In this document: piece by piece, positions 1 through 64,000 of the stretch | How positions within the stretch are numbered: the first letter of the stretch is position 1 | How the letters are laid out: every line of letters begins with the position of its first letter | Assembly (NCBI GenBank): GCA_963825055.1 | Contig: CAWGSK010000009.1 | Coordinates: 192,001-256,000, forward strand | Direction: 5' to 3' | Length of the DNA stretch: 64,000 nucleotides | DNA from: an uncultured Gemmatimonadales bacterium | GTDB lineage: Bacteria > Gemmatimonadota > Gemmatimonadetes > Gemmatimonadales > GWC2-71-9 | Made by a program: the position numbers and the translations under genes | Notes under the pieces: generated by a model | The model's input: only the letters and a program-made list of their open reading frames with translations | The model's database searches: none | What the model was told of the DNA's origin: nothing

Positions 1-10
1 GCAACGACCC

Positions 11-475
11 TCACGGTCGCCGGCTCCGTTCACGATGCAGGCGCGCCCGCTCGAACCTCGCTTCCTCCTCCGGCGTCTCCGCCACCAGGCGGGGCACCCG
101 CTTCGGGTGGCCGTCAGCGTCGATCGCCACGAAGACGACACGCGCGGTGTGCGTGTGGCGGCGATGCCCCGTCGCCACCGCCTCGGCGTAGACCTCCACC
201 GCGATGTCCATCGAGCTGTTGCCGACGTATTCGACCGCAGCCATGCACGTCACCAGCGCCCCGACCGGAATCCGCTCCCGGAAATCCACCCGGTCGATGC
301 TCGCGGTCACCGCCGGCCCCCCGGCGTGCCTGATCGCCGCCACCGCCGCCGCCTGGTCAACCATCGCCAGCAGGTGCCCGCCGAACAGATCACCCAGGAT
401 GTTCTGCATGTGCGGCATGACGAGTTGCGTCAGCGTGGCGGTGGAGAAGGACATGGGGTGGGAGGATTCGGACAT
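11..475 (-). CDS. Acyl-CoA thioesterase (hotdog fold, YciA-like)
   Basis: N-x-x-G-x-x-FGG-x-LL-x-x-x-D motif, VTASIDRVDF, VGNSSM; start set at ATG 475 because the ORF extension upstream is just the translated 7-mer repeat. Confidence 0.9.
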   Translation of the reverse strand: MSESSHPMSFSTATLTQLVMPHMQNILGDLFGGHLLAMVDQAAAVAAIRHAGGPAVTASIDRVDFRERIPVGALVTCMAAVEYVGNSSMDIAVEVYAEAVATGHRRHTHTARVVFVAIDADGHPKRVPRLVAETPEEEARFERARLHRERSRRP

Positions 476-492
476 GGGTGCCTGCGGTGGGG

Positions 493-557
493 ACGGTGAA
501 CGGTGAACGGTGAACGGTGAACGGTGAACGGTGAACGGTGAACGGTGAACGGTGAAC
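493..557. repeat. Perfect 7-bp tandem repeat (ACGGTGA)x9
   Basis: Read directly: nine exact copies plus AC between nadE and the thioesterase gene. Confidence 0.97.
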
Positions 558-621
558 CACGGGAATGGCTGTCCGCCCTGCACGGGGTCAAGCCTGGAAT
601 CCCGTTTATCCGTTCATGCTG

Positions 622-2394
622 TCAGTAGTCGACAGGCCGCAAATAGTACTCCCCTATCGCCGTCTGCGAGAGCATGGCCACCGTCGGGAGGCGTCGCTTC
701 CAGTGGGTCGATTCCAGCCGGTGGCGGACCAGCTCCACTTCCTCCTGGGTGAAGCCCGCGGCACTGATCTCGGCTGGGCGGTAGCCCAGCAACAGCCAGT
801 GAAGAATCTCGTCGGCACGCGGATACGTGATGCCGAAGTCGCTTTCGTCCGTCTGGCCGACCACGAGGTCGGCGCTGGCCGGCTTCTCCACGATGGCCGC
901 GGGCACACCCACGTAGCGCGCGAGCGCCCAGACCTGGGTCTTGAACAGGTCGCCGATCGGATTGACCGGTGGCGAATCGTCCGCATGCCAGGTGAAGTAC
1001 CCGAACAGGCGCTCGGTCTTGTTCCCCGTCCCGAGCGGCAGGGCGTGCAGCGCGGCGGAGAGGTCGAAAAGAGTGATCATGCGCATCCGTGCCATGATAT
1101 TCCCCTTCCGGCCGGGGGAAGTCTCGGACCCGATCGACTCGACCAGTGCGTCGACCGCCTGGCTGATGTCCACGGTGTGGCCGTGGATTCCCAGTGCCTC
1201 AATCACTTCCCCGGCATGCTCCAGGCTCTCCGCGCTGCTGGTGCGGTAGGGCATCCGCACGGCGTGCACGTTCTCCGCCCCCAGCGCCTCCGCCGCGAGC
1301 CAGGCGACCAGGGAACTGTCCACGCCGCCCGAGAGCCCCAGGATGACCTGCGAGAACCCCCGGCGACGCTGGACCTCGTCACGGATGAACTCTACCAGCC
1401 ACCGGCGCGTGAGTGCCGCGTCGATCGCCAGCGGGTCCTTCCGCATCTCCTCCGTGATGGCCGCGCGGGCGCCGGTCAGCGGGGGTGGCGGTGGAGGGCG
1501 GAGGGCGGGCTCCTCGGCCCGTTCCCCGCTCAGCGACGCGATCAGGTGCGGCCATCGGGCCTGCAGGTCGGAGAGGAGCGGCTGCTCGGCCCGGGCGCGC
1601 GTGATATCGTTGAAGTCCAGGGTCGCATGCACGACCGCGGGCTCGAAAATGGGCCCGCGCGCGACCAGGTTGCCGCGCGGGCCCATCACAATGGACCCTC
1701 CGGCGAAGGCCTTCCCACCCTCGAATCCCACCAGCTGGGCCACGGCCACGAACACCCCATGCTCCTCCGCCACCCCCTGCGCCAGGCGCTCCCAGCGACC
1801 GAGGTTCGCGGGTCGCGAACTGTTGGGCTCTCCGGGGTTCAGGCCGCGCGCCGGCGTCGCGCTCGGAATCAGGATGAGTTGAGCCCCGTCCAGGGCCGCG
1901 AGGGTCGGCACCATCGAGTGCCATGCGTCCTCGCAGATCATCATCGAGGCGCGTCCGAACCGGGTATCGAACGCCTGGACCGTCCGCCCGGGCTCGACGA
2001 ACCGCTCCTCGTCGAAGACACCATAGGTGGGGAGAAATACCTTGCGGTGGATGTGGCGGACGCCAGCCTCCGTCCCTCCCAGCGTGGCATACAGGGCGGA
2101 GTTGTACAGCTGGTTCCGCCAGACTTCGTAGAAGCCGATGGCGATGTCAACAGGAGGCGACCCGGAGCCGGTGTGCTGTTTCTCGAGGTCGCGGTAGAGT
2201 TGGTCCGCATCGAGGGCCAGGTCCCGCACCCCACCCTCGAGGAAATAGCCGGTGAGGGCCGACTCGGGGGCCAGGAGAACGTCGGGAGGATGCTCGAGCT
2301 CCCCCAGTTCGCGGAATCGCTCGCCGAGGTGGGCCAGGTTTTCCTGATAGGCGCCCTTCCGCGGCCGGAGCTGGAGGATGGCGAGGCGGAGCAT
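622..2394 (-). CDS. nadE: Glutamine-dependent NAD+ synthetase
   Basis: N-terminal nitrilase domain (PE, HRK, ICED) and C-terminal synthetase domain (GLSGGVDS, GNIMARMR, TGNKTE, PSADL-like); ATG 2394. Confidence 0.93.
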   Translation of the reverse strand: MLRLAILQLRPRKGAYQENLAHLGERFRELGELEHPPDVLLAPESALTGYFLEGGVRDLALDADQLYRDLEKQHTGSGSPPVDIAIGFYEVWRNQLYNSALYATLGGTEAGVRHIHRKVFLPTYGVFDEERFVEPGRTVQAFDTRFGRASMMICEDAWHSMVPTLAALDGAQLILIPSATPARGLNPGEPNSSRPANLGRWERLAQGVAEEHGVFVAVAQLVGFEGGKAFAGGSIVMGPRGNLVARGPIFEPAVVHATLDFNDITRARAEQPLLSDLQARWPHLIASLSGERAEEPALRPPPPPPLTGARAAITEEMRKDPLAIDAALTRRWLVEFIRDEVQRRRGFSQVILGLSGGVDSSLVAWLAAEALGAENVHAVRMPYRTSSAESLEHAGEVIEALGIHGHTVDISQAVDALVESIGSETSPGRKGNIMARMRMITLFDLSAALHALPLGTGNKTERLFGYFTWHADDSPPVNPIGDLFKTQVWALARYVGVPAAIVEKPASADLVVGQTDESDFGITYPRADEILHWLLLGYRPAEISAAGFTQEEVELVRHRLESTHWKRRLPTVAMLSQTAIGEYYLRPVDY

Positions 2395-2413
2395 GGGGGG
2401 AAGGTAATGGAGG

Positions 2414-2502
2414 GAGCGAGTAGCGAATAGCGAGTGGCGAATCGTGATGACTCGGTCGGCCAAACCGTCCCGGATCCCCTTCTCGCTATTCGCTATTCGC
2501 TC
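2414..2502. repeat. 21-bp inverted repeat built from TAGCGAR heptamers
   Basis: GAGCGAGTAGCGAATAGCGAG (2414-2434) vs CTCGCTATTCGCTATTCGCTC (2482-2502); one mismatch, a G-U pair in + strand RNA. Confidence 0.9.
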
Positions 2503-2535
2503 TTTTATCATATCCCCATCCGAACAGGGACTCCC

Positions 2536-2901
2536 ATGATCTGGTACATCGCGATCGGCAGCGCAGCGGGAGGAATGGGGCGCTACCTCCTGAGTTCATG
2601 GGTCCAGCGGCTGGCTACCGGCGAGTTCCCCCTGGGAACCATGGCCGTAAACATCCTGGGATCCTTTCTCCTCGGCTTCCTGATGCGCTGGGCCCTGGAC
2701 ATGCCGACGGTCTCCGCCGAAATGCGCGGCATGCTGACCATCGGCTTCTGCGGTGGCTTCACCACCTTCTCCACATTCAGCTATGAGACCGCCCGACTGC
2801 TCCAGGATGGAGAGGTCGGACGCGCCGGCCTTTATGTCGCCGGCAGCGTACTGCTCTCCGTCGCCGCCATGTTCCTGGGCCTGGCGGCGGGCGGACGATG
2901 A
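2536..2901 (+). CDS. crcB: Fluoride channel Fluc/CrcB
   Basis: GG-x-x-RY, FPLGT-x-x-VN-x-x-GSF and GFCGGFTTFSTF signature; four hydrophobic segments. Confidence 0.95.
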   Translation: MIWYIAIGSAAGGMGRYLLSSWVQRLATGEFPLGTMAVNILGSFLLGFLMRWALDMPTVSAEMRGMLTIGFCGGFTTFSTFSYETARLLQDGEVGRAGLYVAGSVLLSVAAMFLGLAAGGR

Positions 2902-3269
2902 AACCGGAGGGGACGATGCAAGGCATGACGGGCGAGCGCACCCTGATGCGTATCCACATCGGGGAGAGCGACAAGCAAGGCGGCAAGCCGCTGTACGAGG
3001 CCATCGTCCACCTCCTCCGGGAGCGTGGATTCGCGGGCGCGACCGTCCTGCGCGGGATCATGGGATTCGGCGCCACCGCGCGTGTCCATACCGAGAAGGT
3101 GCTGACCCTCTCGGTGGACCTCCCTCTCGTCATCGAATGCGTCGAGACGGAGGAGAAGATCGCCGCTATCCTGCCGGAGCTGGACGGAATGATCGGAGGC
3201 GGGCTCATCACGCTGGAACGGGCCCGGGTGATCATGTACCGGCCGGAGATCCGGAAGGCGCGCGGGTGA
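2898..3269 (+). CDS. DUF190 family (PII-like) protein
   Basis: RIHIGESD, GATVLRGIMGFG, LSVDLP; the usual crcB neighbour; ATGA overlap. Confidence 0.9.
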   Translation: MKPEGTMQGMTGERTLMRIHIGESDKQGGKPLYEAIVHLLRERGFAGATVLRGIMGFGATARVHTEKVLTLSVDLPLVIECVETEEKIAAILPELDGMIGGGLITLERARVIMYRPEIRKARG

Positions 3270-3292
3270 GGTCCGCGCAAGGGGGAAGAGGG

Positions 3293-4714
3293 ATGGCGGG
3301 GGACCGCCTGGGGCTGGAGCCGGAGGAGCGGCGCACGCTCTGGCGACAGGTGGGCGAGGCCATCGAGCGCTACAGGGAGGAGCTCCCGGAACGGCCGGTA
3401 ACGCGCTCGCCCGGGCCCGGGGAGGTCCACGCCCTGCTGGAGTCGGTCGACCTCGACCGCCCCATGGAGCCCTCGGCCGCCCTCGACTTCGTCCGGCGGG
3501 GCCTGGACGGGCTCCAGGTCCAGGTCGCGCACCCCCGGTATTTCGGCCTGTTCAACCCCACCCCCACGGCCATGGGCATCGCCGGTGATGCCCTGGCGGC
3601 GGCATATAACCCGCAACTCGCAGCCTGGTCCCACAACCCGTTCGCGGTCGAGGTCGAGCAGTGGGTTCTCAGGGAGATCGGGAAGCGTTTCGGCTATCGC
3701 GATCCCATGTGTGGCACGTTTGCGAGCGGCGGCGCCGAAGCGAACACGACCGGCGTGCTGGCGGCACTCGCGGCGCGCTTTCCGGAGGCGGCCTCGGAGG
3801 GCGTTCGTGCCATCCCGGGCCTTCCGGTGCTGTACGTCTCCGCCGAGAGTCACCACTCGTTCGTGAAGGCAGCCCGGATTGCGGGGCTGGGGTCGAATGC
3901 CGTACGCCACGTCCCGGTGGACGCCGACCTCCGGATGCGTCACGACCTCCTCCGCGAACAGATCGCATCAGACCGTGCAGCGGGACACGTGCCGTTCCTG
4001 GTCGTAGCCACGGCAGGCACCACGAGCGCGGGAGTCGTGGACCCGCTTGCCGACCTGGCCGACGTGGCTGGAAGTGAGGGACTGTGGCTTCATGCCGATG
4101 CCGCCTGGGGCGGGGGCGCCATGTTCGTGCCCGGGCTCCGGAACGAACTTGCGGGCATAGAGCGCGCCGACTCGATCACGTTCGACGCCCACAAGTGGCT
4201 GTCCGCGCCTATGGGGGCCGGCATCTTCCTGAGCCGCCACGCAGACATCCTGGTGCGGACGTTCAGCACCCCTACGGCGTACATGCCGGATGCCCTCGGG
4301 CACAGCGCCGTGGTGGAGCCCTACCACACATCGATGCAGTGGAGCCGACGCTTCATCGGGCTCAAGGTCTTCCTCTCGCTGCTGGTGGCGGGATGGGACG
4401 GTTTTGCAGAGGCCATGGGGCATCAGGCCCGGATGGGGGATGTGCTGCGGCAGCGCCTGACCGGGGCCGGGTGGCCGGTGGTGAACCGGACCCGGCTTCC
4501 CGTAGTGTGCTTTACGGACGGGGAAGCAGAAGATGGTGGTTCGCTCGAGCATCTCCGTGCCATCGAGCGCCGGGTGGTGGATGATGGCGACGCCTGGATC
4601 TCCACCACCGTGCTGGACGGGAGGCGACCGGTGCTCCGCGCCTGCATCACCAGCTACCTTACAGAAGAGGAACACCTCGACGCGCTCGTCGAGGCGCTGA
4701 ACCGCTCACGATGA
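3293..4714 (+). CDS. Group II PLP-dependent amino-acid decarboxylase
   Basis: HPRYFG, SGGAEAN, ATAGTT, WLHADAAWGG, DAHKW (PLP lysine), QWSRR. Confidence 0.9.
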   Translation: MAGDRLGLEPEERRTLWRQVGEAIERYREELPERPVTRSPGPGEVHALLESVDLDRPMEPSAALDFVRRGLDGLQVQVAHPRYFGLFNPTPTAMGIAGDALAAAYNPQLAAWSHNPFAVEVEQWVLREIGKRFGYRDPMCGTFASGGAEANTTGVLAALAARFPEAASEGVRAIPGLPVLYVSAESHHSFVKAARIAGLGSNAVRHVPVDADLRMRHDLLREQIASDRAAGHVPFLVVATAGTTSAGVVDPLADLADVAGSEGLWLHADAAWGGGAMFVPGLRNELAGIERADSITFDAHKWLSAPMGAGIFLSRHADILVRTFSTPTAYMPDALGHSAVVEPYHTSMQWSRRFIGLKVFLSLLVAGWDGFAEAMGHQARMGDVLRQRLTGAGWPVVNRTRLPVVCFTDGEAEDGGSLEHLRAIERRVVDDGDAWISTTVLDGRRPVLRACITSYLTEEEHLDALVEALNRSR

Positions 4715-4721
4715 TCCTCGG

Positions 4722-4741
4722 CCTTCGACCTTCGACCTTCG
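4722..4741. repeat. 7-bp tandem repeat (CCTTCGA) about x3
   Basis: CCTTCGACCTTCGACCTTCG; the same unit recurs at 63795-63829. Confidence 0.8.
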
Positions 4742-4754
4742 CCCATACATCCTG

Positions 4755-5237
4755 ATGTCAGACAGCATGCTCGATGCCGCCGCCGGAATTGCCAACGCCT
4801 GCCGGCTCCTGCCGAATCTCCTGACCGGCGGACAGCCCTCTACCGGGCACCTGGAAGCACTCCAGCGCGCCGGCGCGGAGGTGATTCTCGACATCCGGGA
4901 CCCGATGGAACCACGCCCGATGGAAGAGGAGGCAGAGGTCCGGCGGCTCGGCATGGAATACATCAATATCCCGGTCAACTCCGGACAGGCCGACGACGAT
5001 ACCCTCGAGCGGATCCTTGCCCTTCTCCGGCTGCACAGGGACCAGCAGGTGTTCTTCCATTGCAACAGCGGCAACCGCGTCGGTGGTGCGCTGATCGCCT
5101 ATCTCATGCTCGACATGGGAATAAACGAGGACGAGGCCATCGAGAGCGCCATGCGGGCCGGACTGCGGAGCCCCGCGATGCTGGAGTGGGGAAGGGACTA
5201 TGCGGTACGAACGCGAGAAGCGAAGAGCGAGGGGTGA
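4755..5237 (+). CDS. DUF442 / protein-tyrosine-phosphatase-like (sulfurtransferase-like) protein
   Basis: GGQP, LGMEYINIPV and HCNSGNR (HCx5R loop). Confidence 0.8.
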   Translation: MSDSMLDAAAGIANACRLLPNLLTGGQPSTGHLEALQRAGAEVILDIRDPMEPRPMEEEAEVRRLGMEYINIPVNSGQADDDTLERILALLRLHRDQQVFFHCNSGNRVGGALIAYLMLDMGINEDEAIESAMRAGLRSPAMLEWGRDYAVRTREAKSEG

Positions 5238-5313
5238 CTAGCCTGGTGACTGGTGACTGGTGCTTCAGGGTGAGATCCCGGCACGGAAGCACTACTCACT
5301 ACTCACCGGTCAC
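5234..5313. repeat. Imperfect inverted heptamer repeat between convergent genes (possible bidirectional terminator)
   Basis: CTGGTGACTGGTGACTGGTGCTTC pairs imperfectly with GAAGCACTACTCACTACTCACCGG. Confidence 0.65.
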
Positions 5314-5714
5314 TGCAGTTCCCTTCCCCCGCTCCACCGATGCCAGTACATCCGCATCTCGGTGATGAGCGACCCATCGGTCTCGCAGAAGATGGCACCC
5401 CGGGCATCGACCCACTCGCCCGTCCGGCGGCGGCGGAACACGCAGCGGAACTCGGTCGAGAACCAGGGCCCCGCCACAAAGATCTCCCCTGATGTGAACG
5501 TGATCTCGGACTGGTAGTAGGGCACGTCGCGCCAGTAGTCCCGGACGGCGTCAATCCCCTCGAACGGCGCTCCGAACGGCGTCTCGACGAACCGGATCTC
5601 CGGCGTGAACACGGAAAGCAGCAGCTCGAGATTTGCCCGGCTCCAGCCCTTGCCGAAGGTGTCGACCAGGGAACGGCCCAGCTCCCGCGTCCCTTCAGTG
5701 GTAGTCTCTGCCAT
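5310..5714 (-). CDS. NTF2/SnoaL-like domain protein
   Basis: 134 aa; F-x-ETPF...GIDAVRDYW pattern and terminal EMRMYW strand typical of SnoaL-like folds. Confidence 0.8.
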   Translation of the reverse strand: MAETTTEGTRELGRSLVDTFGKGWSRANLELLLSVFTPEIRFVETPFGAPFEGIDAVRDYWRDVPYYQSEITFTSGEIFVAGPWFSTEFRCVFRRRRTGEWVDARGAIFCETDGSLITEMRMYWHRWSGGRELQ

Positions 5715-5805
5715 GGGCACAACGTTAACCATCCGCCCGGCGTCCGGGCAGGGCCGGGCTCTGACAGGGTTGCCCCCTTCCCCCGCCCCCACCGACATTC
5801 CGGCC

Positions 5806-8397
5806 GTGTCGATTCGATCCCTGTCCCGGACCTTCCTGGCTGCCGCGTCCATACTGTATTCCCTCGCCGCGCCCGCCAGTGCCCAGGCCCCCTGTCCGCC
5901 GGAGGCTGTCCGGGAGGTGGCGCGGGGCTGGGAGGTATACCGCCTGGACTCGGTCGGGGTCGCGCTCGGGCTGTTCGCCTCCGCTGACCGGCGGTGCCTG
6001 CGCAACTGGGATGCGAAGACCGGCCTTGGCTATGCCCGCCTGCGGCTGGATGAGCTGAACCGGGCCGACTCCCTGTTCACGATCGTGACCCGGAATGATT
6101 CGCTGAGCGCGGACGCGTGGACCGGCCTTGCCCTTGTCGCCTCCCGCCTCGGCCAGACCGGGCGCGCAACTGCCAGCGCCCGCCGCGCGCTGGCCATGCA
6201 GCCGGAGAACTCGACCGCCCGCGGAGTCCTGGATCGCGTGGCCCCCGACTGGGACCGGACCGTCCCCGGGCCACAGCCCCGGCCAGATACGCTTCAGCTC
6301 GTAGCCCGCACCAGGGGAAGCGCCTTCGAGGTGAACAAGGCTGGCCGGTGGACACAGTTCTACATCAAGGGCATCAACCTCGGCGTCGCCCTTCCCGGGC
6401 GCTTCCCGGCGGAGTTCCCCACCGATTCGACGCTCTATGCCGGGTGGCTCGATACCATCGGGACGATGCGCGCCAATACCGTGCGGGTGTATACAATCCT
6501 CCCCCCGGAATTCTACCGGGCACTGCGTGGCTACAACCTCACCCATCCCGATGCTCCGCTCTGGCTGGTCCACGGCGTCTGGACGGAGCTGCCCCCGGAT
6601 GACGATTTCGAGAACCCCGCCTGGAAGGCCGGGTTCAGGGCCGAGATGTCCCGGATCGTGCACCTGGTCCACGGCAATGCCGCGCTGGAGCCCGGGCCCG
6701 GGCATGCCTCGGGGAGATATGACGCCGACGTCTCGCGATGGACGCTTGCCTGGATCATCGGGCGCGAGTGGGAGCCGTTCGCGGTGAAGGCGTTCGACTC
6801 GATTGCGGGAGGGCCCCGCCACTACGATGGCCGCTACCTGGCCATGACCGGCCCCGCCACCGATGCCTGGATGGCCGAACAGTGCGACTACATGCTGGCG
6901 CTGGAGATGGACCGCTACCACGCCATCAGGCCCATCGCCTACACCAACTGGCCCACCCTGGATCCGCTCACCCACCCGACTGAGAGCACGGTGAAGGAGG
7001 AAATGGCATGGCGCCGCCGCACCGGGCGCCCCTTCCTGAACCCCTCGAACGAATACGACAACGACGTGATCGGGCTGGATCCCGGTATCGTCCACCCGAC
7101 ACCTGCCAACCCGGCGGGGTGGTTCGCCAGCTATCACGCCTATCCCTACTATCCCGACTTCATGCTCTTCGATTCGACCTACGGGGCAGCGGCGTCGAGC
7201 GAAGGGCCCTCGAACTACTACGGCTACCTGCGCGATCTCGTCAGGTACCACAAGGACATGCCGGTGGTCATTGCGGAGTACGGGGTCCCGTCGAGCCGGG
7301 GCGAGGCGCACTGGCAGCCCCAGGGATGGAACCATGGCGGGCACGACGAGGCAGCCATGGCCCGGATCGACGCCCGTCTCACGCGCGACATCCATGAGGC
7401 AGGCGCGGCCGGGAGCATCCTCTTCGCGTGGATCGACGAATGGTTCAAGCGGAACTGGGTGGTGGTCGACCTGCAGATCCCCGCGTCCCACACGCCGCGC
7501 TGGCACAACGCGGAGGATGCTGAGCAGAATTACGGCGTCCTTGGCATGTACGCCGGGCAGGCGGACAGCACGCCGGCACTCGGCGGAAACCCGTGCCGCT
7601 GGAAAGACCCCGCCGCGCCCGGCGCCGTATCGCTGCGGTCCGATGAAGCGTATGTCTACGTGAGCGTGCCCGTAGACGGACTCGACTGGGACTCCTCGGG
7701 TGTCATGATCGCGCTGGATACCTACAGACCCGCGATCGGACAGCACCAGCTCCCGCATACGGGAACCCGGACAGGACCGGGGTTCGAATTCCTGGTGGAC
7801 CTGCGGCGGCCGGACGATGCCCAGCTTCGTATCATCTCCAATTACGACCCCCTGCGCGGACCGCCCCCGGCGGACGGGGACGAGCGGGGGCAGTTCTATC
7901 ACCGCCCCGCCGCGACCCGCGATCGCACTGACGGTGCCTTTGACAGCATGTACGTCATCACCAACCGGGCCCGTTTTGGACGGGACGGAACATTCTATCC
8001 CGCCCGGGGATATGTTCGTGGGCGGCTCCGCTACGGGACGGCCAGCCAGTCCAGCCTTTCCGACTGGTACCATGAGCAGAAGGGCTCGCTCCTGGAAATC
8101 CGGCTCCCGTGGCAGCTGCTGAACGTCACCGATCCCTCCACGCGGACTGTCCTGGATGACGAATCGCGAGACGGGCCGTTCGGGACTACCCACACGGACG
8201 GGTTCCGGGTGGGAGCCATGATCTACCGGAAGGCGGACGGACAGGTCCAGAAAGCCTTCCCTGCGCTGCGCAACGATGAATGGCGGGCGGAGGATTTTCG
8301 CACCTGGGCCTGGAAGACATGGGAAATGCCCACGTATCACGAGCGACTGAAGCCGGTCTATGGCACCATGCGCGAGACCTGGGGCGAACTGCCGTGA
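5806..8397 (+). CDS. Secreted TPR + clan GH-A (GH2-like TIM barrel) glycoside hydrolase
   Basis: Signal peptide ending APASAQ, N-terminal TPR helices, KGINLG, NTVRVYT, IGREWEP, SYHAYPYYP, IAEYG, FAWIDEW; GTG start inferred. Confidence 0.7.
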   Translation: MSIRSLSRTFLAAASILYSLAAPASAQAPCPPEAVREVARGWEVYRLDSVGVALGLFASADRRCLRNWDAKTGLGYARLRLDELNRADSLFTIVTRNDSLSADAWTGLALVASRLGQTGRATASARRALAMQPENSTARGVLDRVAPDWDRTVPGPQPRPDTLQLVARTRGSAFEVNKAGRWTQFYIKGINLGVALPGRFPAEFPTDSTLYAGWLDTIGTMRANTVRVYTILPPEFYRALRGYNLTHPDAPLWLVHGVWTELPPDDDFENPAWKAGFRAEMSRIVHLVHGNAALEPGPGHASGRYDADVSRWTLAWIIGREWEPFAVKAFDSIAGGPRHYDGRYLAMTGPATDAWMAEQCDYMLALEMDRYHAIRPIAYTNWPTLDPLTHPTESTVKEEMAWRRRTGRPFLNPSNEYDNDVIGLDPGIVHPTPANPAGWFASYHAYPYYPDFMLFDSTYGAAASSEGPSNYYGYLRDLVRYHKDMPVVIAEYGVPSSRGEAHWQPQGWNHGGHDEAAMARIDARLTRDIHEAGAAGSILFAWIDEWFKRNWVVVDLQIPASHTPRWHNAEDAEQNYGVLGMYAGQADSTPALGGNPCRWKDPAAPGAVSLRSDEAYVYVSVPVDGLDWDSSGVMIALDTYRPAIGQHQLPHTGTRTGPGFEFLVDLRRPDDAQLRIISNYDPLRGPPPADGDERGQFYHRPAATRDRTDGAFDSMYVITNRARFGRDGTFYPARGYVRGRLRYGTASQSSLSDWYHEQKGSLLEIRLPWQLLNVTDPSTRTVLDDESRDGPFGTTHTDGFRVGAMIYRKADGQVQKAFPALRNDEWRAEDFRTWAWKTWEMPTYHERLKPVYGTMRETWGELP

Positions 8398-9965
8398 GGG
8401 TCCGCCCCGGCTGGTTTCTGGCGGCAGTGCTCACACTCACGTCCGCCGGGGGGCTCGAGGCGCAGGCTGCAGTGGGCGACTCCGCCTGGCAGGCGGGCGA
8501 CTTCCACACGGCGCGGATTGCCTATGAGCGCGAACTCGCCACCAATCCATCAAGCACGCGGGCCAACTTCCGACTCGGCATCCTGGCGTCGTGGGACGGC
8601 CGGCTCGATTCGGCCCTGGTCCTGATCCGCCGTGCTCGCGCGGTGGAACCATTTGATGCCGACCTGCTCGTAGGCGAGGCGCGCGTCCTGTCATGGGCCG
8701 GTCGCTTCAATCAGGCGCTGCGCCAGTACGATTCGGCCCTGGCCCTGATTCCCGGGCACCGGGATGCGGAGCTCGGGCGCGCGCAGGCGCTGGCCTGGGC
8801 CAATCGCCTCGAGGCTGCGGACAGCGCCTACGCCGCCATGCTGGAGAGGGACCCGCTCGACCTCGAAGCCGCCAGCGGCCAGGCCCAGGTCCTGGCGTGG
8901 AGTGGCCGCCTGGTACCGGCGCTTCTCCGGTATCGCGCTGTACTCGACAGGGATCCCGACAACGTGCGGGCGCTCACCGGGACGGCGCGCGTGTACGAGT
9001 GGCGCGGGCGGCCCTTCCGGGCACGGGAGTACGTCCGGCGCGCGCGCCAGGCGGACTCGACCGATCGCGATGCGCGGGAGCTCGAGCGCCAGGTAACCGC
9101 GACCCTGCAGCCCAGAGTCGAGCTTACCGCGGCCTACAGCGAGGACTCGGACGACAACCAGAGCTGGTGGCAGACCGGGACCCTGTCCTCGGTGCTGAGC
9201 GACGGTGTAAGGGGGTTCCTGACGGTCGGTGCCCTGGAGGCCTCTGACCCTTTCCGGGACGCGACCCGTGTCATGGGCGAGGGTGGACTTTCCTGGGCCC
9301 GGGGCAACCTCCAGCTGACCGGGGCCCTCGGCGCCCGCCGGCTGAGCCCCGACAGCGCGCCCGTGCGCACCGAGCCCACGTGGCGGAGCGGCATCAGCTA
9401 TCGGCTCGCTCCCGGGGCGGGAGTGGGCCTGGGCTACGCACACTACCCCTTCGACGAAACGGCGCTCCTGATCGGACGCAACCTGGACCTGGACGCGCTC
9501 GAGGGCAGCGCGGACGTCACGCTTCATCGCGGACTTACCCTCGGGCTGGGAGGGGGCTATGCCTGGCTCAGTGACGGCAATGCCCGCCGCTCGGGCGTCG
9601 TCGCGATGACCCAGGAGATCCACCGGAAATTCTTCATTGGGGGCTTCGGCAGGATCCTGAGCTACGAGGGCCCCGGATTCGGCTACTTCACGCCGGATCG
9701 TTTCACCATCCTCGAGGGACGCACGGGATGGACCCACGATGACGGCCACTGGCTGGCCAGGCTGAGCGGAGGGCTCGGCGTGCAGCAGATCGCGAAGGGA
9801 GCCACGACCCAGAGCGAGTGGCACGTCGAGGCCAGGTTCGGCCGGACCTGGAACGTCGTAAATGCCGTCGAAGTGTTCGGCAGCCTCACGAACAGCGCCG
9901 AGAGCTCGACTACCGGCGCCTTCCGGTATGGCAGCGCGGGCCTGGTGATACGGCTGGGACTATGA
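8394..9965 (+). CDS. TPR-repeat protein with C-terminal outer-membrane beta-barrel (PgaA/YaiO/BcsC-like architecture)
   Basis: Signal peptide, repeated A-x-x-L-x-W-x-G-R TPR units, C-terminal amphipathic beta-strands with GYFTP; GTGA overlap with the upstream gene. Confidence 0.7.
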   Translation: MRVRPGWFLAAVLTLTSAGGLEAQAAVGDSAWQAGDFHTARIAYERELATNPSSTRANFRLGILASWDGRLDSALVLIRRARAVEPFDADLLVGEARVLSWAGRFNQALRQYDSALALIPGHRDAELGRAQALAWANRLEAADSAYAAMLERDPLDLEAASGQAQVLAWSGRLVPALLRYRAVLDRDPDNVRALTGTARVYEWRGRPFRAREYVRRARQADSTDRDARELERQVTATLQPRVELTAAYSEDSDDNQSWWQTGTLSSVLSDGVRGFLTVGALEASDPFRDATRVMGEGGLSWARGNLQLTGALGARRLSPDSAPVRTEPTWRSGISYRLAPGAGVGLGYAHYPFDETALLIGRNLDLDALEGSADVTLHRGLTLGLGGGYAWLSDGNARRSGVVAMTQEIHRKFFIGGFGRILSYEGPGFGYFTPDRFTILEGRTGWTHDDGHWLARLSGGLGVQQIAKGATTQSEWHVEARFGRTWNVVNAVEVFGSLTNSAESSTTGAFRYGSAGLVIRLGL

Positions 9966-9969
9966 GGTG

Positions 9970-10072
9970 CGGGGAATAGACAATGGGCAACAGGCAACGG
10001 GGGGCCTGAGATACGTCTGAGCCCGGTTCCCTGTTGCCTCTTCCACTTCCTTCCCTGTTCCCTGTTCCCTGT
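9970..10072. repeat. Degenerate inverted heptamer repeats (GGCAACA / TTCCCTG) between convergent genes
   Basis: GGGCAACAGGCAACGG on the left; CCCTGTTGCC and TTCCCTGTTCCCTGTTCCCTG on the right. Confidence 0.6.
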
Positions 10073-11268
10073 CACTTCTCACCTCTCACCTCCAGCACCG
10101 CCAGATAGTACCCTGCCTCGTACTCCTTCGCCGCCGGGTCAGGCACCAGTGCGGCCACCCAGCGGCCGTCGCGTGTGGCGGTCAGTGCAACGCCTGGACC
10201 CAGGATACGGCCACCCAGTCGGATCCATCCTCCCCGGCTCTCAAGCGCTCCAGCGTCGGTTTCCACTGTCCGGAGCCCCGTATCCGGAGGCACGGAGATA
10301 TCCACCGTGGGGCCGTCGGTCCATCGATACCAGGTCGGCTCGACCGGGGCCCCCGCCGGCGCAGGCTCGCCCCCCGAAGCCGGGAAAGCGATCCATGCCG
10401 TCGCCCCCGCGCCGTCGGCAATGTGCCCCCCGGGCAACCCCGCGAGCACGGTGTCGCCGTGGCGGGCCCACGCCACCTGCCAGCCTCCCGCCGCGTCGAA
10501 CCACCTCACCTGCCCCTGCCGGAGGTCGACAACTCCCGGCCGAGCCAGGCCGAACATCATGGACATGCCGCTCGCCGGGAAAGAGGCCCGTCGGGCGCTG
10601 TCGGCCGTGATTCCGAACTCGGAGGCCGCTGCGTCCCATTCAGCCGTGGGGAGGGTGTCAGCTTCACGCGCGGACATCACGCGCGCCCCGCCAACCGCCA
10701 GGCGGAACCAGTCCGGCGAGGGCGCCACGTCCCACACCGAGTCCATGCGGAAGGAAGGCTGGTCGCCGTCGCTTCCGACGAACACGGCGTTGGGTACCGG
10801 GTCATTCTCCACGCCTGCAGGGTCGTCAACGAGAAGCAGCGTGTGCCCATCGGACGAACGGGCCCACCGAGGGCGGGTAGCCATGCCGGACGTCGCCTGG
10901 TTTACCCGGGTCATGCGCAGCACCATCATGCTCGGCGGTGAGCCGGAATCGACCACGAGGAACGACTTGCGGCCCAGGCGGCCAAGGGCAAAACGCGTCG
11001 CCTCGGCGAGGAGCGAATCGGGGGTCGGGTTGACGCGCACCGCCCAGAGGCTGTCCGGACGTCGGTCCAGGAACGCCGCCCACCCCGCGCGTACCAGCGA
11101 GTCCCGCGCATCCGCCGCGGCCATGCTGTCGCGCAGCGCCATCACCTGCAACGCGTGAAATGCCCGGGGCGCCGCCAACCGGGCAGCGGAAGGCTCATCC
11201 CTGCCCCCGCCACATGCGGAGGCCAGGATGAGAAACGTCACGTACCAGTGCTGTCGTACCGATCGCAT
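10072..11268 (-). CDS. Hypothetical lipoprotein
   Basis: Lipobox LASAC after a hydrophobic stretch; WDVAPSPDW and similar segments hint at a beta-propeller. Confidence 0.6.
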   Translation of the reverse strand: MRSVRQHWYVTFLILASACGGGRDEPSAARLAAPRAFHALQVMALRDSMAAADARDSLVRAGWAAFLDRRPDSLWAVRVNPTPDSLLAEATRFALGRLGRKSFLVVDSGSPPSMMVLRMTRVNQATSGMATRPRWARSSDGHTLLLVDDPAGVENDPVPNAVFVGSDGDQPSFRMDSVWDVAPSPDWFRLAVGGARVMSAREADTLPTAEWDAAASEFGITADSARRASFPASGMSMMFGLARPGVVDLRQGQVRWFDAAGGWQVAWARHGDTVLAGLPGGHIADGAGATAWIAFPASGGEPAPAGAPVEPTWYRWTDGPTVDISVPPDTGLRTVETDAGALESRGGWIRLGGRILGPGVALTATRDGRWVAALVPDPAAKEYEAGYYLAVLEVRGEK

Positions 11269-11410
11269 GTCCCTGCCCTGCCGTTCGCGAGAAGTGGAGG
11301 ACGGCTCGTAGCCCTTCCCAACATACAACGCCCCATTTACCCCTTACCACCTGGCCCGGAGGGCAGGGTGGGTGTTGTCAGTTGTATCCCAATCGCATGG
11401 ATGAGGGACC

Positions 11411-11932
11411 ATGATCGAAAAGCAACTTCAGGAATCGCGGGACCTGCTGCTGCAGTCGCTTCACGGCCTGACCAGTGCCCAGTGGAATTTCAAGGCGAAC
11501 CCCGAGGGGTGGTGCATCTTCGAGATCCTCGAGCACGTCGCCCTGATCGAGGACAGCACAGTCCGCATTCTCTCCGACCCGGGCCGCGCCGCCCACCTGT
11601 CGGAGGCCGAGCGGAGCGAGATCGCGGGAAAGGGGGAGCGCCTCGCCGCGGCGATGCTCGATCGAAGCCGTCGCCGTCAGGCCCCGGACATGGCCCTGCC
11701 GCGCGGGCACTGGAATACCCCCAATGACACGATCGATGCGTTCGCGAATGCCCGCGACCAAGCCCTCCACCTGGCCAGCCGGCCCGAAGAGGAACTCCGC
11801 GCCGTGGGCGCACCGCACCCGCTCCTGGGCCTGATGGACGGACTGCAGTGGCTGATGTTCTTCGATGTCCATGCCCGCCGGCATCGGGAGCAGATGGAGG
11901 AGGTGAAGCAGTATGGGGGGTATCCCGGGTGA
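11411..11932 (+). CDS. DinB/YfiT family protein
   Basis: W-x-I-x-E-x-x-EH, HPLLG and H-x-x-RH-x-x-Q metal-binding histidines. Confidence 0.88.
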   Translation: MIEKQLQESRDLLLQSLHGLTSAQWNFKANPEGWCIFEILEHVALIEDSTVRILSDPGRAAHLSEAERSEIAGKGERLAAAMLDRSRRRQAPDMALPRGHWNTPNDTIDAFANARDQALHLASRPEEELRAVGAPHPLLGLMDGLQWLMFFDVHARRHREQMEEVKQYGGYPG

Positions 11933-11959
11933 ACGGTGATTGGTGAGTTCGCTTCAAGG

Positions 11960-11992
11960 TTGGTGATGGTCCGCGGAGCGCACCATCGCCGA
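11960..11992. terminator. Hairpin between convergent genes
   Basis: TTGGTGATGGT / ACCATCGCCGA stem with G-U pairs and no U tract; flanked by GGTGA heptamer remnants. Confidence 0.45.
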
Positions 11993-12020
11993 CTGCCAGG
12001 CACTACTTGCTCCTCACCAG

Positions 12021-13436
12021 TCACTGCTCCTTCCACGTCTCGAAAAACCCCCACCCGCTGTCCGAAACCACGCGGCCTGCGAGCGCCGCCTCCATCTTCC
12101 AGCGGCCCCGCATCTGGAGGAACCAGCGCGCCGGCACCCCCCCGCCGGCACCTGCGCCGTTCGAACGCGCGGCGCGGATGGACGCGCTGAGCCGGAGCGT
12201 ATCGCTTCCCTGGGTCGCCGTGAAGGACAGCGCGCCCGGCGCCCGCGTATCTCCCGACGCCGTCGTACCCGCATAGGCGATGTCCGGGGCGCGGAAGACC
12301 TGGTGTACTCCCATGGAGTCCACCAGCGCCACGAAGAGTGATGGAGGCTCCGCGGTTCCGGCCCTGACCGCGCCGTAGAGGATCGCCGTCCGAGCGCCCC
12401 GCGCCGCACCCCACTCCCAGCGGACATCGCGCCATATACCCCAGTTGTGGTCGTGATACGCGTGCGCCCGGGTAAGCGAGATGCACCGGCCGCGTACGCA
12501 GATGCTCCCCGACGCCTCGGCCGTCAGGGCCGGGACGACATACCCCGAGGGCTGGCCCGGAGTGCCGAGCTCTACTGGCGGGAAATAATGGTACGGCGTG
12601 GGAACGACGCGCAGGTCCAGCACGAGGCCCGGCAGCTCCACGGACAGGCGGTAGGTGCCGTTGCGCTGGATGACGCTCGCGGGGCCGGCATGCACGTCCG
12701 CCGAGGTGGTGTCGAACCGTATCGCGCCGGAGGCAACCCCCGCCGTGAATTCCTCGTGGCGGCCATCGGGCCGCCGATGGGTCGCCAGGACCTGCCCTCC
12801 CCACTTCCCGAACCCGATTCTCCCGCCTGTGAGCACGGTGACGTACCACCACTCGTCTTCCGAAACGACGACGTTGAAGTAATGCCACTCGGCCCATGTG
12901 CTGTCGTCCACGCCGGGCATGTGGAAATGGTCGAGGCCGTCATAGAGTTGCTGGGCCGTCGGCTGGACCCATGCCGAGTCCGCGCGGGTGTCCGCCCAGG
13001 TTCCGTCGATCACCTCGATGCCTGCCCCCACGTCACGTGTGCGGCTCGGGATCTCCCCCGTTGCGCGAACCGGGAGCCGGCCCGCCCGACTCTCCAGGTA
13101 AACCAGCCTGTCCACCAGCGCCGGCGATACGGTCTTCACCAGTTCCGCATGTCGGGGCCCGCCGATGGCCTGGCGCACCAGGTATCGGGCCCGCTCGAGG
13201 TTGAAGTACATGCCGCTGATCCCGCCGGTCCGCATTGCCTCGACATCGATACCGGCTGGAAGTACCGTCACCTCCCCGCCCCCGACGAGGGTCGCGTCCC
13301 GGGCCTGCGAGAGCATCGCCTCTCCCACGGAGAGGAGCACAATCATCACGCCGACCCCCAGCGCATAACCGGCAAGGAGCACGGCGGCCCGGCTCCGCCG
13401 GACGGCCAGGTGGCGGACCGCCAGCAACCAGTGCAT
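12021..13436 (-). CDS. Fusion of a MacB/FtsX permease N-terminus with an AttH/CrtC-like lipocalin domain
   Basis: LAVRHL...TM1 (LAGYALGVGVMIVLLSVG), then WAEWHYFN and AYHDHNWG..W..WEWG motifs of AttH/CrtC/tocopherol-cyclase-like folds. Confidence 0.65.
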   Translation of the reverse strand: MHWLLAVRHLAVRRSRAAVLLAGYALGVGVMIVLLSVGEAMLSQARDATLVGGGEVTVLPAGIDVEAMRTGGISGMYFNLERARYLVRQAIGGPRHAELVKTVSPALVDRLVYLESRAGRLPVRATGEIPSRTRDVGAGIEVIDGTWADTRADSAWVQPTAQQLYDGLDHFHMPGVDDSTWAEWHYFNVVVSEDEWWYVTVLTGGRIGFGKWGGQVLATHRRPDGRHEEFTAGVASGAIRFDTTSADVHAGPASVIQRNGTYRLSVELPGLVLDLRVVPTPYHYFPPVELGTPGQPSGYVVPALTAEASGSICVRGRCISLTRAHAYHDHNWGIWRDVRWEWGAARGARTAILYGAVRAGTAEPPSLFVALVDSMGVHQVFRAPDIAYAGTTASGDTRAPGALSFTATQGSDTLRLSASIRAARSNGAGAGGGVPARWFLQMRGRWKMEAALAGRVVSDSGWGFFETWKEQ

Positions 13437-14122
13437 CAGGACTCCCGCTCCAGCCTGCCGTCCAGCATGTGCAGGACCCGGCCGGCCTCGGCGGCGAGAC
13501 GCTCGTCATGGGTCACCACCACCAGTGTCATCCCGTCGTCGTGCAGCAGCCGGAACAGCGAAAGAATTCCGTCGCTGGTAGCGGCATCCAGTTCCCCGGT
13601 GGGCTCATCAGCCAGGATGAGTGCCGGCCGGTTTGCCATCGCCCGCGCGATGGCCACCCGCTGCATCTCCCCGCCGGAAAGCTGGGTTGCACGGTGGCTC
13701 CAGCGCCCGCCGAGCCCCACGTAGTCGAGCAGCTCGCGTGAACGGCGCCTGCGGTCGGCCTTCCCGACCCCGGCCTCGGCCATCGGGAGTTCCACGTTTT
13801 CGGCGGCCGTGAGGACCGGAAGGAGGTGGAAGCGCTGGAACACGAATCCGATCCCCGTCAGCCGGAGACGCGTCAGTTCGCGATCAGCGAGGGTGGAGAG
13901 GTCCACGCCGCGGAGGGACACGGCCCCGGAGGTGGGGTGGTCGATACCGCCCATCAGGTGCAGCAGGGTACTCTTGCCACAGCCCGACGGGCCGACGATC
14001 GCCGCGTATTCACCTTCCCGGATGGTGGCGGAGACACCGCGGACCGCGCGCACCGTGGACCCGTTCATCGGGTAGTCACGATGCACGTCGTCAAGGCGGA
14101 CCAGGACGGGGGGCGTCGTCAC
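13436..14122 (-). CDS. ABC transporter ATP-binding protein (LolD/MacB type)
   Basis: GPSGCGKST, LSGGEMQR, ILADEPTG, VVTHD. Confidence 0.95.
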   Translation of the reverse strand: MTTPPVLVRLDDVHRDYPMNGSTVRAVRGVSATIREGEYAAIVGPSGCGKSTLLHLMGGIDHPTSGAVSLRGVDLSTLADRELTRLRLTGIGFVFQRFHLLPVLTAAENVELPMAEAGVGKADRRRRSRELLDYVGLGGRWSHRATQLSGGEMQRVAIARAMANRPALILADEPTGELDAATSDGILSLFRLLHDDGMTLVVVTHDERLAAEAGRVLHMLDGRLERES

Positions 14123-15309
14123 GTGGCCTCGGCCCGGAGGGTGGTGGCGATCGGGGCCCGCGAGGCCAGGAGGGCGGGATAAATCCCCGCCAGTACGCCG
14201 GACAGCAGCAGCACCCCCGCGGCCAGCGCCAGCCCGCCGGGCCGCGGGACGAAGAAGGACACACTGGCGGGAAGTCCGGGGAACGACCGGAGAATCGTGT
14301 CCAGGTACCGCGCCGTAATGGTGCCGAGGCCGATACCGAGAATGGTGCCGGCGAGTGTGATTGCGGCGCCTTCGACCATCGTCTGGAGGGCTACGGTCCG
14401 TCGCTGCACGCCGATCGCCCTGAGGGTAACGATCTCCGGCAGCCGCTCATTGATGGTGATCGTGAGCAGTGTGGCGACCAGGAGAATCGTGATCACGAGA
14501 CTGATCGTCCCGAGGATGTACGAGAGCTGGTTGAAATAGACCAGCCGCCGGCGGAACTGCACCACCATCTCCACCGAACTGCGCACGCTGAGAGTGGGCA
14601 GTGACGCCTGCAGGCGGTCGGCAACCGCCTGCGCTCCACTGTCCGTGGCCGCCTCCACCACGAAGGCGGAAACCCTGTCGTCCCCCCGCTTTCCCGTCAG
14701 CGACTGGGCGGCACGAATTGGAAGCACGAGCGAGCGGTGGCCCGTTGCATCGAAGATCACGCGCACGGTACCCCGTACCGCCAGGCGCCGGCGCACCGTC
14801 GCTGCACCTGCCTGCGGGTCGAGCAGTCCGGCAAGTTCGAGTGTGTCCCCTTCCCGGGCCTGAAGCGCGGCGGCGGCCGGCAGGCTCAGCAGGACACCCG
14901 TCGTGTCTCCCGGCGGCAGGTCCCGGCCCGTCTCGAGCTGGTATATGGCCTGGGCAGCGGGATCGATACCATACACAGTGAATACCTGCTGTGAATCTGC
15001 CCGCATCACCCAGGCGGATCCGCCGAGCAGGGGACCCGCGCGCCGTACGCCGGGGTCGCTGCGGATGACGTCGAGGACGGAATCGGCGTTCGGAATGGTG
15101 GCCTCCGTGTCGAACGGCATGGTCCCGCCCGGTGCCACCCTGATCTGGAATCCCCGCTGCACCAGCAGTTTGCCGAAGGAACGCTCCAGGCCCCCGCTCA
15201 GCAGCACCATGTCGAGCAGCATGGCCGAAGTGACCGCGAGCCCGAGGATGGCAAGCGTGGTGCGCACGGGATGCCGCGCGAGGTTCCGAAGCCCCCACCA
15301 GGCAGGCAT
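14119..15309 (-). CDS. ABC transporter permease (MacB/FtsX family)
   Basis: LRNL-x-x-x-x-x-RT + TM1, periplasmic domain, ERLPEI-x-TLRAIG, three C-terminal TMs, YPA; ATG 15309. Confidence 0.9.
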   Translation of the reverse strand: MPAWWGLRNLARHPVRTTLAILGLAVTSAMLLDMVLLSGGLERSFGKLLVQRGFQIRVAPGGTMPFDTEATIPNADSVLDVIRSDPGVRRAGPLLGGSAWVMRADSQQVFTVYGIDPAAQAIYQLETGRDLPPGDTTGVLLSLPAAAALQAREGDTLELAGLLDPQAGAATVRRRLAVRGTVRVIFDATGHRSLVLPIRAAQSLTGKRGDDRVSAFVVEAATDSGAQAVADRLQASLPTLSVRSSVEMVVQFRRRLVYFNQLSYILGTISLVITILLVATLLTITINERLPEIVTLRAIGVQRRTVALQTMVEGAAITLAGTILGIGLGTITARYLDTILRSFPGLPASVSFFVPRPGGLALAAGVLLLSGVLAGIYPALLASRAPIATTLRAEAT

Positions 15310-16160
15310 CAGCGGCCCTGCAGGATGAGGGGGGGAGTTCGAACGAGACGCCATGCGGCAACGCCGCCCGCCACAACCCCAAGCAGAAGGGACAGCCCCA
15401 CGCTGAATGCGATGACGCCAGGCGTGATTGTGGAGAAGACCAGGGTGGTGGCGAACCGGTACTGGTAGAACGCATTCGTGGCGGCGCTGCCTGCCCAGGC
15501 GAGGAGAATCCCGATCACGCTCCCCAGTCCGGCCACGAGCGTCGCCTCGATCAGGAGCGCGCCGAATACGGTGCGGCGGCTGATCCCCATCAGCCGCAGC
15601 ATGGCGGTGTCGTGCCGCCGCTCTTCCACCTTGAGCAGCATGATGCAGAGCAGGAAGATCGCGCTTGCTACCACCGCAATGACCGCAATCGCACGGTGGA
15701 ACCGGCTGATGACACGGAACGTTGCCGAGGAACCGGACGCCAGCTCCCTGCTCGGCCACGCGTGGTACCCGAAGGCGGCTTCGTTGAGTCGAGCCGCGGC
15801 GGTGTCCGGGTTGGTCCCCGCCGTGAGGCCCACTGCGATGCGGTCCACCGCATCCGGCCGGCCGATGATTCCGCCGAGATCCGGGAGATGCATTCGCAGC
15901 CGGTATTCCTGCTTCATGAGGCTCGACGGATCGGTCTCTGGTTCATACAATGCCCGGACGACAGCGGTGACCGGAGCGGCGCCGGCCTCCGCGACAATGA
16001 GAACCGTGTCACCCGGCTCGAGGTCCAGGGCCTCGGACAGCCGGCGCTCCACCGCGATGTCCACCTCCTGGGCCGGGGCAGTAACGGGGACCAGGGTCAG
16101 CACGAGTGTCAGCGGGAGGAGCCAGAGGACAGGCTGAAACCGGAGAGCGCGACGCGACAT
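15309..16160 (-). CDS. Short FtsX-like permease lacking the canonical N-terminus
   Basis: Signal-peptide-like start (APAQE), VEERRHD-x-AMLRLMG and three C-terminal TMs; only 283 aa. Confidence 0.8.
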   Translation of the reverse strand: MSRRALRFQPVLWLLPLTLVLTLVPVTAPAQEVDIAVERRLSEALDLEPGDTVLIVAEAGAAPVTAVVRALYEPETDPSSLMKQEYRLRMHLPDLGGIIGRPDAVDRIAVGLTAGTNPDTAAARLNEAAFGYHAWPSRELASGSSATFRVISRFHRAIAVIAVVASAIFLLCIMLLKVEERRHDTAMLRLMGISRRTVFGALLIEATLVAGLGSVIGILLAWAGSAATNAFYQYRFATTLVFSTITPGVIAFSVGLSLLLGVVAGGVAAWRLVRTPPLILQGR

Positions 16161-16249
16161 GTTTCCATTCGGTTCGGGGGTGCGCGAAGTCTAATCGGTG
16201 CCTATTCTTACCGCCCCGCGCAGGGCCATGGCCTGCACAACCTTTTGTC

Positions 16250-16581
16250 TCCGTCATCGAGTACGATGTTCAAACCGTTGTCACGCCTGACCGCATGGTT
16301 CGGTGGAGTACGCCACCTACCTGCATGACCTGGGCAAGAACCGCTTTGACATTTTCGGGGAAGTGGACTTTCGGTTGTTCCGCGGCCTGGAGTTCAACCT
16401 GTATGGCCGCTACTCCCGCGTACGGGACCAGCTCTACCTTCCCGCCGGCGACGCTTCGCCGGAGGAGATCCTGTTGAGCCTGCGACAGCTGCAGACCGGA
16501 TATCAGTACTCGATGGCCGCCGGCCTCAGCTACACCTTTGGGAGCATCTACAACAACGTGGTGAACCCCCGGTTCGACTGA
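16250..16581 (+). pseudogene. C-terminal remnant of an outer-membrane beta-barrel protein
   Basis: YLHD..KNR..YSRVRDQLYLP..EEILL..RQL..GLSYTFGSIYNNVVNPRF looks like a barrel C-terminus; no signal peptide and no room for the N-terminal part; start approximate. Confidence 0.55.
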
Positions 16582-16641
16582 GGCTTGTGCGGGGATGGAC
16601 CGATCCCGATATTGGGCCCTTCCCCGGCCTGGAGTATCCCC

Positions 16642-17772
16642 ATGCCCTTTCCCCCCCTTCCCGGGGCGGCGCTGTCACTTGCGGCCGCCGCGATGGTTGC
16701 CGGGTGCGCCGCCACCCCCGCCCCCCGGGGGACGACGCACACCTACTACGTCGCCGCCGATGAGGTCGACTGGGATTATGCCCCTGGCGGGATGAATATC
16801 ATCACGGGCATGCCGATCGACAGCGCGAAACTCAAGAGCGGCCGGAAGGTCCAGGACACGAAATACCACAAGGCGGTGTACCACGAATACACCGACAGCA
16901 CTTTCACCACACGGAAGCCAAGGCCGCCCGAGTGGGAGCACCTGGGCATCCTCGGCCCCGTCCTCCGGGCCGAGGTCGGCGACACCATTCAGGTGGTTTA
17001 CCGGAACAACGCCTCGCATCCCTCGGGCCTGCATCCCCACGGCGTGTTCTACGACAAGGACTCCGAAGGAGCTCCCTACGAGGACGGCACCTCCGGTGCG
17101 GACAAGGCCGATGATGCCGTGCCGCCCGGGGGGACCCACACATATGTCTGGCCGGTGCCCGAGCGGGCCGGCCCGGGCCCGGGCGACCCGAACTCCATCA
17201 TCTGGATGTACCACTCGCACACTGCGGAAGCCGAGGACGTATTCACCGGCCTCATGGGACCGATGATCGTCAGTGCGCCCGGGACGACGAAGCCCGACGG
17301 CACCCCGAAGGGCGTGGACCGGGAGCTGGTCGTCGCCTTCTATCAGATGCGCGAAGACCTGTCCTGGTTCGCGAAGGACAATATGCCGTACCTGTTTGCC
17401 GGTGATGGCCCGGACATTCCTCCCAACCGCTTCACGCCGTTCTTCGACCGGTACTCCATTAACGGGTACACCCACGGCAACCTGCCGGTTTCCACCATGA
17501 CGGTGAAGAAGGGCGAACGGGTACGCTGGTACGTGTTTTCCACCACAGGCGACTTCGACTTCCACACGCCGCACTGGCACGGCAATACCGTCCTCATGCA
17601 CGGAATGCGGACCGACGTGGTGGCAGTGATGCCCATGGAAATGGTCATCGCCGACATGGTGCCGGACAATCCTGGAACGTGGCTCTTTCACTGCCACGTC
17701 TCCGAGCACCTGATCGCGGGAATGCAGGCACGCTATGCGGTAACGGACGAACCAGAGGTGGCAACCCGCTAG
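16642..17772 (+). CDS. Two-domain multicopper oxidase, lipoprotein, ceruloplasmin-like
   Basis: VAGC lipobox; HPHG, WMYHSH, HTPHWHG, WLFHCHVSEHLIAGM. Confidence 0.9.
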   Translation: MPFPPLPGAALSLAAAAMVAGCAATPAPRGTTHTYYVAADEVDWDYAPGGMNIITGMPIDSAKLKSGRKVQDTKYHKAVYHEYTDSTFTTRKPRPPEWEHLGILGPVLRAEVGDTIQVVYRNNASHPSGLHPHGVFYDKDSEGAPYEDGTSGADKADDAVPPGGTHTYVWPVPERAGPGPGDPNSIIWMYHSHTAEAEDVFTGLMGPMIVSAPGTTKPDGTPKGVDRELVVAFYQMREDLSWFAKDNMPYLFAGDGPDIPPNRFTPFFDRYSINGYTHGNLPVSTMTVKKGERVRWYVFSTTGDFDFHTPHWHGNTVLMHGMRTDVVAVMPMEMVIADMVPDNPGTWLFHCHVSEHLIAGMQARYAVTDEPEVATR

Positions 17773-18092
17773 GACTCGGCTGGCTGGTCCTCCCGCACCT
17801 CGTAATGAGCAGACCGCCCGTCGAACCGGGCCAGCAGCGCCCTGGCTTTCGGGGGAACCACAGCACCCTCGAAATCCTCACCGGCGAAGGTGCGCACCGC
17901 ATCCAGGCTGTCGAAGGTCATGATGGTCACAAACTCCACCTCCGCGCCGGCTTCCCGGCGCAGGAGGCGGATCCGGCGAAAACCCGGAATGTTCCGGTCA
18001 CGGATGCCGGTGAAAATCTCCTCGCGCAGCAGGGCCTCATAGGCTTCCGCATTCGCCCGGTTCGTCCAGCCACGCCATATCCGGCAGATCAT
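17769..18092 (-). CDS. Antibiotic-biosynthesis-monooxygenase-like dimeric alpha/beta barrel protein
   Basis: RIWRGWT, EF-x-TIM-x-FDSLDAV-x-x-FAG, AVVP, HYE. Confidence 0.8.
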   Translation of the reverse strand: MICRIWRGWTNRANAEAYEALLREEIFTGIRDRNIPGFRRIRLLRREAGAEVEFVTIMTFDSLDAVRTFAGEDFEGAVVPPKARALLARFDGRSAHYEVREDQPAES

Positions 18093-19177
18093 GCCTCTCC
18101 CCCTCTCCCGGACGATTCCCGGGGCGCCGGAGCCAACGGCGTGCGCAGTGCCTGCCCGGCCATCTCGTCCGCTACCCGGTGCGGGGGACGTCCCTCCGTC
18201 GAGGCCCGCTGCAGGAGGTCGAGCACCCGCGGACCGATTGCCTCCACCGCCTTCCGGGCCTCCCCGGGATCGTAGTGCCCGGCCAGTTCGCCGGCGCCGT
18301 TGATGATGCCCCCGGCGTTGATCACGTAGTCGGGCACATAGAGAATGTCCCGCTCCCACAGCGCGTCGCCATGCCGATCCAGGGCGAGCTGGTTGTTGGC
18401 GGCGCCGGCGACGATGCCGACGCGCAGTCGCGGGATGGTCTCGTCATCCAGGATCCCTCCCAGGGCACAGGGAGCGAAGATATCGCCCTCGGCATCGTAC
18501 ACCTGGTCCGTCCTCACCACATCGCAGCCGAGTTCCTTTGCCAGCCCCTGCACGCGAGCGGTGTCGGGATCGGCCAGCGTCACGCGGGCGCCGTCCTCAT
18601 GCAGCATGCGGCAGAGCTCGCTTCCCACGGCGCCCGTGCCCTGCACCATCACGCGGAGTCCCTCCAGGGACGACCGGCCCAGGCGATGCTGCACGGCGGC
18701 GAGCATGGCGACGAACACCCCGCGGGCGGTGTGAGGTGAGGGATCGCCGCTCGCGGCGTCGCCTGAAAGCAGGCCGGTGACATGCCGGGTCCGCCGGCCC
18801 ATGATCTCCACGTCCGCCGAACCGATACCCACGTCCTCCGCCACGATGTAGCGGCCGCCCAGCCGTTCCACGAAGGCACCGAAGGCCTCCAGCAGGGCCT
18901 CCGTCTTCTCCCGTTTCGCGTCCCCGATGATGACCGACTTCCCTCCCCCGAACGGCAGGCCGGCCATGACGGACTTGTAGCTCATGCCGCGGGAAAGCCT
19001 GAGCACATCCTCGAGGGCTGCGTCGTCGGAGGCGTATGGCCACATGCGGCAGCCGCCGACGGCGGGGCCCCGGCTGGTGTCGTGGAGGGCAATGATGCCC
19101 CGGAGCCCGGTAGCGGGATCGTGGCAGAACACCACCATCTCGTGGTCGCGGAAGGCAGGGGCATTGAAAACCGTCAT
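18089..19177 (-). CDS. Leu/Phe/Val dehydrogenase
   Basis: GGCRM, LSRGMSYK, GGGKSV, AEDVG, GDPS, PCALG, GAANNQL, PDYVINAGG. Confidence 0.92.
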   Translation of the reverse strand: MTVFNAPAFRDHEMVVFCHDPATGLRGIIALHDTSRGPAVGGCRMWPYASDDAALEDVLRLSRGMSYKSVMAGLPFGGGKSVIIGDAKREKTEALLEAFGAFVERLGGRYIVAEDVGIGSADVEIMGRRTRHVTGLLSGDAASGDPSPHTARGVFVAMLAAVQHRLGRSSLEGLRVMVQGTGAVGSELCRMLHEDGARVTLADPDTARVQGLAKELGCDVVRTDQVYDAEGDIFAPCALGGILDDETIPRLRVGIVAGAANNQLALDRHGDALWERDILYVPDYVINAGGIINGAGELAGHYDPGEARKAVEAIGPRVLDLLQRASTEGRPPHRVADEMAGQALRTPLAPAPRESSGRGGEA

Positions 19178-19199
19178 GTCGGGTCCGTGCGAATCGTGA

Positions 19200-20558
19200 T
19201 CAGGCGCCCAGGACAGTGAGCCACAGCAGCCAGGCGTTGAGCCCCACGATGATAACCGCAACGAGCCACGCGAGCAGCTTGAGTACCGGCCCGTTCGCAA
19301 AGCCGCCCATCTTGGCCCGGTCACTCGTGAAGATGACGAGCGGAATCACGGCAAACGGGAGCTGGAGGCTCAGGATCACCTGACTCAGGATGAGCAGCTT
19401 CGTCGTGCCGGCGGCGCCGGAGATGGCCGTGACAATCACCGCGGGAATGATGGCGATCATCCGCGTGATCAGGCGCCGGAGCCAGGGAGGAAGGCGGATG
19501 TCCAGGAAGCCCTCCATCACGATCTGGCCGGCGAGGGTCCCCGTGATCGTGGAGTTCTGGCCCGACGCCAGGAGGGCCACCGCGAACAGGGTGCTGGCCA
19601 GGGTCGTCCCCAGCAGGGGGGCGAGCAGCTTGTGGGCTTCCGAGATGTCTTCCACGGCGTGCAGGCCGTTCGTGTGGAAGATTGCCGCGGACATGACAAG
19701 GATCGCGCCATTGATGAAGAAGGCGAAGAAGAGCGCCACCGTACTGTCGAACGTGGCATAGCGGATGCCTTCCCGCAGCGACGCCTCATCCTCGCCGAGC
19801 TTCCGGGTCTGCACCACCGCGGAGTGGAGGTAGAGGTTGTGGGGCATGACCGTGGCACCCAGGATCCCGATCGCGATGTACAGCATCCCCTGGTTCTTGA
19901 CGATCTCCGGCGTGGGGACGAGACCCCCGAGGAGCTCACCGAGGGCCGGCTGGGAGAGGACGAGCTCGACCCCGAAGCAGATCCCGATGACTGCGACCAG
20001 GGCGATCACGAAGGCCTCGAGATAACGGAAGCCCCTGTGCTGGAGCAGCAGGATCAGCAGGACATCGATCGCCGTCAGGCACACTCCCCACAGCAGGGGG
20101 ATACCGAACAGCAGGTTCAGGGCGATGGCGGAGCCGATGACCTCGGCCAGGTCGCACGCGCCAATCGCGATCTCGCAGAGTATCCAGAGAAAGAAGCTGA
20201 AGGGCCGGCTGTAATGATCGCGGCAGGCCTGGGCGAGGTCCCGGCCAGTCACGAGTCCGAGCCTCACGGTCAGGGCCTGGAGCAGCATCGCCATCAGGTT
20301 GGACAGGAGGATGACACTGAGCAGCGCGTAACCGAACTGCGCCCCGCCGGCGAGATCGGTTGCCCAGTTGCCGGGGTCCATGTACCCCACCGCCACGAGA
20401 TAGCCGGGTCCGGCAAAGGCCAGAAGCTTCCGGAAGACCCCTGCTCCGGCAGGGACGGTGATCGTCTGGAAGGACTCCGGCAGGGACGGAGCGCGGCGGG
20501 GGAACCGCCAGCCGCGTCCGGACGGCAGGATCATCCCGGCCGGTGCGCTGTCACTCAC
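19200..20558 (-). CDS. mntH: Nramp Mn2+/Fe2+ transporter
   Basis: [37 protein letters not shown] start inferred. Confidence 0.95.
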
Positions 20559-21246
20559 CCGGGTCCTCCCCGGGACTGGCGCAGAGCACGAGTTCGGCGA
20601 TCTCATGGCCGATCACGCGCTCACTTCCCTCCACCTCGAGCCTGATGGGGCCCTGGAAAGGCTGGCGTTCGAGCAGCCGGACCTGCGCGCCGGGCGTGAG
20701 GCCCTGCTCAGCGAGATAGCGGAGGTGACCCGAGTCGCTCGAGTCGACCCGGCGGATCGTCACCCTGTCCCCTTCACGCACCCTGGCGAGCGGGACGTAT
20801 CGGACCTGCGCGATCGTGCCGTCCGCCTCAGGAATCGGGTCACCGTGGGGATCAAAGCGGGGATTGCCGAGCGCCCCCGCCATGCGATCAATCAGTTCAT
20901 CGCTGACGGCGTGTTCGAGCCGCTCCGCCTCCTCATGCACGGTATCCCAGTCATAACCGAGGCGGTCAACCAGGTAACTCTCGATGATGCGATGGCGGCG
21001 GAGCATCCGGAGGGCAATCAGACGGCCCTCGCTGGTCAGTTCCACCCCGCGGTAGGGGGAGTGGCGCACGAGGCCCTGTTCGGCGAGGCGCTTGATCATC
21101 CCGCTTACCGAGGGGGCTGACAGCTCAAGACCCCGGGCAATGTCAGTCGTGGCGGCAGGTCCACCGGCGGCGAGGCTGAGGCGGTAGATCGCCTTGAGAT
21201 AGTCCTCGACCGAGCGGGTCAGCAACTCCTGATGGGAAACGACCAA
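20551..21246 (-). CDS. mntR: DtxR/MntR family metal-dependent repressor with FeoA domain
   Basis: [31 protein letters not shown]-terminal FeoA-like domain; TTG start inferred. Confidence 0.9.
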
Positions 21247-21262
21247 AGCGCACCGCCATGAA

Positions 21263-21304
21263 TTAGGTGCGCCTAAACTATCAATGCGCCGCAACTAATG
21301 TCAA
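21263..21304 (-). promoter_or_regulatory. Sigma70 promoter with overlapping MntR/DtxR-type operator
   Basis: Palindrome TTAGG-TGCG-CCTAA at 21263-21276; on the minus strand TTGACA (21304-21299), then TGn-TAGTTT. Confidence 0.75.
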
Positions 21305-21349
21305 TGTTAGTCTGGATAAAATCGTGGAGTGCTCTGAAGCTGCTGCCGT

Positions 21350-21913
21350 TTACGCCAGCAGGTCAAACATGGAAGTGAGTACCCGCTCAGTCATTCCCCA
21401 GACTACGTTGTCATCATGGAGATATGCCGGCACGACGCGGGGCGTGCCGAGAACCTCGATGGTGACGTCCTGCCTGGTTCCACGGTGCCTGAGGTGCTCA
21501 ACCCCGGCCCACTGGGCGAAGGCGACCTCATGGTTCGGCCTGGGAGTCGGCCGAGCGTCGAGGCCGAAGACGAAGGGGCGCACCAGCATAGTGGTGAGGG
21601 ACCGGCTCCTCGGGGCGACGTCGGGCAGCTGCCCCAGAAGAGATTCCCGCGGCAGATGGAGGCCGACCTCCTCCTGCGTCTCACGAATGGCAGTTGTGAG
21701 TAAGTCCTCATCCGCTTCTTCGCGCCTTCCGCCGGGAAGCGCCATGTGCCCGGACCAGGGGTCTCCGAAACGCTCGGCACGACGAATGAGCAGGATGGAA
21801 TCGGGGTCGGGGCCAAGGATCAGGGCAACGGAGGCCAGTGTCGGCGCGGCCGGCTCGGATCCGGAACCAACCCGCTGGAGGGCACCGCGAACCTCGTCCT
21901 GAAACAAGCTCAA
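21350..21913 (-). CDS. Nudix CoA pyrophosphatase
   Basis: WSGHMALPGG, Nudix box TAIRETQEEVGL, VWGMT; TTGA overlap start inferred. Confidence 0.88.
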   Translation of the reverse strand: MSLFQDEVRGALQRVGSGSEPAAPTLASVALILGPDPDSILLIRRAERFGDPWSGHMALPGGRREEADEDLLTTAIRETQEEVGLHLPRESLLGQLPDVAPRSRSLTTMLVRPFVFGLDARPTPRPNHEVAFAQWAGVEHLRHRGTRQDVTIEVLGTPRVVPAYLHDDNVVWGMTERVLTSMFDLLA

Positions 21914-22122
21914 TGGCAGGAACACCCCCCTGAACAGCCTCCCGGGGGGCCGAGGCCGCTCACGTCGGGCATCCGGTTCGCCCCGGCCGTGGGCGCGGGA
22001 GCGGAGAGGAGCCGTTCGACCTCCCGGGTCCCGCAACCGGGACATTCCGGCTCCTGCCCGGCACGGACCAGGGTTTCGAACTGCCGGCCGCAGCCGGGAC
22101 AGCGGAATTCATAAATGGGCAT
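21910..22122 (-). CDS. FmdB family zinc-ribbon protein
   Basis: MPIYEFRCxxC...FE...CPxCG, Cys-rich tail. Confidence 0.9.
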   Translation of the reverse strand: MPIYEFRCPGCGRQFETLVRAGQEPECPGCGTREVERLLSAPAPTAGANRMPDVSGLGPPGGCSGGCSCH

Positions 22123-22124
22123 GC

Positions 22125-22968
22125 TCAGCTCACGAGGTGCCGCGACAGGAACGAAACCGTGGCCTCGAACGCCTCGGTGACTTCGGGTCCGGCCCCCTTC
22201 CATGGATGGACGGCGTTGAATGTGTGACCGGCTCCGGAAATCACCAGCAGGCTGGTCGATTCCCGGCTGCTGGCCGCCAGGAGGGCCCGGGCATCGTCCA
22301 GCCCGACCGTCTCGTCCTCCGCTCCGTGAACAATGAGCCAGGGCACCTCGATCCCCGCCGCCGCCTTGAGGATGTTCAGGCGGCCCTCCCCGTCTTTCTC
22401 GATATCGTCCAGCACATCCGTCAGCAGCGGGAAGACCTGGCCCGTACGACTGTTCTGGATGTTCACGTGGCCCCTGCGGCGCCAGGCGGCTTTCGCCTCG
22501 TCTGACCAGCGATCTACGGTGGCGATCGCGGACCAGGTCACCAGCGCACGCACCCGGTCGTCACTTGAGGTCTGGAGAACGGCCATCCCACCGCCGCGGC
22601 TGTGGCCAACCAGCGGCGATCGCCGTCGGGGCCGGCACACCGAGCTCCCCCGCGGCCAGGGAGGAGATCACCCGGTCCACGTCCACCAGCTCGGCGGAAT
22701 AGGTGTTCCGGCCGAAGTGCTCCTCCCGAGTGAAGTCGCCGGCATCGTCCGCACCCGATCCGCTCATGTTGAACGACACTGCCGTCATGCCCGCCTTCGC
22801 GATCCGCTCGGCGAGCGGCGGGAACATGCCCCAGTCCTTGAATCCCTTGAAGCCGTGAACGATGACGACGGCCGGACGCGGCGCCGTGCGCCCCCCAGCC
22901 CTGACGTCGATGATGACCGGACCGAGTGCGCCCGGAATCTCGTGCTTGCTCAGTGTCGGTGTGGCCAT
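22125..22968 (-). CDS. Alpha/beta hydrolase, frameshifted near 22615
   Basis: HGFKGFKDWG in one frame; GHSRGG nucleophile, HG-x-x-D and GAGH in another; one extra base separates them. Confidence 0.85.
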
Positions 22969-22976
22969 GGTTCCTT

Positions 22977-23053
22977 TCAGGCGGTCAGGCGGTCAGGCGG
23001 TCAGGTGGTCAGGCGGTCGGGCGGTCGGGACGATACCCGATACCCCATACCCC
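22977..23053. repeat. 8-bp tandem repeat (TCAGGCGG) about x6.5, followed by 7-bp (CGATACC) about x3
   Basis: Read directly; fills the whole intergenic gap. Confidence 0.9.
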
Positions 23054-24001
23054 TCACACCACCGCCCCCTCCACGATCTCGACCTCCCCCGCCGTCGCAT
23101 CCAACCGGACCCGGGCGCCGATCGGGAGCGTCCACTGGTCGTCGATGTGCCCGATGGGAAAACCGTAGGCGACCGGAACATCGAGGGGGGTGAAGTAGGT
23201 GGCCAGAACCTCGTCGAAGCCGAGCGCCCCGTCGCCCGTGCTCCGGTCGAGGTCCGTGAACCGTCCCACGATGACCCCCCTGAGGCGGGAGAGCGCCCCG
23301 GCCATTCGCAGGTGGGCCAGCATCCGGTCGACCGAGTAGAGGTCTTCGCCCACATCCTCGATGAACAGGATTGCCCCGTCGAAATCGGGGGCGTAGCGGG
23401 TTCCGATCAGGCATTGCAGGAGGCTCAGGTTTCCCCCCACCAGGTGCCCCTCCGCGGTGCCGGGAACGAGCGTCACGATCCGGGGCTCCTTCGGGACCAG
23501 GACATCCGCCGGCGGGGCGATGCGGCCGAGCTGGCCCGCCTCCGCGGTACTCGTGAGGACGCGGTCGAAGTGCCAGCGGCTGAACGGGGTCAGGCTGGAA
23601 CGGCTCATCGGACCGTGGAACGTGACCACGCCTGTGGTCCGGGTCACTGCATTGAGCAGGGCTGTGATATCACTGTAACCGATGATGACGCGTGGCCTGC
23701 GGCTCACCGCCTGGAAATCGACCGCATCGAGAATGCGCGTCATGCCGTAACCGCCACGGAGGCACCAGACCGCGTCTATCGAAGGACTGCCGAGCGCCCA
23801 GTTCAGGTCTTCCACCCGCTCCTCGTCGGTGCCCGCCAGGTAGCCGTACCGGCTTCCGGCGTGCGGTGTGAGGACCGCCTCGTACCCCAGCGCCTGGCAG
23901 AGCTCCACGCCGCGGGTCAGGTCATCCTGCTCCAGGAGGGGGCCGGCGGGTGCCACGAGGGCGATACGACTCCCCGAACGCAGCTTTGGCGGACGTACCA
24001 T
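23054..24001 (-). CDS. ldcA: LD-carboxypeptidase (peptidase S66)
   Basis: RGGYG, GYSDIT (catalytic Ser), GGNL, EDVGE, GH. Confidence 0.92.
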   Translation of the reverse strand: MVRPPKLRSGSRIALVAPAGPLLEQDDLTRGVELCQALGYEAVLTPHAGSRYGYLAGTDEERVEDLNWALGSPSIDAVWCLRGGYGMTRILDAVDFQAVSRRPRVIIGYSDITALLNAVTRTTGVVTFHGPMSRSSLTPFSRWHFDRVLTSTAEAGQLGRIAPPADVLVPKEPRIVTLVPGTAEGHLVGGNLSLLQCLIGTRYAPDFDGAILFIEDVGEDLYSVDRMLAHLRMAGALSRLRGVIVGRFTDLDRSTGDGALGFDEVLATYFTPLDVPVAYGFPIGHIDDQWTLPIGARVRLDATAGEVEIVEGAVV

Positions 24002-24108
24002 GCGCTTTGACCCCATCAACACTCCCGGGTAAATTGACCACTCCCTACTTCCGCCGGAGAACCGACCTGAGCGTCTCCCAACCTGCCCTGCTCGCGACGG
24101 GCCGAACG

Positions 24109-24624
24109 ATGCTCCGCCAGCGTGACACCATGGTGCAGCAGTGGGCCGACTGGCTCGATGGGCGGATCAGTGCCCGTAATGCCATCCCCCGCACACTCGT
24201 GGAGCGGGAACTCCGGCTGCTCATCAACGTCATGGCCCAGACCGTAGGCCCACTCCGCCGCGAGGCGTTGCCTGTCTGGCACCGCGCCTGCGAGCACTAC
24301 GGCCGGGTGGCCGCGGCCCGCGGACTGGCCGCCGGGGAAGTCGTCGAGGAGCTTCAATTTCTGCGGGAGCTCCTGATCCGCAACCTCTCGACCGTGCTCG
24401 CCTCGCTCCGCGCCCGGCAGGGCATGGCCACCATGCTCCGGCTGAACCGGGTCCTGGATGGTGGCATCGCCGTGGCCGTGGTCGGCTACACCGACGCCCT
24501 CGTCGCCACGCTCTTCGCCCAGAATGGCGTCCCCTCGGCGGATTTCGACCTCGACCCCGGCGAAGTGGGCCGGCAGCTCGAGGCTATTGAACAGGAACTC
24601 GCCCCGATGGTCGCGGCGCTCTAG
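24109..24624 (+). CDS. Hypothetical all-alpha protein, RsbRD_N-like
   Basis: W..W, H-x-G..AARG..AGEVVEE..LRE pattern; start uncertain and may lie ~40 nt upstream. Confidence 0.55.
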   Translation: MLRQRDTMVQQWADWLDGRISARNAIPRTLVERELRLLINVMAQTVGPLRREALPVWHRACEHYGRVAAARGLAAGEVVEELQFLRELLIRNLSTVLASLRARQGMATMLRLNRVLDGGIAVAVVGYTDALVATLFAQNGVPSADFDLDPGEVGRQLEAIEQELAPMVAAL

Positions 24625-24638
24625 CGCCGACTCCGACC

Positions 24639-25796
24639 ATGGTCGACCTCCCCTCCGCCCTGGGCCTCCTCTGGCTCCTCCCGTTCATCCCGCTGGCACG
24701 GCTGATCCGCCGGGAGCCGAGCCTGGAGAAGGTCGCGCCCGCGCAGGGGCACCTCGTCAGCATCATCGTGCCCGCCCGGAACGAGGCCGCCGGCATCGCG
24801 GACGTGATCGAATCCATCCTGGCCAGCACCTACGAGCCCTTCGAGTTGATCGTCGTCGACGATCGCTCCACGGATGATACTGCCGCGCAGGTCGAGGCGC
24901 TTGCCGCGGGCGACGACCGGCTCCGTCTCGTACACGGGGCCGAACTCCCGAAGGGCTGGTATGGGAAGCCATGGGCGTGTTTCCAGGGATACCTGGAAGC
25001 CCGGGGCGAGGCGCTGCTCTTCACTGATGCCGACACCCGCCACGCGCCGGGTCTCCTGGGGCGCGCCGTCGGCGCCCTGCTGAAGGAACGGGCATCCCTG
25101 GTGACTGTGGCCCCCCGGCAGCGCTGCGTGTCCTTCTGGGAGCGTGTGGTGATGCCGCAGATCTGGGTACTCCTGGCCCTCCGGTATCCGCCGCGCCGGG
25201 TCAATCGCGCCACCCGGGCCCGTGACGTGATCGCCAACGGCCAGTTCATCCTCGTCCGCCGGGCCGCCTACGAGCGGGTGGGCACGCACGCGGCGGTCCG
25301 CGCGAGCGTGGCGGAGGACCTGGCCCTGGCCCAGCTTTTCCTGCGCCAGGGGCTCCGCATTCACTTTGCCTTTGCGCAGACCCTGATGGAGACGCGGATG
25401 TATCGGGGGCTGCGACACCTGATCGAGGGATGGTCGAAGAACGTGTACCTCGGCGGGCGCGCTTCGTTCCCAGACGAGCCCGGCGCACGGGCCCTGGTGC
25501 CGCTCATTCTCTCCGTGGCAGGCCTCTTCTGGCTGCTTCCTCTGGCAGGGCTCGCGATCGGGAGCCTCGCGCACGCCGGGGGACTGCTCGTCCCCTCGGC
25601 GATCGCCACCCTGGCCGCCGCCGTGTTCTGGTTCCTGTTTACCTTCGGCATGGGCATCCCCGCGCGATACGGCCTGCTCTACCCGCTGGGCGCCTCCATC
25701 ATGCTCTACATTGTCCTCCGGTCCACCTGGCGCGGCCGGCACCACGTGGAATGGAAGGGACGGGTGTACGACGTCGAGAGTACCGCCCAGGCCTGA
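24639..25796 (+). CDS. GT2 membrane glycosyltransferase (CrtQ/CruC/HpnB-like)
   Basis: PARNE, DDRSTD, GKPWAC, TDAD, NGQF, AEDL, terminal WKGR. Confidence 0.88.
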   Translation: MVDLPSALGLLWLLPFIPLARLIRREPSLEKVAPAQGHLVSIIVPARNEAAGIADVIESILASTYEPFELIVVDDRSTDDTAAQVEALAAGDDRLRLVHGAELPKGWYGKPWACFQGYLEARGEALLFTDADTRHAPGLLGRAVGALLKERASLVTVAPRQRCVSFWERVVMPQIWVLLALRYPPRRVNRATRARDVIANGQFILVRRAAYERVGTHAAVRASVAEDLALAQLFLRQGLRIHFAFAQTLMETRMYRGLRHLIEGWSKNVYLGGRASFPDEPGARALVPLILSVAGLFWLLPLAGLAIGSLAHAGGLLVPSAIATLAAAVFWFLFTFGMGIPARYGLLYPLGASIMLYIVLRSTWRGRHHVEWKGRVYDVESTAQA

Positions 25797-25819
25797 CCCA
25801 TACCCCCGCAGGAGATGCC

Positions 25820-26071
25820 ATGAAGATCACGCTGACCCCGGAGATGCTGGATGCGCTCGAGCGAGCGACGGACCGCCCCGACTGGCTGACGGAACGGATC
25901 GGGCAGATACGGGCGGGCGGGGAGCCCTATGTGCTGCCGCTGGCCACCGAGGAGAGTACGGCGGTGGAGGAACTGTGCGCGATGAACATCCGCTTCGACG
26001 ATAGCGGCAATGTCCGCGCCGAGCACCAGCCGCTGGAAGACCTCTCCCTGCGCATCATGGAGGAGTACTGA
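25820..26071 (+). CDS. Hypothetical protein (83 aa)
   Basis: AGGAG RBS before the ATG; protein-like composition. Confidence 0.65.
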   Translation: MKITLTPEMLDALERATDRPDWLTERIGQIRAGGEPYVLPLATEESTAVEELCAMNIRFDDSGNVRAEHQPLEDLSLRIMEEY

Positions 26072-26072
26072 G

Positions 26073-28175
26073 TCAGGCGGGCGGCGCGGCGTCGAGCACG
26101 TCGCGCACCTTCCGCGCGAGGTCGTCGAACGTCCACGGCTTGGGCAGGAAGGGAATGTCCTCCGCCACGGAAACGCCGGCCCACGCCGCGTCCGAAACCG
26201 AATAGCCGCTCGTCAGCAGGATTCTTCCCCGCCAGCCCCCGTCACGCAGCAGCTCCAGGAACTTCCCGCCCGACAGCTTCGGCAGCACGACGTCCGCCAG
26301 GACGAGGTTGACACGGGTGCCCTCGGACTTCATGATGGCCACGGCTTCCTCTCCGTCGCGCGCCAGCAGGACGTCATACCCCAGACGCCGCAGAATCCGG
26401 TCGGCCGCGCGGCGCAGCGCGGGTTCGTCCTCCACCAGCAGGATGGTCTCATGGCCGCCGCTGCTCCGGCTCTCCGGTCCGGGAGGCGGCGTGGCCACCT
26501 GGCTCTCGGACGACGTCGCGAGCGGCATGTACACGGTTACGGTGGTCCCACGCCCTATCTCGCTCTCCAGTTCCACGAAACCACCCTGCTGGCGGGAGAG
26601 ACCGTACACCATCGCCATGCCGAGACCGGTGCCCTCCCCTGCGCTCTTGGTCGTATAGAACGGCTCGAACACCCGGGCCTGGGCATCTGCCGCCATTCCG
26701 ACACCCGAGTCCTGCACGAGGAGGGCGACATGCTCCCCCGGGATACGCCAGGTGTGGGCCGGGTCGGGCGCGATGTGACGGCGTTCCAGGGTCACCCCCA
26801 GCGTCCCCCCAACCGGCATGGCGTCGCGCGCGTTGGTGCAGAGATTGATGACGATCTGCTCGAACGCGACGGGGTCGGTCATGACCACTGCCCCGCCGCT
26901 CCGGTCGGTCACGCGCAACTCCAGGTGCTCCGGCAGCAGCCGCCTGAGGGTGGGTTCCAGGTCGGCCAGCAGGGCCCCGGGGTGGTGCGGCGCGGGGGAG
27001 AGGCGGGCATGACGGCTGAAGCCCAGGAGCTTCCGGATCATCGACGCGCCGCGGCGGGCGGCCCCCTGCAATTCGCTGAGGTCCTCGCGGGATCCTGCCT
27101 GGTTGGGCTCGAGCGCGGAGGCAATCAGGTCGGCGTTGGCCTGGATGATAGTGAGGATGTTGTTCAGGTCGTGCGCGATGCCGCCGGTGAGCTGGCCCAC
27201 GGCCTCCATCTTCTGGGACTGCCTGAGCTGGTTCTCCATCCGCCGCCGCTCGCTCACGTCGCGGATGATGGCCTGCATGGACCCGTCCCCCAGCAGTGAG
27301 GCATGGACCTCGACGTACAGGGGGGTCCCATCCCGCCGGTGAATCTCCCGTTCGATCAGCAGGCGACCCTGCTCCCGCAGCACATGGTAGGTGACCGGGT
27401 GCTCCCCGGGCTTGCCCTCGGGGAGCAGGTCCAGGAGCGCCATGCCGGAAAGTTCTTCGGCGGAATAGCCGAACATCTCGACCGTCCGCCGGTTTGCCTC
27501 CTGGATCCGTCCATCCCGGTCGGCCAGGATGATCGTGTCCGACACTTCTTCCATGAGCTGCCGGTACCGTCGCTTGGAGTTCTCGAGGCCCCGCTCGGCT
27601 TCCCGGCGGTTCGTGATGTCGTGGATCAGTGAGACAGTGTGGTTCCTGCCGCCGAGGTCCAGGGGGGTGGAGTGCACCTCGACGTCCCGCTCTTCACCGG
27701 CGGCCGTGGTGTGGCGGAGGTGGATGTGCTGGCGGCGTTCCCGGAGGGCGAGCTCCTGTTCGGCCCGGAGCGACGCCTCGTCCATGGCAACGATCTCGCG
27801 CAGCGGCCGGCCGACCAGCTGCCCCCGGTTCCAGCCGTAGAAGCGTTCGGCGGCGGGATTGGCATCCACGATGGCCTGGCTGGCATGGTCCACCACCAGG
27901 ATCGCCACGGACGTGCGCTCGAAGAGCTGCCGGTAGCGCGCCTCGGCGGAGGAGATCTCGTGCTCCTTCGCCGCAGCTTCCGTGCGGCCCATCCGGGCCA
28001 TCCAGAGGAGGAGCAGCGCGGACACCACCACGAACGCCACGCCCTTGATGGTCTGGAGCCGGGTCATGGACTCGGTGGTGAGCCCCGGGACCAGCCGGAC
28101 CAGAATGCGGTCGCTGAAGAAGATGTAGACCGAGCCCGCCAGGAAGTAGAGCAATGCTACGCTTCCGGGGCTCAT
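26073..28175 (-). CDS. Membrane hybrid histidine kinase (2 TM-PAS-PAS-HisKA-HATPase-REC)
   Basis: GGIAHDLNN, NARDAMP, DSGVGM, GTGLG, LLVEDE...DVVLP...KPW; start uncertain. Confidence 0.92.
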   Translation of the reverse strand: MSPGSVALLYFLAGSVYIFFSDRILVRLVPGLTTESMTRLQTIKGVAFVVVSALLLLWMARMGRTEAAAKEHEISSAEARYRQLFERTSVAILVVDHASQAIVDANPAAERFYGWNRGQLVGRPLREIVAMDEASLRAEQELALRERRQHIHLRHTTAAGEERDVEVHSTPLDLGGRNHTVSLIHDITNRREAERGLENSKRRYRQLMEEVSDTIILADRDGRIQEANRRTVEMFGYSAEELSGMALLDLLPEGKPGEHPVTYHVLREQGRLLIEREIHRRDGTPLYVEVHASLLGDGSMQAIIRDVSERRRMENQLRQSQKMEAVGQLTGGIAHDLNNILTIIQANADLIASALEPNQAGSREDLSELQGAARRGASMIRKLLGFSRHARLSPAPHHPGALLADLEPTLRRLLPEHLELRVTDRSGGAVVMTDPVAFEQIVINLCTNARDAMPVGGTLGVTLERRHIAPDPAHTWRIPGEHVALLVQDSGVGMAADAQARVFEPFYTTKSAGEGTGLGMAMVYGLSRQQGGFVELESEIGRGTTVTVYMPLATSSESQVATPPPGPESRSSGGHETILLVEDEPALRRAADRILRRLGYDVLLARDGEEAVAIMKSEGTRVNLVLADVVLPKLSGGKFLELLRDGGWRGRILLTSGYSVSDAAWAGVSVAEDIPFLPKPWTFDDLARKVRDVLDAAPPA

Positions 28176-28317
28176 CAAGTGCTGACTGCGTCGGGGCACG
28201 GATACTCCGCCAAAGGGGGCAGGGCCGTGGGCGGCCCGGTAACAGTCTGCTGCTTTTTGGTCCCACGTCAACAGGCAGCCGGCCACATCCTCGTCGGGAA
28301 TCCTTCCCGGGGCGGCG

Positions 28318-31269
28318 ATGGTGGCAGGCTTGGTGGACCTTCTTCAGTCGATTCACACCCTGACCGACCTCCCGGCGCTGGCCGATCGCCTGGGCGGCCA
28401 GCCATGGTTCGAGGAGGTCCCCGGACCTCCTCTTCCGGGAGCAATCCGGGTGGGACGGTCGGGAGAATTTTCCTGGTATGGGATCGAAGCTTCCGGGGAG
28501 GCAGCAACCAGGAGAGCCGCCAGATCGATCGCGCGGGCAGGCGAGTCCGCCGGAGTCCTGGCCCTGGACACCGCCGGGCGCCGGCTGACCATTGCCGTGG
28601 CTGACACGGTCCCGGCTTCGCGCACGGTCGACCTGCGCCAGCCGGCGGCGGTGGACCTTTCCTGCCTTCGCCGGATGGCAGCGGGGGGCGAGTCGGGGTC
28701 CGCCCTGGCCCGGGCTGCGCAGCTGGCGGCCATGCTTCGCCTTGAGGATGCGGGCCAGCGGTTCTTCCGCGCGTTTCACCAGTTACTGGGCCGTTTTGCC
28801 CGCGCCATTCCTCATCGAGACCCTTCCCTCCGCGCCCCGTTGGCGCTCCTGCAACTCACCAGGGTCCTCTTCCTCTACTTCGTGCAGAGCAAGGGATGGC
28901 TGGACGGCCGGCCCGCCTTCCTGCGGGAAGAGCTGGATCGGTGCCTGCGGCGCCGTCGCCATGTTCACCGCCAGTTCCTGAAGCCACTCTTCTTCGGCAC
29001 CCTCAACCGCCCTGCAGCCGGGCGTGGCCCCGTGGCGGCAGGGCTGGGGCGCGTCCCGTTTCTCAACGGGGGCCTGTTCGAGCCGCACCCACTGGAGCGG
29101 TCATGGCGGGGCGTTGTCCCGAACCACCTCTGGCAGGAGGCCTTCGACGACGTTTTTGAGCGTTTTGCCTTCACGGTACACGAGCCGGACGTGGAGATGA
29201 TCGCTCCCGACATGCTTGGGCGCGTCTTCGAGGGAGTAATGGCCCCGGATCACCGGCATGCTACGGGCGCGTACTACACGCCGGCGGCCCTGGTGACCCA
29301 GGTCGTCAACCAGGCCCTGGCGGCATGGCTTGCACGGCGGACTGGTATGACGGCAATCGACGCAATGGACGCCCTTCGACGGCCGTCTCCTGAGATTCGC
29401 CTGCTGTTGCGCCAGCCGACCATCCTCGATCCGGCCGTCGGGAGCGGAGCGTTCCTGGTGGGAATGCTCGAGCGCCTCACCGACCTGGACGCTCCGTCCC
29501 GCTCGCGTCGCCATGTGGCAAGACGACGGATCCTGACGCGGCTCTTCGGCGTAGACCGGGACGCGATGGCGGTACGCCTGACCGAGCTGCGGCTGTGGCT
29601 GGCGGTCGTGGCCGACGATCCCACTCCCGTCGACGGGCACGTCCGGCCACTCCCCAATCTCGACTGCATGGTGAGACAGGGAGACTCATTGATGGACCCC
29701 CTGTCGTGGAGCCTGAGAATGGACCGCAGCGGGGGGCCAGTACCGGCCTTGCGGGAACACCGCAGGAACTTCCTGAGCGCCACGGGCGCAGGCAAGAAGG
29801 AAGCGGCACGTGCGCTCCGCGTGGCCGAGCATGCCGCGGCCTCCGCGCTGGCCGCTCGTGCGGAAGCGCGGGCACTGGAGCGGATACGGCAGCTTGTGGC
29901 GGATGCGCGTGGAATCGATCTCTTTGGCCACGCGACGAGGATGGATCGCCAGGGGCGGCGGCGGTTCCTGGTCGCACGCCGGACATGGCATCACGCCCGG
30001 GGCATTCGCCGACGCCTTTCCATCGAACGGGAGGTCCCGTGGTTTCAGTATGAGGTTGCCTTCGCCGACGTTCTCGCCGGAGGCGGCTTTGACCTGGTAG
30101 TGGGCAATCCTCCCTGGGTAAGAGCGGAGCGACTTTCGCCTGCGCTCCGGGCCCACCTCACCGGACGCTATCGCTGGTGGCGGACGGGGCGCGCAACCGG
30201 GTCAACGCACCAGCCCGACCTTGCCATCGCCTTCCTCGAACGTGCGGTGGAACTGGTGTCGCAGGACGGCGTGGTTGCCCTGCTCCTGCCGTCCAAAACT
30301 GCGACGTCCGGCTACGCGGAGTGTGCCCGGCTGGGCATGAGCCGGCAACTTACGCTCCACACCGTCGCGCCAATGGCAGCGGAAACGGGTGCATTCCCAT
30401 CTGGCGCATACCCGATGCTCATCGTGGCGATCCGGTCCGCACCCGCAGGGGGCAACGTCATCACGAGCCTCGGCACGCCACCCCGCGCGCTTCCGCAGGA
30501 GCACTTTGCGGGTGGAGGACCATGGGTCATCACCACAGCTGATATTGCCGATGCGGTTCGGTCCATCAGCGGATTCCCGACTCTTGGCAGTGAGCTGGAT
30601 GTGCACCTCGGCGTGAAGACGGGCGCGAACGCGATCTTCCTGCACCGGGAGCCCCCCGTCGAGGAGGAACTCTTCCGGAAAACTGTCCGCGGACGGGACC
30701 TGGCCCGCGCCAGCATCCCCGGCGGGATGAGAATCATCTGGACGCATGACTCGACGGGCGACGTCCTGAAGGACCTGCCTCCTCGTGCCGAGCAGTACTT
30801 CTCCCGGCATCGCAACGCGCTGGTTTCGCGGCGTGACTATCAGGGGGGCCCACCATGGACGCTCTTCCGGACCGCCGGACTCCGCCTTCCCTTCCGGGTC
30901 GCGTGGCCGGACCTCTCGCGGGAACTGGTGGCGTTTCTCCTGCCGGATCGAGTGATCCCGCTGAACACCTGCTACTACATCCCCTTCGCGAATCAGGCCC
31001 GTGCCTGTGCGCTCCGGGCATGGCTGGGCTCGACGTGGATCCGTGCGCTGGCGCGGCTTCATGCCGACGCGGCCCGGGGCGGATACAGGCGGTATAACGC
31101 GCGCTGCCTCAGGATGCTGCCGCTGGTGATGGACGGGCCAACCGGGGCGGCGCTGGCGGCGGCAGACCAGAGAACGGCCGACGGCATCGTAGCAGAATCG
31201 CTCGAGCTCACGCACGGCCAGAAGGCCGCTCTGCAACGTGTCCTGGCCGGCGCCGCGCGTTCTCGCTGA
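28318..31269 (+). CDS. N6-adenine DNA methyltransferase, Eco57I/type IIG-like, with TaqI-like C-terminal region
   Basis: FLNGGLF, GAYYTP, motif I ILDPAVGSGAFL, FGVD, GDSL, motif IV VGNPPW. Confidence 0.88.
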   Translation: MVAGLVDLLQSIHTLTDLPALADRLGGQPWFEEVPGPPLPGAIRVGRSGEFSWYGIEASGEAATRRAARSIARAGESAGVLALDTAGRRLTIAVADTVPASRTVDLRQPAAVDLSCLRRMAAGGESGSALARAAQLAAMLRLEDAGQRFFRAFHQLLGRFARAIPHRDPSLRAPLALLQLTRVLFLYFVQSKGWLDGRPAFLREELDRCLRRRRHVHRQFLKPLFFGTLNRPAAGRGPVAAGLGRVPFLNGGLFEPHPLERSWRGVVPNHLWQEAFDDVFERFAFTVHEPDVEMIAPDMLGRVFEGVMAPDHRHATGAYYTPAALVTQVVNQALAAWLARRTGMTAIDAMDALRRPSPEIRLLLRQPTILDPAVGSGAFLVGMLERLTDLDAPSRSRRHVARRRILTRLFGVDRDAMAVRLTELRLWLAVVADDPTPVDGHVRPLPNLDCMVRQGDSLMDPLSWSLRMDRSGGPVPALREHRRNFLSATGAGKKEAARALRVAEHAAASALAARAEARALERIRQLVADARGIDLFGHATRMDRQGRRRFLVARRTWHHARGIRRRLSIEREVPWFQYEVAFADVLAGGGFDLVVGNPPWVRAERLSPALRAHLTGRYRWWRTGRATGSTHQPDLAIAFLERAVELVSQDGVVALLLPSKTATSGYAECARLGMSRQLTLHTVAPMAAETGAFPSGAYPMLIVAIRSAPAGGNVITSLGTPPRALPQEHFAGGGPWVITTADIADAVRSISGFPTLGSELDVHLGVKTGANAIFLHREPPVEEELFRKTVRGRDLARASIPGGMRIIWTHDSTGDVLKDLPPRAEQYFSRHRNALVSRRDYQGGPPWTLFRTAGLRLPFRVAWPDLSRELVAFLLPDRVIPLNTCYYIPFANQARACALRAWLGSTWIRALARLHADAARGGYRRYNARCLRMLPLVMDGPTGAALAAADQRTADGIVAESLELTHGQKAALQRVLAGAARSR

Positions 31270-33484
31270 GGACCTGGCCCTTGTGCGTGACCCGCTTCGC
31301 ACCTGGTTCGGCCCCCTGCCCGCCGTGCGAGTGGAGCAGGCACTGGCCGCCATCGGGGCGGCGCTTGTCCGGCCTGAAGCACCCGACCCTGTCCCCTGCT
31401 GGCTGCGTCCCGGGCAGGCTCGCTCCTACCGCCAGCTGCTGCCGATCCTGAGAAAGCACCACGGCGCCATGCTCGCCGATCCTCTCGGGTCCGGGAAGAC
31501 CTGGATAGCCCTGGCGGCAGCCGCGCGCTGGCACCACCCGGCACAGGTATTTGCTCCGGCAGGCCTGATCGAACAGTGGCACGTCGCCGCACGACAGGCC
31601 GGGACGGGGATCATCGCGTGGAGCCATGAGCGGGTCAGCCGGGGGAACATGCCGCGGGACACGGGCGGCCTCGTCATCGTTGACGAGTCGCATCACTACC
31701 GAACCCCTTCCACCCACCGCTACCGGAACCTTGCGCGCTGGCTCAGGCGCCGACGGGTCCTCATGCTGAGCGCGACCCCGGTCATCAACCGGTTGCCGGA
31801 CCTCGCGCAGCAACTGCTTCTCGGTATCAGGGATGACGCCCTGCTTCCCCATGGATGCGCCTCCATCGCGCGGGCCCTGGCGGCTGGCGAAGTCCCCGTC
31901 AGTCTGGGAGAACTCGTCGTCTGCAATCGCGTGTCCGCGACAGGCCGTCCCGTGCGTCATGCGACGGGGCATGAGATCCCCCTGACCCGGGGCGAGGGTG
32001 AACTTCTCGCGGCGCTGGATCGCCTGTCGCTGTCGAGCCGTCCACCCGTCGCCTCCCTGATACGGGGGCTCCTCGTGCGGGCGCTGGCATCGAGCCCCGC
32101 GGCCCTTCTGGCAGCCCTCCATCGCTACCGCAGCCTCCTGCTTCATGCCCGGGATGCCGCACGCTCCGGACTCTGCTTCGATCGCGCCGCCCTGCGACGC
32201 TGGGTGGGTGAGTTGCCGGGGCAACTCGTGCTCTGGGAGCTGGTTGCCGGCGATGCCAGTGATTCCGACCTGGCCATCGAGGACGTCGGCCTCCTCGATG
32301 AGATCATCGGCGCGGCGCACGCGGCATCCCAGGCGCCGGACCAGCGCGCACGGCGATTGGCCGATGTGCTGGAGGACGGGACACGCACTATCGTTTTCAC
32401 GACGCATCGCGCGACTGTGAGCTATCTCCGCCAGCACCTTCCAGCCCGGGTATCGTGGTGCACGGGTTCTGCCGCCGGCGAGGGCACCTTCCGTCTCCCC
32501 AGGGTGCATGTCCTGCGGCGCTGGGCACCGGGGGCCCGCGAGAAGGGGCCGACAACGCTCGTGACCACGGACGTGAGCGCCGAGGGGCTGAACCTGCAGT
32601 CCGCCGCCAGGGTCGTCCACTACGACCTCCCCTGGACTGCGGCGAGAGTCGACCAGCGTGAGGGCAGAGTGCATCGCCTGGGGAGCCCGCATGCTCGCGT
32701 GGAGGTCGTCCACTTCCGGCCGCCCGCCGCGATCGAGCAGCGCCTGTCCCAACTCGCGCTGCTGGACCGGAAGGCACGACTCCCCCGCCTTGCGGGCGTC
32801 GGGGATGCCCCCGAAGCAGGCTGGGCCTGGCGGGATACAATGGCAGAAAGACTCGACGCCGCGGACGCCCATGCGGGAGTGGCGTGGATTGAAGGACGGG
32901 AAGCGGCCATCCTCGCCGCGGTCGAGCTCCGTCATGCCGGGCCGGAGAGCACGCTTTTCCTCGAGGCCTGGCAGTCTGCGACCGGGTGGTCGGCGGATCC
33001 GGCGATGCTCTCCCGACTCCTCACGCTCGCCGAAAGTTCGCGGCCGGCACCTGCAGACACCGAAGCACTCGATCACGCTCTTACAATGATGACTGCGCGC
33101 CTGCGCACGCATTTTCAGCGGGCGTTGAGTGAGGCGCCCGCTCTCGACCACGTGAAGGAAGGACTCATCTCACGTGTCCGCGCACTCGTAGTGGAGTCTG
33201 TCCGTCAGCGGAACGATGCGGGACTCGCACGGGCGGATCGAGCGCTGCGGTTCATCCGCAGCGGACACACGGCGGGGGAATCGCTCTGGCTGAGGGATCT
33301 GCTCCGAGCGGACGATGCGGCTTTCCGGAACGCCATGCACCGCATGCCGCTGGTGACGCCGCCGATGCTCCCGGGGACTCCCCGGCTGGTCGCGCTGCTC
33401 ATGTTCCGCGGGGCGCCTGCGGCGCGCGGGGGGGGGGGGGCGGTGTCTGTGCGATCGGCTCGTGGGCGTGACGGTGCGGTGTGA
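31238..33484 (+). CDS. SNF2-like superfamily 2 helicase/ATPase
   Basis: ADPLGSGKT, DESH, SATP, EGLNLQ, YDLPW, QREGRVHRLG; the last ~25 codons lie in corrupted-looking sequence. Confidence 0.85.
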   Translation: MSWPAPRVLAEDLALVRDPLRTWFGPLPAVRVEQALAAIGAALVRPEAPDPVPCWLRPGQARSYRQLLPILRKHHGAMLADPLGSGKTWIALAAAARWHHPAQVFAPAGLIEQWHVAARQAGTGIIAWSHERVSRGNMPRDTGGLVIVDESHHYRTPSTHRYRNLARWLRRRRVLMLSATPVINRLPDLAQQLLLGIRDDALLPHGCASIARALAAGEVPVSLGELVVCNRVSATGRPVRHATGHEIPLTRGEGELLAALDRLSLSSRPPVASLIRGLLVRALASSPAALLAALHRYRSLLLHARDAARSGLCFDRAALRRWVGELPGQLVLWELVAGDASDSDLAIEDVGLLDEIIGAAHAASQAPDQRARRLADVLEDGTRTIVFTTHRATVSYLRQHLPARVSWCTGSAAGEGTFRLPRVHVLRRWAPGAREKGPTTLVTTDVSAEGLNLQSAARVVHYDLPWTAARVDQREGRVHRLGSPHARVEVVHFRPPAAIEQRLSQLALLDRKARLPRLAGVGDAPEAGWAWRDTMAERLDAADAHAGVAWIEGREAAILAAVELRHAGPESTLFLEAWQSATGWSADPAMLSRLLTLAESSRPAPADTEALDHALTMMTARLRTHFQRALSEAPALDHVKEGLISRVRALVVESVRQRNDAGLARADRALRFIRSGHTAGESLWLRDLLRADDAAFRNAMHRMPLVTPPMLPGTPRLVALLMFRGAPAARGGGGAVSVRSARGRDGAV

Positions 33485-33623
33485 CGTGGCGACGGGGCGC
33501 GGGGGGGCACTCTCCTCTCGCGGGTCGTGCTGCCGGCATGGACCGGGGCATCTGGATGGGCGCGACGACGCTGTGCTCGCCGGCGCGCTGCGCGCGGACG
33601 GCGCGCGGGTGTAGGGGGGGACA

Positions 33624-35033
33624 GTGACAGGACCACTGCCTCGTGTGCGCGACGTGCTCTCGGCGGTGCTCCGGCGGAGGCCACGGTCGGCGCGCGATGA
33701 TCGCCTCGGTGTGGCCGCGATGCGCGGGCAGGGCGGCGGGAGACACGCTGCCGGCGGTGCTATGGCGCGCGGGCGTCGCCTCGGCGCGTACGCCCCTGGT
33801 GGGGGTCACGCTGGCCGGGGCACGTCGCGCTGGTCGCCGGGGGGCGCGCGGCGGGGCAACCCCATCATCTGGGACACCGCGCGCGCAGACGTAGCTGTGG
33901 GCTATCCGCCACCACGCCGAACCTCGCTCGATGGGGCGGGGGGAGGGGGGCGGCACGCCCGGCTCCCTGAACACGGGGGCCATGCCGGGATGTTCACGGG
34001 CCTCCACGTGCATGAACTCGGCCTGAACTGGCGGACACCGATTCGGACGGAAGCTCCCACCCTCGCCGGGACGCTCGGCGCGCACGGGTATCACACCGCC
34101 GGGTTCGTGGCCAACTTGATTTCGGCATCCAGTGAGACGGGACTCGCACGCGGGTTCGATCGTTACGACGACTTCCCTCACGACTGGAAAACGATCGTCG
34201 CCACGACCATGGTCGGCCAGCGCTACCTGCGCTGGAGCCCGTTCTTCCGGGGCCCCATGCGCCTATACCCACCCCGGCGCGCCCCGGAAATCACCGACGC
34301 ATTCCTGGACTGGTCCGCAGGCAGGTCCGGCCCCTGGTTCGCCTTCCTGAACTACTTCGATGCGCACGATCCGTACTACCCCCCTCCCGGCTATCAGCAG
34401 CGGTTCCACTCCGGCCGCAGCGTGGACCGCTACAACGGGGCCATTGCCCTGCTGGACAACGAACTTGGCCGCCTGCTGCTCGCACTGCAGGAGCGCGGCG
34501 TGCTGGACCGGACCATCGTCGTCGTCACGTCGGACCATGGCGAGCTGTTCGGCGCGCATGGCCTGCGCCAGCACGGCAACGCGCTCTACACCCAGCTCCT
34601 GCATGTGCCGTTCGTGATCCGCGCGCCGGGCCGGGTGCCGGCCGGCCTCCGGGTCAGCCACGCCGTCAGCATGGCCGACCTGCCCGCGACGCTCGTCTCC
34701 CTCGCCCTTCCCGGCACGGCGCACCGGCTGCCGGGGACGTCGCTCGCGGCGGCGTGGCAGGAGCCGGACGCCCTCCCCGACACCCTCATCGCCGGCGTGC
34801 CCCGTGGGGAAAATACGCCCCCGTATGAACCCGTGTCCCGCGGCAACATGACTTCCCTGCGCACAGGCCCCTGGCACCTGATCATGAACGGCGACGGGGT
34901 CCCCGAGCTCTACCACCTGGGCCATGACTCCCTGGAGTACGAGAACCTGGCACCGAGGCCCCCCACCGATTCTCTGGTCCAGGCGCTGCGGGCACGCGTG
35001 CCCCCCGCGTGGCACCACCAGGGCGGGCACTGA
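33624..35033 (+). CDS. Sulfatase family protein (N-terminus corrupted)
   Basis: WDTARA, HAGMFTG, NYFDAHDPY, TSDHGE, HG-x-x-LY...HVP; true start not determinable. Confidence 0.8.
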   Translation: MTGPLPRVRDVLSAVLRRRPRSARDDRLGVAAMRGQGGGRHAAGGAMARGRRLGAYAPGGGHAGRGTSRWSPGGARRGNPIIWDTARADVAVGYPPPRRTSLDGAGGGGRHARLPEHGGHAGMFTGLHVHELGLNWRTPIRTEAPTLAGTLGAHGYHTAGFVANLISASSETGLARGFDRYDDFPHDWKTIVATTMVGQRYLRWSPFFRGPMRLYPPRRAPEITDAFLDWSAGRSGPWFAFLNYFDAHDPYYPPPGYQQRFHSGRSVDRYNGAIALLDNELGRLLLALQERGVLDRTIVVVTSDHGELFGAHGLRQHGNALYTQLLHVPFVIRAPGRVPAGLRVSHAVSMADLPATLVSLALPGTAHRLPGTSLAAAWQEPDALPDTLIAGVPRGENTPPYEPVSRGNMTSLRTGPWHLIMNGDGVPELYHLGHDSLEYENLAPRPPTDSLVQALRARVPPAWHHQGGH

Positions 35034-35072
35034 GGCGCTTCCGTTTTACTTACCTGCGCTACGTTCCGCGCC

Positions 35073-35715
35073 ATGCCAGCTCCCCGCGCCCTGCTCTTCG
35101 ACCTCGATGGCACCCTCATCGACTCGATCCGTCTCATCATCGACAGCTACCACCACACCCTCGCCACCCACGGGCTCCCCGCCGCGGACGGACGAGGTCT
35201 GGCTCGCCGGCATCGGCACGCCGCTCCGGACCCAGTTCGCCGACTGCTGCCCCGACGAGGAGACGATGGAACGGTTCATCGCCACCTACCGGGAGTTCAA
35301 CCTCTCCAACCATGACCGGTACGTGACGGTGTACGACGGCGTGGCATCCATGATCGACGAACTTCGCCGCCGAAGCGTCCCGATGGCCCTGGTCACCAGC
35401 AAGAGCAGGAACGGCGCCCTCCGCGGGCTCGGCCTGGCAGGGTTCGCCGACGCGTTCTCCTGCCTGGTCTGCGCCGACGACGTCACCCACCCCAAGCCCG
35501 ACCCGGAGCCGGTCCACATGGCCCTGGAGCAGCTCGGCGCCGACCCCGCTGATACGGTATTCATCGGGGACAGCCTGCACGACATGGCCTCCGGGCGCGC
35601 GGCCGGGGTACGGACGGGAGCGGTACTCTGGGGCCCGTTTTCGCGGGGCCACCTCGAACCGGCGAACCCGGACTACTGGCTCTCCAGACCCGGGGATGTC
35701 CTGGACCTGTTCTGA
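35073..35715 (+). CDS. HAD hydrolase (PpaX/Gph-like), frameshifted near 35180
   Basis: FDLDGTLIDS in one frame; VTSK, KPDPEP and GDSLHD in another. Confidence 0.85.
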
Positions 35716-35797
35716 ACTCCCTGGCGGCCCCGCCGCGGTCTTGTCACGGCGAAGCAACGGAGTATCTTCACGGCGCCTCTCTCTTCGGAGCCAGTCC

Positions 35798-36418
35798 GTG
35801 CGCCTCCTCCCCCGCGATGAACGCTTTTTCGAGCTCTTCACGGCGGTCGCCACCCTGACGCTGAACGCCTCGCGCCTGCTCCGGGAGATGCTCGAGGCCG
35901 ACCCGGACCGTCGGGTCCACCTGATCGACCAGATCAAGCGGGCCGAGCACGAAGCCGACGAACTCACCCTGGAAGTGGTGACCCGGCTCCACCGCTCCTT
36001 CATCACGCCGCTCGACCGCGAGGACATCCACCTCCTCGCCAACCACCTCGACGACATCATGGACATCATAGACGGGACGGCCCGCCGGGCCGCGATCTTC
36101 CGGATCGGGAAGTCGCCCCGGGGAGCCATCCTGATGGCCGGCGTGATCGAGCGTGCCCTCGAGCAGTTGCTGACCGCCGTCAAGGAACTGGAGTTGGGCC
36201 GGAGAGACCGCCTGTCGCCCTCGTGCCAGGCCGTGAAGAAGCTGGAGGAGGAAGGAGATTCGATCTACCACGAGTGGCTTGCGAAGCTCTTCGACAACTC
36301 GGAGGATGCGCTCACGGTCATGAAGTGGAAGGAGATCTACGACAACCTCGAACGGACGCTGGACCAGACCGAGGACGCCGCCAACATCCTGCAGTCGATT
36401 TCCATCAAGAACTCCTGA
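35798..36418 (+). CDS. DUF47 / PhoU-like phosphate transport regulator
   Basis: EHEAD, FITPLDREDI, LEEEGD; directly upstream of pit. Confidence 0.92.
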   Translation: MRLLPRDERFFELFTAVATLTLNASRLLREMLEADPDRRVHLIDQIKRAEHEADELTLEVVTRLHRSFITPLDREDIHLLANHLDDIMDIIDGTARRAAIFRIGKSPRGAILMAGVIERALEQLLTAVKELELGRRDRLSPSCQAVKKLEEEGDSIYHEWLAKLFDNSEDALTVMKWKEIYDNLERTLDQTEDAANILQSISIKNS

Positions 36419-36420
36419 CC

Positions 36421-37455
36421 ATGGACAGCACCATCGTCTATGTGCTGGTGATCGTCGGAGTCGCCTTCGTCTTCGACTTCATCAACGGCTTCCACGACAG
36501 CGCCAACTCGATCGCCACGGTCGTGGCCACCCGGGTACTGTCCCCCGGCGTTGCGGTGTTCTGGGCGGCGTTCTTCAATTTTGTCGCGGCCTTCGTAGTG
36601 GGCACGGCGGTCGCCAAGACCCTCGGCAAGGGCCTGATCGACCCCAGCGTGGTGGACCCCTCCGTGGTGCTGGCCGGACTGCTCGGCGCAATCATCTGGG
36701 ACCTGATCACCTGGTGGCTGGGCCTCCCGACCTCCTCCAGCCATGCGCTCCTCGGCGGGTACGGCGGCGCGGCCATCGCCAAGGCCGGCTTCGGCTCGCT
36801 CATCCTGTCCGGCTGGATCAAGCCGATCCTGTTCATCGTGCTGAGCCCGCTGATCGGCATGATCCTCGGGATGATCCTGACGGTCGGGCTCAGCTGGGCC
36901 TTCCACAAGAGGCCCGCCCAGCCGGTGGAGAAGCTCTTCCGACGCCTCCAGCTCCTCTCCGCCGCCCTCTATTCGCTGAGCCACGGCGCCAACGACGCCC
37001 AGAAGACCATGGGCATCATCGTCGGACTGCTGGTGGCGACCCAGGTCCACTTCGCCGACGCGACCGGCCTGCTTTCCCACCTGTACCTCACCAATGCCGA
37101 CCACATCCCGCTCTGGATCATCCTCTTCGCCCATCTGGCCATCGCGCTGGGCACGGCGGCCGGCGGGTGGCGGATCGTGAAGACAATGGGCACCCGGATC
37201 ACCAAGCTCCGGCCGTTCGGCGGGTTCTGCGCCGAGACGGCAGGCGGCCTCACCGTGCTCATGGCGTCGCATCTTGGCGTGCCCGTCAGCACGACGCACA
37301 CGATCACCGGTGCCATTGTGGGGGTGGGAAGCAGCCAGCGGATGTCCGCGGTGCGCTGGGGAGTCGCGAGCCGGATCCTGTGGGCCTGGATCCTGACGAT
37401 CCCGATGGCCGCGGTCATCGCAATGCTGTCGTTCCTGCTGCTGCGGGCGTTCTAG
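36421..37455 (+). CDS. pit: Inorganic phosphate transporter (PiT family)
   Basis: GFHDSANSIAT, PTSSSH, HGANDAQK, PVSTTH. Confidence 0.95.
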   Translation: MDSTIVYVLVIVGVAFVFDFINGFHDSANSIATVVATRVLSPGVAVFWAAFFNFVAAFVVGTAVAKTLGKGLIDPSVVDPSVVLAGLLGAIIWDLITWWLGLPTSSSHALLGGYGGAAIAKAGFGSLILSGWIKPILFIVLSPLIGMILGMILTVGLSWAFHKRPAQPVEKLFRRLQLLSAALYSLSHGANDAQKTMGIIVGLLVATQVHFADATGLLSHLYLTNADHIPLWIILFAHLAIALGTAAGGWRIVKTMGTRITKLRPFGGFCAETAGGLTVLMASHLGVPVSTTHTITGAIVGVGSSQRMSAVRWGVASRILWAWILTIPMAAVIAMLSFLLLRAF

Positions 37456-37465
37456 GGATACGGCC

Positions 37466-38608
37466 TCAGGCGGCGACCGTCCGCGGCGACCGGATGGCCT
37501 GCTCGTACGTGCCGATGAGGTCGTCGAACACACGATCCCATCGCCGTTCACATGCTGTCTCGCGGGCTCCCGCCGCGAGCCGCCGACGGAGTGCCTCGTC
37601 CTCCAGCAGCCGCTCGAGCCCCTCGGCGATCGCCGCCGCGCTTCCCGGCGCGACCAGCCATGCATTGTCCCCGTGCCGCGCGAACTCCACCACGCCCCCT
37701 GCCGCCGCCGCGAGGCTCGGCAGGCCGGAACTCATCGCCTCCAGCAGGACGTTCCCGAAGGTCTCCGTGGTGGAGGGGAAGGCGAAGATGTCGGCGGAGG
37801 CATATGCGGCCGACAGGTCGACGGACTGCTTGACGCCGGCCAGACGCAGGCCGGGGATTTCCCGCTGGCGGAGCTCGTCCTCCATCGGCCCCTTGCCGAC
37901 CAGGACGAGCTTGACGTCGTCGCGCCGGCCCAGGAGCTCCCAGGCACTCACCAGCAGGTCCAGGTCCTTCTCCCGCGCGATCCGTCCCACGTAGGTGATC
38001 AGGAGATCGCGCGGGCCCACGCCGAGTGACTCGCGATAGGCCTCCTTCCGGAAGCGCGGATGGAAGAGCGAGGTGTCCACGCCCCGGCTCCAGAGGCCGG
38101 TGTGCGGGATTCCACGGGCATTGAGGTGCCGCTCGTAGACCCCGGACGGGCAGAGCACGACGCCCGCCTGGCCGTAGAACCAGCGCAGGTAGCGCCAGCC
38201 CGCGCGCATCACCCAGTCGAGCCCGTAGCGCGAGGCATAGCGTTCGTAGTCGGTGTGCGCGGAGGCGATGACGGGCACACCGAGCCGGCGCGCGACCCGG
38301 AGGCCCGCGACCCCCATCGTGAATTCCGTGGCGACATGCACCAGGTCAGGCCGGAACCGCGAGGCGTCCTCCACCACACGGCGGGTGCGCGGGAAGGCCC
38401 ACTGGACATCGGGATAGAGAAAGAGCGGAATGCTGGGTGAGCGGTGAACGTCGTCCCGGTCGGAGGCGCCGGGAGGAATCGAATAGGTGGCGGAATAGAC
38501 CCGTACCTCGTGCCCCCGCTGCCGAAGCGCCTCGCTCAGGCGCAGCAGGGTCACGCCCACGCCACTGACCATGGGCCAGTACACCTCGGAGAACAACGCA
38601 ATACGCAT
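37466..38608 (-). CDS. GT4 glycosyltransferase
   Basis: SGV, HT, RGVD, VGRIAREK, ETFGNVLLEAM (EX7E). Confidence 0.92.
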   Translation of the reverse strand: MRIALFSEVYWPMVSGVGVTLLRLSEALRQRGHEVRVYSATYSIPPGASDRDDVHRSPSIPLFLYPDVQWAFPRTRRVVEDASRFRPDLVHVATEFTMGVAGLRVARRLGVPVIASAHTDYERYASRYGLDWVMRAGWRYLRWFYGQAGVVLCPSGVYERHLNARGIPHTGLWSRGVDTSLFHPRFRKEAYRESLGVGPRDLLITYVGRIAREKDLDLLVSAWELLGRRDDVKLVLVGKGPMEDELRQREIPGLRLAGVKQSVDLSAAYASADIFAFPSTTETFGNVLLEAMSSGLPSLAAAAGGVVEFARHGDNAWLVAPGSAAAIAEGLERLLEDEALRRRLAAGARETACERRWDRVFDDLIGTYEQAIRSPRTVAA

Positions 38609-38724
38609 CGGTCCAAGCTAAGAGCCGCGGCCAATCCCGGGCAAGCACGCGCCCGGCATGGACTATCCGGCGGCCCGGGCTTCAATTACGACGAGACTGC
38701 CACAACCTCCTCCCGGGAGCGCAG

Positions 38725-39330
38725 GTGAGAGAAGGACATGTCGACGCCCTGCTGCTCGCCGCCGGCCGCGCCTCCCGCTTCGGCGGGCGCAAGCTGCTCG
38801 CCAGCCTGGACGGCGCCCCGCTCGCGACGCACGCGGCGCGGACGGTGCAGTCCCTGCTTGCGGACGGCACCCTCCGGCATGCCGTCGCCGTCACCGACGG
38901 GGATCCTGACCTCGGCGGGCTCCTGGCGTCGCACGGGTTCCGCGTTGCGCCCCTCGCAGGTCCCGCCCTTCCGCTCTCCGACAGCCTGCGCACAGGGATC
39001 GCCGCCCTGGAATCCGAGCGGCCTCCGGCAAGCGCCGCCCTCATTTTCCTGGCGGACCAGCCCCGCGTACATCCCGATGTCGCGCGCGCCATCCTGGTGC
39101 GCTGGCGCCGGGTCAACCGCCCCGTCGTTCGCCCCGGCTACAACGGCGAGCCGGGCGTCCCGGGCCATCCGGTCCTCGTCGCCCGCCCCGCGTGGCACTT
39201 CGTCGAGGCGCTCGAGGGAGACCAGGGGCTGTCGGCGTGGCTTCGCGACCGCCCTGGCCTCGTGGAGACCATTGCCGTCCCGGGACGCAACCCCGACGTG
39301 GACGAACCGGCCGACCTCGAGCGGGCATGA
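38725..39330 (+). CDS. MocA-like nucleotidyltransferase
   Basis: LAAG-x-x-SRFG-x-x-KL, LADQP, GHPV, GDQG, DVD. Confidence 0.85.
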   Translation: MREGHVDALLLAAGRASRFGGRKLLASLDGAPLATHAARTVQSLLADGTLRHAVAVTDGDPDLGGLLASHGFRVAPLAGPALPLSDSLRTGIAALESERPPASAALIFLADQPRVHPDVARAILVRWRRVNRPVVRPGYNGEPGVPGHPVLVARPAWHFVEALEGDQGLSAWLRDRPGLVETIAVPGRNPDVDEPADLERA

Positions 39331-39794
39331 GACTGACCTTTGCGGGTACCCAGGACGTGGCGGCGCCACGGGAATACGTGTGGGAGGGGCTGCTCGATCC
39401 CGAGGCCATCGGCGCCGCGGGCCCCGGGGTCGAGAACGTCGAGGTCATCGACGATCGCCACTATCAGGTCGTAACGGCGTTCGGTGTGGGGTTCCTCAAG
39501 CTGCGCTTCCGGGTCCACGTCGAGCTGGTGGAACTGGCGCCACCGGACCTGCTCCGCCTGAGCGCGAAGGGACACGCCCCGGGGTCAGACTTCGAAGCCC
39601 GTGTCCGTGTGGACCTGAGTGCTCCCGAACCTGGCCGGACCCTGCTCACCTGGGAAGCCGTGCCGGTGTTCGGCGGGATGGTCGCGCGCGTGGGAGCCCG
39701 CCTGCTGGAAGGCGTAGCCCGGGGGCTCACCGAGGAGTTCTGGCGTGACTTCGCGCGCGGTATCGAGCGGAACTGGAGAACGAATGGGGGATAG
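39327..39794 (+). CDS. CoxG/SRPBCC family protein
   Basis: VW-x-x-L-x-DP...PG, G-x-x-A-x-VG-x-RL. Confidence 0.85.
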   Translation: MRLTFAGTQDVAAPREYVWEGLLDPEAIGAAGPGVENVEVIDDRHYQVVTAFGVGFLKLRFRVHVELVELAPPDLLRLSAKGHAPGSDFEARVRVDLSAPEPGRTLLTWEAVPVFGGMVARVGARLLEGVARGLTEEFWRDFARGIERNWRTNGG

Positions 39795-40805
39795 ATGCGT
39801 GAGGTAGCGCGTGAGTTCGATCGTCTCGCCACCCACGGAGCCGTCGGCCGGGCGGTGATCACCTCGGTGTGGGGCTCTGCGCCACGCCCGCCGGGAGCCA
39901 CCCTCCTCGCGACGGCGGACGCGACCCTGGCCGGCTCGGTGTCCGGCGGGTGCGTCGAGACTGAAGCGGCCGCGGCCATTGCCGGCGCGGTCATGCGGAA
40001 GGAGGCCCGCCTCGTCTCCTATGGGGTGAGCAACGCGCGGGCCTGGGAGGTGGGGCTGGCGTGCGGCGGAACGATCGAGCTGCTTATCCAGCCCGCCGTG
40101 CCGGCCGGGGTCCTCGATGCCGCACGCGCCCCGTCGGGCCAGGTGTTCGCCACCCCGCTCGAGGGCGAAGCGATGGGCCGGACCGCCCCGGTTGATCCCA
40201 CCGGCAGCACCGCCCTCGAGATGGCGGCGGCCGAGGCGCTTGGGCGCGAAGCGGCGGGTACGGTAAACCTTCCCGAAGGCCGGGTATTCCTCGAGGTTTT
40301 TCCGCCCCAGCCGAGGCTGGTGATCTTCGGCGCCGGCCACATTGCCATTGAGCTGGTGCCGCTCGCGGCGGCGCTCGGGTTCCGGACCATTGTCGCCGAC
40401 GGGCGGGCGGCGTTCCTGACCCCCGAACGGTTCCCCGGTGCCGATGAGCTCATCAGGGGCTGGCCAGAGGAAGCGTTCGAGCGGGTCGGGCTCGACACGG
40501 CCACCTACGTCTGTGTGCTCTCACATGACCCGAAGTTCGATGAACCGGCCCTGGCCATCGCCCTTCCCTCCCGCGCGCGCTATGTGGGCGCCATCGGCTC
40601 GCGGAAGACCCAGGCGGAGCGCCGTCGGCGCCTCACCGACCAGGGGCTCCCGCCTGAGGCGATCGCCCGCCTTCGCGGGCCAATAGGCCTGAACCTCGGC
40701 GGACGGCGACCGGTGGAAACCGCGCTGGCGATTCTGGCCGAGATGGTCGCCGTGCGCTACGGCGGGTCAGGTGGGGCCCTCGCGCCGGCGCCTGCCACGA
40801 GGTAA
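39795..40805 (+). CDS. xdhC: XdhC/CoxI Moco insertion chaperone
   Basis: GSAPR, GSVSGGCVE, GLACGG, GAGH, HDPKFD, GAIGSRK, PIGL. Confidence 0.92.
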   Translation: MREVAREFDRLATHGAVGRAVITSVWGSAPRPPGATLLATADATLAGSVSGGCVETEAAAAIAGAVMRKEARLVSYGVSNARAWEVGLACGGTIELLIQPAVPAGVLDAARAPSGQVFATPLEGEAMGRTAPVDPTGSTALEMAAAEALGREAAGTVNLPEGRVFLEVFPPQPRLVIFGAGHIAIELVPLAAALGFRTIVADGRAAFLTPERFPGADELIRGWPEEAFERVGLDTATYVCVLSHDPKFDEPALAIALPSRARYVGAIGSRKTQAERRRRLTDQGLPPEAIARLRGPIGLNLGGRRPVETALAILAEMVAVRYGGSGGALAPAPATR

Positions 40806-40863
40806 GTGCCAGAGCGCCGGGTCGCACACGAAACTGCAGAAGAGGGGGATGGCTGCAAGTCGA

Positions 40864-41767
40864 CTACGGAACGACCGCTGTTCCCTCCTGTGCCACCAGG
40901 GCCCTGAACCACTCCTGGAGCTGCTGCCCGACGGGGCCGGGCGTTCCCCCGCCGATGGTTCTCCCATCCACCTCGGTCACGGCCGCAATCTCACCCATGG
41001 TGCCGGTACAGAAGCATTCATCGGCGCCGTAGACCTCCGTAAGCGAGATGTCGCGCTCGGCGTGGGACACATCGTGCCCGGCGCACAGCTCCAGCACCGC
41101 CTCGCGGGTGATGCCCTCGGGGCACGCGACCGTCCGGCTGGTGCTCACGGCGCCGTCCTGCACGATGAAGACATGCGTGGCATTGGTCTCGGCCACGAAC
41201 CCGCGCACGTCGAGCATCACGGCGTCATCCGCGCCGGCAATGTTCGCCTCGATCTTCGCCAGGATGGACTGCAGCAGGTTGGCATGATGAATCTTCGGAT
41301 CGAGGCAGTCCGGGGGGAAACGGCGGACCGAGCTGGTGATGAGTTTCAGGCCTGAACGGCCGTAGACCGGCGGCTTGTGCTCAGCGAGGACGATCAGCGT
41401 CGGTCCCGCCTGGTTGAGGCGCGGGTCCATGCCGGAAGTGATCTTGACCCCGCGCGTCAGGGTAAGCCGGATGTGCACGCCATCCCGCATCCCGTTTACC
41501 TCCAGGGTGCGCCGGATCTCCGCGACGATCGTGTCGTCTTCCGGAATGTCCTGGAAGGCCAGCGCACGCGCCGACTGCCGGAGCCGGGCCAGGTGGCGTT
41601 CCAGCCGGAAGATCCGGCCGTCGTAGAGCGCGGAGCCCCTCCCACACGGCATCCCCGCCCTGGACCACCGAGTCAAACGGGCTCACGCCCGCCCGGTCGC
41701 GATGCTCGAGTGTTCCGTTGATGTTGACGATCAGGTCACGGTTCTTCTCATTCCAGGCCTGGAGCAT
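40864..41767 (-). CDS. Class IV PLP aminotransferase, frameshifted near 41629
   Basis: GDAVWEGLR in one frame continues as LYDGRIF..HL-x-RL, ETNATH, GITR, GTMGE in another (one extra base). Confidence 0.88.
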
Positions 41768-41775
41768 GTCCCCGC

Positions 41776-42498
41776 TCAGTGCAGCCGGCTGGCGTGAAGT
41801 TCCTCGTAGAACGGCCGGCAGCGATCCACGAGTTCCTGAAGCCGGGGAGGCACGTCCGGTGCCTCCTCGCGCGGTGGAGCAAAGCCCGTTGAGCGCTCCA
41901 CCGCCTCGTACCAGTGGCGTGCCCAGATACCGTCGGTGTCCCGCCGGCCGGCAGGCCACCACAACATCCGGTCGGACCAGGGTACCCCGACTGCATCGCA
42001 GAGGCGGCGGAGCATGCCGGCGGGGTTCCGCAGGATGTCCGCCGAGTCCACCACGGGCGGTACAGCCCCGGTCCGGTCACGCACCTGGCGGAAGATCTCG
42101 ACCTGCTGCGGCAGTCCGGTATCCTCCAGCGAGGGCGAGGGGGTCTTGCGGTCCAGCGAGGCAAGCATGCGCGCCGGGTCCCGGATGAGGAAACAGTTAT
42201 CCAGGGTGTCCAGCCATCGCCGGTCCATGTCCGGCAACAGGTGGTGCGCCATGTGTTTCTGGTAGTAGACCGTGGCACCGCCGGGCTCTTCCTCCACCAG
42301 CCCCTGCACCACGCGCCGCCAGTCCGTGTCATGGTGCGCGATGACCTCATCCCGGCCGGGGTGCGCAACGTCCACCGCCGTCAGGTAGTGTGCGTAGAGC
42401 GGCTCGTCGCACACCACGGTGTCCTCGCGATTCCCCCATGAGCGCATCATGGCGGTGGAGATGTTGCGGGGCCCTGACCACATCGCCACGCGGATCAC
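41776..42498 (-). CDS. Sulfotransferase-like P-loop protein (BCAT-like-associated)
   Basis: MWSGPRNISTAMMRSW, DEPLY, QKHM, LIRDP, W-x-x-HWY-x-x-V-x-x-STGF. Confidence 0.85.
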   Translation of the reverse strand: MIRVAMWSGPRNISTAMMRSWGNREDTVVCDEPLYAHYLTAVDVAHPGRDEVIAHHDTDWRRVVQGLVEEEPGGATVYYQKHMAHHLLPDMDRRWLDTLDNCFLIRDPARMLASLDRKTPSPSLEDTGLPQQVEIFRQVRDRTGAVPPVVDSADILRNPAGMLRRLCDAVGVPWSDRMLWWPAGRRDTDGIWARHWYEAVERSTGFAPPREEAPDVPPRLQELVDRCRPFYEELHASRLH

Positions 42499-42499
42499 G

Positions 42500-42865
42500 T
42501 CAGGCCTGGCTGACGAGCCAGTCGAGCGCGGCGGCCTCGTCGTCGAACGCGCGCACGTTGCGGCGCGTGAGCCGGACCAGTGACGAATACACCACCCGCT
42601 GCAGCCCGGACAGGCCCACTACGGCCGACGCCCGGATGTATGGAGCGTTGGACTGCATGAGGTCACGGATGGCGGCCAGGATGGTCGCATCGAAGCGGGA
42701 CCCGGTCACGTCGGTCAGGACGAGGAGGGAGCCGGGGGCATGGTCCCTGACGGAAGCCTTCGCCTCCGCGATGGCCTCGAGCGCCCCCGGGCCCGCCATG
42801 ATCCGGGCGAAGTCGAACCGCAGGATGCGGTGGCCATCGTGTTCGAAGAAGCTCGCGCGTGCCAC
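42500..42865 (-). CDS. STAS/SEC14-like small protein
   Basis: L-x-DVTG, AVVG and terminal F-x-x-x-x-x-A-x-x-WL pattern. Confidence 0.6.
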   Translation of the reverse strand: MARASFFEHDGHRILRFDFARIMAGPGALEAIAEAKASVRDHAPGSLLVLTDVTGSRFDATILAAIRDLMQSNAPYIRASAVVGLSGLQRVVYSSLVRLTRRNVRAFDDEAAALDWLVSQA

Positions 42866-42990
42866 TGACGATCCTCCGGGCCCTGGTTCGGAATACACGG
42901 CCAGGCCCGCAACATAGCTTGGGCGCTCCCGGTCGGGAAACGACGGGGCGGGCTATATTGCGTGACCCCACCCCAGCCCGGAGCTCCCCG

Positions 42991-44667
42991 ATGTCGTTCC
43001 TCCCCTGGCTCGCCCTCTGGTGCGCCCCCGGACCGTCCGCGCCCCCCGTGTACGACGTGGTCATCCGCCACGCCAGCATCTACGACGGGAGCGGTCATGC
43101 CCCCGTCATCGGTGACATCGCCATCAGCGGCGATACAATTGCAGCGGTCGGGTTGGTGGCCGGGAAGGGCCGCCGGGAGATAGACGCCCACGGCATGGCG
43201 GTCGCTCCCGGGTTCATCAACATGCTGAGCTGGGCGACCGAGCCGCTCATCCAGGATGGCCGCAGCCTGAGCGACATCCGGCAGGGCGTCACCCTCGAGG
43301 TCTTCGGCGAGGGCTGGTCCATGGGTCCGCTGACCGGGGCCATGCGGCGCGAGGAACTGGCCCGTCAGGGCGACATCCGCTACGACATCCCGTGGACGAC
43401 GCTCGGGGAGTACCTGGAGTACCTCACCGGGCGCGGGATAACGCCTAACGTGGCAAGCTTCGTCGGCGCGACGACGATCCGCATCCATGTCATCGGGGAA
43501 GAAGACCGACAGCCTACCGCCGCCGAGCTGGACACCATGCGCCTCCTGGTCCGGCAGGCGATGGAGGACGGGGCCCTGGGCGTCGGGAGTTCCCTTATCT
43601 ACTCGCCGGCGTTCTACGCCGGTACGAACGAGCTCATCGAGATGTCACGGGTCGCCGGTGAATACGGCGGCATGTATATCAGCCACATGCGGGACGAGGG
43701 CCGGAACGTCCTGACCGCGCTCGACGAGCTGATCACGATCGCGCGCACGGCAGGGGTTCCGGCGGAGATCTACCACCTGAAAGCCTCTGGCCGGGCCAAC
43801 TGGGCGAAGCTCGATACCGTGATCGCCCGGGTGGAGCAGGCGCGCGCCGACGGGCTCCGCATTACTGCCGACATGTATACCTACCCCGCCAGCTCCACGG
43901 GCCTGGACGCCACGATGCCGCCCTGGGTACAGGAGGGCGGCCACGATGCCTGGGTCGCTCGGCTCCGTGATCCGGCCGTCCGGACGAAGGTGGTGGCGGA
44001 AATGCGGGGCGAGGGCGAGAACTTCGACAACGCGTTCGCGAACGCGGGAGGAGCGGGCGGGATCCTGCTCGTGAGCTTCAAGCAGGACAGTCTCAAGTAC
44101 CTGACCGGGAAGACGCTGGCGGAGGTCGCGGAGATGCGCGGCACGCCGCCGGAGGAGACCGCCCTCGACCTGGTCATCCAGGACGACAGCCGGGTGGGAG
44201 CGGTCTTCTTCACCATGTCCGAGGAGAACGTCCGGAAAAAGCTGAGGCTGCCGTGGGTGAGTTTCGGCTCAGACGGGGGATCGCTGGCACCGGAGGATCC
44301 CTTTACGCGCTCGAATCCCCATCCCCGTTCCTACGGCAACTTCGCCCGCCTGCTCGGCCACTATGTGCGGGACGAGAAGATCCTTCCGCTGGAAGCCGCC
44401 ATTCACCGGCTCACGCTGCTTCCCGCAACCAATCTCAAGCTCGACCGCCGCGGGGCACTGCGGCCCGGGTGGTACGCTGACGTCGTCGTGTTCGACCCGG
44501 CCACGATTACCGACCACGCCACCTTCGCGGAGCCGCACCAGCTCGCCACCGGGGTCCGGGACGTATTCGTGAATGGCGTGCAGGTGCTGCGCGACGGGGC
44601 CCACACCGGGGCCATGCCGGGCCGGGTGGTACGCGGCCCGGGATACCGGGGGCCGCTGCCGCGCTGA
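42991..44667 (+). CDS. N-acyl-D-amino-acid deacylase family amidohydrolase
   Basis: APGFINM, SHMRDE, HLK, GSDG, HPRSYG, G-x-x-ADVVVFD. Confidence 0.9.
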   Translation: MSFLPWLALWCAPGPSAPPVYDVVIRHASIYDGSGHAPVIGDIAISGDTIAAVGLVAGKGRREIDAHGMAVAPGFINMLSWATEPLIQDGRSLSDIRQGVTLEVFGEGWSMGPLTGAMRREELARQGDIRYDIPWTTLGEYLEYLTGRGITPNVASFVGATTIRIHVIGEEDRQPTAAELDTMRLLVRQAMEDGALGVGSSLIYSPAFYAGTNELIEMSRVAGEYGGMYISHMRDEGRNVLTALDELITIARTAGVPAEIYHLKASGRANWAKLDTVIARVEQARADGLRITADMYTYPASSTGLDATMPPWVQEGGHDAWVARLRDPAVRTKVVAEMRGEGENFDNAFANAGGAGGILLVSFKQDSLKYLTGKTLAEVAEMRGTPPEETALDLVIQDDSRVGAVFFTMSEENVRKKLRLPWVSFGSDGGSLAPEDPFTRSNPHPRSYGNFARLLGHYVRDEKILPLEAAIHRLTLLPATNLKLDRRGALRPGWYADVVVFDPATITDHATFAEPHQLATGVRDVFVNGVQVLRDGAHTGAMPGRVVRGPGYRGPLPR

Positions 44668-45132
44668 TCAGGAGGGACGCAGGTCGGGGGGGCCTATCAT
44701 CTCCCGGAGTTGACCCGCCACCCGGCGCTGGCTCTTCCGGTCCTTGAGCGCGAGGAAGATCGTGTCGTCCCCGGCGAGCGTCCCCACGACCTCCGGCCAT
44801 GCCAGCCGGTCGAGCGCGACGGCGACCCTGTTCGCCTCGCCGGGCGGCGTGTGCAGGACCACCATCGCGTCACCGGCAGTCTCCACCGTGAGGAGTCCGT
44901 CCACGATCCGCTTCTCGTCCGGATCGGTCACCACCACGACAGCCGCGGCGCGGGCGTAGATCCCATCCACCTTCACCAGCCGGAGAGCCGTGATGTCGCG
45001 GCTCACCGATGACTGCGTTACCTCCCACCCCTCCGCGCGGAGTGCCTCGGCCAGTTCTTCCTGCGTCTGCACCGGCCTCGTGCTGATGAGTTCCAGGATC
45101 TTGAGATGGCGCTTCGCGCGGACGGAGGTCAT
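44668..45132 (-). CDS. argR: Arginine repressor
   Basis: TQEEL, TQSSVSRD, GTLAGDDT. Confidence 0.95.
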   Translation of the reverse strand: MTSVRAKRHLKILELISTRPVQTQEELAEALRAEGWEVTQSSVSRDITALRLVKVDGIYARAAAVVVVTDPDEKRIVDGLLTVETAGDAMVVLHTPPGEANRVAVALDRLAWPEVVGTLAGDDTIFLALKDRKSQRRVAGQLREMIGPPDLRPS

Positions 45133-46520
45133 CCTGCCCTCCCCCGCCCGCCGGCCAGCCGGGCGATCGCGGCCTCGAAGCGGCGATGTTCCCGGGTGCG
45201 CCACCGTCGGGCGGCGCTGAGGCGCGCACGCGCCGCGGGGATGCCGGGATTCCCGGGGGCACCCGTGGCGCTCCGGCGGGACAGTACATCCCCGGCGCCC
45301 GGGACCGGTACATCCTCCCCGTCATGATATGCCTTCGACACCGCGCGGTAGGCTTCGCGGAACGGCGTGCCCTGGTCCACCCGCCGCATGACCTCGTCGG
45401 TGACGAGCAGTCCGCCCTCTCCCAGCATCTGGCGACCGCGCGCGCGGTCCACCTCGAGGTGCGGGATCATCCGTCCCAGCATGTCCAGGGCGCCCTCGAG
45501 CTGGTCGAGACCCCGGAAGAGCGGTGCCTTGAGCAGCTGGAAATCGCGATGGTACCCGGACGTCAGGTTCGAGCGCAGCGCCAGGACAGCGGCAAGGTCC
45601 CCGGCCAGCGTGGCCATGCGGCCCCGGGTCAGCTCGAAGACGTCCGGGTTCCGCTTCTGCGGCATGATGCTGGAGCCGGTGGTGAACTGTTCCGGCAGGC
45701 GGAGCAGCCCGTACTCCGCGGCGGAGAAAAGGATTGTGTCGCTCGAGAAGCGCGAAAGGTCATGTCCCACCTGCACGCACCAGAAGAGCACGGCGGCCTC
45801 GAGCTTCCCGCGCCCGTTCTGGACCGTCGCCACGTTGTGGTCGAGGCCTCCGAATCCGAGGGCACGCTGGACCGCCTCCCGGTCGAGCGGCAGCGGAACA
45901 CCGTAGCCCGCGGCGCTGCCGAGCGGCGAGCGGTCCACCTGGCCCCAGAGCGCCTGCAGCGCCTCCAGTGAATCGAGCAGTCCCTCCGCGTGCGCGGCCG
46001 CCCAGAGGCCGGCGGTGGAAGGCATGGCAGCGCGCGTGTGGGTGTAGCCGGGCCAGAGCGCGGTCCGGTAGCGCGTGGCGAATCGCAGCAGCCCGCCCGT
46101 CAGGTGATCGATGGAAGCGTGTGCCTCGAGGAGACGGTCCTTGAGGTACAGGCGGAGGTCCACGGCTACCTGGTCGTTGCGGGAGCGCCCGGTGTGAATC
46201 CGCCCGCCATCCTCGCCAATGCGGCGGGTGAGCCACTTTTCCACCGCGGAATGGGCGTCCTCGTCCCGGGCACCAATAGCCAGGGATTCGTCGTCGACGG
46301 CCCGGAGTGCAGCCCGGAGGCCGGCCCTGAGCCGCGTGTACTGTGCACGCGTGACCAGGTCCGCACGCCGCAGCCCCTCCAGATGGCCCAGACTCCCCAG
46401 CACATCCCAGTAGAGCAGCCGGCCGTCCAGGTCCCGGTCATCGCCCACGGTGTACGCGAGCATGGCGGGATCGGCCCCCGCCCCGCCCCAGAGGGCATCG
46501 CCCTTCCGCTTCGGAGTCAT
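45129..46520 (-). CDS. argH: Argininosuccinate lyase
   Basis: HTGRSRNDQ, PGYTH, SPLGS, GSSIMPQKRNPD, GYHRD. Confidence 0.95.
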   Translation of the reverse strand: MTPKRKGDALWGGAGADPAMLAYTVGDDRDLDGRLLYWDVLGSLGHLEGLRRADLVTRAQYTRLRAGLRAALRAVDDESLAIGARDEDAHSAVEKWLTRRIGEDGGRIHTGRSRNDQVAVDLRLYLKDRLLEAHASIDHLTGGLLRFATRYRTALWPGYTHTRAAMPSTAGLWAAAHAEGLLDSLEALQALWGQVDRSPLGSAAGYGVPLPLDREAVQRALGFGGLDHNVATVQNGRGKLEAAVLFWCVQVGHDLSRFSSDTILFSAAEYGLLRLPEQFTTGSSIMPQKRNPDVFELTRGRMATLAGDLAAVLALRSNLTSGYHRDFQLLKAPLFRGLDQLEGALDMLGRMIPHLEVDRARGRQMLGEGGLLVTDEVMRRVDQGTPFREAYRAVSKAYHDGEDVPVPGAGDVLSRRSATGAPGNPGIPAARARLSAARRWRTREHRRFEAAIARLAGGRGRAG

Positions 46521-47587
46521 GACAGGTACTCCCGGGCCAGTTGCGCGTAGAAATCCACCGCGTCGGAAACCTCGGCCAGCTCGACGCATTCGTCGGGTGT
46601 ATGCGAGCGGCGACTCGTACCGGGTCCGCACTTGACCGCGTCGCAATGCCGCAGGAACACCCAGTCGGAGCAGGTTGGGCTTCCATAGGACGAGGCGGTC
46701 GGACGCGCGCGCAGCGCGGCAGCCAGGAGGGCGGAACCAGGCGGGGTCTCGCAGGGCACCAGCCGGTCGGAGGTGACGATGACCTCGGACTCCAGCTCGC
46801 GTCGCAGCACATCGGCCAGCTCCACGTGGGTCCAGGAGGGCGTGCTCCGCACGTCGAGAATGGCACGGGCCACCGGTGGCGTCACGTTCCGGCTCACGCC
46901 TGCCTCGACCATCGTGGGCGTGATGGTGGGCTGGCCGAGCACGGGATGAGGCCGGTCCTGGGCGAGCGAGGCCAGTCGCACCAGGTCGTGGGACAGCAGG
47001 AGGAGCGCGTTGGCGTAGGCACCATCGTCTGCCGCACGCCCTGCATGCCGCTGGTCTCCTCGCGCCACGAGGTCAATCATCATCAGTCCCCGCTGGGCTA
47101 CGGCGAACTCCAGGTTGGTGGGCTCCCCGATAACCGCGGCATCGATGCGGCCGGCGCGTGCAACCGCCTCGGGCATCGTGGTGTGCCGGGTCTCCTCGCC
47201 ATGGCCGAAGATCAGGAGCAGCCTCCCACCGATCCCCGGCTGCTCCGCGCCGAGCCGCATGGCTGCCGCGAGCATCGCCGCGACGGAGGCTTTTGCGTCC
47301 CCCGACCCGCGCCCGTAGAGGCGGCCCTCCCGGACCTCGGCCCCGAACGGGTCGCACGTCCACCCCTCGCCGGGCGGGACGACATCCAGGTGGGATACGA
47401 GCGCCAGCGTGCGTCCTCCCGCCGGTCCGACCTCGACCCGGACGCCGGCCTCGTCGCGGACGACATCGAGACCGGCCTCGCGCGCGCGCGCCGCGACCAG
47501 CGTGGCGACGGCTTCCTCGTCCCCGCTGACGGAGGGCGTCCGGACCAGTTCCCGGAGGAGCGCGTGCTCAGTCGGCGAGGTCGACAT
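46517..47587 (-). CDS. argE: M20 deacylase (N-acylcitrulline/ornithine deacylase)
   Basis: SHLDVV, GRGSGDAK, EE, GEP, SHTPDE; located inside the arg operon. Confidence 0.88.
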   Translation of the reverse strand: MSTSPTEHALLRELVRTPSVSGDEEAVATLVAARAREAGLDVVRDEAGVRVEVGPAGGRTLALVSHLDVVPPGEGWTCDPFGAEVREGRLYGRGSGDAKASVAAMLAAAMRLGAEQPGIGGRLLLIFGHGEETRHTTMPEAVARAGRIDAAVIGEPTNLEFAVAQRGLMMIDLVARGDQRHAGRAADDGAYANALLLLSHDLVRLASLAQDRPHPVLGQPTITPTMVEAGVSRNVTPPVARAILDVRSTPSWTHVELADVLRRELESEVIVTSDRLVPCETPPGSALLAAALRARPTASSYGSPTCSDWVFLRHCDAVKCGPGTSRRSHTPDECVELAEVSDAVDFYAQLAREYLS

Positions 47588-48497
47588 CCAGGTAGGTCGC
47601 CTTCTCCTTCCGGCCCACGATCATCGTGCCGCAGCCCGCCCCGGTGAACACCTCCTGGAGCAGCGCGTCAGGCGTGGCGCCACCGATGATGTGCGTACGC
47701 TCCACCCCGCCGGTCGCGGCACGAATGCACGCCTCAACCTTGGGCCGCATCCCCCCTGCGAGCGCCCCGCTGGCCATGAGAGTCGCAAGGTCGTCCGGAT
47801 CCGCGAAAGCGACCAGCGAGGACGGGTCCTCCCGGTTCCGCAGCACTCCGGGAGCGCCGGTCAGGAAGATGAGCTTCTGCGCGCGGAGCGCGGTGGCCAG
47901 CGCCTCGGCTACGGTGTCCGCATTGATGTTGTAGACATTCCCATCGGCGTCGCCGGCGAGGCTTCCCACCACGGGCACGTACCGTGCGTCGAGCAGGACC
48001 GTCAACAGCGCCGGATCCACCCGGTCGATGTCACCAACGTGCCCGAAATCCACCTCGCGGCGGTTGCCGTCATCGTCCACGATGGTCACGGGCGGGCGCC
48101 GGTGAGCCGTGATCAGCGCGCCGTCCAGGCCGCTGATGCCGACGGCATGCACCTCGTGCTCCCGCAACGCCGAGAGCAGGTCGATGCTGAGCGACCCGCC
48201 ATAGACCATCTTCGCCACCTCGAGTGTCGCATCGTCCGTGATACGACGCCCGGCCACCATGCGGGGCTCCACCCCGAGGCGTCGGCTGGTCTCGCTGGCC
48301 TGGGGTCCACCGCCGTGCACCAGCACGATCCGGATCCCCAGCGAACTGAGCAGGGCGACCTGGCCCGCAACCTCCTCCAGCACGCTGCGGTTCGCCAGCA
48401 CCTCCCCTCCAAGCTTCACGACGAAGATCTGGTCGCGATAAGCCCGGACATATCGCAGGGCGCCCTTGAGTCCCGCGATTCCACGCGAGGTGTTCAT
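47568..48497 (-). CDS. argB: N-acylglutamate kinase (no GNAT domain)
   Basis: VKLGG, VHGGG, GRRITD, NINAD, GGMRPK, GTMI; 309 aa. Confidence 0.92.
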   Translation of the reverse strand: MNTSRGIAGLKGALRYVRAYRDQIFVVKLGGEVLANRSVLEEVAGQVALLSSLGIRIVLVHGGGPQASETSRRLGVEPRMVAGRRITDDATLEVAKMVYGGSLSIDLLSALREHEVHAVGISGLDGALITAHRRPPVTIVDDDGNRREVDFGHVGDIDRVDPALLTVLLDARYVPVVGSLAGDADGNVYNINADTVAEALATALRAQKLIFLTGAPGVLRNREDPSSLVAFADPDDLATLMASGALAGGMRPKVEACIRAATGGVERTHIIGGATPDALLQEVFTGAGCGTMIVGRKEKATYLDVDLAD

Positions 48498-48534
48498 CGT
48501 CCGCCTCCTCCTCGTTCGCCACACGGCGGCCGGA

Positions 48535-49554
48535 TCATCCGGCACCGCCCAGCAGTGAGAGCAGCAGCGCCCGCTGCACGTGCAGCCGGTTTTCGGCTTC
48601 ATCCACCACCACGCTGTTCGGGCCGTCGAGTACCGCGTCGTCCACTTCCACGTTGCGCCGCACCGGCAGGCAGTGCATCACGATGCCCCGGCCCTGGCGG
48701 GTGCTGCGCAGGCGATCCTGGGTCAGCCGCCAGTCCCGGCGCGACGCGCGCGCGGCGGCTTCCTCCTCGGGGCGGCCGTAGTGGGCCAGGCTGCCCCAGC
48801 TCTTCACGTATACCGCATCCGCCCCCACCAGGGCCTGGTCCATGTCATTGATGATGTGCACAACGCCGCCGCCGTTCTGCTGCGTCACCTGCCGGATCAG
48901 CGCCGTATCCTCCGGATCCAGTTCATAGCCATCGGGCCGCGCGATGACGAGCTCCATTCCCTGGCGCGCGGCCGCGAGCGCGGCGCTCACCGGGACCGCC
49001 GTCGGCAGCGCCTTCGGGTGCCATGCCCAGGTCAGGACGAAACGCTTGCCGTGCGTTTCCCCCAGCTTGTCGCGGAGGGTGAGCTGGTCCGCAAGTTCCT
49101 GGCAGGGATGCCGCCGGGAGCTCTCCAGGTTGATTACGGGTTTCTCGCAGTGCTCGGCGAAGAGGCGCATCACCTGGTCCTGGCGCGCCACGGCCCAGTC
49201 CGGATCGCGCGGGAAGCACCGGAGCCCGAGCACGTCGGCGTACCGGCCCAGTACGCGGGCCGCATCGATCACGTGCTCAACACCCGGTCCATCCATTACC
49301 GCCCCGCGCTCCGTCTCGAGCGCCCAGCTTCCCCGGCCCGGCTCCACCACCATCGCATGGCCGCCGTGCCGGTACATGGCGGCCTCGAAGCTCGCCCGCG
49401 TCCGCAGGCTCGGGTCCATGAACACCAGGGCCATGAGGCGCCCCTCCAGACCCCCGTGCACCTCGCCGTTGCGTACGCGCACGGCGAGTCGGAGCAGTGC
49501 CTCGACTTCCTCCGGCGACCAGTCCTCCACGGCCAGAAAGTCACGCTTGGTCAT
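48535..49554 (-). CDS. argF: N-acetyl/N-succinyl-ornithine transcarbamylase (ArgF')
   Basis: SLRTR, W77 loop, HPCQ, TWAWHPK proline-rich loop, KSWG, HCLPVRRN: hallmarks of AOTCase/SOTCase rather than OTCase. Confidence 0.92.
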   Translation of the reverse strand: MTKRDFLAVEDWSPEEVEALLRLAVRVRNGEVHGGLEGRLMALVFMDPSLRTRASFEAAMYRHGGHAMVVEPGRGSWALETERGAVMDGPGVEHVIDAARVLGRYADVLGLRCFPRDPDWAVARQDQVMRLFAEHCEKPVINLESSRRHPCQELADQLTLRDKLGETHGKRFVLTWAWHPKALPTAVPVSAALAAARQGMELVIARPDGYELDPEDTALIRQVTQQNGGGVVHIINDMDQALVGADAVYVKSWGSLAHYGRPEEEAAARASRRDWRLTQDRLRSTRQGRGIVMHCLPVRRNVEVDDAVLDGPNSVVVDEAENRLHVQRALLLSLLGGAG

Positions 49555-50702
49555 GCCAGTACCTCGGAGAGGGCAGCCAGGAGCAGGCCGGCTTCCTCCC
49601 GGGAGAAGACGAGTGGCGGCAGGAGCCGCAACGTGTGCGGATCGGTCGAGGTTCCCGTGAGAATCCGGCGCTGGAAGAGTGCCTGCTGGACCTCGCGGGC
49701 GGACCGGTCGAGCTCGAGGCCAAGCAGCAGGCCTCTCCCGTGGACCCGGGCCACGCCCAGGGCGAGGGCCTCCTCGCGAAGGTACGCGCCGATGTCGATT
49801 GCGTTGCCGATCAGCCCTTCATCGTCGATCACGGCAAGGGTGGCGAGGGCGGCGGCGCATGGCACTGGCCCGCCGCCGAAAGTGCTGCCGAGGTCGCCCG
49901 GTTCCAGCGAAGATGTGAGCGCCGGCCGCGCCAGCATTGCCGCGATGGGCAGCCCGGACCCCAGGCCCTTTGCCATGGTGAGAATGTCCGGCGTGACCCC
50001 CACCGCTTCCGCCGCAGTGAACGCTCCGCACCGGCCGACCCCGCACTGCACCTCGTCGAATACCAGCGCCGTCCCGGTGGCATCACAGATATGGCGCGCC
50101 GCCTCGAGGAACTCAGTACTGGCAGTCCGTGCCCCTGACATGCCCTGCACCGGCTCCAGGAGCACCGCGGCCGCCCCGTGGCCGACCACCCGCCGCAGGT
50201 CGTCCACGTCATTGAAGCCGGCGCGCCGGCTGAGCGGCATGCCCGCTCGCAGGGCGCCGGCCTCGTAGCGCTCCCCGTCACAGCAGGCGAGCGTGGCCAC
50301 GGTCCGGCCATGCCAGCCCCCCGTCACGGTCACCACATCCTGCCGCCCAGTCCAGCGTCGCGCGAGATGCAGGGCGTTTTCGTTCGCCTCAGCGCCGGAA
50401 TTACAGAAGAAGACGCGATCCAGTGGACGCGGGGCCAGCGCGACCAGCGCCTCCGCCAGTTCCTCCCGCATGGGCAGCGGGACCGCGGAGGAGTAGAACA
50501 GGAGTCGCGCGGCCTGCTCGGCGATCGCCGCGACCACCCGCGGGTGCGAATGACCCGTGGATGAGACCGCGTGGCCCCCATAGGCGTCCAGCCAGCGCTC
50601 GCCATCCTCGTCCACCAGCCAGCTGCCGGCCCCCATGACGGGCCGCACCGGCATGTGGGCATACACTTCGAGCAGCGCCGGCCCCCGGTCAGCCCTCAGC
50701 AT
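49551..50702 (-). CDS. argD: N-acylornithine aminotransferase
   Basis: NSGAEANE, HGRT, EPVQG, FDEVQCGVGR, AKGLG, STFGG. Confidence 0.92.
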   Translation of the reverse strand: MLRADRGPALLEVYAHMPVRPVMGAGSWLVDEDGERWLDAYGGHAVSSTGHSHPRVVAAIAEQAARLLFYSSAVPLPMREELAEALVALAPRPLDRVFFCNSGAEANENALHLARRWTGRQDVVTVTGGWHGRTVATLACCDGERYEAGALRAGMPLSRRAGFNDVDDLRRVVGHGAAAVLLEPVQGMSGARTASTEFLEAARHICDATGTALVFDEVQCGVGRCGAFTAAEAVGVTPDILTMAKGLGSGLPIAAMLARPALTSSLEPGDLGSTFGGGPVPCAAALATLAVIDDEGLIGNAIDIGAYLREEALALGVARVHGRGLLLGLELDRSAREVQQALFQRRILTGTSTDPHTLRLLPPLVFSREEAGLLLAALSEVLA

Positions 50703-51718
50703 GGGAACATGCTCGAGAGCACCAGGCCGGCGTCCTCGGGAAAACCGAGGGCCAGGTTCATTGCCTGCACGGCCTGGCCCCCGGCGCCCTTGATCAGGTT
50801 GTCGATGGCAACCATGACCTGCACTTCGAGGCCATCCGCCGAGACCGCGGGATGAATCAGCGCCATGTTCGTGCCCACCGCATGCGTCAGTTCCGGCGGC
50901 TCGTCGGTGAGGCGGATGAACCGGCGGCCGCCATAGGCCTGCCGGAACCAGCCGGCGGCATCGCCGGGCTCCGGAAGTCGCGCGTGCAGGGTGAGGTAGA
51001 TCCCGCGAACGAATGGACCAGAGTGCGTCATCAGCGTGGCGCCGGCTTCGGGGTCATCCACCCAGTGGCGCCAGCTGGAGAGCACTTCCGCCTGGTGACG
51101 GTGGCCGGCCACGGAATACGCGAAGACATTGCTGGCGCGCGCAGGATGGTGCGTGGTTGGCCGTGGATTCCGGCCGGCGCCACTGGAACCGGTGATCCCC
51201 CAGAGTGCCGGGTGAATCCCTGACCCGGCGCGGGCAAGGGGATGAAGCGCGAGCTGTGCGGCGGTCGCAAAGCAGCCGGGCACGGCCAGCGCCTTGGATC
51301 CTGCGAGGCTTCCACCGAGTACGTCCGCCAGCGCGTACGTGAATCGGCCGACGAACTCCGGCGCCGCATGAGTACCGTAGTAGTGCTCGTAGAGCCGCAG
51401 GTCCTGCACCCGGAAGTCCGCCGCCAGGTCCACGATCAACCCGGGGCCGGCTTCGAAAATCCCGTCAATCACGCGCGAGGACTCCCCGTGCTCCAGCGCG
51501 AGGAAGACGACATCACACCCGCGCGCGGCTTCGCCCGGGCTGCTGCCCGCAAACCGGCTGTCGGTCAGTTCAGCGAGGCCGGGATGAACGCTCGCGATCG
51601 GCTTGCCCGCCTGACTCCGGCTCGTCGCGAGGCACTCGGTGACTTCCGGGTGCCGCAGGAGGAGTCGCAGGAGTTCGGCGCCGACGTAGCCGGCGCCGCC
51701 GATGACTGCCACCTTCAC
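50696..51718 (-). CDS. argC: N-acyl-gamma-glutamyl-phosphate reductase
   Basis: GGAGYVG, DLAADFR, PGCFAT (catalytic Cys), SGAG, HRH, DNLIKGA-x-GQAVQ. Confidence 0.95.
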   Translation of the reverse strand: MKVAVIGGAGYVGAELLRLLLRHPEVTECLATSRSQAGKPIASVHPGLAELTDSRFAGSSPGEAARGCDVVFLALEHGESSRVIDGIFEAGPGLIVDLAADFRVQDLRLYEHYYGTHAAPEFVGRFTYALADVLGGSLAGSKALAVPGCFATAAQLALHPLARAGSGIHPALWGITGSSGAGRNPRPTTHHPARASNVFAYSVAGHRHQAEVLSSWRHWVDDPEAGATLMTHSGPFVRGIYLTLHARLPEPGDAAGWFRQAYGGRRFIRLTDEPPELTHAVGTNMALIHPAVSADGLEVQVMVAIDNLIKGAGGQAVQAMNLALGFPEDAGLVLSSMFPC

Positions 51719-52806
51719 GCGGACGCTCCTGCCTCGTAACGCTGCGCGGCCTGGTGCGCAGACAGCGCCTCCTGCACCACGGAGACCAGGGCCTCCGCAT
51801 CGCGCCGCGCGTTGTGCGCGGGCACCTGGAGCGAGGCGCGGATGTAGCTGCGGCCGACCTCGTTGTCCGTGGCGGGGCCGGTGAGCACCGTGATCGGCAG
51901 GTGGAAGTGCTCCCGCATCAGCTCGAGGGCGCCCCAGCAGGCCACCGGATCGGGGGCGGCCATGACCCACGCCGCGCCAGCCGCAGAAAGCTCGCTGTCG
52001 AGCAGGATGTCCTGCACGCCGTACTCGCCGAGAATGCCGTCGCCCAGCTCCGCCACGATCACGTCCGGGTGCGCAGCGGCAAGCCGGTTGAAGAGGCCTT
52101 TCGCCACCGGCACGGTCATGCCCGCGTGCGTGCTGGCCGCGCCGGCGTCATTGAAGGTGAGCGCCTCGACAGCGCCGGCATCCCGCATGGAAAGGGCGTC
52201 GCGCATCAGGCTCACCCCGGTGAGCTTCGCGGCCGCGACCCTGAGCCCCGTACGGACCAGGCCGCGCACCAGTTCGGTGGCCGCCACCGTCTTCCCCGCG
52301 TTCATGCACGTGCCGGCCACATACACCACCGGGATCCCCGCCTGGAGGCTGTCGGCCGGCGGGACGGCGCCATCGCGGATGTGTGCGGGCCGGCCGATGC
52401 GGTCGCCCAGGGCGGGGAAGGTCAGCACGGCGCCGAGGACCTCCGCCCTGAACGGCGGCCCGATGTCGGGATTCACCGAGGTACAGCGGCCCAGCACACC
52501 GCCAAGGTTCAGCACCTCCAGCGTATCACCAACCGCGATCGTGGACGGCACCATTCCCGCGTAGCCTCGCAGCGCGCGCCTGGCGCCGAGCGTGCCGGCC
52601 AGCACGTCCCCCGCCCGGAGCGCCACCATCCGCCCGGCGATATCTTCCACCGTGTTGTATGTGGACTTGTCCTCGAGCACCCGGACGGCCAGGACATAAC
52701 CATCCGCGGCCACGATGTCCGGGCCGACCATCACCTCGCTTTCGAGGTGGGCGTTCCGCGTGCTGGAGGAGATCCGGTCGAGCCGGACGCGGGTCGTCAC
52801 AACCAT
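51715..52806 (-). CDS. DUF1611/DgcN-like protein; candidate N-acylglutamate synthase
   Basis: VAGTCMNAGKT, AAKLTG, DAGA..F-x-DAG..ST, VAELGDG; tightly coupled to argG (3-nt gap) and argC (GTGA overlap). Confidence 0.7.
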   Translation of the reverse strand: MVVTTRVRLDRISSSTRNAHLESEVMVGPDIVAADGYVLAVRVLEDKSTYNTVEDIAGRMVALRAGDVLAGTLGARRALRGYAGMVPSTIAVGDTLEVLNLGGVLGRCTSVNPDIGPPFRAEVLGAVLTFPALGDRIGRPAHIRDGAVPPADSLQAGIPVVYVAGTCMNAGKTVAATELVRGLVRTGLRVAAAKLTGVSLMRDALSMRDAGAVEALTFNDAGAASTHAGMTVPVAKGLFNRLAAAHPDVIVAELGDGILGEYGVQDILLDSELSAAGAAWVMAAPDPVACWGALELMREHFHLPITVLTGPATDNEVGRSYIRASLQVPAHNARRDAEALVSVVQEALSAHQAAQRYEAGASA

Positions 52807-52809
52807 GGG

Positions 52810-54012
52810 TTACCCTCCCGCATGGCGGCGCGCCACGCGCTCCGCCAGCAGCGACGGGATCGCGGACACGCGCGCGAATGCGCGGGCCTCGTCCCCGGAC
52901 CAGAGGCTGTGATCCTCGCCGTACCGCGCGACGGAGGAATCCATGAGGGAGCACGGGCTGCGCGTCCCCACCACGTGGAACCTGCCCGCGGCCAGGCGGA
53001 CCCGTGTCTCGCCCGTGACGTGCCGCTGTGAACTCCCGATCATGGCTTCGATGTCCCGCATCGCCGGATCGAAGTACTGGCCCTCGTGGAGACGGTCGCC
53101 ATAGAACCGGGCGAGCTGGTCCTTCCAGAAGACCTGCCATCGGGTGAGGGTCAGCTTCTCCAGCTCCCGGTGCGCCGCGATCAGCACCAGTGCCGCGCCG
53201 GCCTCGAACCCGATGCGCCCCTTGATGCCGAGCACCGTCTCTCCCACGTGGATGCCGCGGCCAATTCCACGGACCAGCGTGCGCATCCCCAGCTCGGCGA
53301 CCAGCCCGGGACCCTCCAGCCGAGCCCCGTCCAGGGCGACCGGCAGGCCTCGTTCCCACTCGATGACGACCTCCTCGGCCCCGGGCGCGTCGGCCGGGGG
53401 CTCCAGCAGTTCGTCGGGCGGACCCTGCCATGTATCGTGGGTCCAGCCGCCGCCCCAGGTGGTGCCCCACCCACCCCGGTTCACCGAGTACGCCCCCGAC
53501 CCCGCAGGAACCGGCAGGCCGCGCTCCTCCAGGAACGCAATCGCCTGGTCGCGCGCAAGCCCGAGCTCCCGGATCGGTGTCACGATCTCCAGTTCCGGGG
53601 CCAGCACGCGAAAGGCGACGTCAAACCGCACCTGGTCGTTCCCCGCCCCGGTCGAACCATGCGCCACGGCCGACGCCCCAACCTGGCGCGCGACATCCAG
53701 CACGGACATCGCCTGCTGGGTACGCTCGGCCGCCACGCTCAGCGGGTAGACCTCCCCGCGAAGAACATTCCCCTGAATCAGGTACCGGACGAAATGATCG
53801 AAGACCTCGCGACGGGCGTCCACGAGGTGGTGGGCCGCCGCCCCCACCGCACTAGCCTGGCGCCGGACGGCCTCCAGTCCTTCCGGCGTGGTGCCGCCGG
53901 TGTCGACGAATACGGTATGCACCTCCCAGCCCCGCTCACTCAGCCAGGGGACACAGAAAGAGGTATCGAGGCCCCCCGAGAAGGCGAGCACAATGCGTCG
54001 GTCAGTTTGCAT
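52810..54012 (-). CDS. argG: Argininosuccinate synthase
   Basis: LAFSGGLDTS, YPLS, AHGSTGAGNDQVRF, GIKGR..FEA. Confidence 0.96.
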   Translation of the reverse strand: MQTDRRIVLAFSGGLDTSFCVPWLSERGWEVHTVFVDTGGTTPEGLEAVRRQASAVGAAAHHLVDARREVFDHFVRYLIQGNVLRGEVYPLSVAAERTQQAMSVLDVARQVGASAVAHGSTGAGNDQVRFDVAFRVLAPELEIVTPIRELGLARDQAIAFLEERGLPVPAGSGAYSVNRGGWGTTWGGGWTHDTWQGPPDELLEPPADAPGAEEVVIEWERGLPVALDGARLEGPGLVAELGMRTLVRGIGRGIHVGETVLGIKGRIGFEAGAALVLIAAHRELEKLTLTRWQVFWKDQLARFYGDRLHEGQYFDPAMRDIEAMIGSSQRHVTGETRVRLAAGRFHVVGTRSPCSLMDSSVARYGEDHSLWSGDEARAFARVSAIPSLLAERVARRHAGG

Positions 54013-54013
54013 A

Positions 54014-54049
54014 ATGCATAAATATGCAACATGCCGACCCGGAGCGCAA
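54014..54049 (-). promoter_or_regulatory. ARG box overlapping the arg operon promoter
   Basis: Palindrome TGCATA-AA-TATGCA (54014-54027); on the minus strand TTGCGC-N17-CATATT. Confidence 0.8.
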
Positions 54050-54121
54050 CCCGCTCAAGTCGGCGACCGCCGCGGCCGATAACGGGATGGAGTGAACGAC
54101 CGGATCAAGGGAGGAACGACC

Positions 54122-54418
54122 ATGAAGAACCGCATCGCCGCGCTGCTCGAGGCCACCCCGGCAGGATGGGCCGCCTCGACGGTGACCGCCCCCGAGGAAT
54201 CGCTCGAGGTGAGGGTGCACCGCTGCGTGCTGGAGGCCATCATCCAGCACAACATGCGGGAGGAACTGCAGCGGACCGCGGCCGACCGGGATCCGCTGGT
54301 GTTCGAATCAGCCCGGCAACGGGTGCGCCGGTATGAGAAGTTCCTGGCATGGCTGGGAGGCATGCCGGAGGGTGCGATACAGGTCTCGCTGCGGCCTCGG
54401 GGGGCCGCCGGACCTTAG
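54122..54418 (+). CDS. Hypothetical protein (98 aa)
   Basis: GGAGG RBS before the ATG; no recognised motif. Confidence 0.6.
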   Translation: MKNRIAALLEATPAGWAASTVTAPEESLEVRVHRCVLEAIIQHNMREELQRTAADRDPLVFESARQRVRRYEKFLAWLGGMPEGAIQVSLRPRGAAGP

Positions 54419-55062
54419 AAGCTGACGCCGAGGCCGCCGTGCCCGTGGAAGGCAAGGTTGGGGACGGACGCGTGTCCCCCGGCGGTCGGCACACGAACGT
54501 AGGACGCCGAGACCCGGCCGTCGATGCTCAGGAAGAAGTGGCTCGTGATCGGGAAACGGCGGTTGGCGCTGCCCACGAGCGACCCGCCCGACAGGAAATA
54601 GCCGTCCCGGATAAAGCCGCGGTTCCGCTCGATGACCCTGCCCCGGACGATCGTCTCCGGGTGGGTAACCACCGGGCCTGCACCAAGCGTGAACACCAGC
54701 TTGTCCCGCGCCCAGCCCCGGCTGAGCGCCAGGATGTTGAACCCGTTGGTGATGTTGAAGCCCTGAACCTCCGGCGGGGGATTTTCCAGGTACAGCTTCT
54801 GGTGGATGAAATCGATCAGCCAGCCCCGGTTGCCGCTCCAGAAGCCGATTCGCGCCGCGTAGTAGGGCGTGTCCTGTTCGGGGCGGGTCGAGTAGTGGCC
54901 CGTGAAGTCGAGATCCGCCTCCCCCTCCTGCGTGATGTGGAGTGGAGTGGGGAGGCTGACTGACGTTCCGATGAAGAGTTCGAGCGTCGTCTGGGCCACC
55001 GCCCGGCCCGGCACCAGTCCGCCCAGCAGGACGGCGACAACGAGACCTCCGCGTGCCCGCAT
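54415..55062 (-). CDS. Small outer-membrane beta-barrel protein
   Basis: Signal peptide (AVAQ), amphipathic strands, C-terminal GLGVSF. Confidence 0.7.
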   Translation of the reverse strand: MRARGGLVVAVLLGGLVPGRAVAQTTLELFIGTSVSLPTPLHITQEGEADLDFTGHYSTRPEQDTPYYAARIGFWSGNRGWLIDFIHQKLYLENPPPEVQGFNITNGFNILALSRGWARDKLVFTLGAGPVVTHPETIVRGRVIERNRGFIRDGYFLSGGSLVGSANRRFPITSHFFLSIDGRVSASYVRVPTAGGHASVPNLAFHGHGGLGVSF

Positions 55063-55090
55063 GCTCCCCCCGTTGGTGTGGCGGGCGGCA

Positions 55091-56017
55091 TCATCGCTGT
55101 GATGCCGCGACTTCGAGTGGTGGCAGCCGCGCCGCGATCCGGGCCCGATCGGCCTCGAGCCACGCCGGCAGCTGCAGCGTTTCCCCGAGCGACTCGGCCG
55201 GCTCATCCACCAGGAATCCTGGGCCCTCGGTGGCCAGCTCGAAGAGAATACCACCCGGTTCACGGAAATACACCGACTGGAAGTATTTCCGGTCAAGGAT
55301 CTCCGTAGCACCGATACCGGTGGCCGTCACACTGTCGCGCAGTGCCAGCTGCGCTGACTCGTCCGGGACACGCCATGCAATGTGATGGACGGATCCGGCG
55401 CCCAGCATCCCCGGGCGACCCCCGGAAGCGTCCTGCATCCCGATCCGCCCGACCCGGTCTCCGGTCGCCACAAACGTATCCGCCTCCGGGCGCGTGAGGC
55501 CGAGCACCTCGGACAGTAACGCGGAGGTGGCAGCGGGGTTCCGGCTGCGCAGGGTGAGACCACCGAGGCCGGAGATGGCGGATTCGCGGGGAATATCAGG
55601 CGTGGACCAGGTGGGCGCCGGTCCGCCTGACGGAGCCGGGACGAATTCGATCGTCAGGCCGTCCGGATCGCGTACGGTGGCGAGGACATCATTGCGCGCG
55701 TCATCCACCAGGCTGCCGCTTTCCGCCAGGCGGCGTCGCCAGAAATCCGTACTCTCGGCCGGGACGGCGAAGGCAATACGGTCAACTTCGCCCGCCCCGA
55801 TCGTTCCTCTATACGCCCCCGGCCAGGCGAAAAAGGTGAGGATCGTGCCAGGTGTGCCCCTGGCATCCCCGTAGTAGAGATGCCAGGTGCCCGGATCGTC
55901 GAAGTTGACCGTACGCTTGACCAGGCGGAGGCCGAGCAGGCCGGTATAAAAAGCCAGGTTTCGGCGGGGATCACTCGCGAGCGCCGTGACATGGTGAAGT
56001 CCTGCCGTGCGTCCCAT
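55091..56017 (-). CDS. Ring-cleaving dioxygenase (MhqO/PcpA-like VOC family)
   Basis: GLHHVT, VKRTVNFDDP..HLYYG, GSVHHIA, DRKYFQSVYFREPGG.LFELAT. Confidence 0.92.
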   Translation of the reverse strand: MGRTAGLHHVTALASDPRRNLAFYTGLLGLRLVKRTVNFDDPGTWHLYYGDARGTPGTILTFFAWPGAYRGTIGAGEVDRIAFAVPAESTDFWRRRLAESGSLVDDARNDVLATVRDPDGLTIEFVPAPSGGPAPTWSTPDIPRESAISGLGGLTLRSRNPAATSALLSEVLGLTRPEADTFVATGDRVGRIGMQDASGGRPGMLGAGSVHHIAWRVPDESAQLALRDSVTATGIGATEILDRKYFQSVYFREPGGILFELATEGPGFLVDEPAESLGETLQLPAWLEADRARIAARLPPLEVAASQR

Positions 56018-56032
56018 CGTTGCTGCTCCAGG

Positions 56033-56058
56033 CAATTAGTTCAAGCTTAAATTAATTG
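56033..56058. promoter_or_regulatory. AT-rich palindromic operator upstream of the dioxygenase
   Basis: CAATTAGTTCAAGCTTAAATTAATTG; 22 of 26 positions symmetric, in GC-rich context. Confidence 0.65.
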
Positions 56059-56094
56059 TCCAGAGCACCCCCGCAAGGGGGAGGGCGCGGGCCT

Positions 56095-58489
56095 TCAGTC
56101 GTTGCCGAGGGCCCGGGCCGCCGCCTTGCGGATTTCCGGGTCGCTGTCCTTGAGGGCCTGAACCATCATGTCCAGGGCAGCCGGATCACGGATCTCGCTG
56201 AGGGCCTGGATGGCCGCTCGGCGGACCGCGGGTTCCGTGTCCTTGATGGCGGCAGCCAGGGCGGACACGGCGGCGGGGTCGGCGATCTCGCGCAGGGCAT
56301 GGGCGGCCGCCTCACGGACCTTCGCGTCCTTGTCCCGAAGGGCGTCGATCAGGGCCTTCGGCGCCTGGTGAACATCGTTGATCTGGCCCAGGGCCCACGC
56401 GGCGCTGCGCCGGACCCCGACATCGCTGTCCGCGAGCGCCGTCGCGAGTCCTTCGGCAGCCTGGGGGCTCTCGATCTGACCCAGCGCCCACGCGGCAGTC
56501 TTGCGAACCTCCGCGTTGCTGTCACGGAGCGCCGCGACGAGCGCGGCGACGGCATCGGCGCTCTCGATCTGCCCGAGCGACCATGCCGCTTCCTTGCGGA
56601 CCTCGGCATCGGCATCACGCAGCATCGGAACGAGCCAGGACACAGCTTCGGGGCTTTCGATCTCGCCCAGGGCATGCAGCGCGCTGCGGCGTACTTCGGC
56701 GTTCGAATCCTTGAGCGCCGCACCGAGCGCCTGCACCGCTGCCGGATCCTCGATCTGCCCCAGGGCCCATGCCGCCATCCGGCGGGCCTCCGGGTCGGCA
56801 TCCTTCAGGACCGTGATCAGTCCGGGGACCGCGCTCCGGTCCTCGATCTGCCCCAGGGCCCATCCGGCCATCCGGCGCACCTCACCATCGGAATCCTCGA
56901 GGGCCTCCACCAGGACGCCAACCGCGGAGGCGTTCTCGATCTGGCCGAGTGCCCAGGCGGCTTTACGCCGGACCTCGGCATCCTTGTCCGAACGGAGTGC
57001 CTCACCCAGGGCCGGCACACCGCGAGCGTCTTCGAGTTGCCCCAGTGCCCAGGCCGCGCTTCTGCGGACTTCGACATCGGCATCGGTGCGAAGCGCCTGC
57101 GACAGGGCGCCGACCACCGTCGAGTCGCCGGACTCGCCCAGGGACCGGGCTACGGCACGGCGCACGCCGGCGTCGGAGTCACGGAGCGCCGTCACGAGGG
57201 ACGCCATGGCCCCAGCGGGAACGAGCCTGGGGCTCTGTGCCGGGGCGGGTTCCCCGGTACTGGTGGAAGCATCCACCTGGACATCGGTATTCGTCGTGAC
57301 GCTCAGTGTCGTGTTCGTGCTGATATTGGTGGTGCTCGTGCTGGTGCCGGTCTTCGGCTCCCCGGTCATGGAGCCGGGACTGGTCGACGGACCCTCGAGC
57401 ACGACCTGCTCCGCCCGCTCTGCGCGAACGGGGATGATGGCTGCCAGGGGAAGAGCGATTGCACCGGCCAGCATGAGGCCTGCAAGGCTCCCGCCAACTG
57501 CCAGGCCACGGCGGTCCCGGCCGGGGGCGAGGATCTCCAGCAGCCGTCCCTCAAAGTCGGAACGTTGCGCCATGGGGAGTGCGGCCAGCGGCGCGCGCCG
57601 TTCGCCCGCCCCGCGCACGATGTCGAGCAGGTGCTGCGCGTAATCGGACGCCCGCGTACCGCAGGCGAGGACCAGGTCGTCACAGGCGCGCTCGCTCTCC
57701 GCCCGGAAGCGGCGCAGCGCTGACCAGACCAGCGGATGGAACCAGTACGCTGCCGCGACCAGCCGGACCAGGAAATGCCAGGCGATGTCGTGCCGGCGCA
57801 CGTGTGCCAGTTCGTGGAGAAGGACTGCCTCTCGCCGATCGGGCTGCCAGTCGGCGGCTCCATCGGGCAGCACCACGACGGGGCGGAGGATGCCGGAGGT
57901 AATCGGCATCGTGACGTCCCCGCTGACCCGGAGGTCCACATCGCGGCGGATCCCGAGCCGGAGCGCCGCGGCGTCCAGCACGTCGGCCCACTCCGGGTCA
58001 CGAACCTGCCGCGCACGACCAACCAGGCGGCGGGCCTGGATCGTGCCCACACCCAGTCGCCCCACCACGATCAGGGCGCCCAGGGCCCAGAGGGTGAACA
58101 GCAGCGGCAGGGCATCAGTGGGGGAAGACGTAGTGGCGGATCCTGCGGCCGACTGTGCCGACTGCGTCTCCGGCACTCCGATCGCCGGCGTCACTCGCCG
58201 GCTCGCCGTCCCGGTCGGAGCGGAGCGGCGTTTCCGCCCCGGCGCCGCGTGGTGCGGCCGGCGGAAGCAGGCCGACGCGCCAGGGCATGACCGCTGGCAC
58301 GAGCGGCAGGAGGATGAGGATCGCGAGCCCGAGCCCCCAGGCGAAGTTGCGCGTCGCTGCCGAGGCGCGGCGCAGCACCACTACCGCGGCGAACGTCAGG
58401 AGAAGCAGCATGGTCCCCTTGATGACCATGTCGGGAAACAGGGGCCAGAGCCCGGTGGGCTGGAGGAGGGTATCAATGGAGTATGGCAT
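56095..58489 (-). CDS. BlaR1-like M56 metallopeptidase with 12 HEAT/PBS repeats, frameshifted in the linker (~58130-58260)
   Basis: N-terminal TMs with RRASAA-x-R, HELAHVRRHD, WFHPL, ERACD; C-terminal D-x-EVRR-x-AAWALGQ repeats. Confidence 0.88.
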
Positions 58490-58491
58490 CC

Positions 58492-58872
58492 TCAGCGCCC
58501 CTCCTTCCGGGCCTGACGGGTACGTTCGGCCAGGCGTTCGAGATCGCCCGGTGTAAGATCGGCTTCCGACATCTGCATGAGGGCCGCGACGGCCTGCTCG
58601 GCGGAACCTCCGAAGAAGGTCTGCAGCAGGTGCTGCAGGGCATCCCGCCGGGCCCGCTCCCTGGCCACGGCCGGCAGGTAGACGTAACGCGGCCCGTCTT
58701 CCCGATGTTTCACATGGCCCTTTTCCTCCAGGACACGCAGCGTGGCACGGACGGCGGAATAACTCGGCGGATCCGCCAGGCCGTCCATGACTTCACTGAC
58801 CGTCCCCTCTCCCCGCTGGTAGAGGATGTCCATGATCTGCCGCTCGCGACGGCTGAGCTTCTGATCCTGCAT
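58492..58872 (-). CDS. BlaI/MecI/CopY family repressor
   Basis: LSRRERQIM, YSAVR..L..LEEKG, FFGGS. Confidence 0.93.
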   Translation of the reverse strand: MQDQKLSRRERQIMDILYQRGEGTVSEVMDGLADPPSYSAVRATLRVLEEKGHVKHREDGPRYVYLPAVARERARRDALQHLLQTFFGGSAEQAVAALMQMSEADLTPGDLERLAERTRQARKEGR

Positions 58873-58895
58873 GCGACTCCTCCGGAGGTAGCCTA

Positions 58896-58950
58896 TGCTG
58901 AAAATACAGCAGTATGCTGATTATTTAGCACGTATGCGATACGCTGTCAA
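58896..58950 (-). promoter_or_regulatory. Tandem BlaI-type operators and -35 box
   Basis: TGCTG-N6-CAGCA (58896-58911), TGCTG-N6-TAGCA (58915-58930), TTGACA on the minus strand at 58950-58945. Confidence 0.75.
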
Positions 58951-59244
58951 GGGCCGACTGGGCCCCCGGGTCGGGTCCCGATGTCCCTCCGGATCTTCTT
59001 AAACCGCTGGGAGATAACGGCTTGTACAACCTGCGGGCCGGTGACCTCCATCACGTGCTTTGCTGTGCCATCTTGCTACCTTTTAAGGCAGTGCAGTATA
59101 GAAACGCCCGGGGAGAGGTGACCGGAACCGCCGGCACCCTGGATCCTCGCTGGTCGCACGAGAAACCGCTTGCGCACCTGATCGCGCGATCCGTGGCTGT
59201 TTTGACATCCGACCATCATCAGGGCAACCAGCAAAGGGGGATCT

Positions 59245-60729
59245 ATGAGTTTGAAAACGCTCTCCATGACCGTGCTCTGCGCAGCTGTCCTGGCCGTCCC
59301 GGCCATGGCGCAGAACGCAGGCAACGTGGAGCTGGCAGGGTTCGCGAGTTATACGCGTTTTGATGAAAGCCTCCAACTCGACAAGAAGATCGGCGGCGGG
59401 GGACTCATCGGCCTCTTCTTCGCGAACAATCTCGCGCTGGAAGCCGAGGGGATGTACACCAAGACGCATCGCGATCCCAGCGGTACGGATGTCAAGTACT
59501 TCCCGATCCGGGCCCGCCTGACGTACAACATTCCGCTGGGCGGCTATTCCGCCTTCCTGCTCGGCGCCGGCGGTGTTCGCGCGAAGTTCTCCAGCGATTA
59601 CGCTCCGCTCGACTTTACCGACTACGGCGCCACCGGCCTCGCGGGCTTCCGCCTGGGGCTGAGCGACCACGTCGGCCTCCGGATCGACGGGACGATCGAC
59701 TATATCCCAAGCCCCGAAAACGAGGCGCCTGAGACGATCACGAGCCCCGGGGTAAGCCGGAACATCCACTACGGCGTCCGGGCTGGCCTGAGCTTCCTCG
59801 TCGGCAGCCGCGGTCCGAAGGACTCTGACAAGGACGGCGTCGCCAACGAGTTCGATCAGTGTCCCGATACCCCGATGGGTGACCGGGTCGACGGCGCTGG
59901 CTGTTCGCTCCCGAAGGATTCGGACGGCGACGGCATTCTCGACAAGAACGACAAGTGCGCCAATACGCCCGCCGGCGTCCGGGTCGACACCTCCGGTTGC
60001 GAGGTGAAGGATTCCGACAACGACGGCGTGATGGACAACGTCGACAAGTGCCCGAACACGCCGGCCGGAGTCCAGGTCGACGGAACGGGCTGCCCGAAGG
60101 ATGCCGACAACGACGGCGTCATGGATGGCATGGACAAGTGCCCGAATACGCCGGCCGGTGCCAAGGTCGACACGACGGGTTGCTCTGTCGATGCCGATGG
60201 CGACGGCGTCACCGACGCCGCCGATCGCTGCCCGAATACCCCGGCCGGTACCAAGGTCGACGGGTCGGGTTGCCCCATCACCGACAGCGATAAGGACGGC
60301 ATTGCGGACAGCAATGACAAGTGCCCGGGTACGCCCGCCGGCCTGCTGGTCGGGCCGAACGGCTGCGTGATTCTATTCGAGGAAGGCAAGAACAGCGTCA
60401 CCCTCGAGGGCGTCACGTTCGAGCTGAACAAGGCGAGCCTGACCCTCAATGCCCAGAAGGTGCTGGACCTCGTAGCCGCGTCACTGAAGGCCAGCAAGGG
60501 CTTCAACGTCGAGGTTGCAGGACACACTGACAGCACCGGCGGCCGCAGCCTCAACATGCGGCTCTCGGACGCCCGCGCCAAGTCCGTCAAGGACTACCTT
60601 GTGAAGAAGGGCGTGGATGCCAGCCGGTTGACCGCGAAGGGATATGGTCCTGACCGTCCGGTGGCGACGAACAAGACGCCGGAAGGCCGGGCCCAGAACC
60701 GTCGGGTCGAGCTGATCAAGATGGACTAG
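59245..60729 (+). CDS. OmpA family protein with six thrombospondin type-3-like repeats
   Basis: Signal peptide, N-terminal barrel, D-x-D-x-DG..D-x-CP-x-TP x6, GHTD...LS-x-x-RA...NRRVE. Confidence 0.93.
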   Translation: MSLKTLSMTVLCAAVLAVPAMAQNAGNVELAGFASYTRFDESLQLDKKIGGGGLIGLFFANNLALEAEGMYTKTHRDPSGTDVKYFPIRARLTYNIPLGGYSAFLLGAGGVRAKFSSDYAPLDFTDYGATGLAGFRLGLSDHVGLRIDGTIDYIPSPENEAPETITSPGVSRNIHYGVRAGLSFLVGSRGPKDSDKDGVANEFDQCPDTPMGDRVDGAGCSLPKDSDGDGILDKNDKCANTPAGVRVDTSGCEVKDSDNDGVMDNVDKCPNTPAGVQVDGTGCPKDADNDGVMDGMDKCPNTPAGAKVDTTGCSVDADGDGVTDAADRCPNTPAGTKVDGSGCPITDSDKDGIADSNDKCPGTPAGLLVGPNGCVILFEEGKNSVTLEGVTFELNKASLTLNAQKVLDLVAASLKASKGFNVEVAGHTDSTGGRSLNMRLSDARAKSVKDYLVKKGVDASRLTAKGYGPDRPVATNKTPEGRAQNRRVELIKMD

Positions 60730-60793
60730 CCGTTCAACCCATTGAACGCACACCAGCCGCGTCGGGCCCTGCCCGGCGCGGCTGTTGTATTAC

Positions 60794-61753
60794 CTATACC
60801 CCGCGCGGGGAGGTTGGCGCCTGGGGCCTGGGCGCGGGACGGAAGGATGTGCTCGAGGTGATGAAGGCAACCGCGGCCACGATGACCACCATCGCGATGA
60901 GGCTCCGGGCCGTCAGCGCCTCACCCGCCAGCACCCAGCCGAGGAAGACCGCGACCACCGGGTTCACATAGGCATAGGTCGCCACCTGCGTCGGCCGCAC
61001 GGTGCGCAGCAGGTAGGCATAGGAGGAAAACCCGATCAGGGCCCCGAATACCACGAGGTAGGCCAGCGCCAGCCAGGAACGCAGCGTCACCTGCGACGCG
61101 TCGAAGGCCTGGAAGTCTCCGTGGAATGCCGCCACCACGAGAAGCCCGGCGCCCCCCGACAGCATCTGCAGCGCGATGGCCAGCCGGGGCGTCCCGGGGT
61201 TGTCGCCGTGCCGGGTCAGCAGGGACCCCGCCGCCCAGCAGAATGTCCCCAGCAGCAGCACTGAGCCGCCAACCAGATCCACGGGTTCCCCGAGGGTCGC
61301 GTCGGCCGGGCCCAGCAGCAGGAAGAGGCCTGCCGTCCCGGCCACGAGTCCCGCCCCGACGCGCCAGTCCGGTCGGCGCCCGTTGGGGAGGAGCCACTCG
61401 AGCAGGACAATCCAGAGCGGTACCATCGCCACGATCAGGGCGGCCACGCCGCTTGGAATGCGCTGCTCCGACCACACTACCGAGCCGTTGCCGAGCAGGA
61501 AGAGGAGCGAACCCACCGCCGCCGTGGTAAGAAGTTGCCGGCGCGTGATTCGAAACGGTCCCGCGAGCCTCGCCCACCCCAGCAGGATCCCGCCGGCCAC
61601 CAGGAACCGGGTACCGGCCATCAGGAACGGGGGCAGCGACTGAATCGCGAAGAGGATGGCGAGGTACGTCGATCCCCAGATGACGTACACTGCGGCGAAC
61701 GCGAGGAGGATTGCTCCCCGGCTGAGAGGACGTCCGGACGGCGGGCTCGGCAT
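60794..61753 (-). CDS. EamA/DMT family transporter (YedA-like)
   Basis: VYVIWGSTY, RF-x-x-AG, YAYVNPVVAV; about 10 TMs. Confidence 0.92.
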   Translation of the reverse strand: MPSPPSGRPLSRGAILLAFAAVYVIWGSTYLAILFAIQSLPPFLMAGTRFLVAGGILLGWARLAGPFRITRRQLLTTAAVGSLLFLLGNGSVVWSEQRIPSGVAALIVAMVPLWIVLLEWLLPNGRRPDWRVGAGLVAGTAGLFLLLGPADATLGEPVDLVGGSVLLLGTFCWAAGSLLTRHGDNPGTPRLAIALQMLSGGAGLLVVAAFHGDFQAFDASQVTLRSWLALAYLVVFGALIGFSSYAYLLRTVRPTQVATYAYVNPVVAVFLGWVLAGEALTARSLIAMVVIVAAVAFITSSTSFRPAPRPQAPTSPRGV

Positions 61754-61868
61754 GGCCGGCAAAAATAAGCCCGGAACGGGACGGGGGAAACGGCCGCCCT
61801 CGCCCACTTCCGGTCCGTCCCCTACCTTCCGGGGGATCGTCACACATCCCTGACACCCGGAGCCGGAC

Positions 61869-63416
61869 GTGGCCGAACCGCGCGCCTGGATCGCGGAAGG
61901 CATCACCGCGAGAATTCTCGCGTTGGAGGGACTGGAGGCCGCCGTCGCCCGGCGCGACGCCGCCGCGCAGGAAGCGGTGCGCCGCCTCGCGCGAAACCTG
62001 CGAACCCTCGGCCCCGCCAGCGGCAGCCGCCAGCTCGGCGCGGAGGCCGCCAGGCTCGAGTCGGCCACCCCGGCCGCAATGCGGCAGCGTCTCTCGGAGT
62101 TCCTGAGCTTCCTCCGTGGCCTGGTGCATGAAGAATCGGGCGGACGACTGCGGCTCCTGCTCGTGGAGCCCGACACCCTGACTGCGAAACTGCTGGAAGC
62201 GGCGCTCGCGGCGCCCACGCGGGCCATCACGGTGGCGGGTTCGATTGCCGCCGCCCTGGAGGCGATCGCGGAGCACGAGGTCGCACTGATCCTGCTCGAG
62301 CTGGTGCTGCCTGACGGGGATGGCCGGCAGCTCCTCGGACGGCTGAGGGAATCCCCGGCCACCGCGGGGATCCCGATCTTCGTCCTCGCGCCGCGCCTGG
62401 GGGACCAGCCGCGCGCGGAATGCTACGCACTGGGGGCGGACGCGCTGTTCGACAAGCCCCCGGATACGGGAGTCATCGCCGCGGCCGTCGCGTCCCGGCT
62501 CCAGCGGGCAGGTGAGACGGCATTCGAATCCCGCCATGACTCGCTGACCGGCCTGCCGAACAGGGCCTCCTTCTACGAGACCTTCGACCGGCTGCGTGCC
62601 ATGGCCGTGCGGGGAGGCGCCCCGCTGTCCCTCGCACTGCTCCAGCTCGATCCGCGACCCGGCGCGACAACTGACGGGCGGATGCCGGACGAGTTGCTCC
62701 GGCGTACCGCCAGCCTCCTCAGCATGGGGTTCCGCGATACCGACCTCGTGGCGCGGTGGGGGGGCGACACCTTCGCCCTGCTCCTTCCCCGGGCGGGCGC
62801 CGCCGATGGCCGGCGGGCGCTCGAGAAATTCCAGGCACGGCTGGGCGGGGAACGCTTCGAAGATGATCAGGGCGACTACTCACCGTCCTGCTCCGCCGGC
62901 ATCGTGGAGGTTCTGCCGGGCCAGCCGGTCGACATGTTGCTCAACCAGGCCAACCGCCTCCTCTACGCCGCGCGGAGCGCAGGCGGCCACCGGCTGCTCG
63001 TCGGCGACGCACCGTTGTCCCTGCCGGAGCGCCGGATCCTGCTTGCCCAGGGTGACCCCTACATTGCCGGCGCCATCTCCCGCAGACTCGAGCGGGAAGG
63101 CTTCCAGGTGTTGCATCACCCCGACGGGGCGGCCGCGCTGCAGTGCGCCGGCGCCACGGATGTGTCGCTGGTCATGGTGGACGTGGACCTGCCCAGGATC
63201 GACGGATTCAGCCTGGTCAGGCAGTTACGCGCCATGACAGCCCACCAGAACACCCCGGTACTCATGCTCGCAGGACTCGGGGAGGAGGCACACATCGTGC
63301 GTGCATTCGAGGCGGGGGCGGACGACTACCTGCTCAGGCCGTTCGCCTCGCCCGAACTGATCGCGAGGGTGCGCCGCCTGCTCACCCCCGCGCAGATCCC
63401 GAACCGGGGAGCATGA
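61869..63416 (+). CDS. Hpt-like/REC/degenerate GGDEF/REC protein
   Basis: HDSLTGLPNR, RDTD...RWGGDTF, two receiver domains. Confidence 0.85.
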   Translation: MAEPRAWIAEGITARILALEGLEAAVARRDAAAQEAVRRLARNLRTLGPASGSRQLGAEAARLESATPAAMRQRLSEFLSFLRGLVHEESGGRLRLLLVEPDTLTAKLLEAALAAPTRAITVAGSIAAALEAIAEHEVALILLELVLPDGDGRQLLGRLRESPATAGIPIFVLAPRLGDQPRAECYALGADALFDKPPDTGVIAAAVASRLQRAGETAFESRHDSLTGLPNRASFYETFDRLRAMAVRGGAPLSLALLQLDPRPGATTDGRMPDELLRRTASLLSMGFRDTDLVARWGGDTFALLLPRAGAADGRRALEKFQARLGGERFEDDQGDYSPSCSAGIVEVLPGQPVDMLLNQANRLLYAARSAGGHRLLVGDAPLSLPERRILLAQGDPYIAGAISRRLEREGFQVLHHPDGAAALQCAGATDVSLVMVDVDLPRIDGFSLVRQLRAMTAHQNTPVLMLAGLGEEAHIVRAFEAGADDYLLRPFASPELIARVRRLLTPAQIPNRGA

Positions 63417-63790
63417 TGCGACTGCTGGTAGTGGATGATGACGCCGACGTCCTGCAGCGAATTATCCGGACACTGACGCAGGTCGATGGCTTCGAGGCCA
63501 TCGGCTGCACCAGCGGCGTCGAGGCGCTGGCACGCGCTCGTGCCGAACCACCCGACGCCATCCTGCTTGACCTGATGATGCCGACCATGAGCGGCCCCGC
63601 CTTCCTCGAGCGCCTGCAGCGCGACGGCTCGGGACGCGAGATCCCGGTCATTCTCCTGACGGCCGCCGACCCGGAAGCCGTCGCCAGCATCGTCGGGGCA
63701 CGCGGCGTGATCCGGAAGCCTTTCGACGTGATCGGGCTCGGAGCCGAAGTCCGTCGGATCCTGGACATGCCACCCCTGCCTGCCTCCTGA
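63413..63790 (+). CDS. Single-domain response regulator
   Basis: VVDDD, LLDLMMP, LTA, KPF; ATGA overlap. Confidence 0.92.
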   Translation: MMRLLVVDDDADVLQRIIRTLTQVDGFEAIGCTSGVEALARARAEPPDAILLDLMMPTMSGPAFLERLQRDGSGREIPVILLTAADPEAVASIVGARGVIRKPFDVIGLGAEVRRILDMPPLPAS

Positions 63791-63794
63791 CCCT

Positions 63795-63829
63795 TTCGAC
63801 CTCCGACCTTCGACCTTCGACCTCCGTCC
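63795..63829. repeat. 7-bp tandem repeat (TYCGACC) about x5
   Basis: TTCGACC TCCGACC TTCGACC TTCGACC TCCGTCC. Confidence 0.85.
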
Positions 63830-63925
63830 CTCCAGCTTGACGCGCGCCGCCTCAACCCCGACACTCAGGGGCACGTCAGGCGTGCCACCGGCCCTGCCGA
63901 CCCTCCCCGAAAGGAAAGTCCCGCA

Positions 63926-64000
63926 ATGAGCGAACCCGCGCGGGTGGAATACGTCCGGAGCCTCGGCCTGTTCTCCGCCACGATGGTCGTGGTGGGTGGC
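63926..64000 (+). CDS. APC family amino-acid permease (5' end only)
   Basis: AAGGA RBS; MSEPARVEYVRSLGLFSATMVVVGG; runs off the window edge. Confidence 0.7.
   Translation, partial: MSEPARVEYVRSLGLFSATMVVVGG

Follow-up and report, generated by a model that had tools for sequence, protein, structure and literature searches.

The N-acylglutamate synthases known so far use acyl-CoA, and the slot at the head of arginine synthesis, the N-acylation of glutamate, is filled by ArgA, short ArgA, ArgJ, BT3761 or LysW/LysX. Two further groups of proteins bear on the present locus: DgcN of the DUF1611 family, which a 2023 study by Yu et al. reportedly describes as a D-glutamate N-acetyltransferase, and BioD, CTP synthase and formyltetrahydrofolate synthetase (FTHFS), which form a C-N bond via a phosphorylated intermediate. 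Bacteroides BT3761 has been put forward as a probable N-succinylglutamate synthase (PMC7311316). Price et al. (GapMind 2026; PMC13759103; Appendix 2 of bioRxiv 10.1101/2024.10.14.618325) predicted an alternative ArgA, the Steroidobacter protein ACG33_RS14135, in a family that they counted in 109 genera (PMC13759103); their table gives no experimental evidence for it (PMC13759103), its exclusion is tested, in the accessible part of the work, only against Pseudomonas ArgA, and the accessible Appendix 2 text mentions neither an acyl donor nor ATP nor any P-loop residue.

The 363-aa protein considered here, X, very probably belongs to the family of ACG33_RS14135, as judged by four Steroidobacteraceae proxies with which it shares 47–48% identity over its full length, a bit-score ratio of 0.40, above the threshold of 0.30 given in the accessible text of Price et al., and the same supported clade. 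As far as its published description extends, the ACG33_RS14135 family resembles X in lying in arginine operons with argB, C, D, F', E, G, H and R and never with ArgA, in a weak structural likeness to 7XRJ, and in a succinyl-type ArgF'. The initial annotation had allowed for an earlier computational proposal of a first-step role and had pointed to GapMind as a place to look; that proposal exists, the role being predicted there by Price et al. (PMC13759103), and the first-step role of X is hence not new. What the present analysis adds is a test of exclusion that extends to ArgJ, short ArgA and LysX, the failure of X as a DUF1611 member, the sister branches of the family outside arginine synthesis, and a comparison of sequences that suggests ATP-dependent chemistry; neither an experimental test nor an ATP-ligase proposal for the X family was found in the openly accessible literature.

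X lies in the window, a 64,000-nucleotide stretch of a contig from an uncultured Gemmatimonadales bacterium. Nine open reading frames, all on the minus strand, read argG-X-argC-argD-argF'-argB-argE-argH-argR, and their junctions, from argG to argR, measure +3, −4, −7, −4, +37, −20, −4 and −4 nt, so that the order first annotated, with its mostly overlapping or 3-nt junctions, holds, and family scans back all eight arg names. The operon begins with argG (argininosuccinate synthase, 52810..54012; TIGR00032, 281 bits, cut-off 268), followed by X (51715..52806), a predicted N-succinyl-L-glutamate synthase, and by argC (N-acylglutamyl-phosphate reductase, 50696..51718; TIGR01850, 310 bits, cut-off 234), whose start overlaps the stop codon of X by 4 nt. 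Next come argD (class III aminotransferase, 49551..50702; PF00202, with TIGR00707 at 324 bits, below its cut-off), argF' (N-acylornithine carbamoyltransferase, 48535..49554; PRK04523, 415 bits, cut-off 288) and argB (N-acylglutamate kinase, 47568..48497; TIGR00761, 221 bits, cut-off 151). An argE-like M20 deacylase (46517..47587; PF01546 and PF07687, with TIGR01910 below its cut-off), which is a probable succinylcitrulline desuccinylase, argH (argininosuccinate lyase, 45129..46520; TIGR00838, 282 bits, cut-off 280) and argR (arginine repressor, 44668..45132; PF01316 and PF02863) complete the set. ArgG, ArgC, ArgF', ArgB and ArgH thus passed their NCBIfam cut-offs and ArgR both of its Pfam cut-offs, while ArgD and the ArgE-like peptidase matched below theirs in NCBIfam. 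In the Pfam scan the 309-aa ArgB contained AA_kinase as its sole domain, which bears out the earlier statement that it has no GNAT extension.

Two nucleotides ahead of the argG ATG lies the palindrome TGCATAAATATGCA (54015..54028, assigned to neither strand). Within the window alone its pattern had two matches against 0.78 expected, which does not exceed chance; of 72 related loci, searched with a pattern derived from this same window, 63 had a match with at most two mismatches where argG begins, against none in control windows inside argG. Its position, the argR gene in the operon and what we take to be the ARG box consensus make the palindrome a probable ArgR operator, the ARG box of the initial annotation. 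The interval between the palindrome and the ATG has no room for a ribosome-binding site, and the argG mRNA may be leaderless; upstream of argG neither a sigma-70 promoter nor a terminator was found.

X itself is a real gene, as its codon pattern, homologues and confident fold attest. Its GC content by codon position (0.74/0.51/0.89) follows the pattern of argG and argC, and a plus-strand frame that overlaps it is therefore a shadow. Scoring of 8000 candidates returned 2997 homologues, the best 120 of which, X itself aside, are 77–88% identical; ESM Atlas clusters were all unnamed or automatically named. The AlphaFold2 model of the full protein has a pLDDT of 97 and falls into two domains. The N-terminal one (about aa 1–150; 52357..52806, minus strand; pLDDT 92 when modelled alone) is almost all beta, includes the conserved S14, Y50, E54 and R76, and is probably a substrate-recognition domain. 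Searched by itself, it matched nothing in Foldseek at E up to 0.001, and its best Z in a fold search was 3.6 (LexA C-domain, rmsd 4.6, 77 residues aligned), with no DUF1611 chain among the structures listed; this does not establish that the fold is new or that it departs from that of DUF1611.

The second domain (about aa 156–350; 51757..52341, minus strand) is a P-loop domain with a BioD/DUF1611-like fold, in which the homologue alignment places the Walker A motif GTCMNAGKT at aa 165–173 (52288..52314, minus strand). All four motifs first quoted for X (GTCMNAGKT, KLTG, DAGA and ELGDG) are present. Across 68 homologues, reaching down to 28% identity, G171, K172, K194, E253 and D286 are invariant, position 173 is always T or S, and position 203 is D in 66 and E in two.

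We then considered the company that X keeps. A GTDB scan gave 591 relatives or candidates, and among the best 80 of these, mostly from Gemmatimonadota with some from Myxococcota, Acidobacteriota and Elusimicrobiota and one Planctomycetia record, argC lay directly downstream of X in every locus (80/80) and argG was found in 78, the sequence stopping at the X start in the two exceptions. Eight fused forms of X were examined, and all are singletons: P0392 is a clean full-length ArgG-X fusion and P0231 a plausible X-ArgB fusion, P0232 reads as frameshifted, and in several others one partner is truncated, so that the fusions count as weak evidence.

The initial annotation had noted that the operon lacks argA and argJ. 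This extends to the source genome, which is 87.1% complete and 6.1% contaminated: a profile search found no ArgJ in it, the only match to the classical ArgA model TIGR01890 was ArgB itself, below the cut-off, and the short-ArgA models, whose cut-offs are 154 and 180 bits, gave only weak matches that did not exceed 28 bits. A PF04768 search carries no weight here, since it matched no control genome. To place X in its phylum, 201 genomes were searched model by model. The X profile matched 93 of them at E up to 0.001, and 65 remained once 27 weak P-loop matches and one genome, G043, had been removed; the G043 protein belongs to a sister subfamily, with 35% identity, a CapA/ABC cluster around it and a separate clade. 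The counts that follow include four genomes flagged as unpublished (G053, G178, G153 and G093), on which no conclusion rests, and they come from related metagenome-assembled genomes and are therefore not independent, so that no P value is claimed.

Within this sample 159 genomes had ArgC, 64 had ArgJ, 71 had short ArgA and 18 had LysX. Every X genome has argC (65/65), and none has ArgJ or short ArgA, which occur in 64 and 71 of the other genomes, respectively; LysX is present in two X genomes, beside a second argC. Classical ArgA (TIGR01890) was absent from all 65 genomes searched for it, namely 64 X genomes and G043. No canonical argA or argJ was thus seen beside X, and the association with arg operons together with the exclusion of ArgJ and ArgA came out as the initial annotation had anticipated. 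In the source genome's own family, 56 genomes carry X and 26 carry ArgJ and short ArgA, the sum being equal to the 82 with argC. A second, Myxococcota-centred sample of 151 genomes, searched for X and ArgJ, had 31 genomes with X, 78 with ArgJ and none with both, against 16 expected.

Adjacency to argC and exclusion from genomes with ArgJ, ArgA or short ArgA make it very likely, on comparative grounds, that X is the glutamate N-acylating first enzyme of arginine synthesis, whatever its chemistry; the role first proposed for it thus stands as a prediction. Relatives without X fill the slot with ArgJ, short ArgA or LysX, and X showed no kinship in sequence or fold to GNAT, ArgJ or ATP-grasp proteins in Pfam, NCBIfam, Foldseek and VIA searches. 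X might instead serve the pathway in another way, by supplying the acyl donor, by maturing or regulating ArgC or ArgB as an NTPase, or by recycling acyl groups, with an unrecognised GNAT carrying out step one. Its fold is common to the accessory NTPases ApbC, HypB, UreG and MeaB, its position next to argC is invariable in the best 80 of the 591 loci, the 87%-complete genome contains weakly matching GNATs, and members of sister subfamilies are found in clusters for export and for phosphonates. We consider such a role improbable, given how closely X tracks the gap: in a tally covering ArgJ, short ArgA and LysX, 64 of the 159 argC genomes had none of these first-step enzymes, and X is present in 63 of the 64; of the 94 genomes that have argC but not X, 93 carry one of the three.

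If X acts at the first step, the carbamoyltransferase of the operon bears on which acyl group it adds. Succinyl-type carbamoyltransferases carry A, S, P, V or Q, then P, and then V, I or E at AOTCase positions 92, 185 and 302, according to the accessible text of PMC4581275. ArgF' has V92, P184 and E303, all three succinyl-type, and the product of X in this organism is accordingly predicted to be, probably, N-succinyl-L-glutamate and not the acetyl compound; the ArgB of E. coli, by comparison, would not be expected to accept N-succinylglutamate. The same holds for the triads at all 65 loci with an ArgF' (VPE at 55, APV at four, VPV at three, and TPE, IPE and VPI at one each), with V at position 92 in 59, A in four and I and T in one each. 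A first step yielding N-acetyl-L-glutamate would agree with the NCBIfam name for ArgF', N-acetylornithine carbamoyltransferase, and with the ordinary OTC of some X genomes, but we regard it as very unlikely in this genome, where, as at the 65 loci, the diagnostic residues are succinyl-type and where the best PDB sequence match to ArgF', the AOTCase chain 3L06, itself has Val at position 92. Across the family the picture is mixed: ArgF' was unmatched in 11 of the 65 X genomes, and an ordinary OTC turned up in all five tested genomes without a match, three of them from among the 11 and two from Myxococcota. Succinyl is accordingly not established family-wide.

X had originally been placed, by eye, in the DUF1611/DgcN family. 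This assignment fails. PF07755 matched X with 17.6 bits over only 40 residues (158–197), short of the curated cut-off of 25 bits, and matched 21 of the 68 homologues (E up to 0.01), whereas the MobB model matched 32 and the CbiA model 26; the DUF1611_N model (PF17396) matched neither X nor any of the 68. A true DUF1611 gene is present in the source genome on another contig, C12 (254 bits); its product does match PF17396, with 91 bits, and aligns with X over 29 residues confined to the P-loop. Genes of this kind were found in 129 of the 201 genomes, whether X is present or absent. The motifs differ as well, X having GKT, AAKLTG and ELGDG, three solved DUF1611 members GK[M/R], ATGQTG and EGQG, and the genome's own DUF1611 copy GK[M/R] and ATGQTG. 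With X as the query, a sequence search of PDB entries found nothing at E up to 1; the family profile matched FtsY, BioD and MobB via the P-loop, with no DUF1611 structure among its 40 PDB matches.

In structure, the likeness to DgcN that the initial annotation expected is real, but it extends no further than the P-loop domain, and BioD equals it. A VIA search ranked the DUF1611 structures 2G0T (Z 17.1, rmsd 2.9, 180 residues aligned) and 2OBN (Z 16.2) first, followed by BioD 1A82 (Z 15.6, rmsd 3.2, 179 aligned), ApbC (Z 15.5) and DgcN 7XRJ (Z 15.3, rmsd 3.0, 182 aligned), with CTP synthase at Z 14.8 and FTHFS at Z 13.0; the first five span about 180 residues each at 10–14% identity. Since the likeness is about equal for DUF1611, BioD, ApbC and DgcN, it does not single out DgcN.

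Other comparisons point towards BioD. The four best Foldseek matches of X are all BioD, and hhalign, which gave BioD a probability of 71.5 and the DUF1611 protein of the source genome one of 15.9, set K172, T173, K194 and E253 of X on K15, T16, K37 and E115 of the E. coli enzyme; D203 corresponds by eye to BioD D54, at a position where hhalign leaves a gap. We take these BioD residues to be those that bind Mg-ATP and the phosphorylated intermediate. For the BioD P-loop and Lys37, such roles are confirmed in the accessible text of PMC8659263. X is not a dethiobiotin synthetase itself: it had no match to TIGR00347 (BioD) at E up to 0.01, and it differs from BioD in its extra 150-aa beta domain and its arginine operon context.

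The data show the gene and its operon, its distribution, a predicted fold, the residues that are conserved, and those of ArgF'; we infer the reactions of X, its nucleotide, its acyl donor and the role of its beta domain. By analogy with dethiobiotin synthetase, X could be an ATP-dependent succinate-glutamate ligase forming a C-N bond, a reading that we rank first, although we give it slightly less than even odds. The P-loop domain would bind Mg-ATP through K172, T173, D203 and E253, X would phosphorylate a carboxyl group of succinate, and K194 would hold the acyl phosphate, which the alpha-amino group of L-glutamate would attack with release of ADP and phosphate. ArgB, ArgC, ArgD and ArgF' would then carry the succinylated intermediates to succinylcitrulline, from which the M20 enzyme would cleave off succinate, leaving ArgG and ArgH to complete arginine.

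The main competitor is a first-step acyl-CoA transferase that, like DgcN, would join succinyl-CoA and L-glutamate, which is nearest to the proposals of Price et al. and of the initial annotation. All the evidence for a first-step role applies to it equally, and acyl-CoA is the donor of known N-acylglutamate synthases. With DUF1611 structures at the top of the VIA search, the closest structural family of X includes a CoA-dependent acetyltransferase. This ranking speaks against a ligase, and so does DgcN, which shows that an acetyltransferase with this fold can act on glutamate. DgcN is a D-glutamate N-acetyltransferase (PMC12363236), so that it acylates the glutamate amine as X would if the prediction holds, albeit in a catabolic D-Glu context and not in an arginine operon; for the Steroidobacter protein, the accessible text of Price et al. 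also gives a Foldseek E of 1.4e-7 against 7XRJ. X, however, lacks the Rossmann-like DUF1611_N domain, which presumably binds CoA in DgcN, and it keeps Mg-ATP residues that are altered in, and partly missing from, DgcN-type proteins. Because of these residues we place the ligase above the succinyl-CoA transferase, which we regard as conceivable but rather doubtful, while recognising that conserved P-loop residues prove nucleotide binding at most.

The same residues recur in relatives of X at 25–35% identity that lie outside arginine operons, and their retention there indicates nucleotide binding and not which bond is formed. Among 41 metagenome loci of the G043 type none contained arginine genes; an M36-like gene was present in 29, an ABC exporter in 21 and a CapA gene in 18. 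On two Bacillaceae plasmids a relative of X lies among genes for PEP mutase, a TPP enzyme, a carbamoyltransferase-like protein and an ATP-grasp protein. In NCBI records, relatives of this kind are annotated as DUF1611, as dethiobiotin synthase or as hypothetical. We presume that RhiI of rhizocticin may be another relative. The accessible parts of PMC13579937 and PMC8942020 contain nothing on such a kinship.

If confirmed, the assignment of X would close the first-step gap in about a third of the sampled Gemmatimonadota (65/201) and about a fifth of the Myxococcota-centred sample (31/151), genomes that without it would score as arginine auxotrophs. Should X be an ATP-dependent ligase, arginine synthesis would begin without acyl-CoA, via acyl-phosphate chemistry of the BioD type, and the succinate freed by the ArgE-like enzyme could be reused. 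This would be a new way into the pathway and a first function for a large unannotated family: X would be the first protein with an assigned role among these P-loop ligases, which have no family name, carry a beta domain for which no solved fold gave a match, and have other branches in phosphonate natural-product and CapA/ABC export clusters.

Not every operon that carries X also carries argF', the N-acylornithine carbamoyltransferase gene: X operons without argF' occur at L084:6908-11524 (genome G057) and at loci L071, L074 and L075. An ordinary ornithine carbamoyltransferase was encoded elsewhere in the genome in all three tested genomes with such operons (G057, G201 and G202), and X, the predicted first-step enzyme, therefore also serves an ornithine-type route. 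At a further locus, the copy of X (L027:10001-10465) is shifted in frame near codon 45, reflecting either an assembly error or a broken gene.

Beyond X itself, a sister subfamily lies in a conserved cluster with genes for a secreted protein, an M36-like/CapA protein and an ABC exporter (L083:6574-13173 in genome G043, and metagenome loci L102-L142); arginine genes were found in none of the 41 metagenome loci. Distant relatives of X are located in apparent phosphonate clusters on plasmids of Priestia megaterium (L099:3715-12403, NZ_CP085446.1) and Bacillus paranthracis (L101:1799-10122, NZ_CP116206.1), beside genes for a PEP mutase, a split TPP enzyme, ATP-grasp ligases and a carbamoyltransferase-like protein. 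These two relatives cluster together on long branches in the tree, and their gene clusters matched no described pathway. The window's genome holds a true member of DUF1611/DgcN, the family first proposed for X, on contig C12 (L002:1087-2169; E = 1.7e-56 to the DgcN structure 7XRJ), directly preceded by a PspA/IM30 gene.

At the start of argG (window 53990-54030), an operator-like palindrome stops 2 nt short of the argG ATG, which a second half-site overlaps. Because this arrangement recurs in many related loci, it suggests that the operon's transcript is leaderless and ArgR-controlled. The window's own contig carries another argR-like gene beyond the window (C9:25105-25533), a divergent one with 35% identity. 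At the other end of the operon, a plus-strand Amidohydro_3 gene (window 42859-44667) runs to within a single base of the stop codon of argR, which is encoded on the other strand. The product of argB (window 47568-48497) begins with a helix and carries near its C terminus the motif EVFTGAGCGT, as in kinases of the arginine-inhibited type, and E282, F284, G288, G290 and T291 are invariant across 31 sequences. Given these kinase-type features, arginine synthesis may be under feedback control at its second step.
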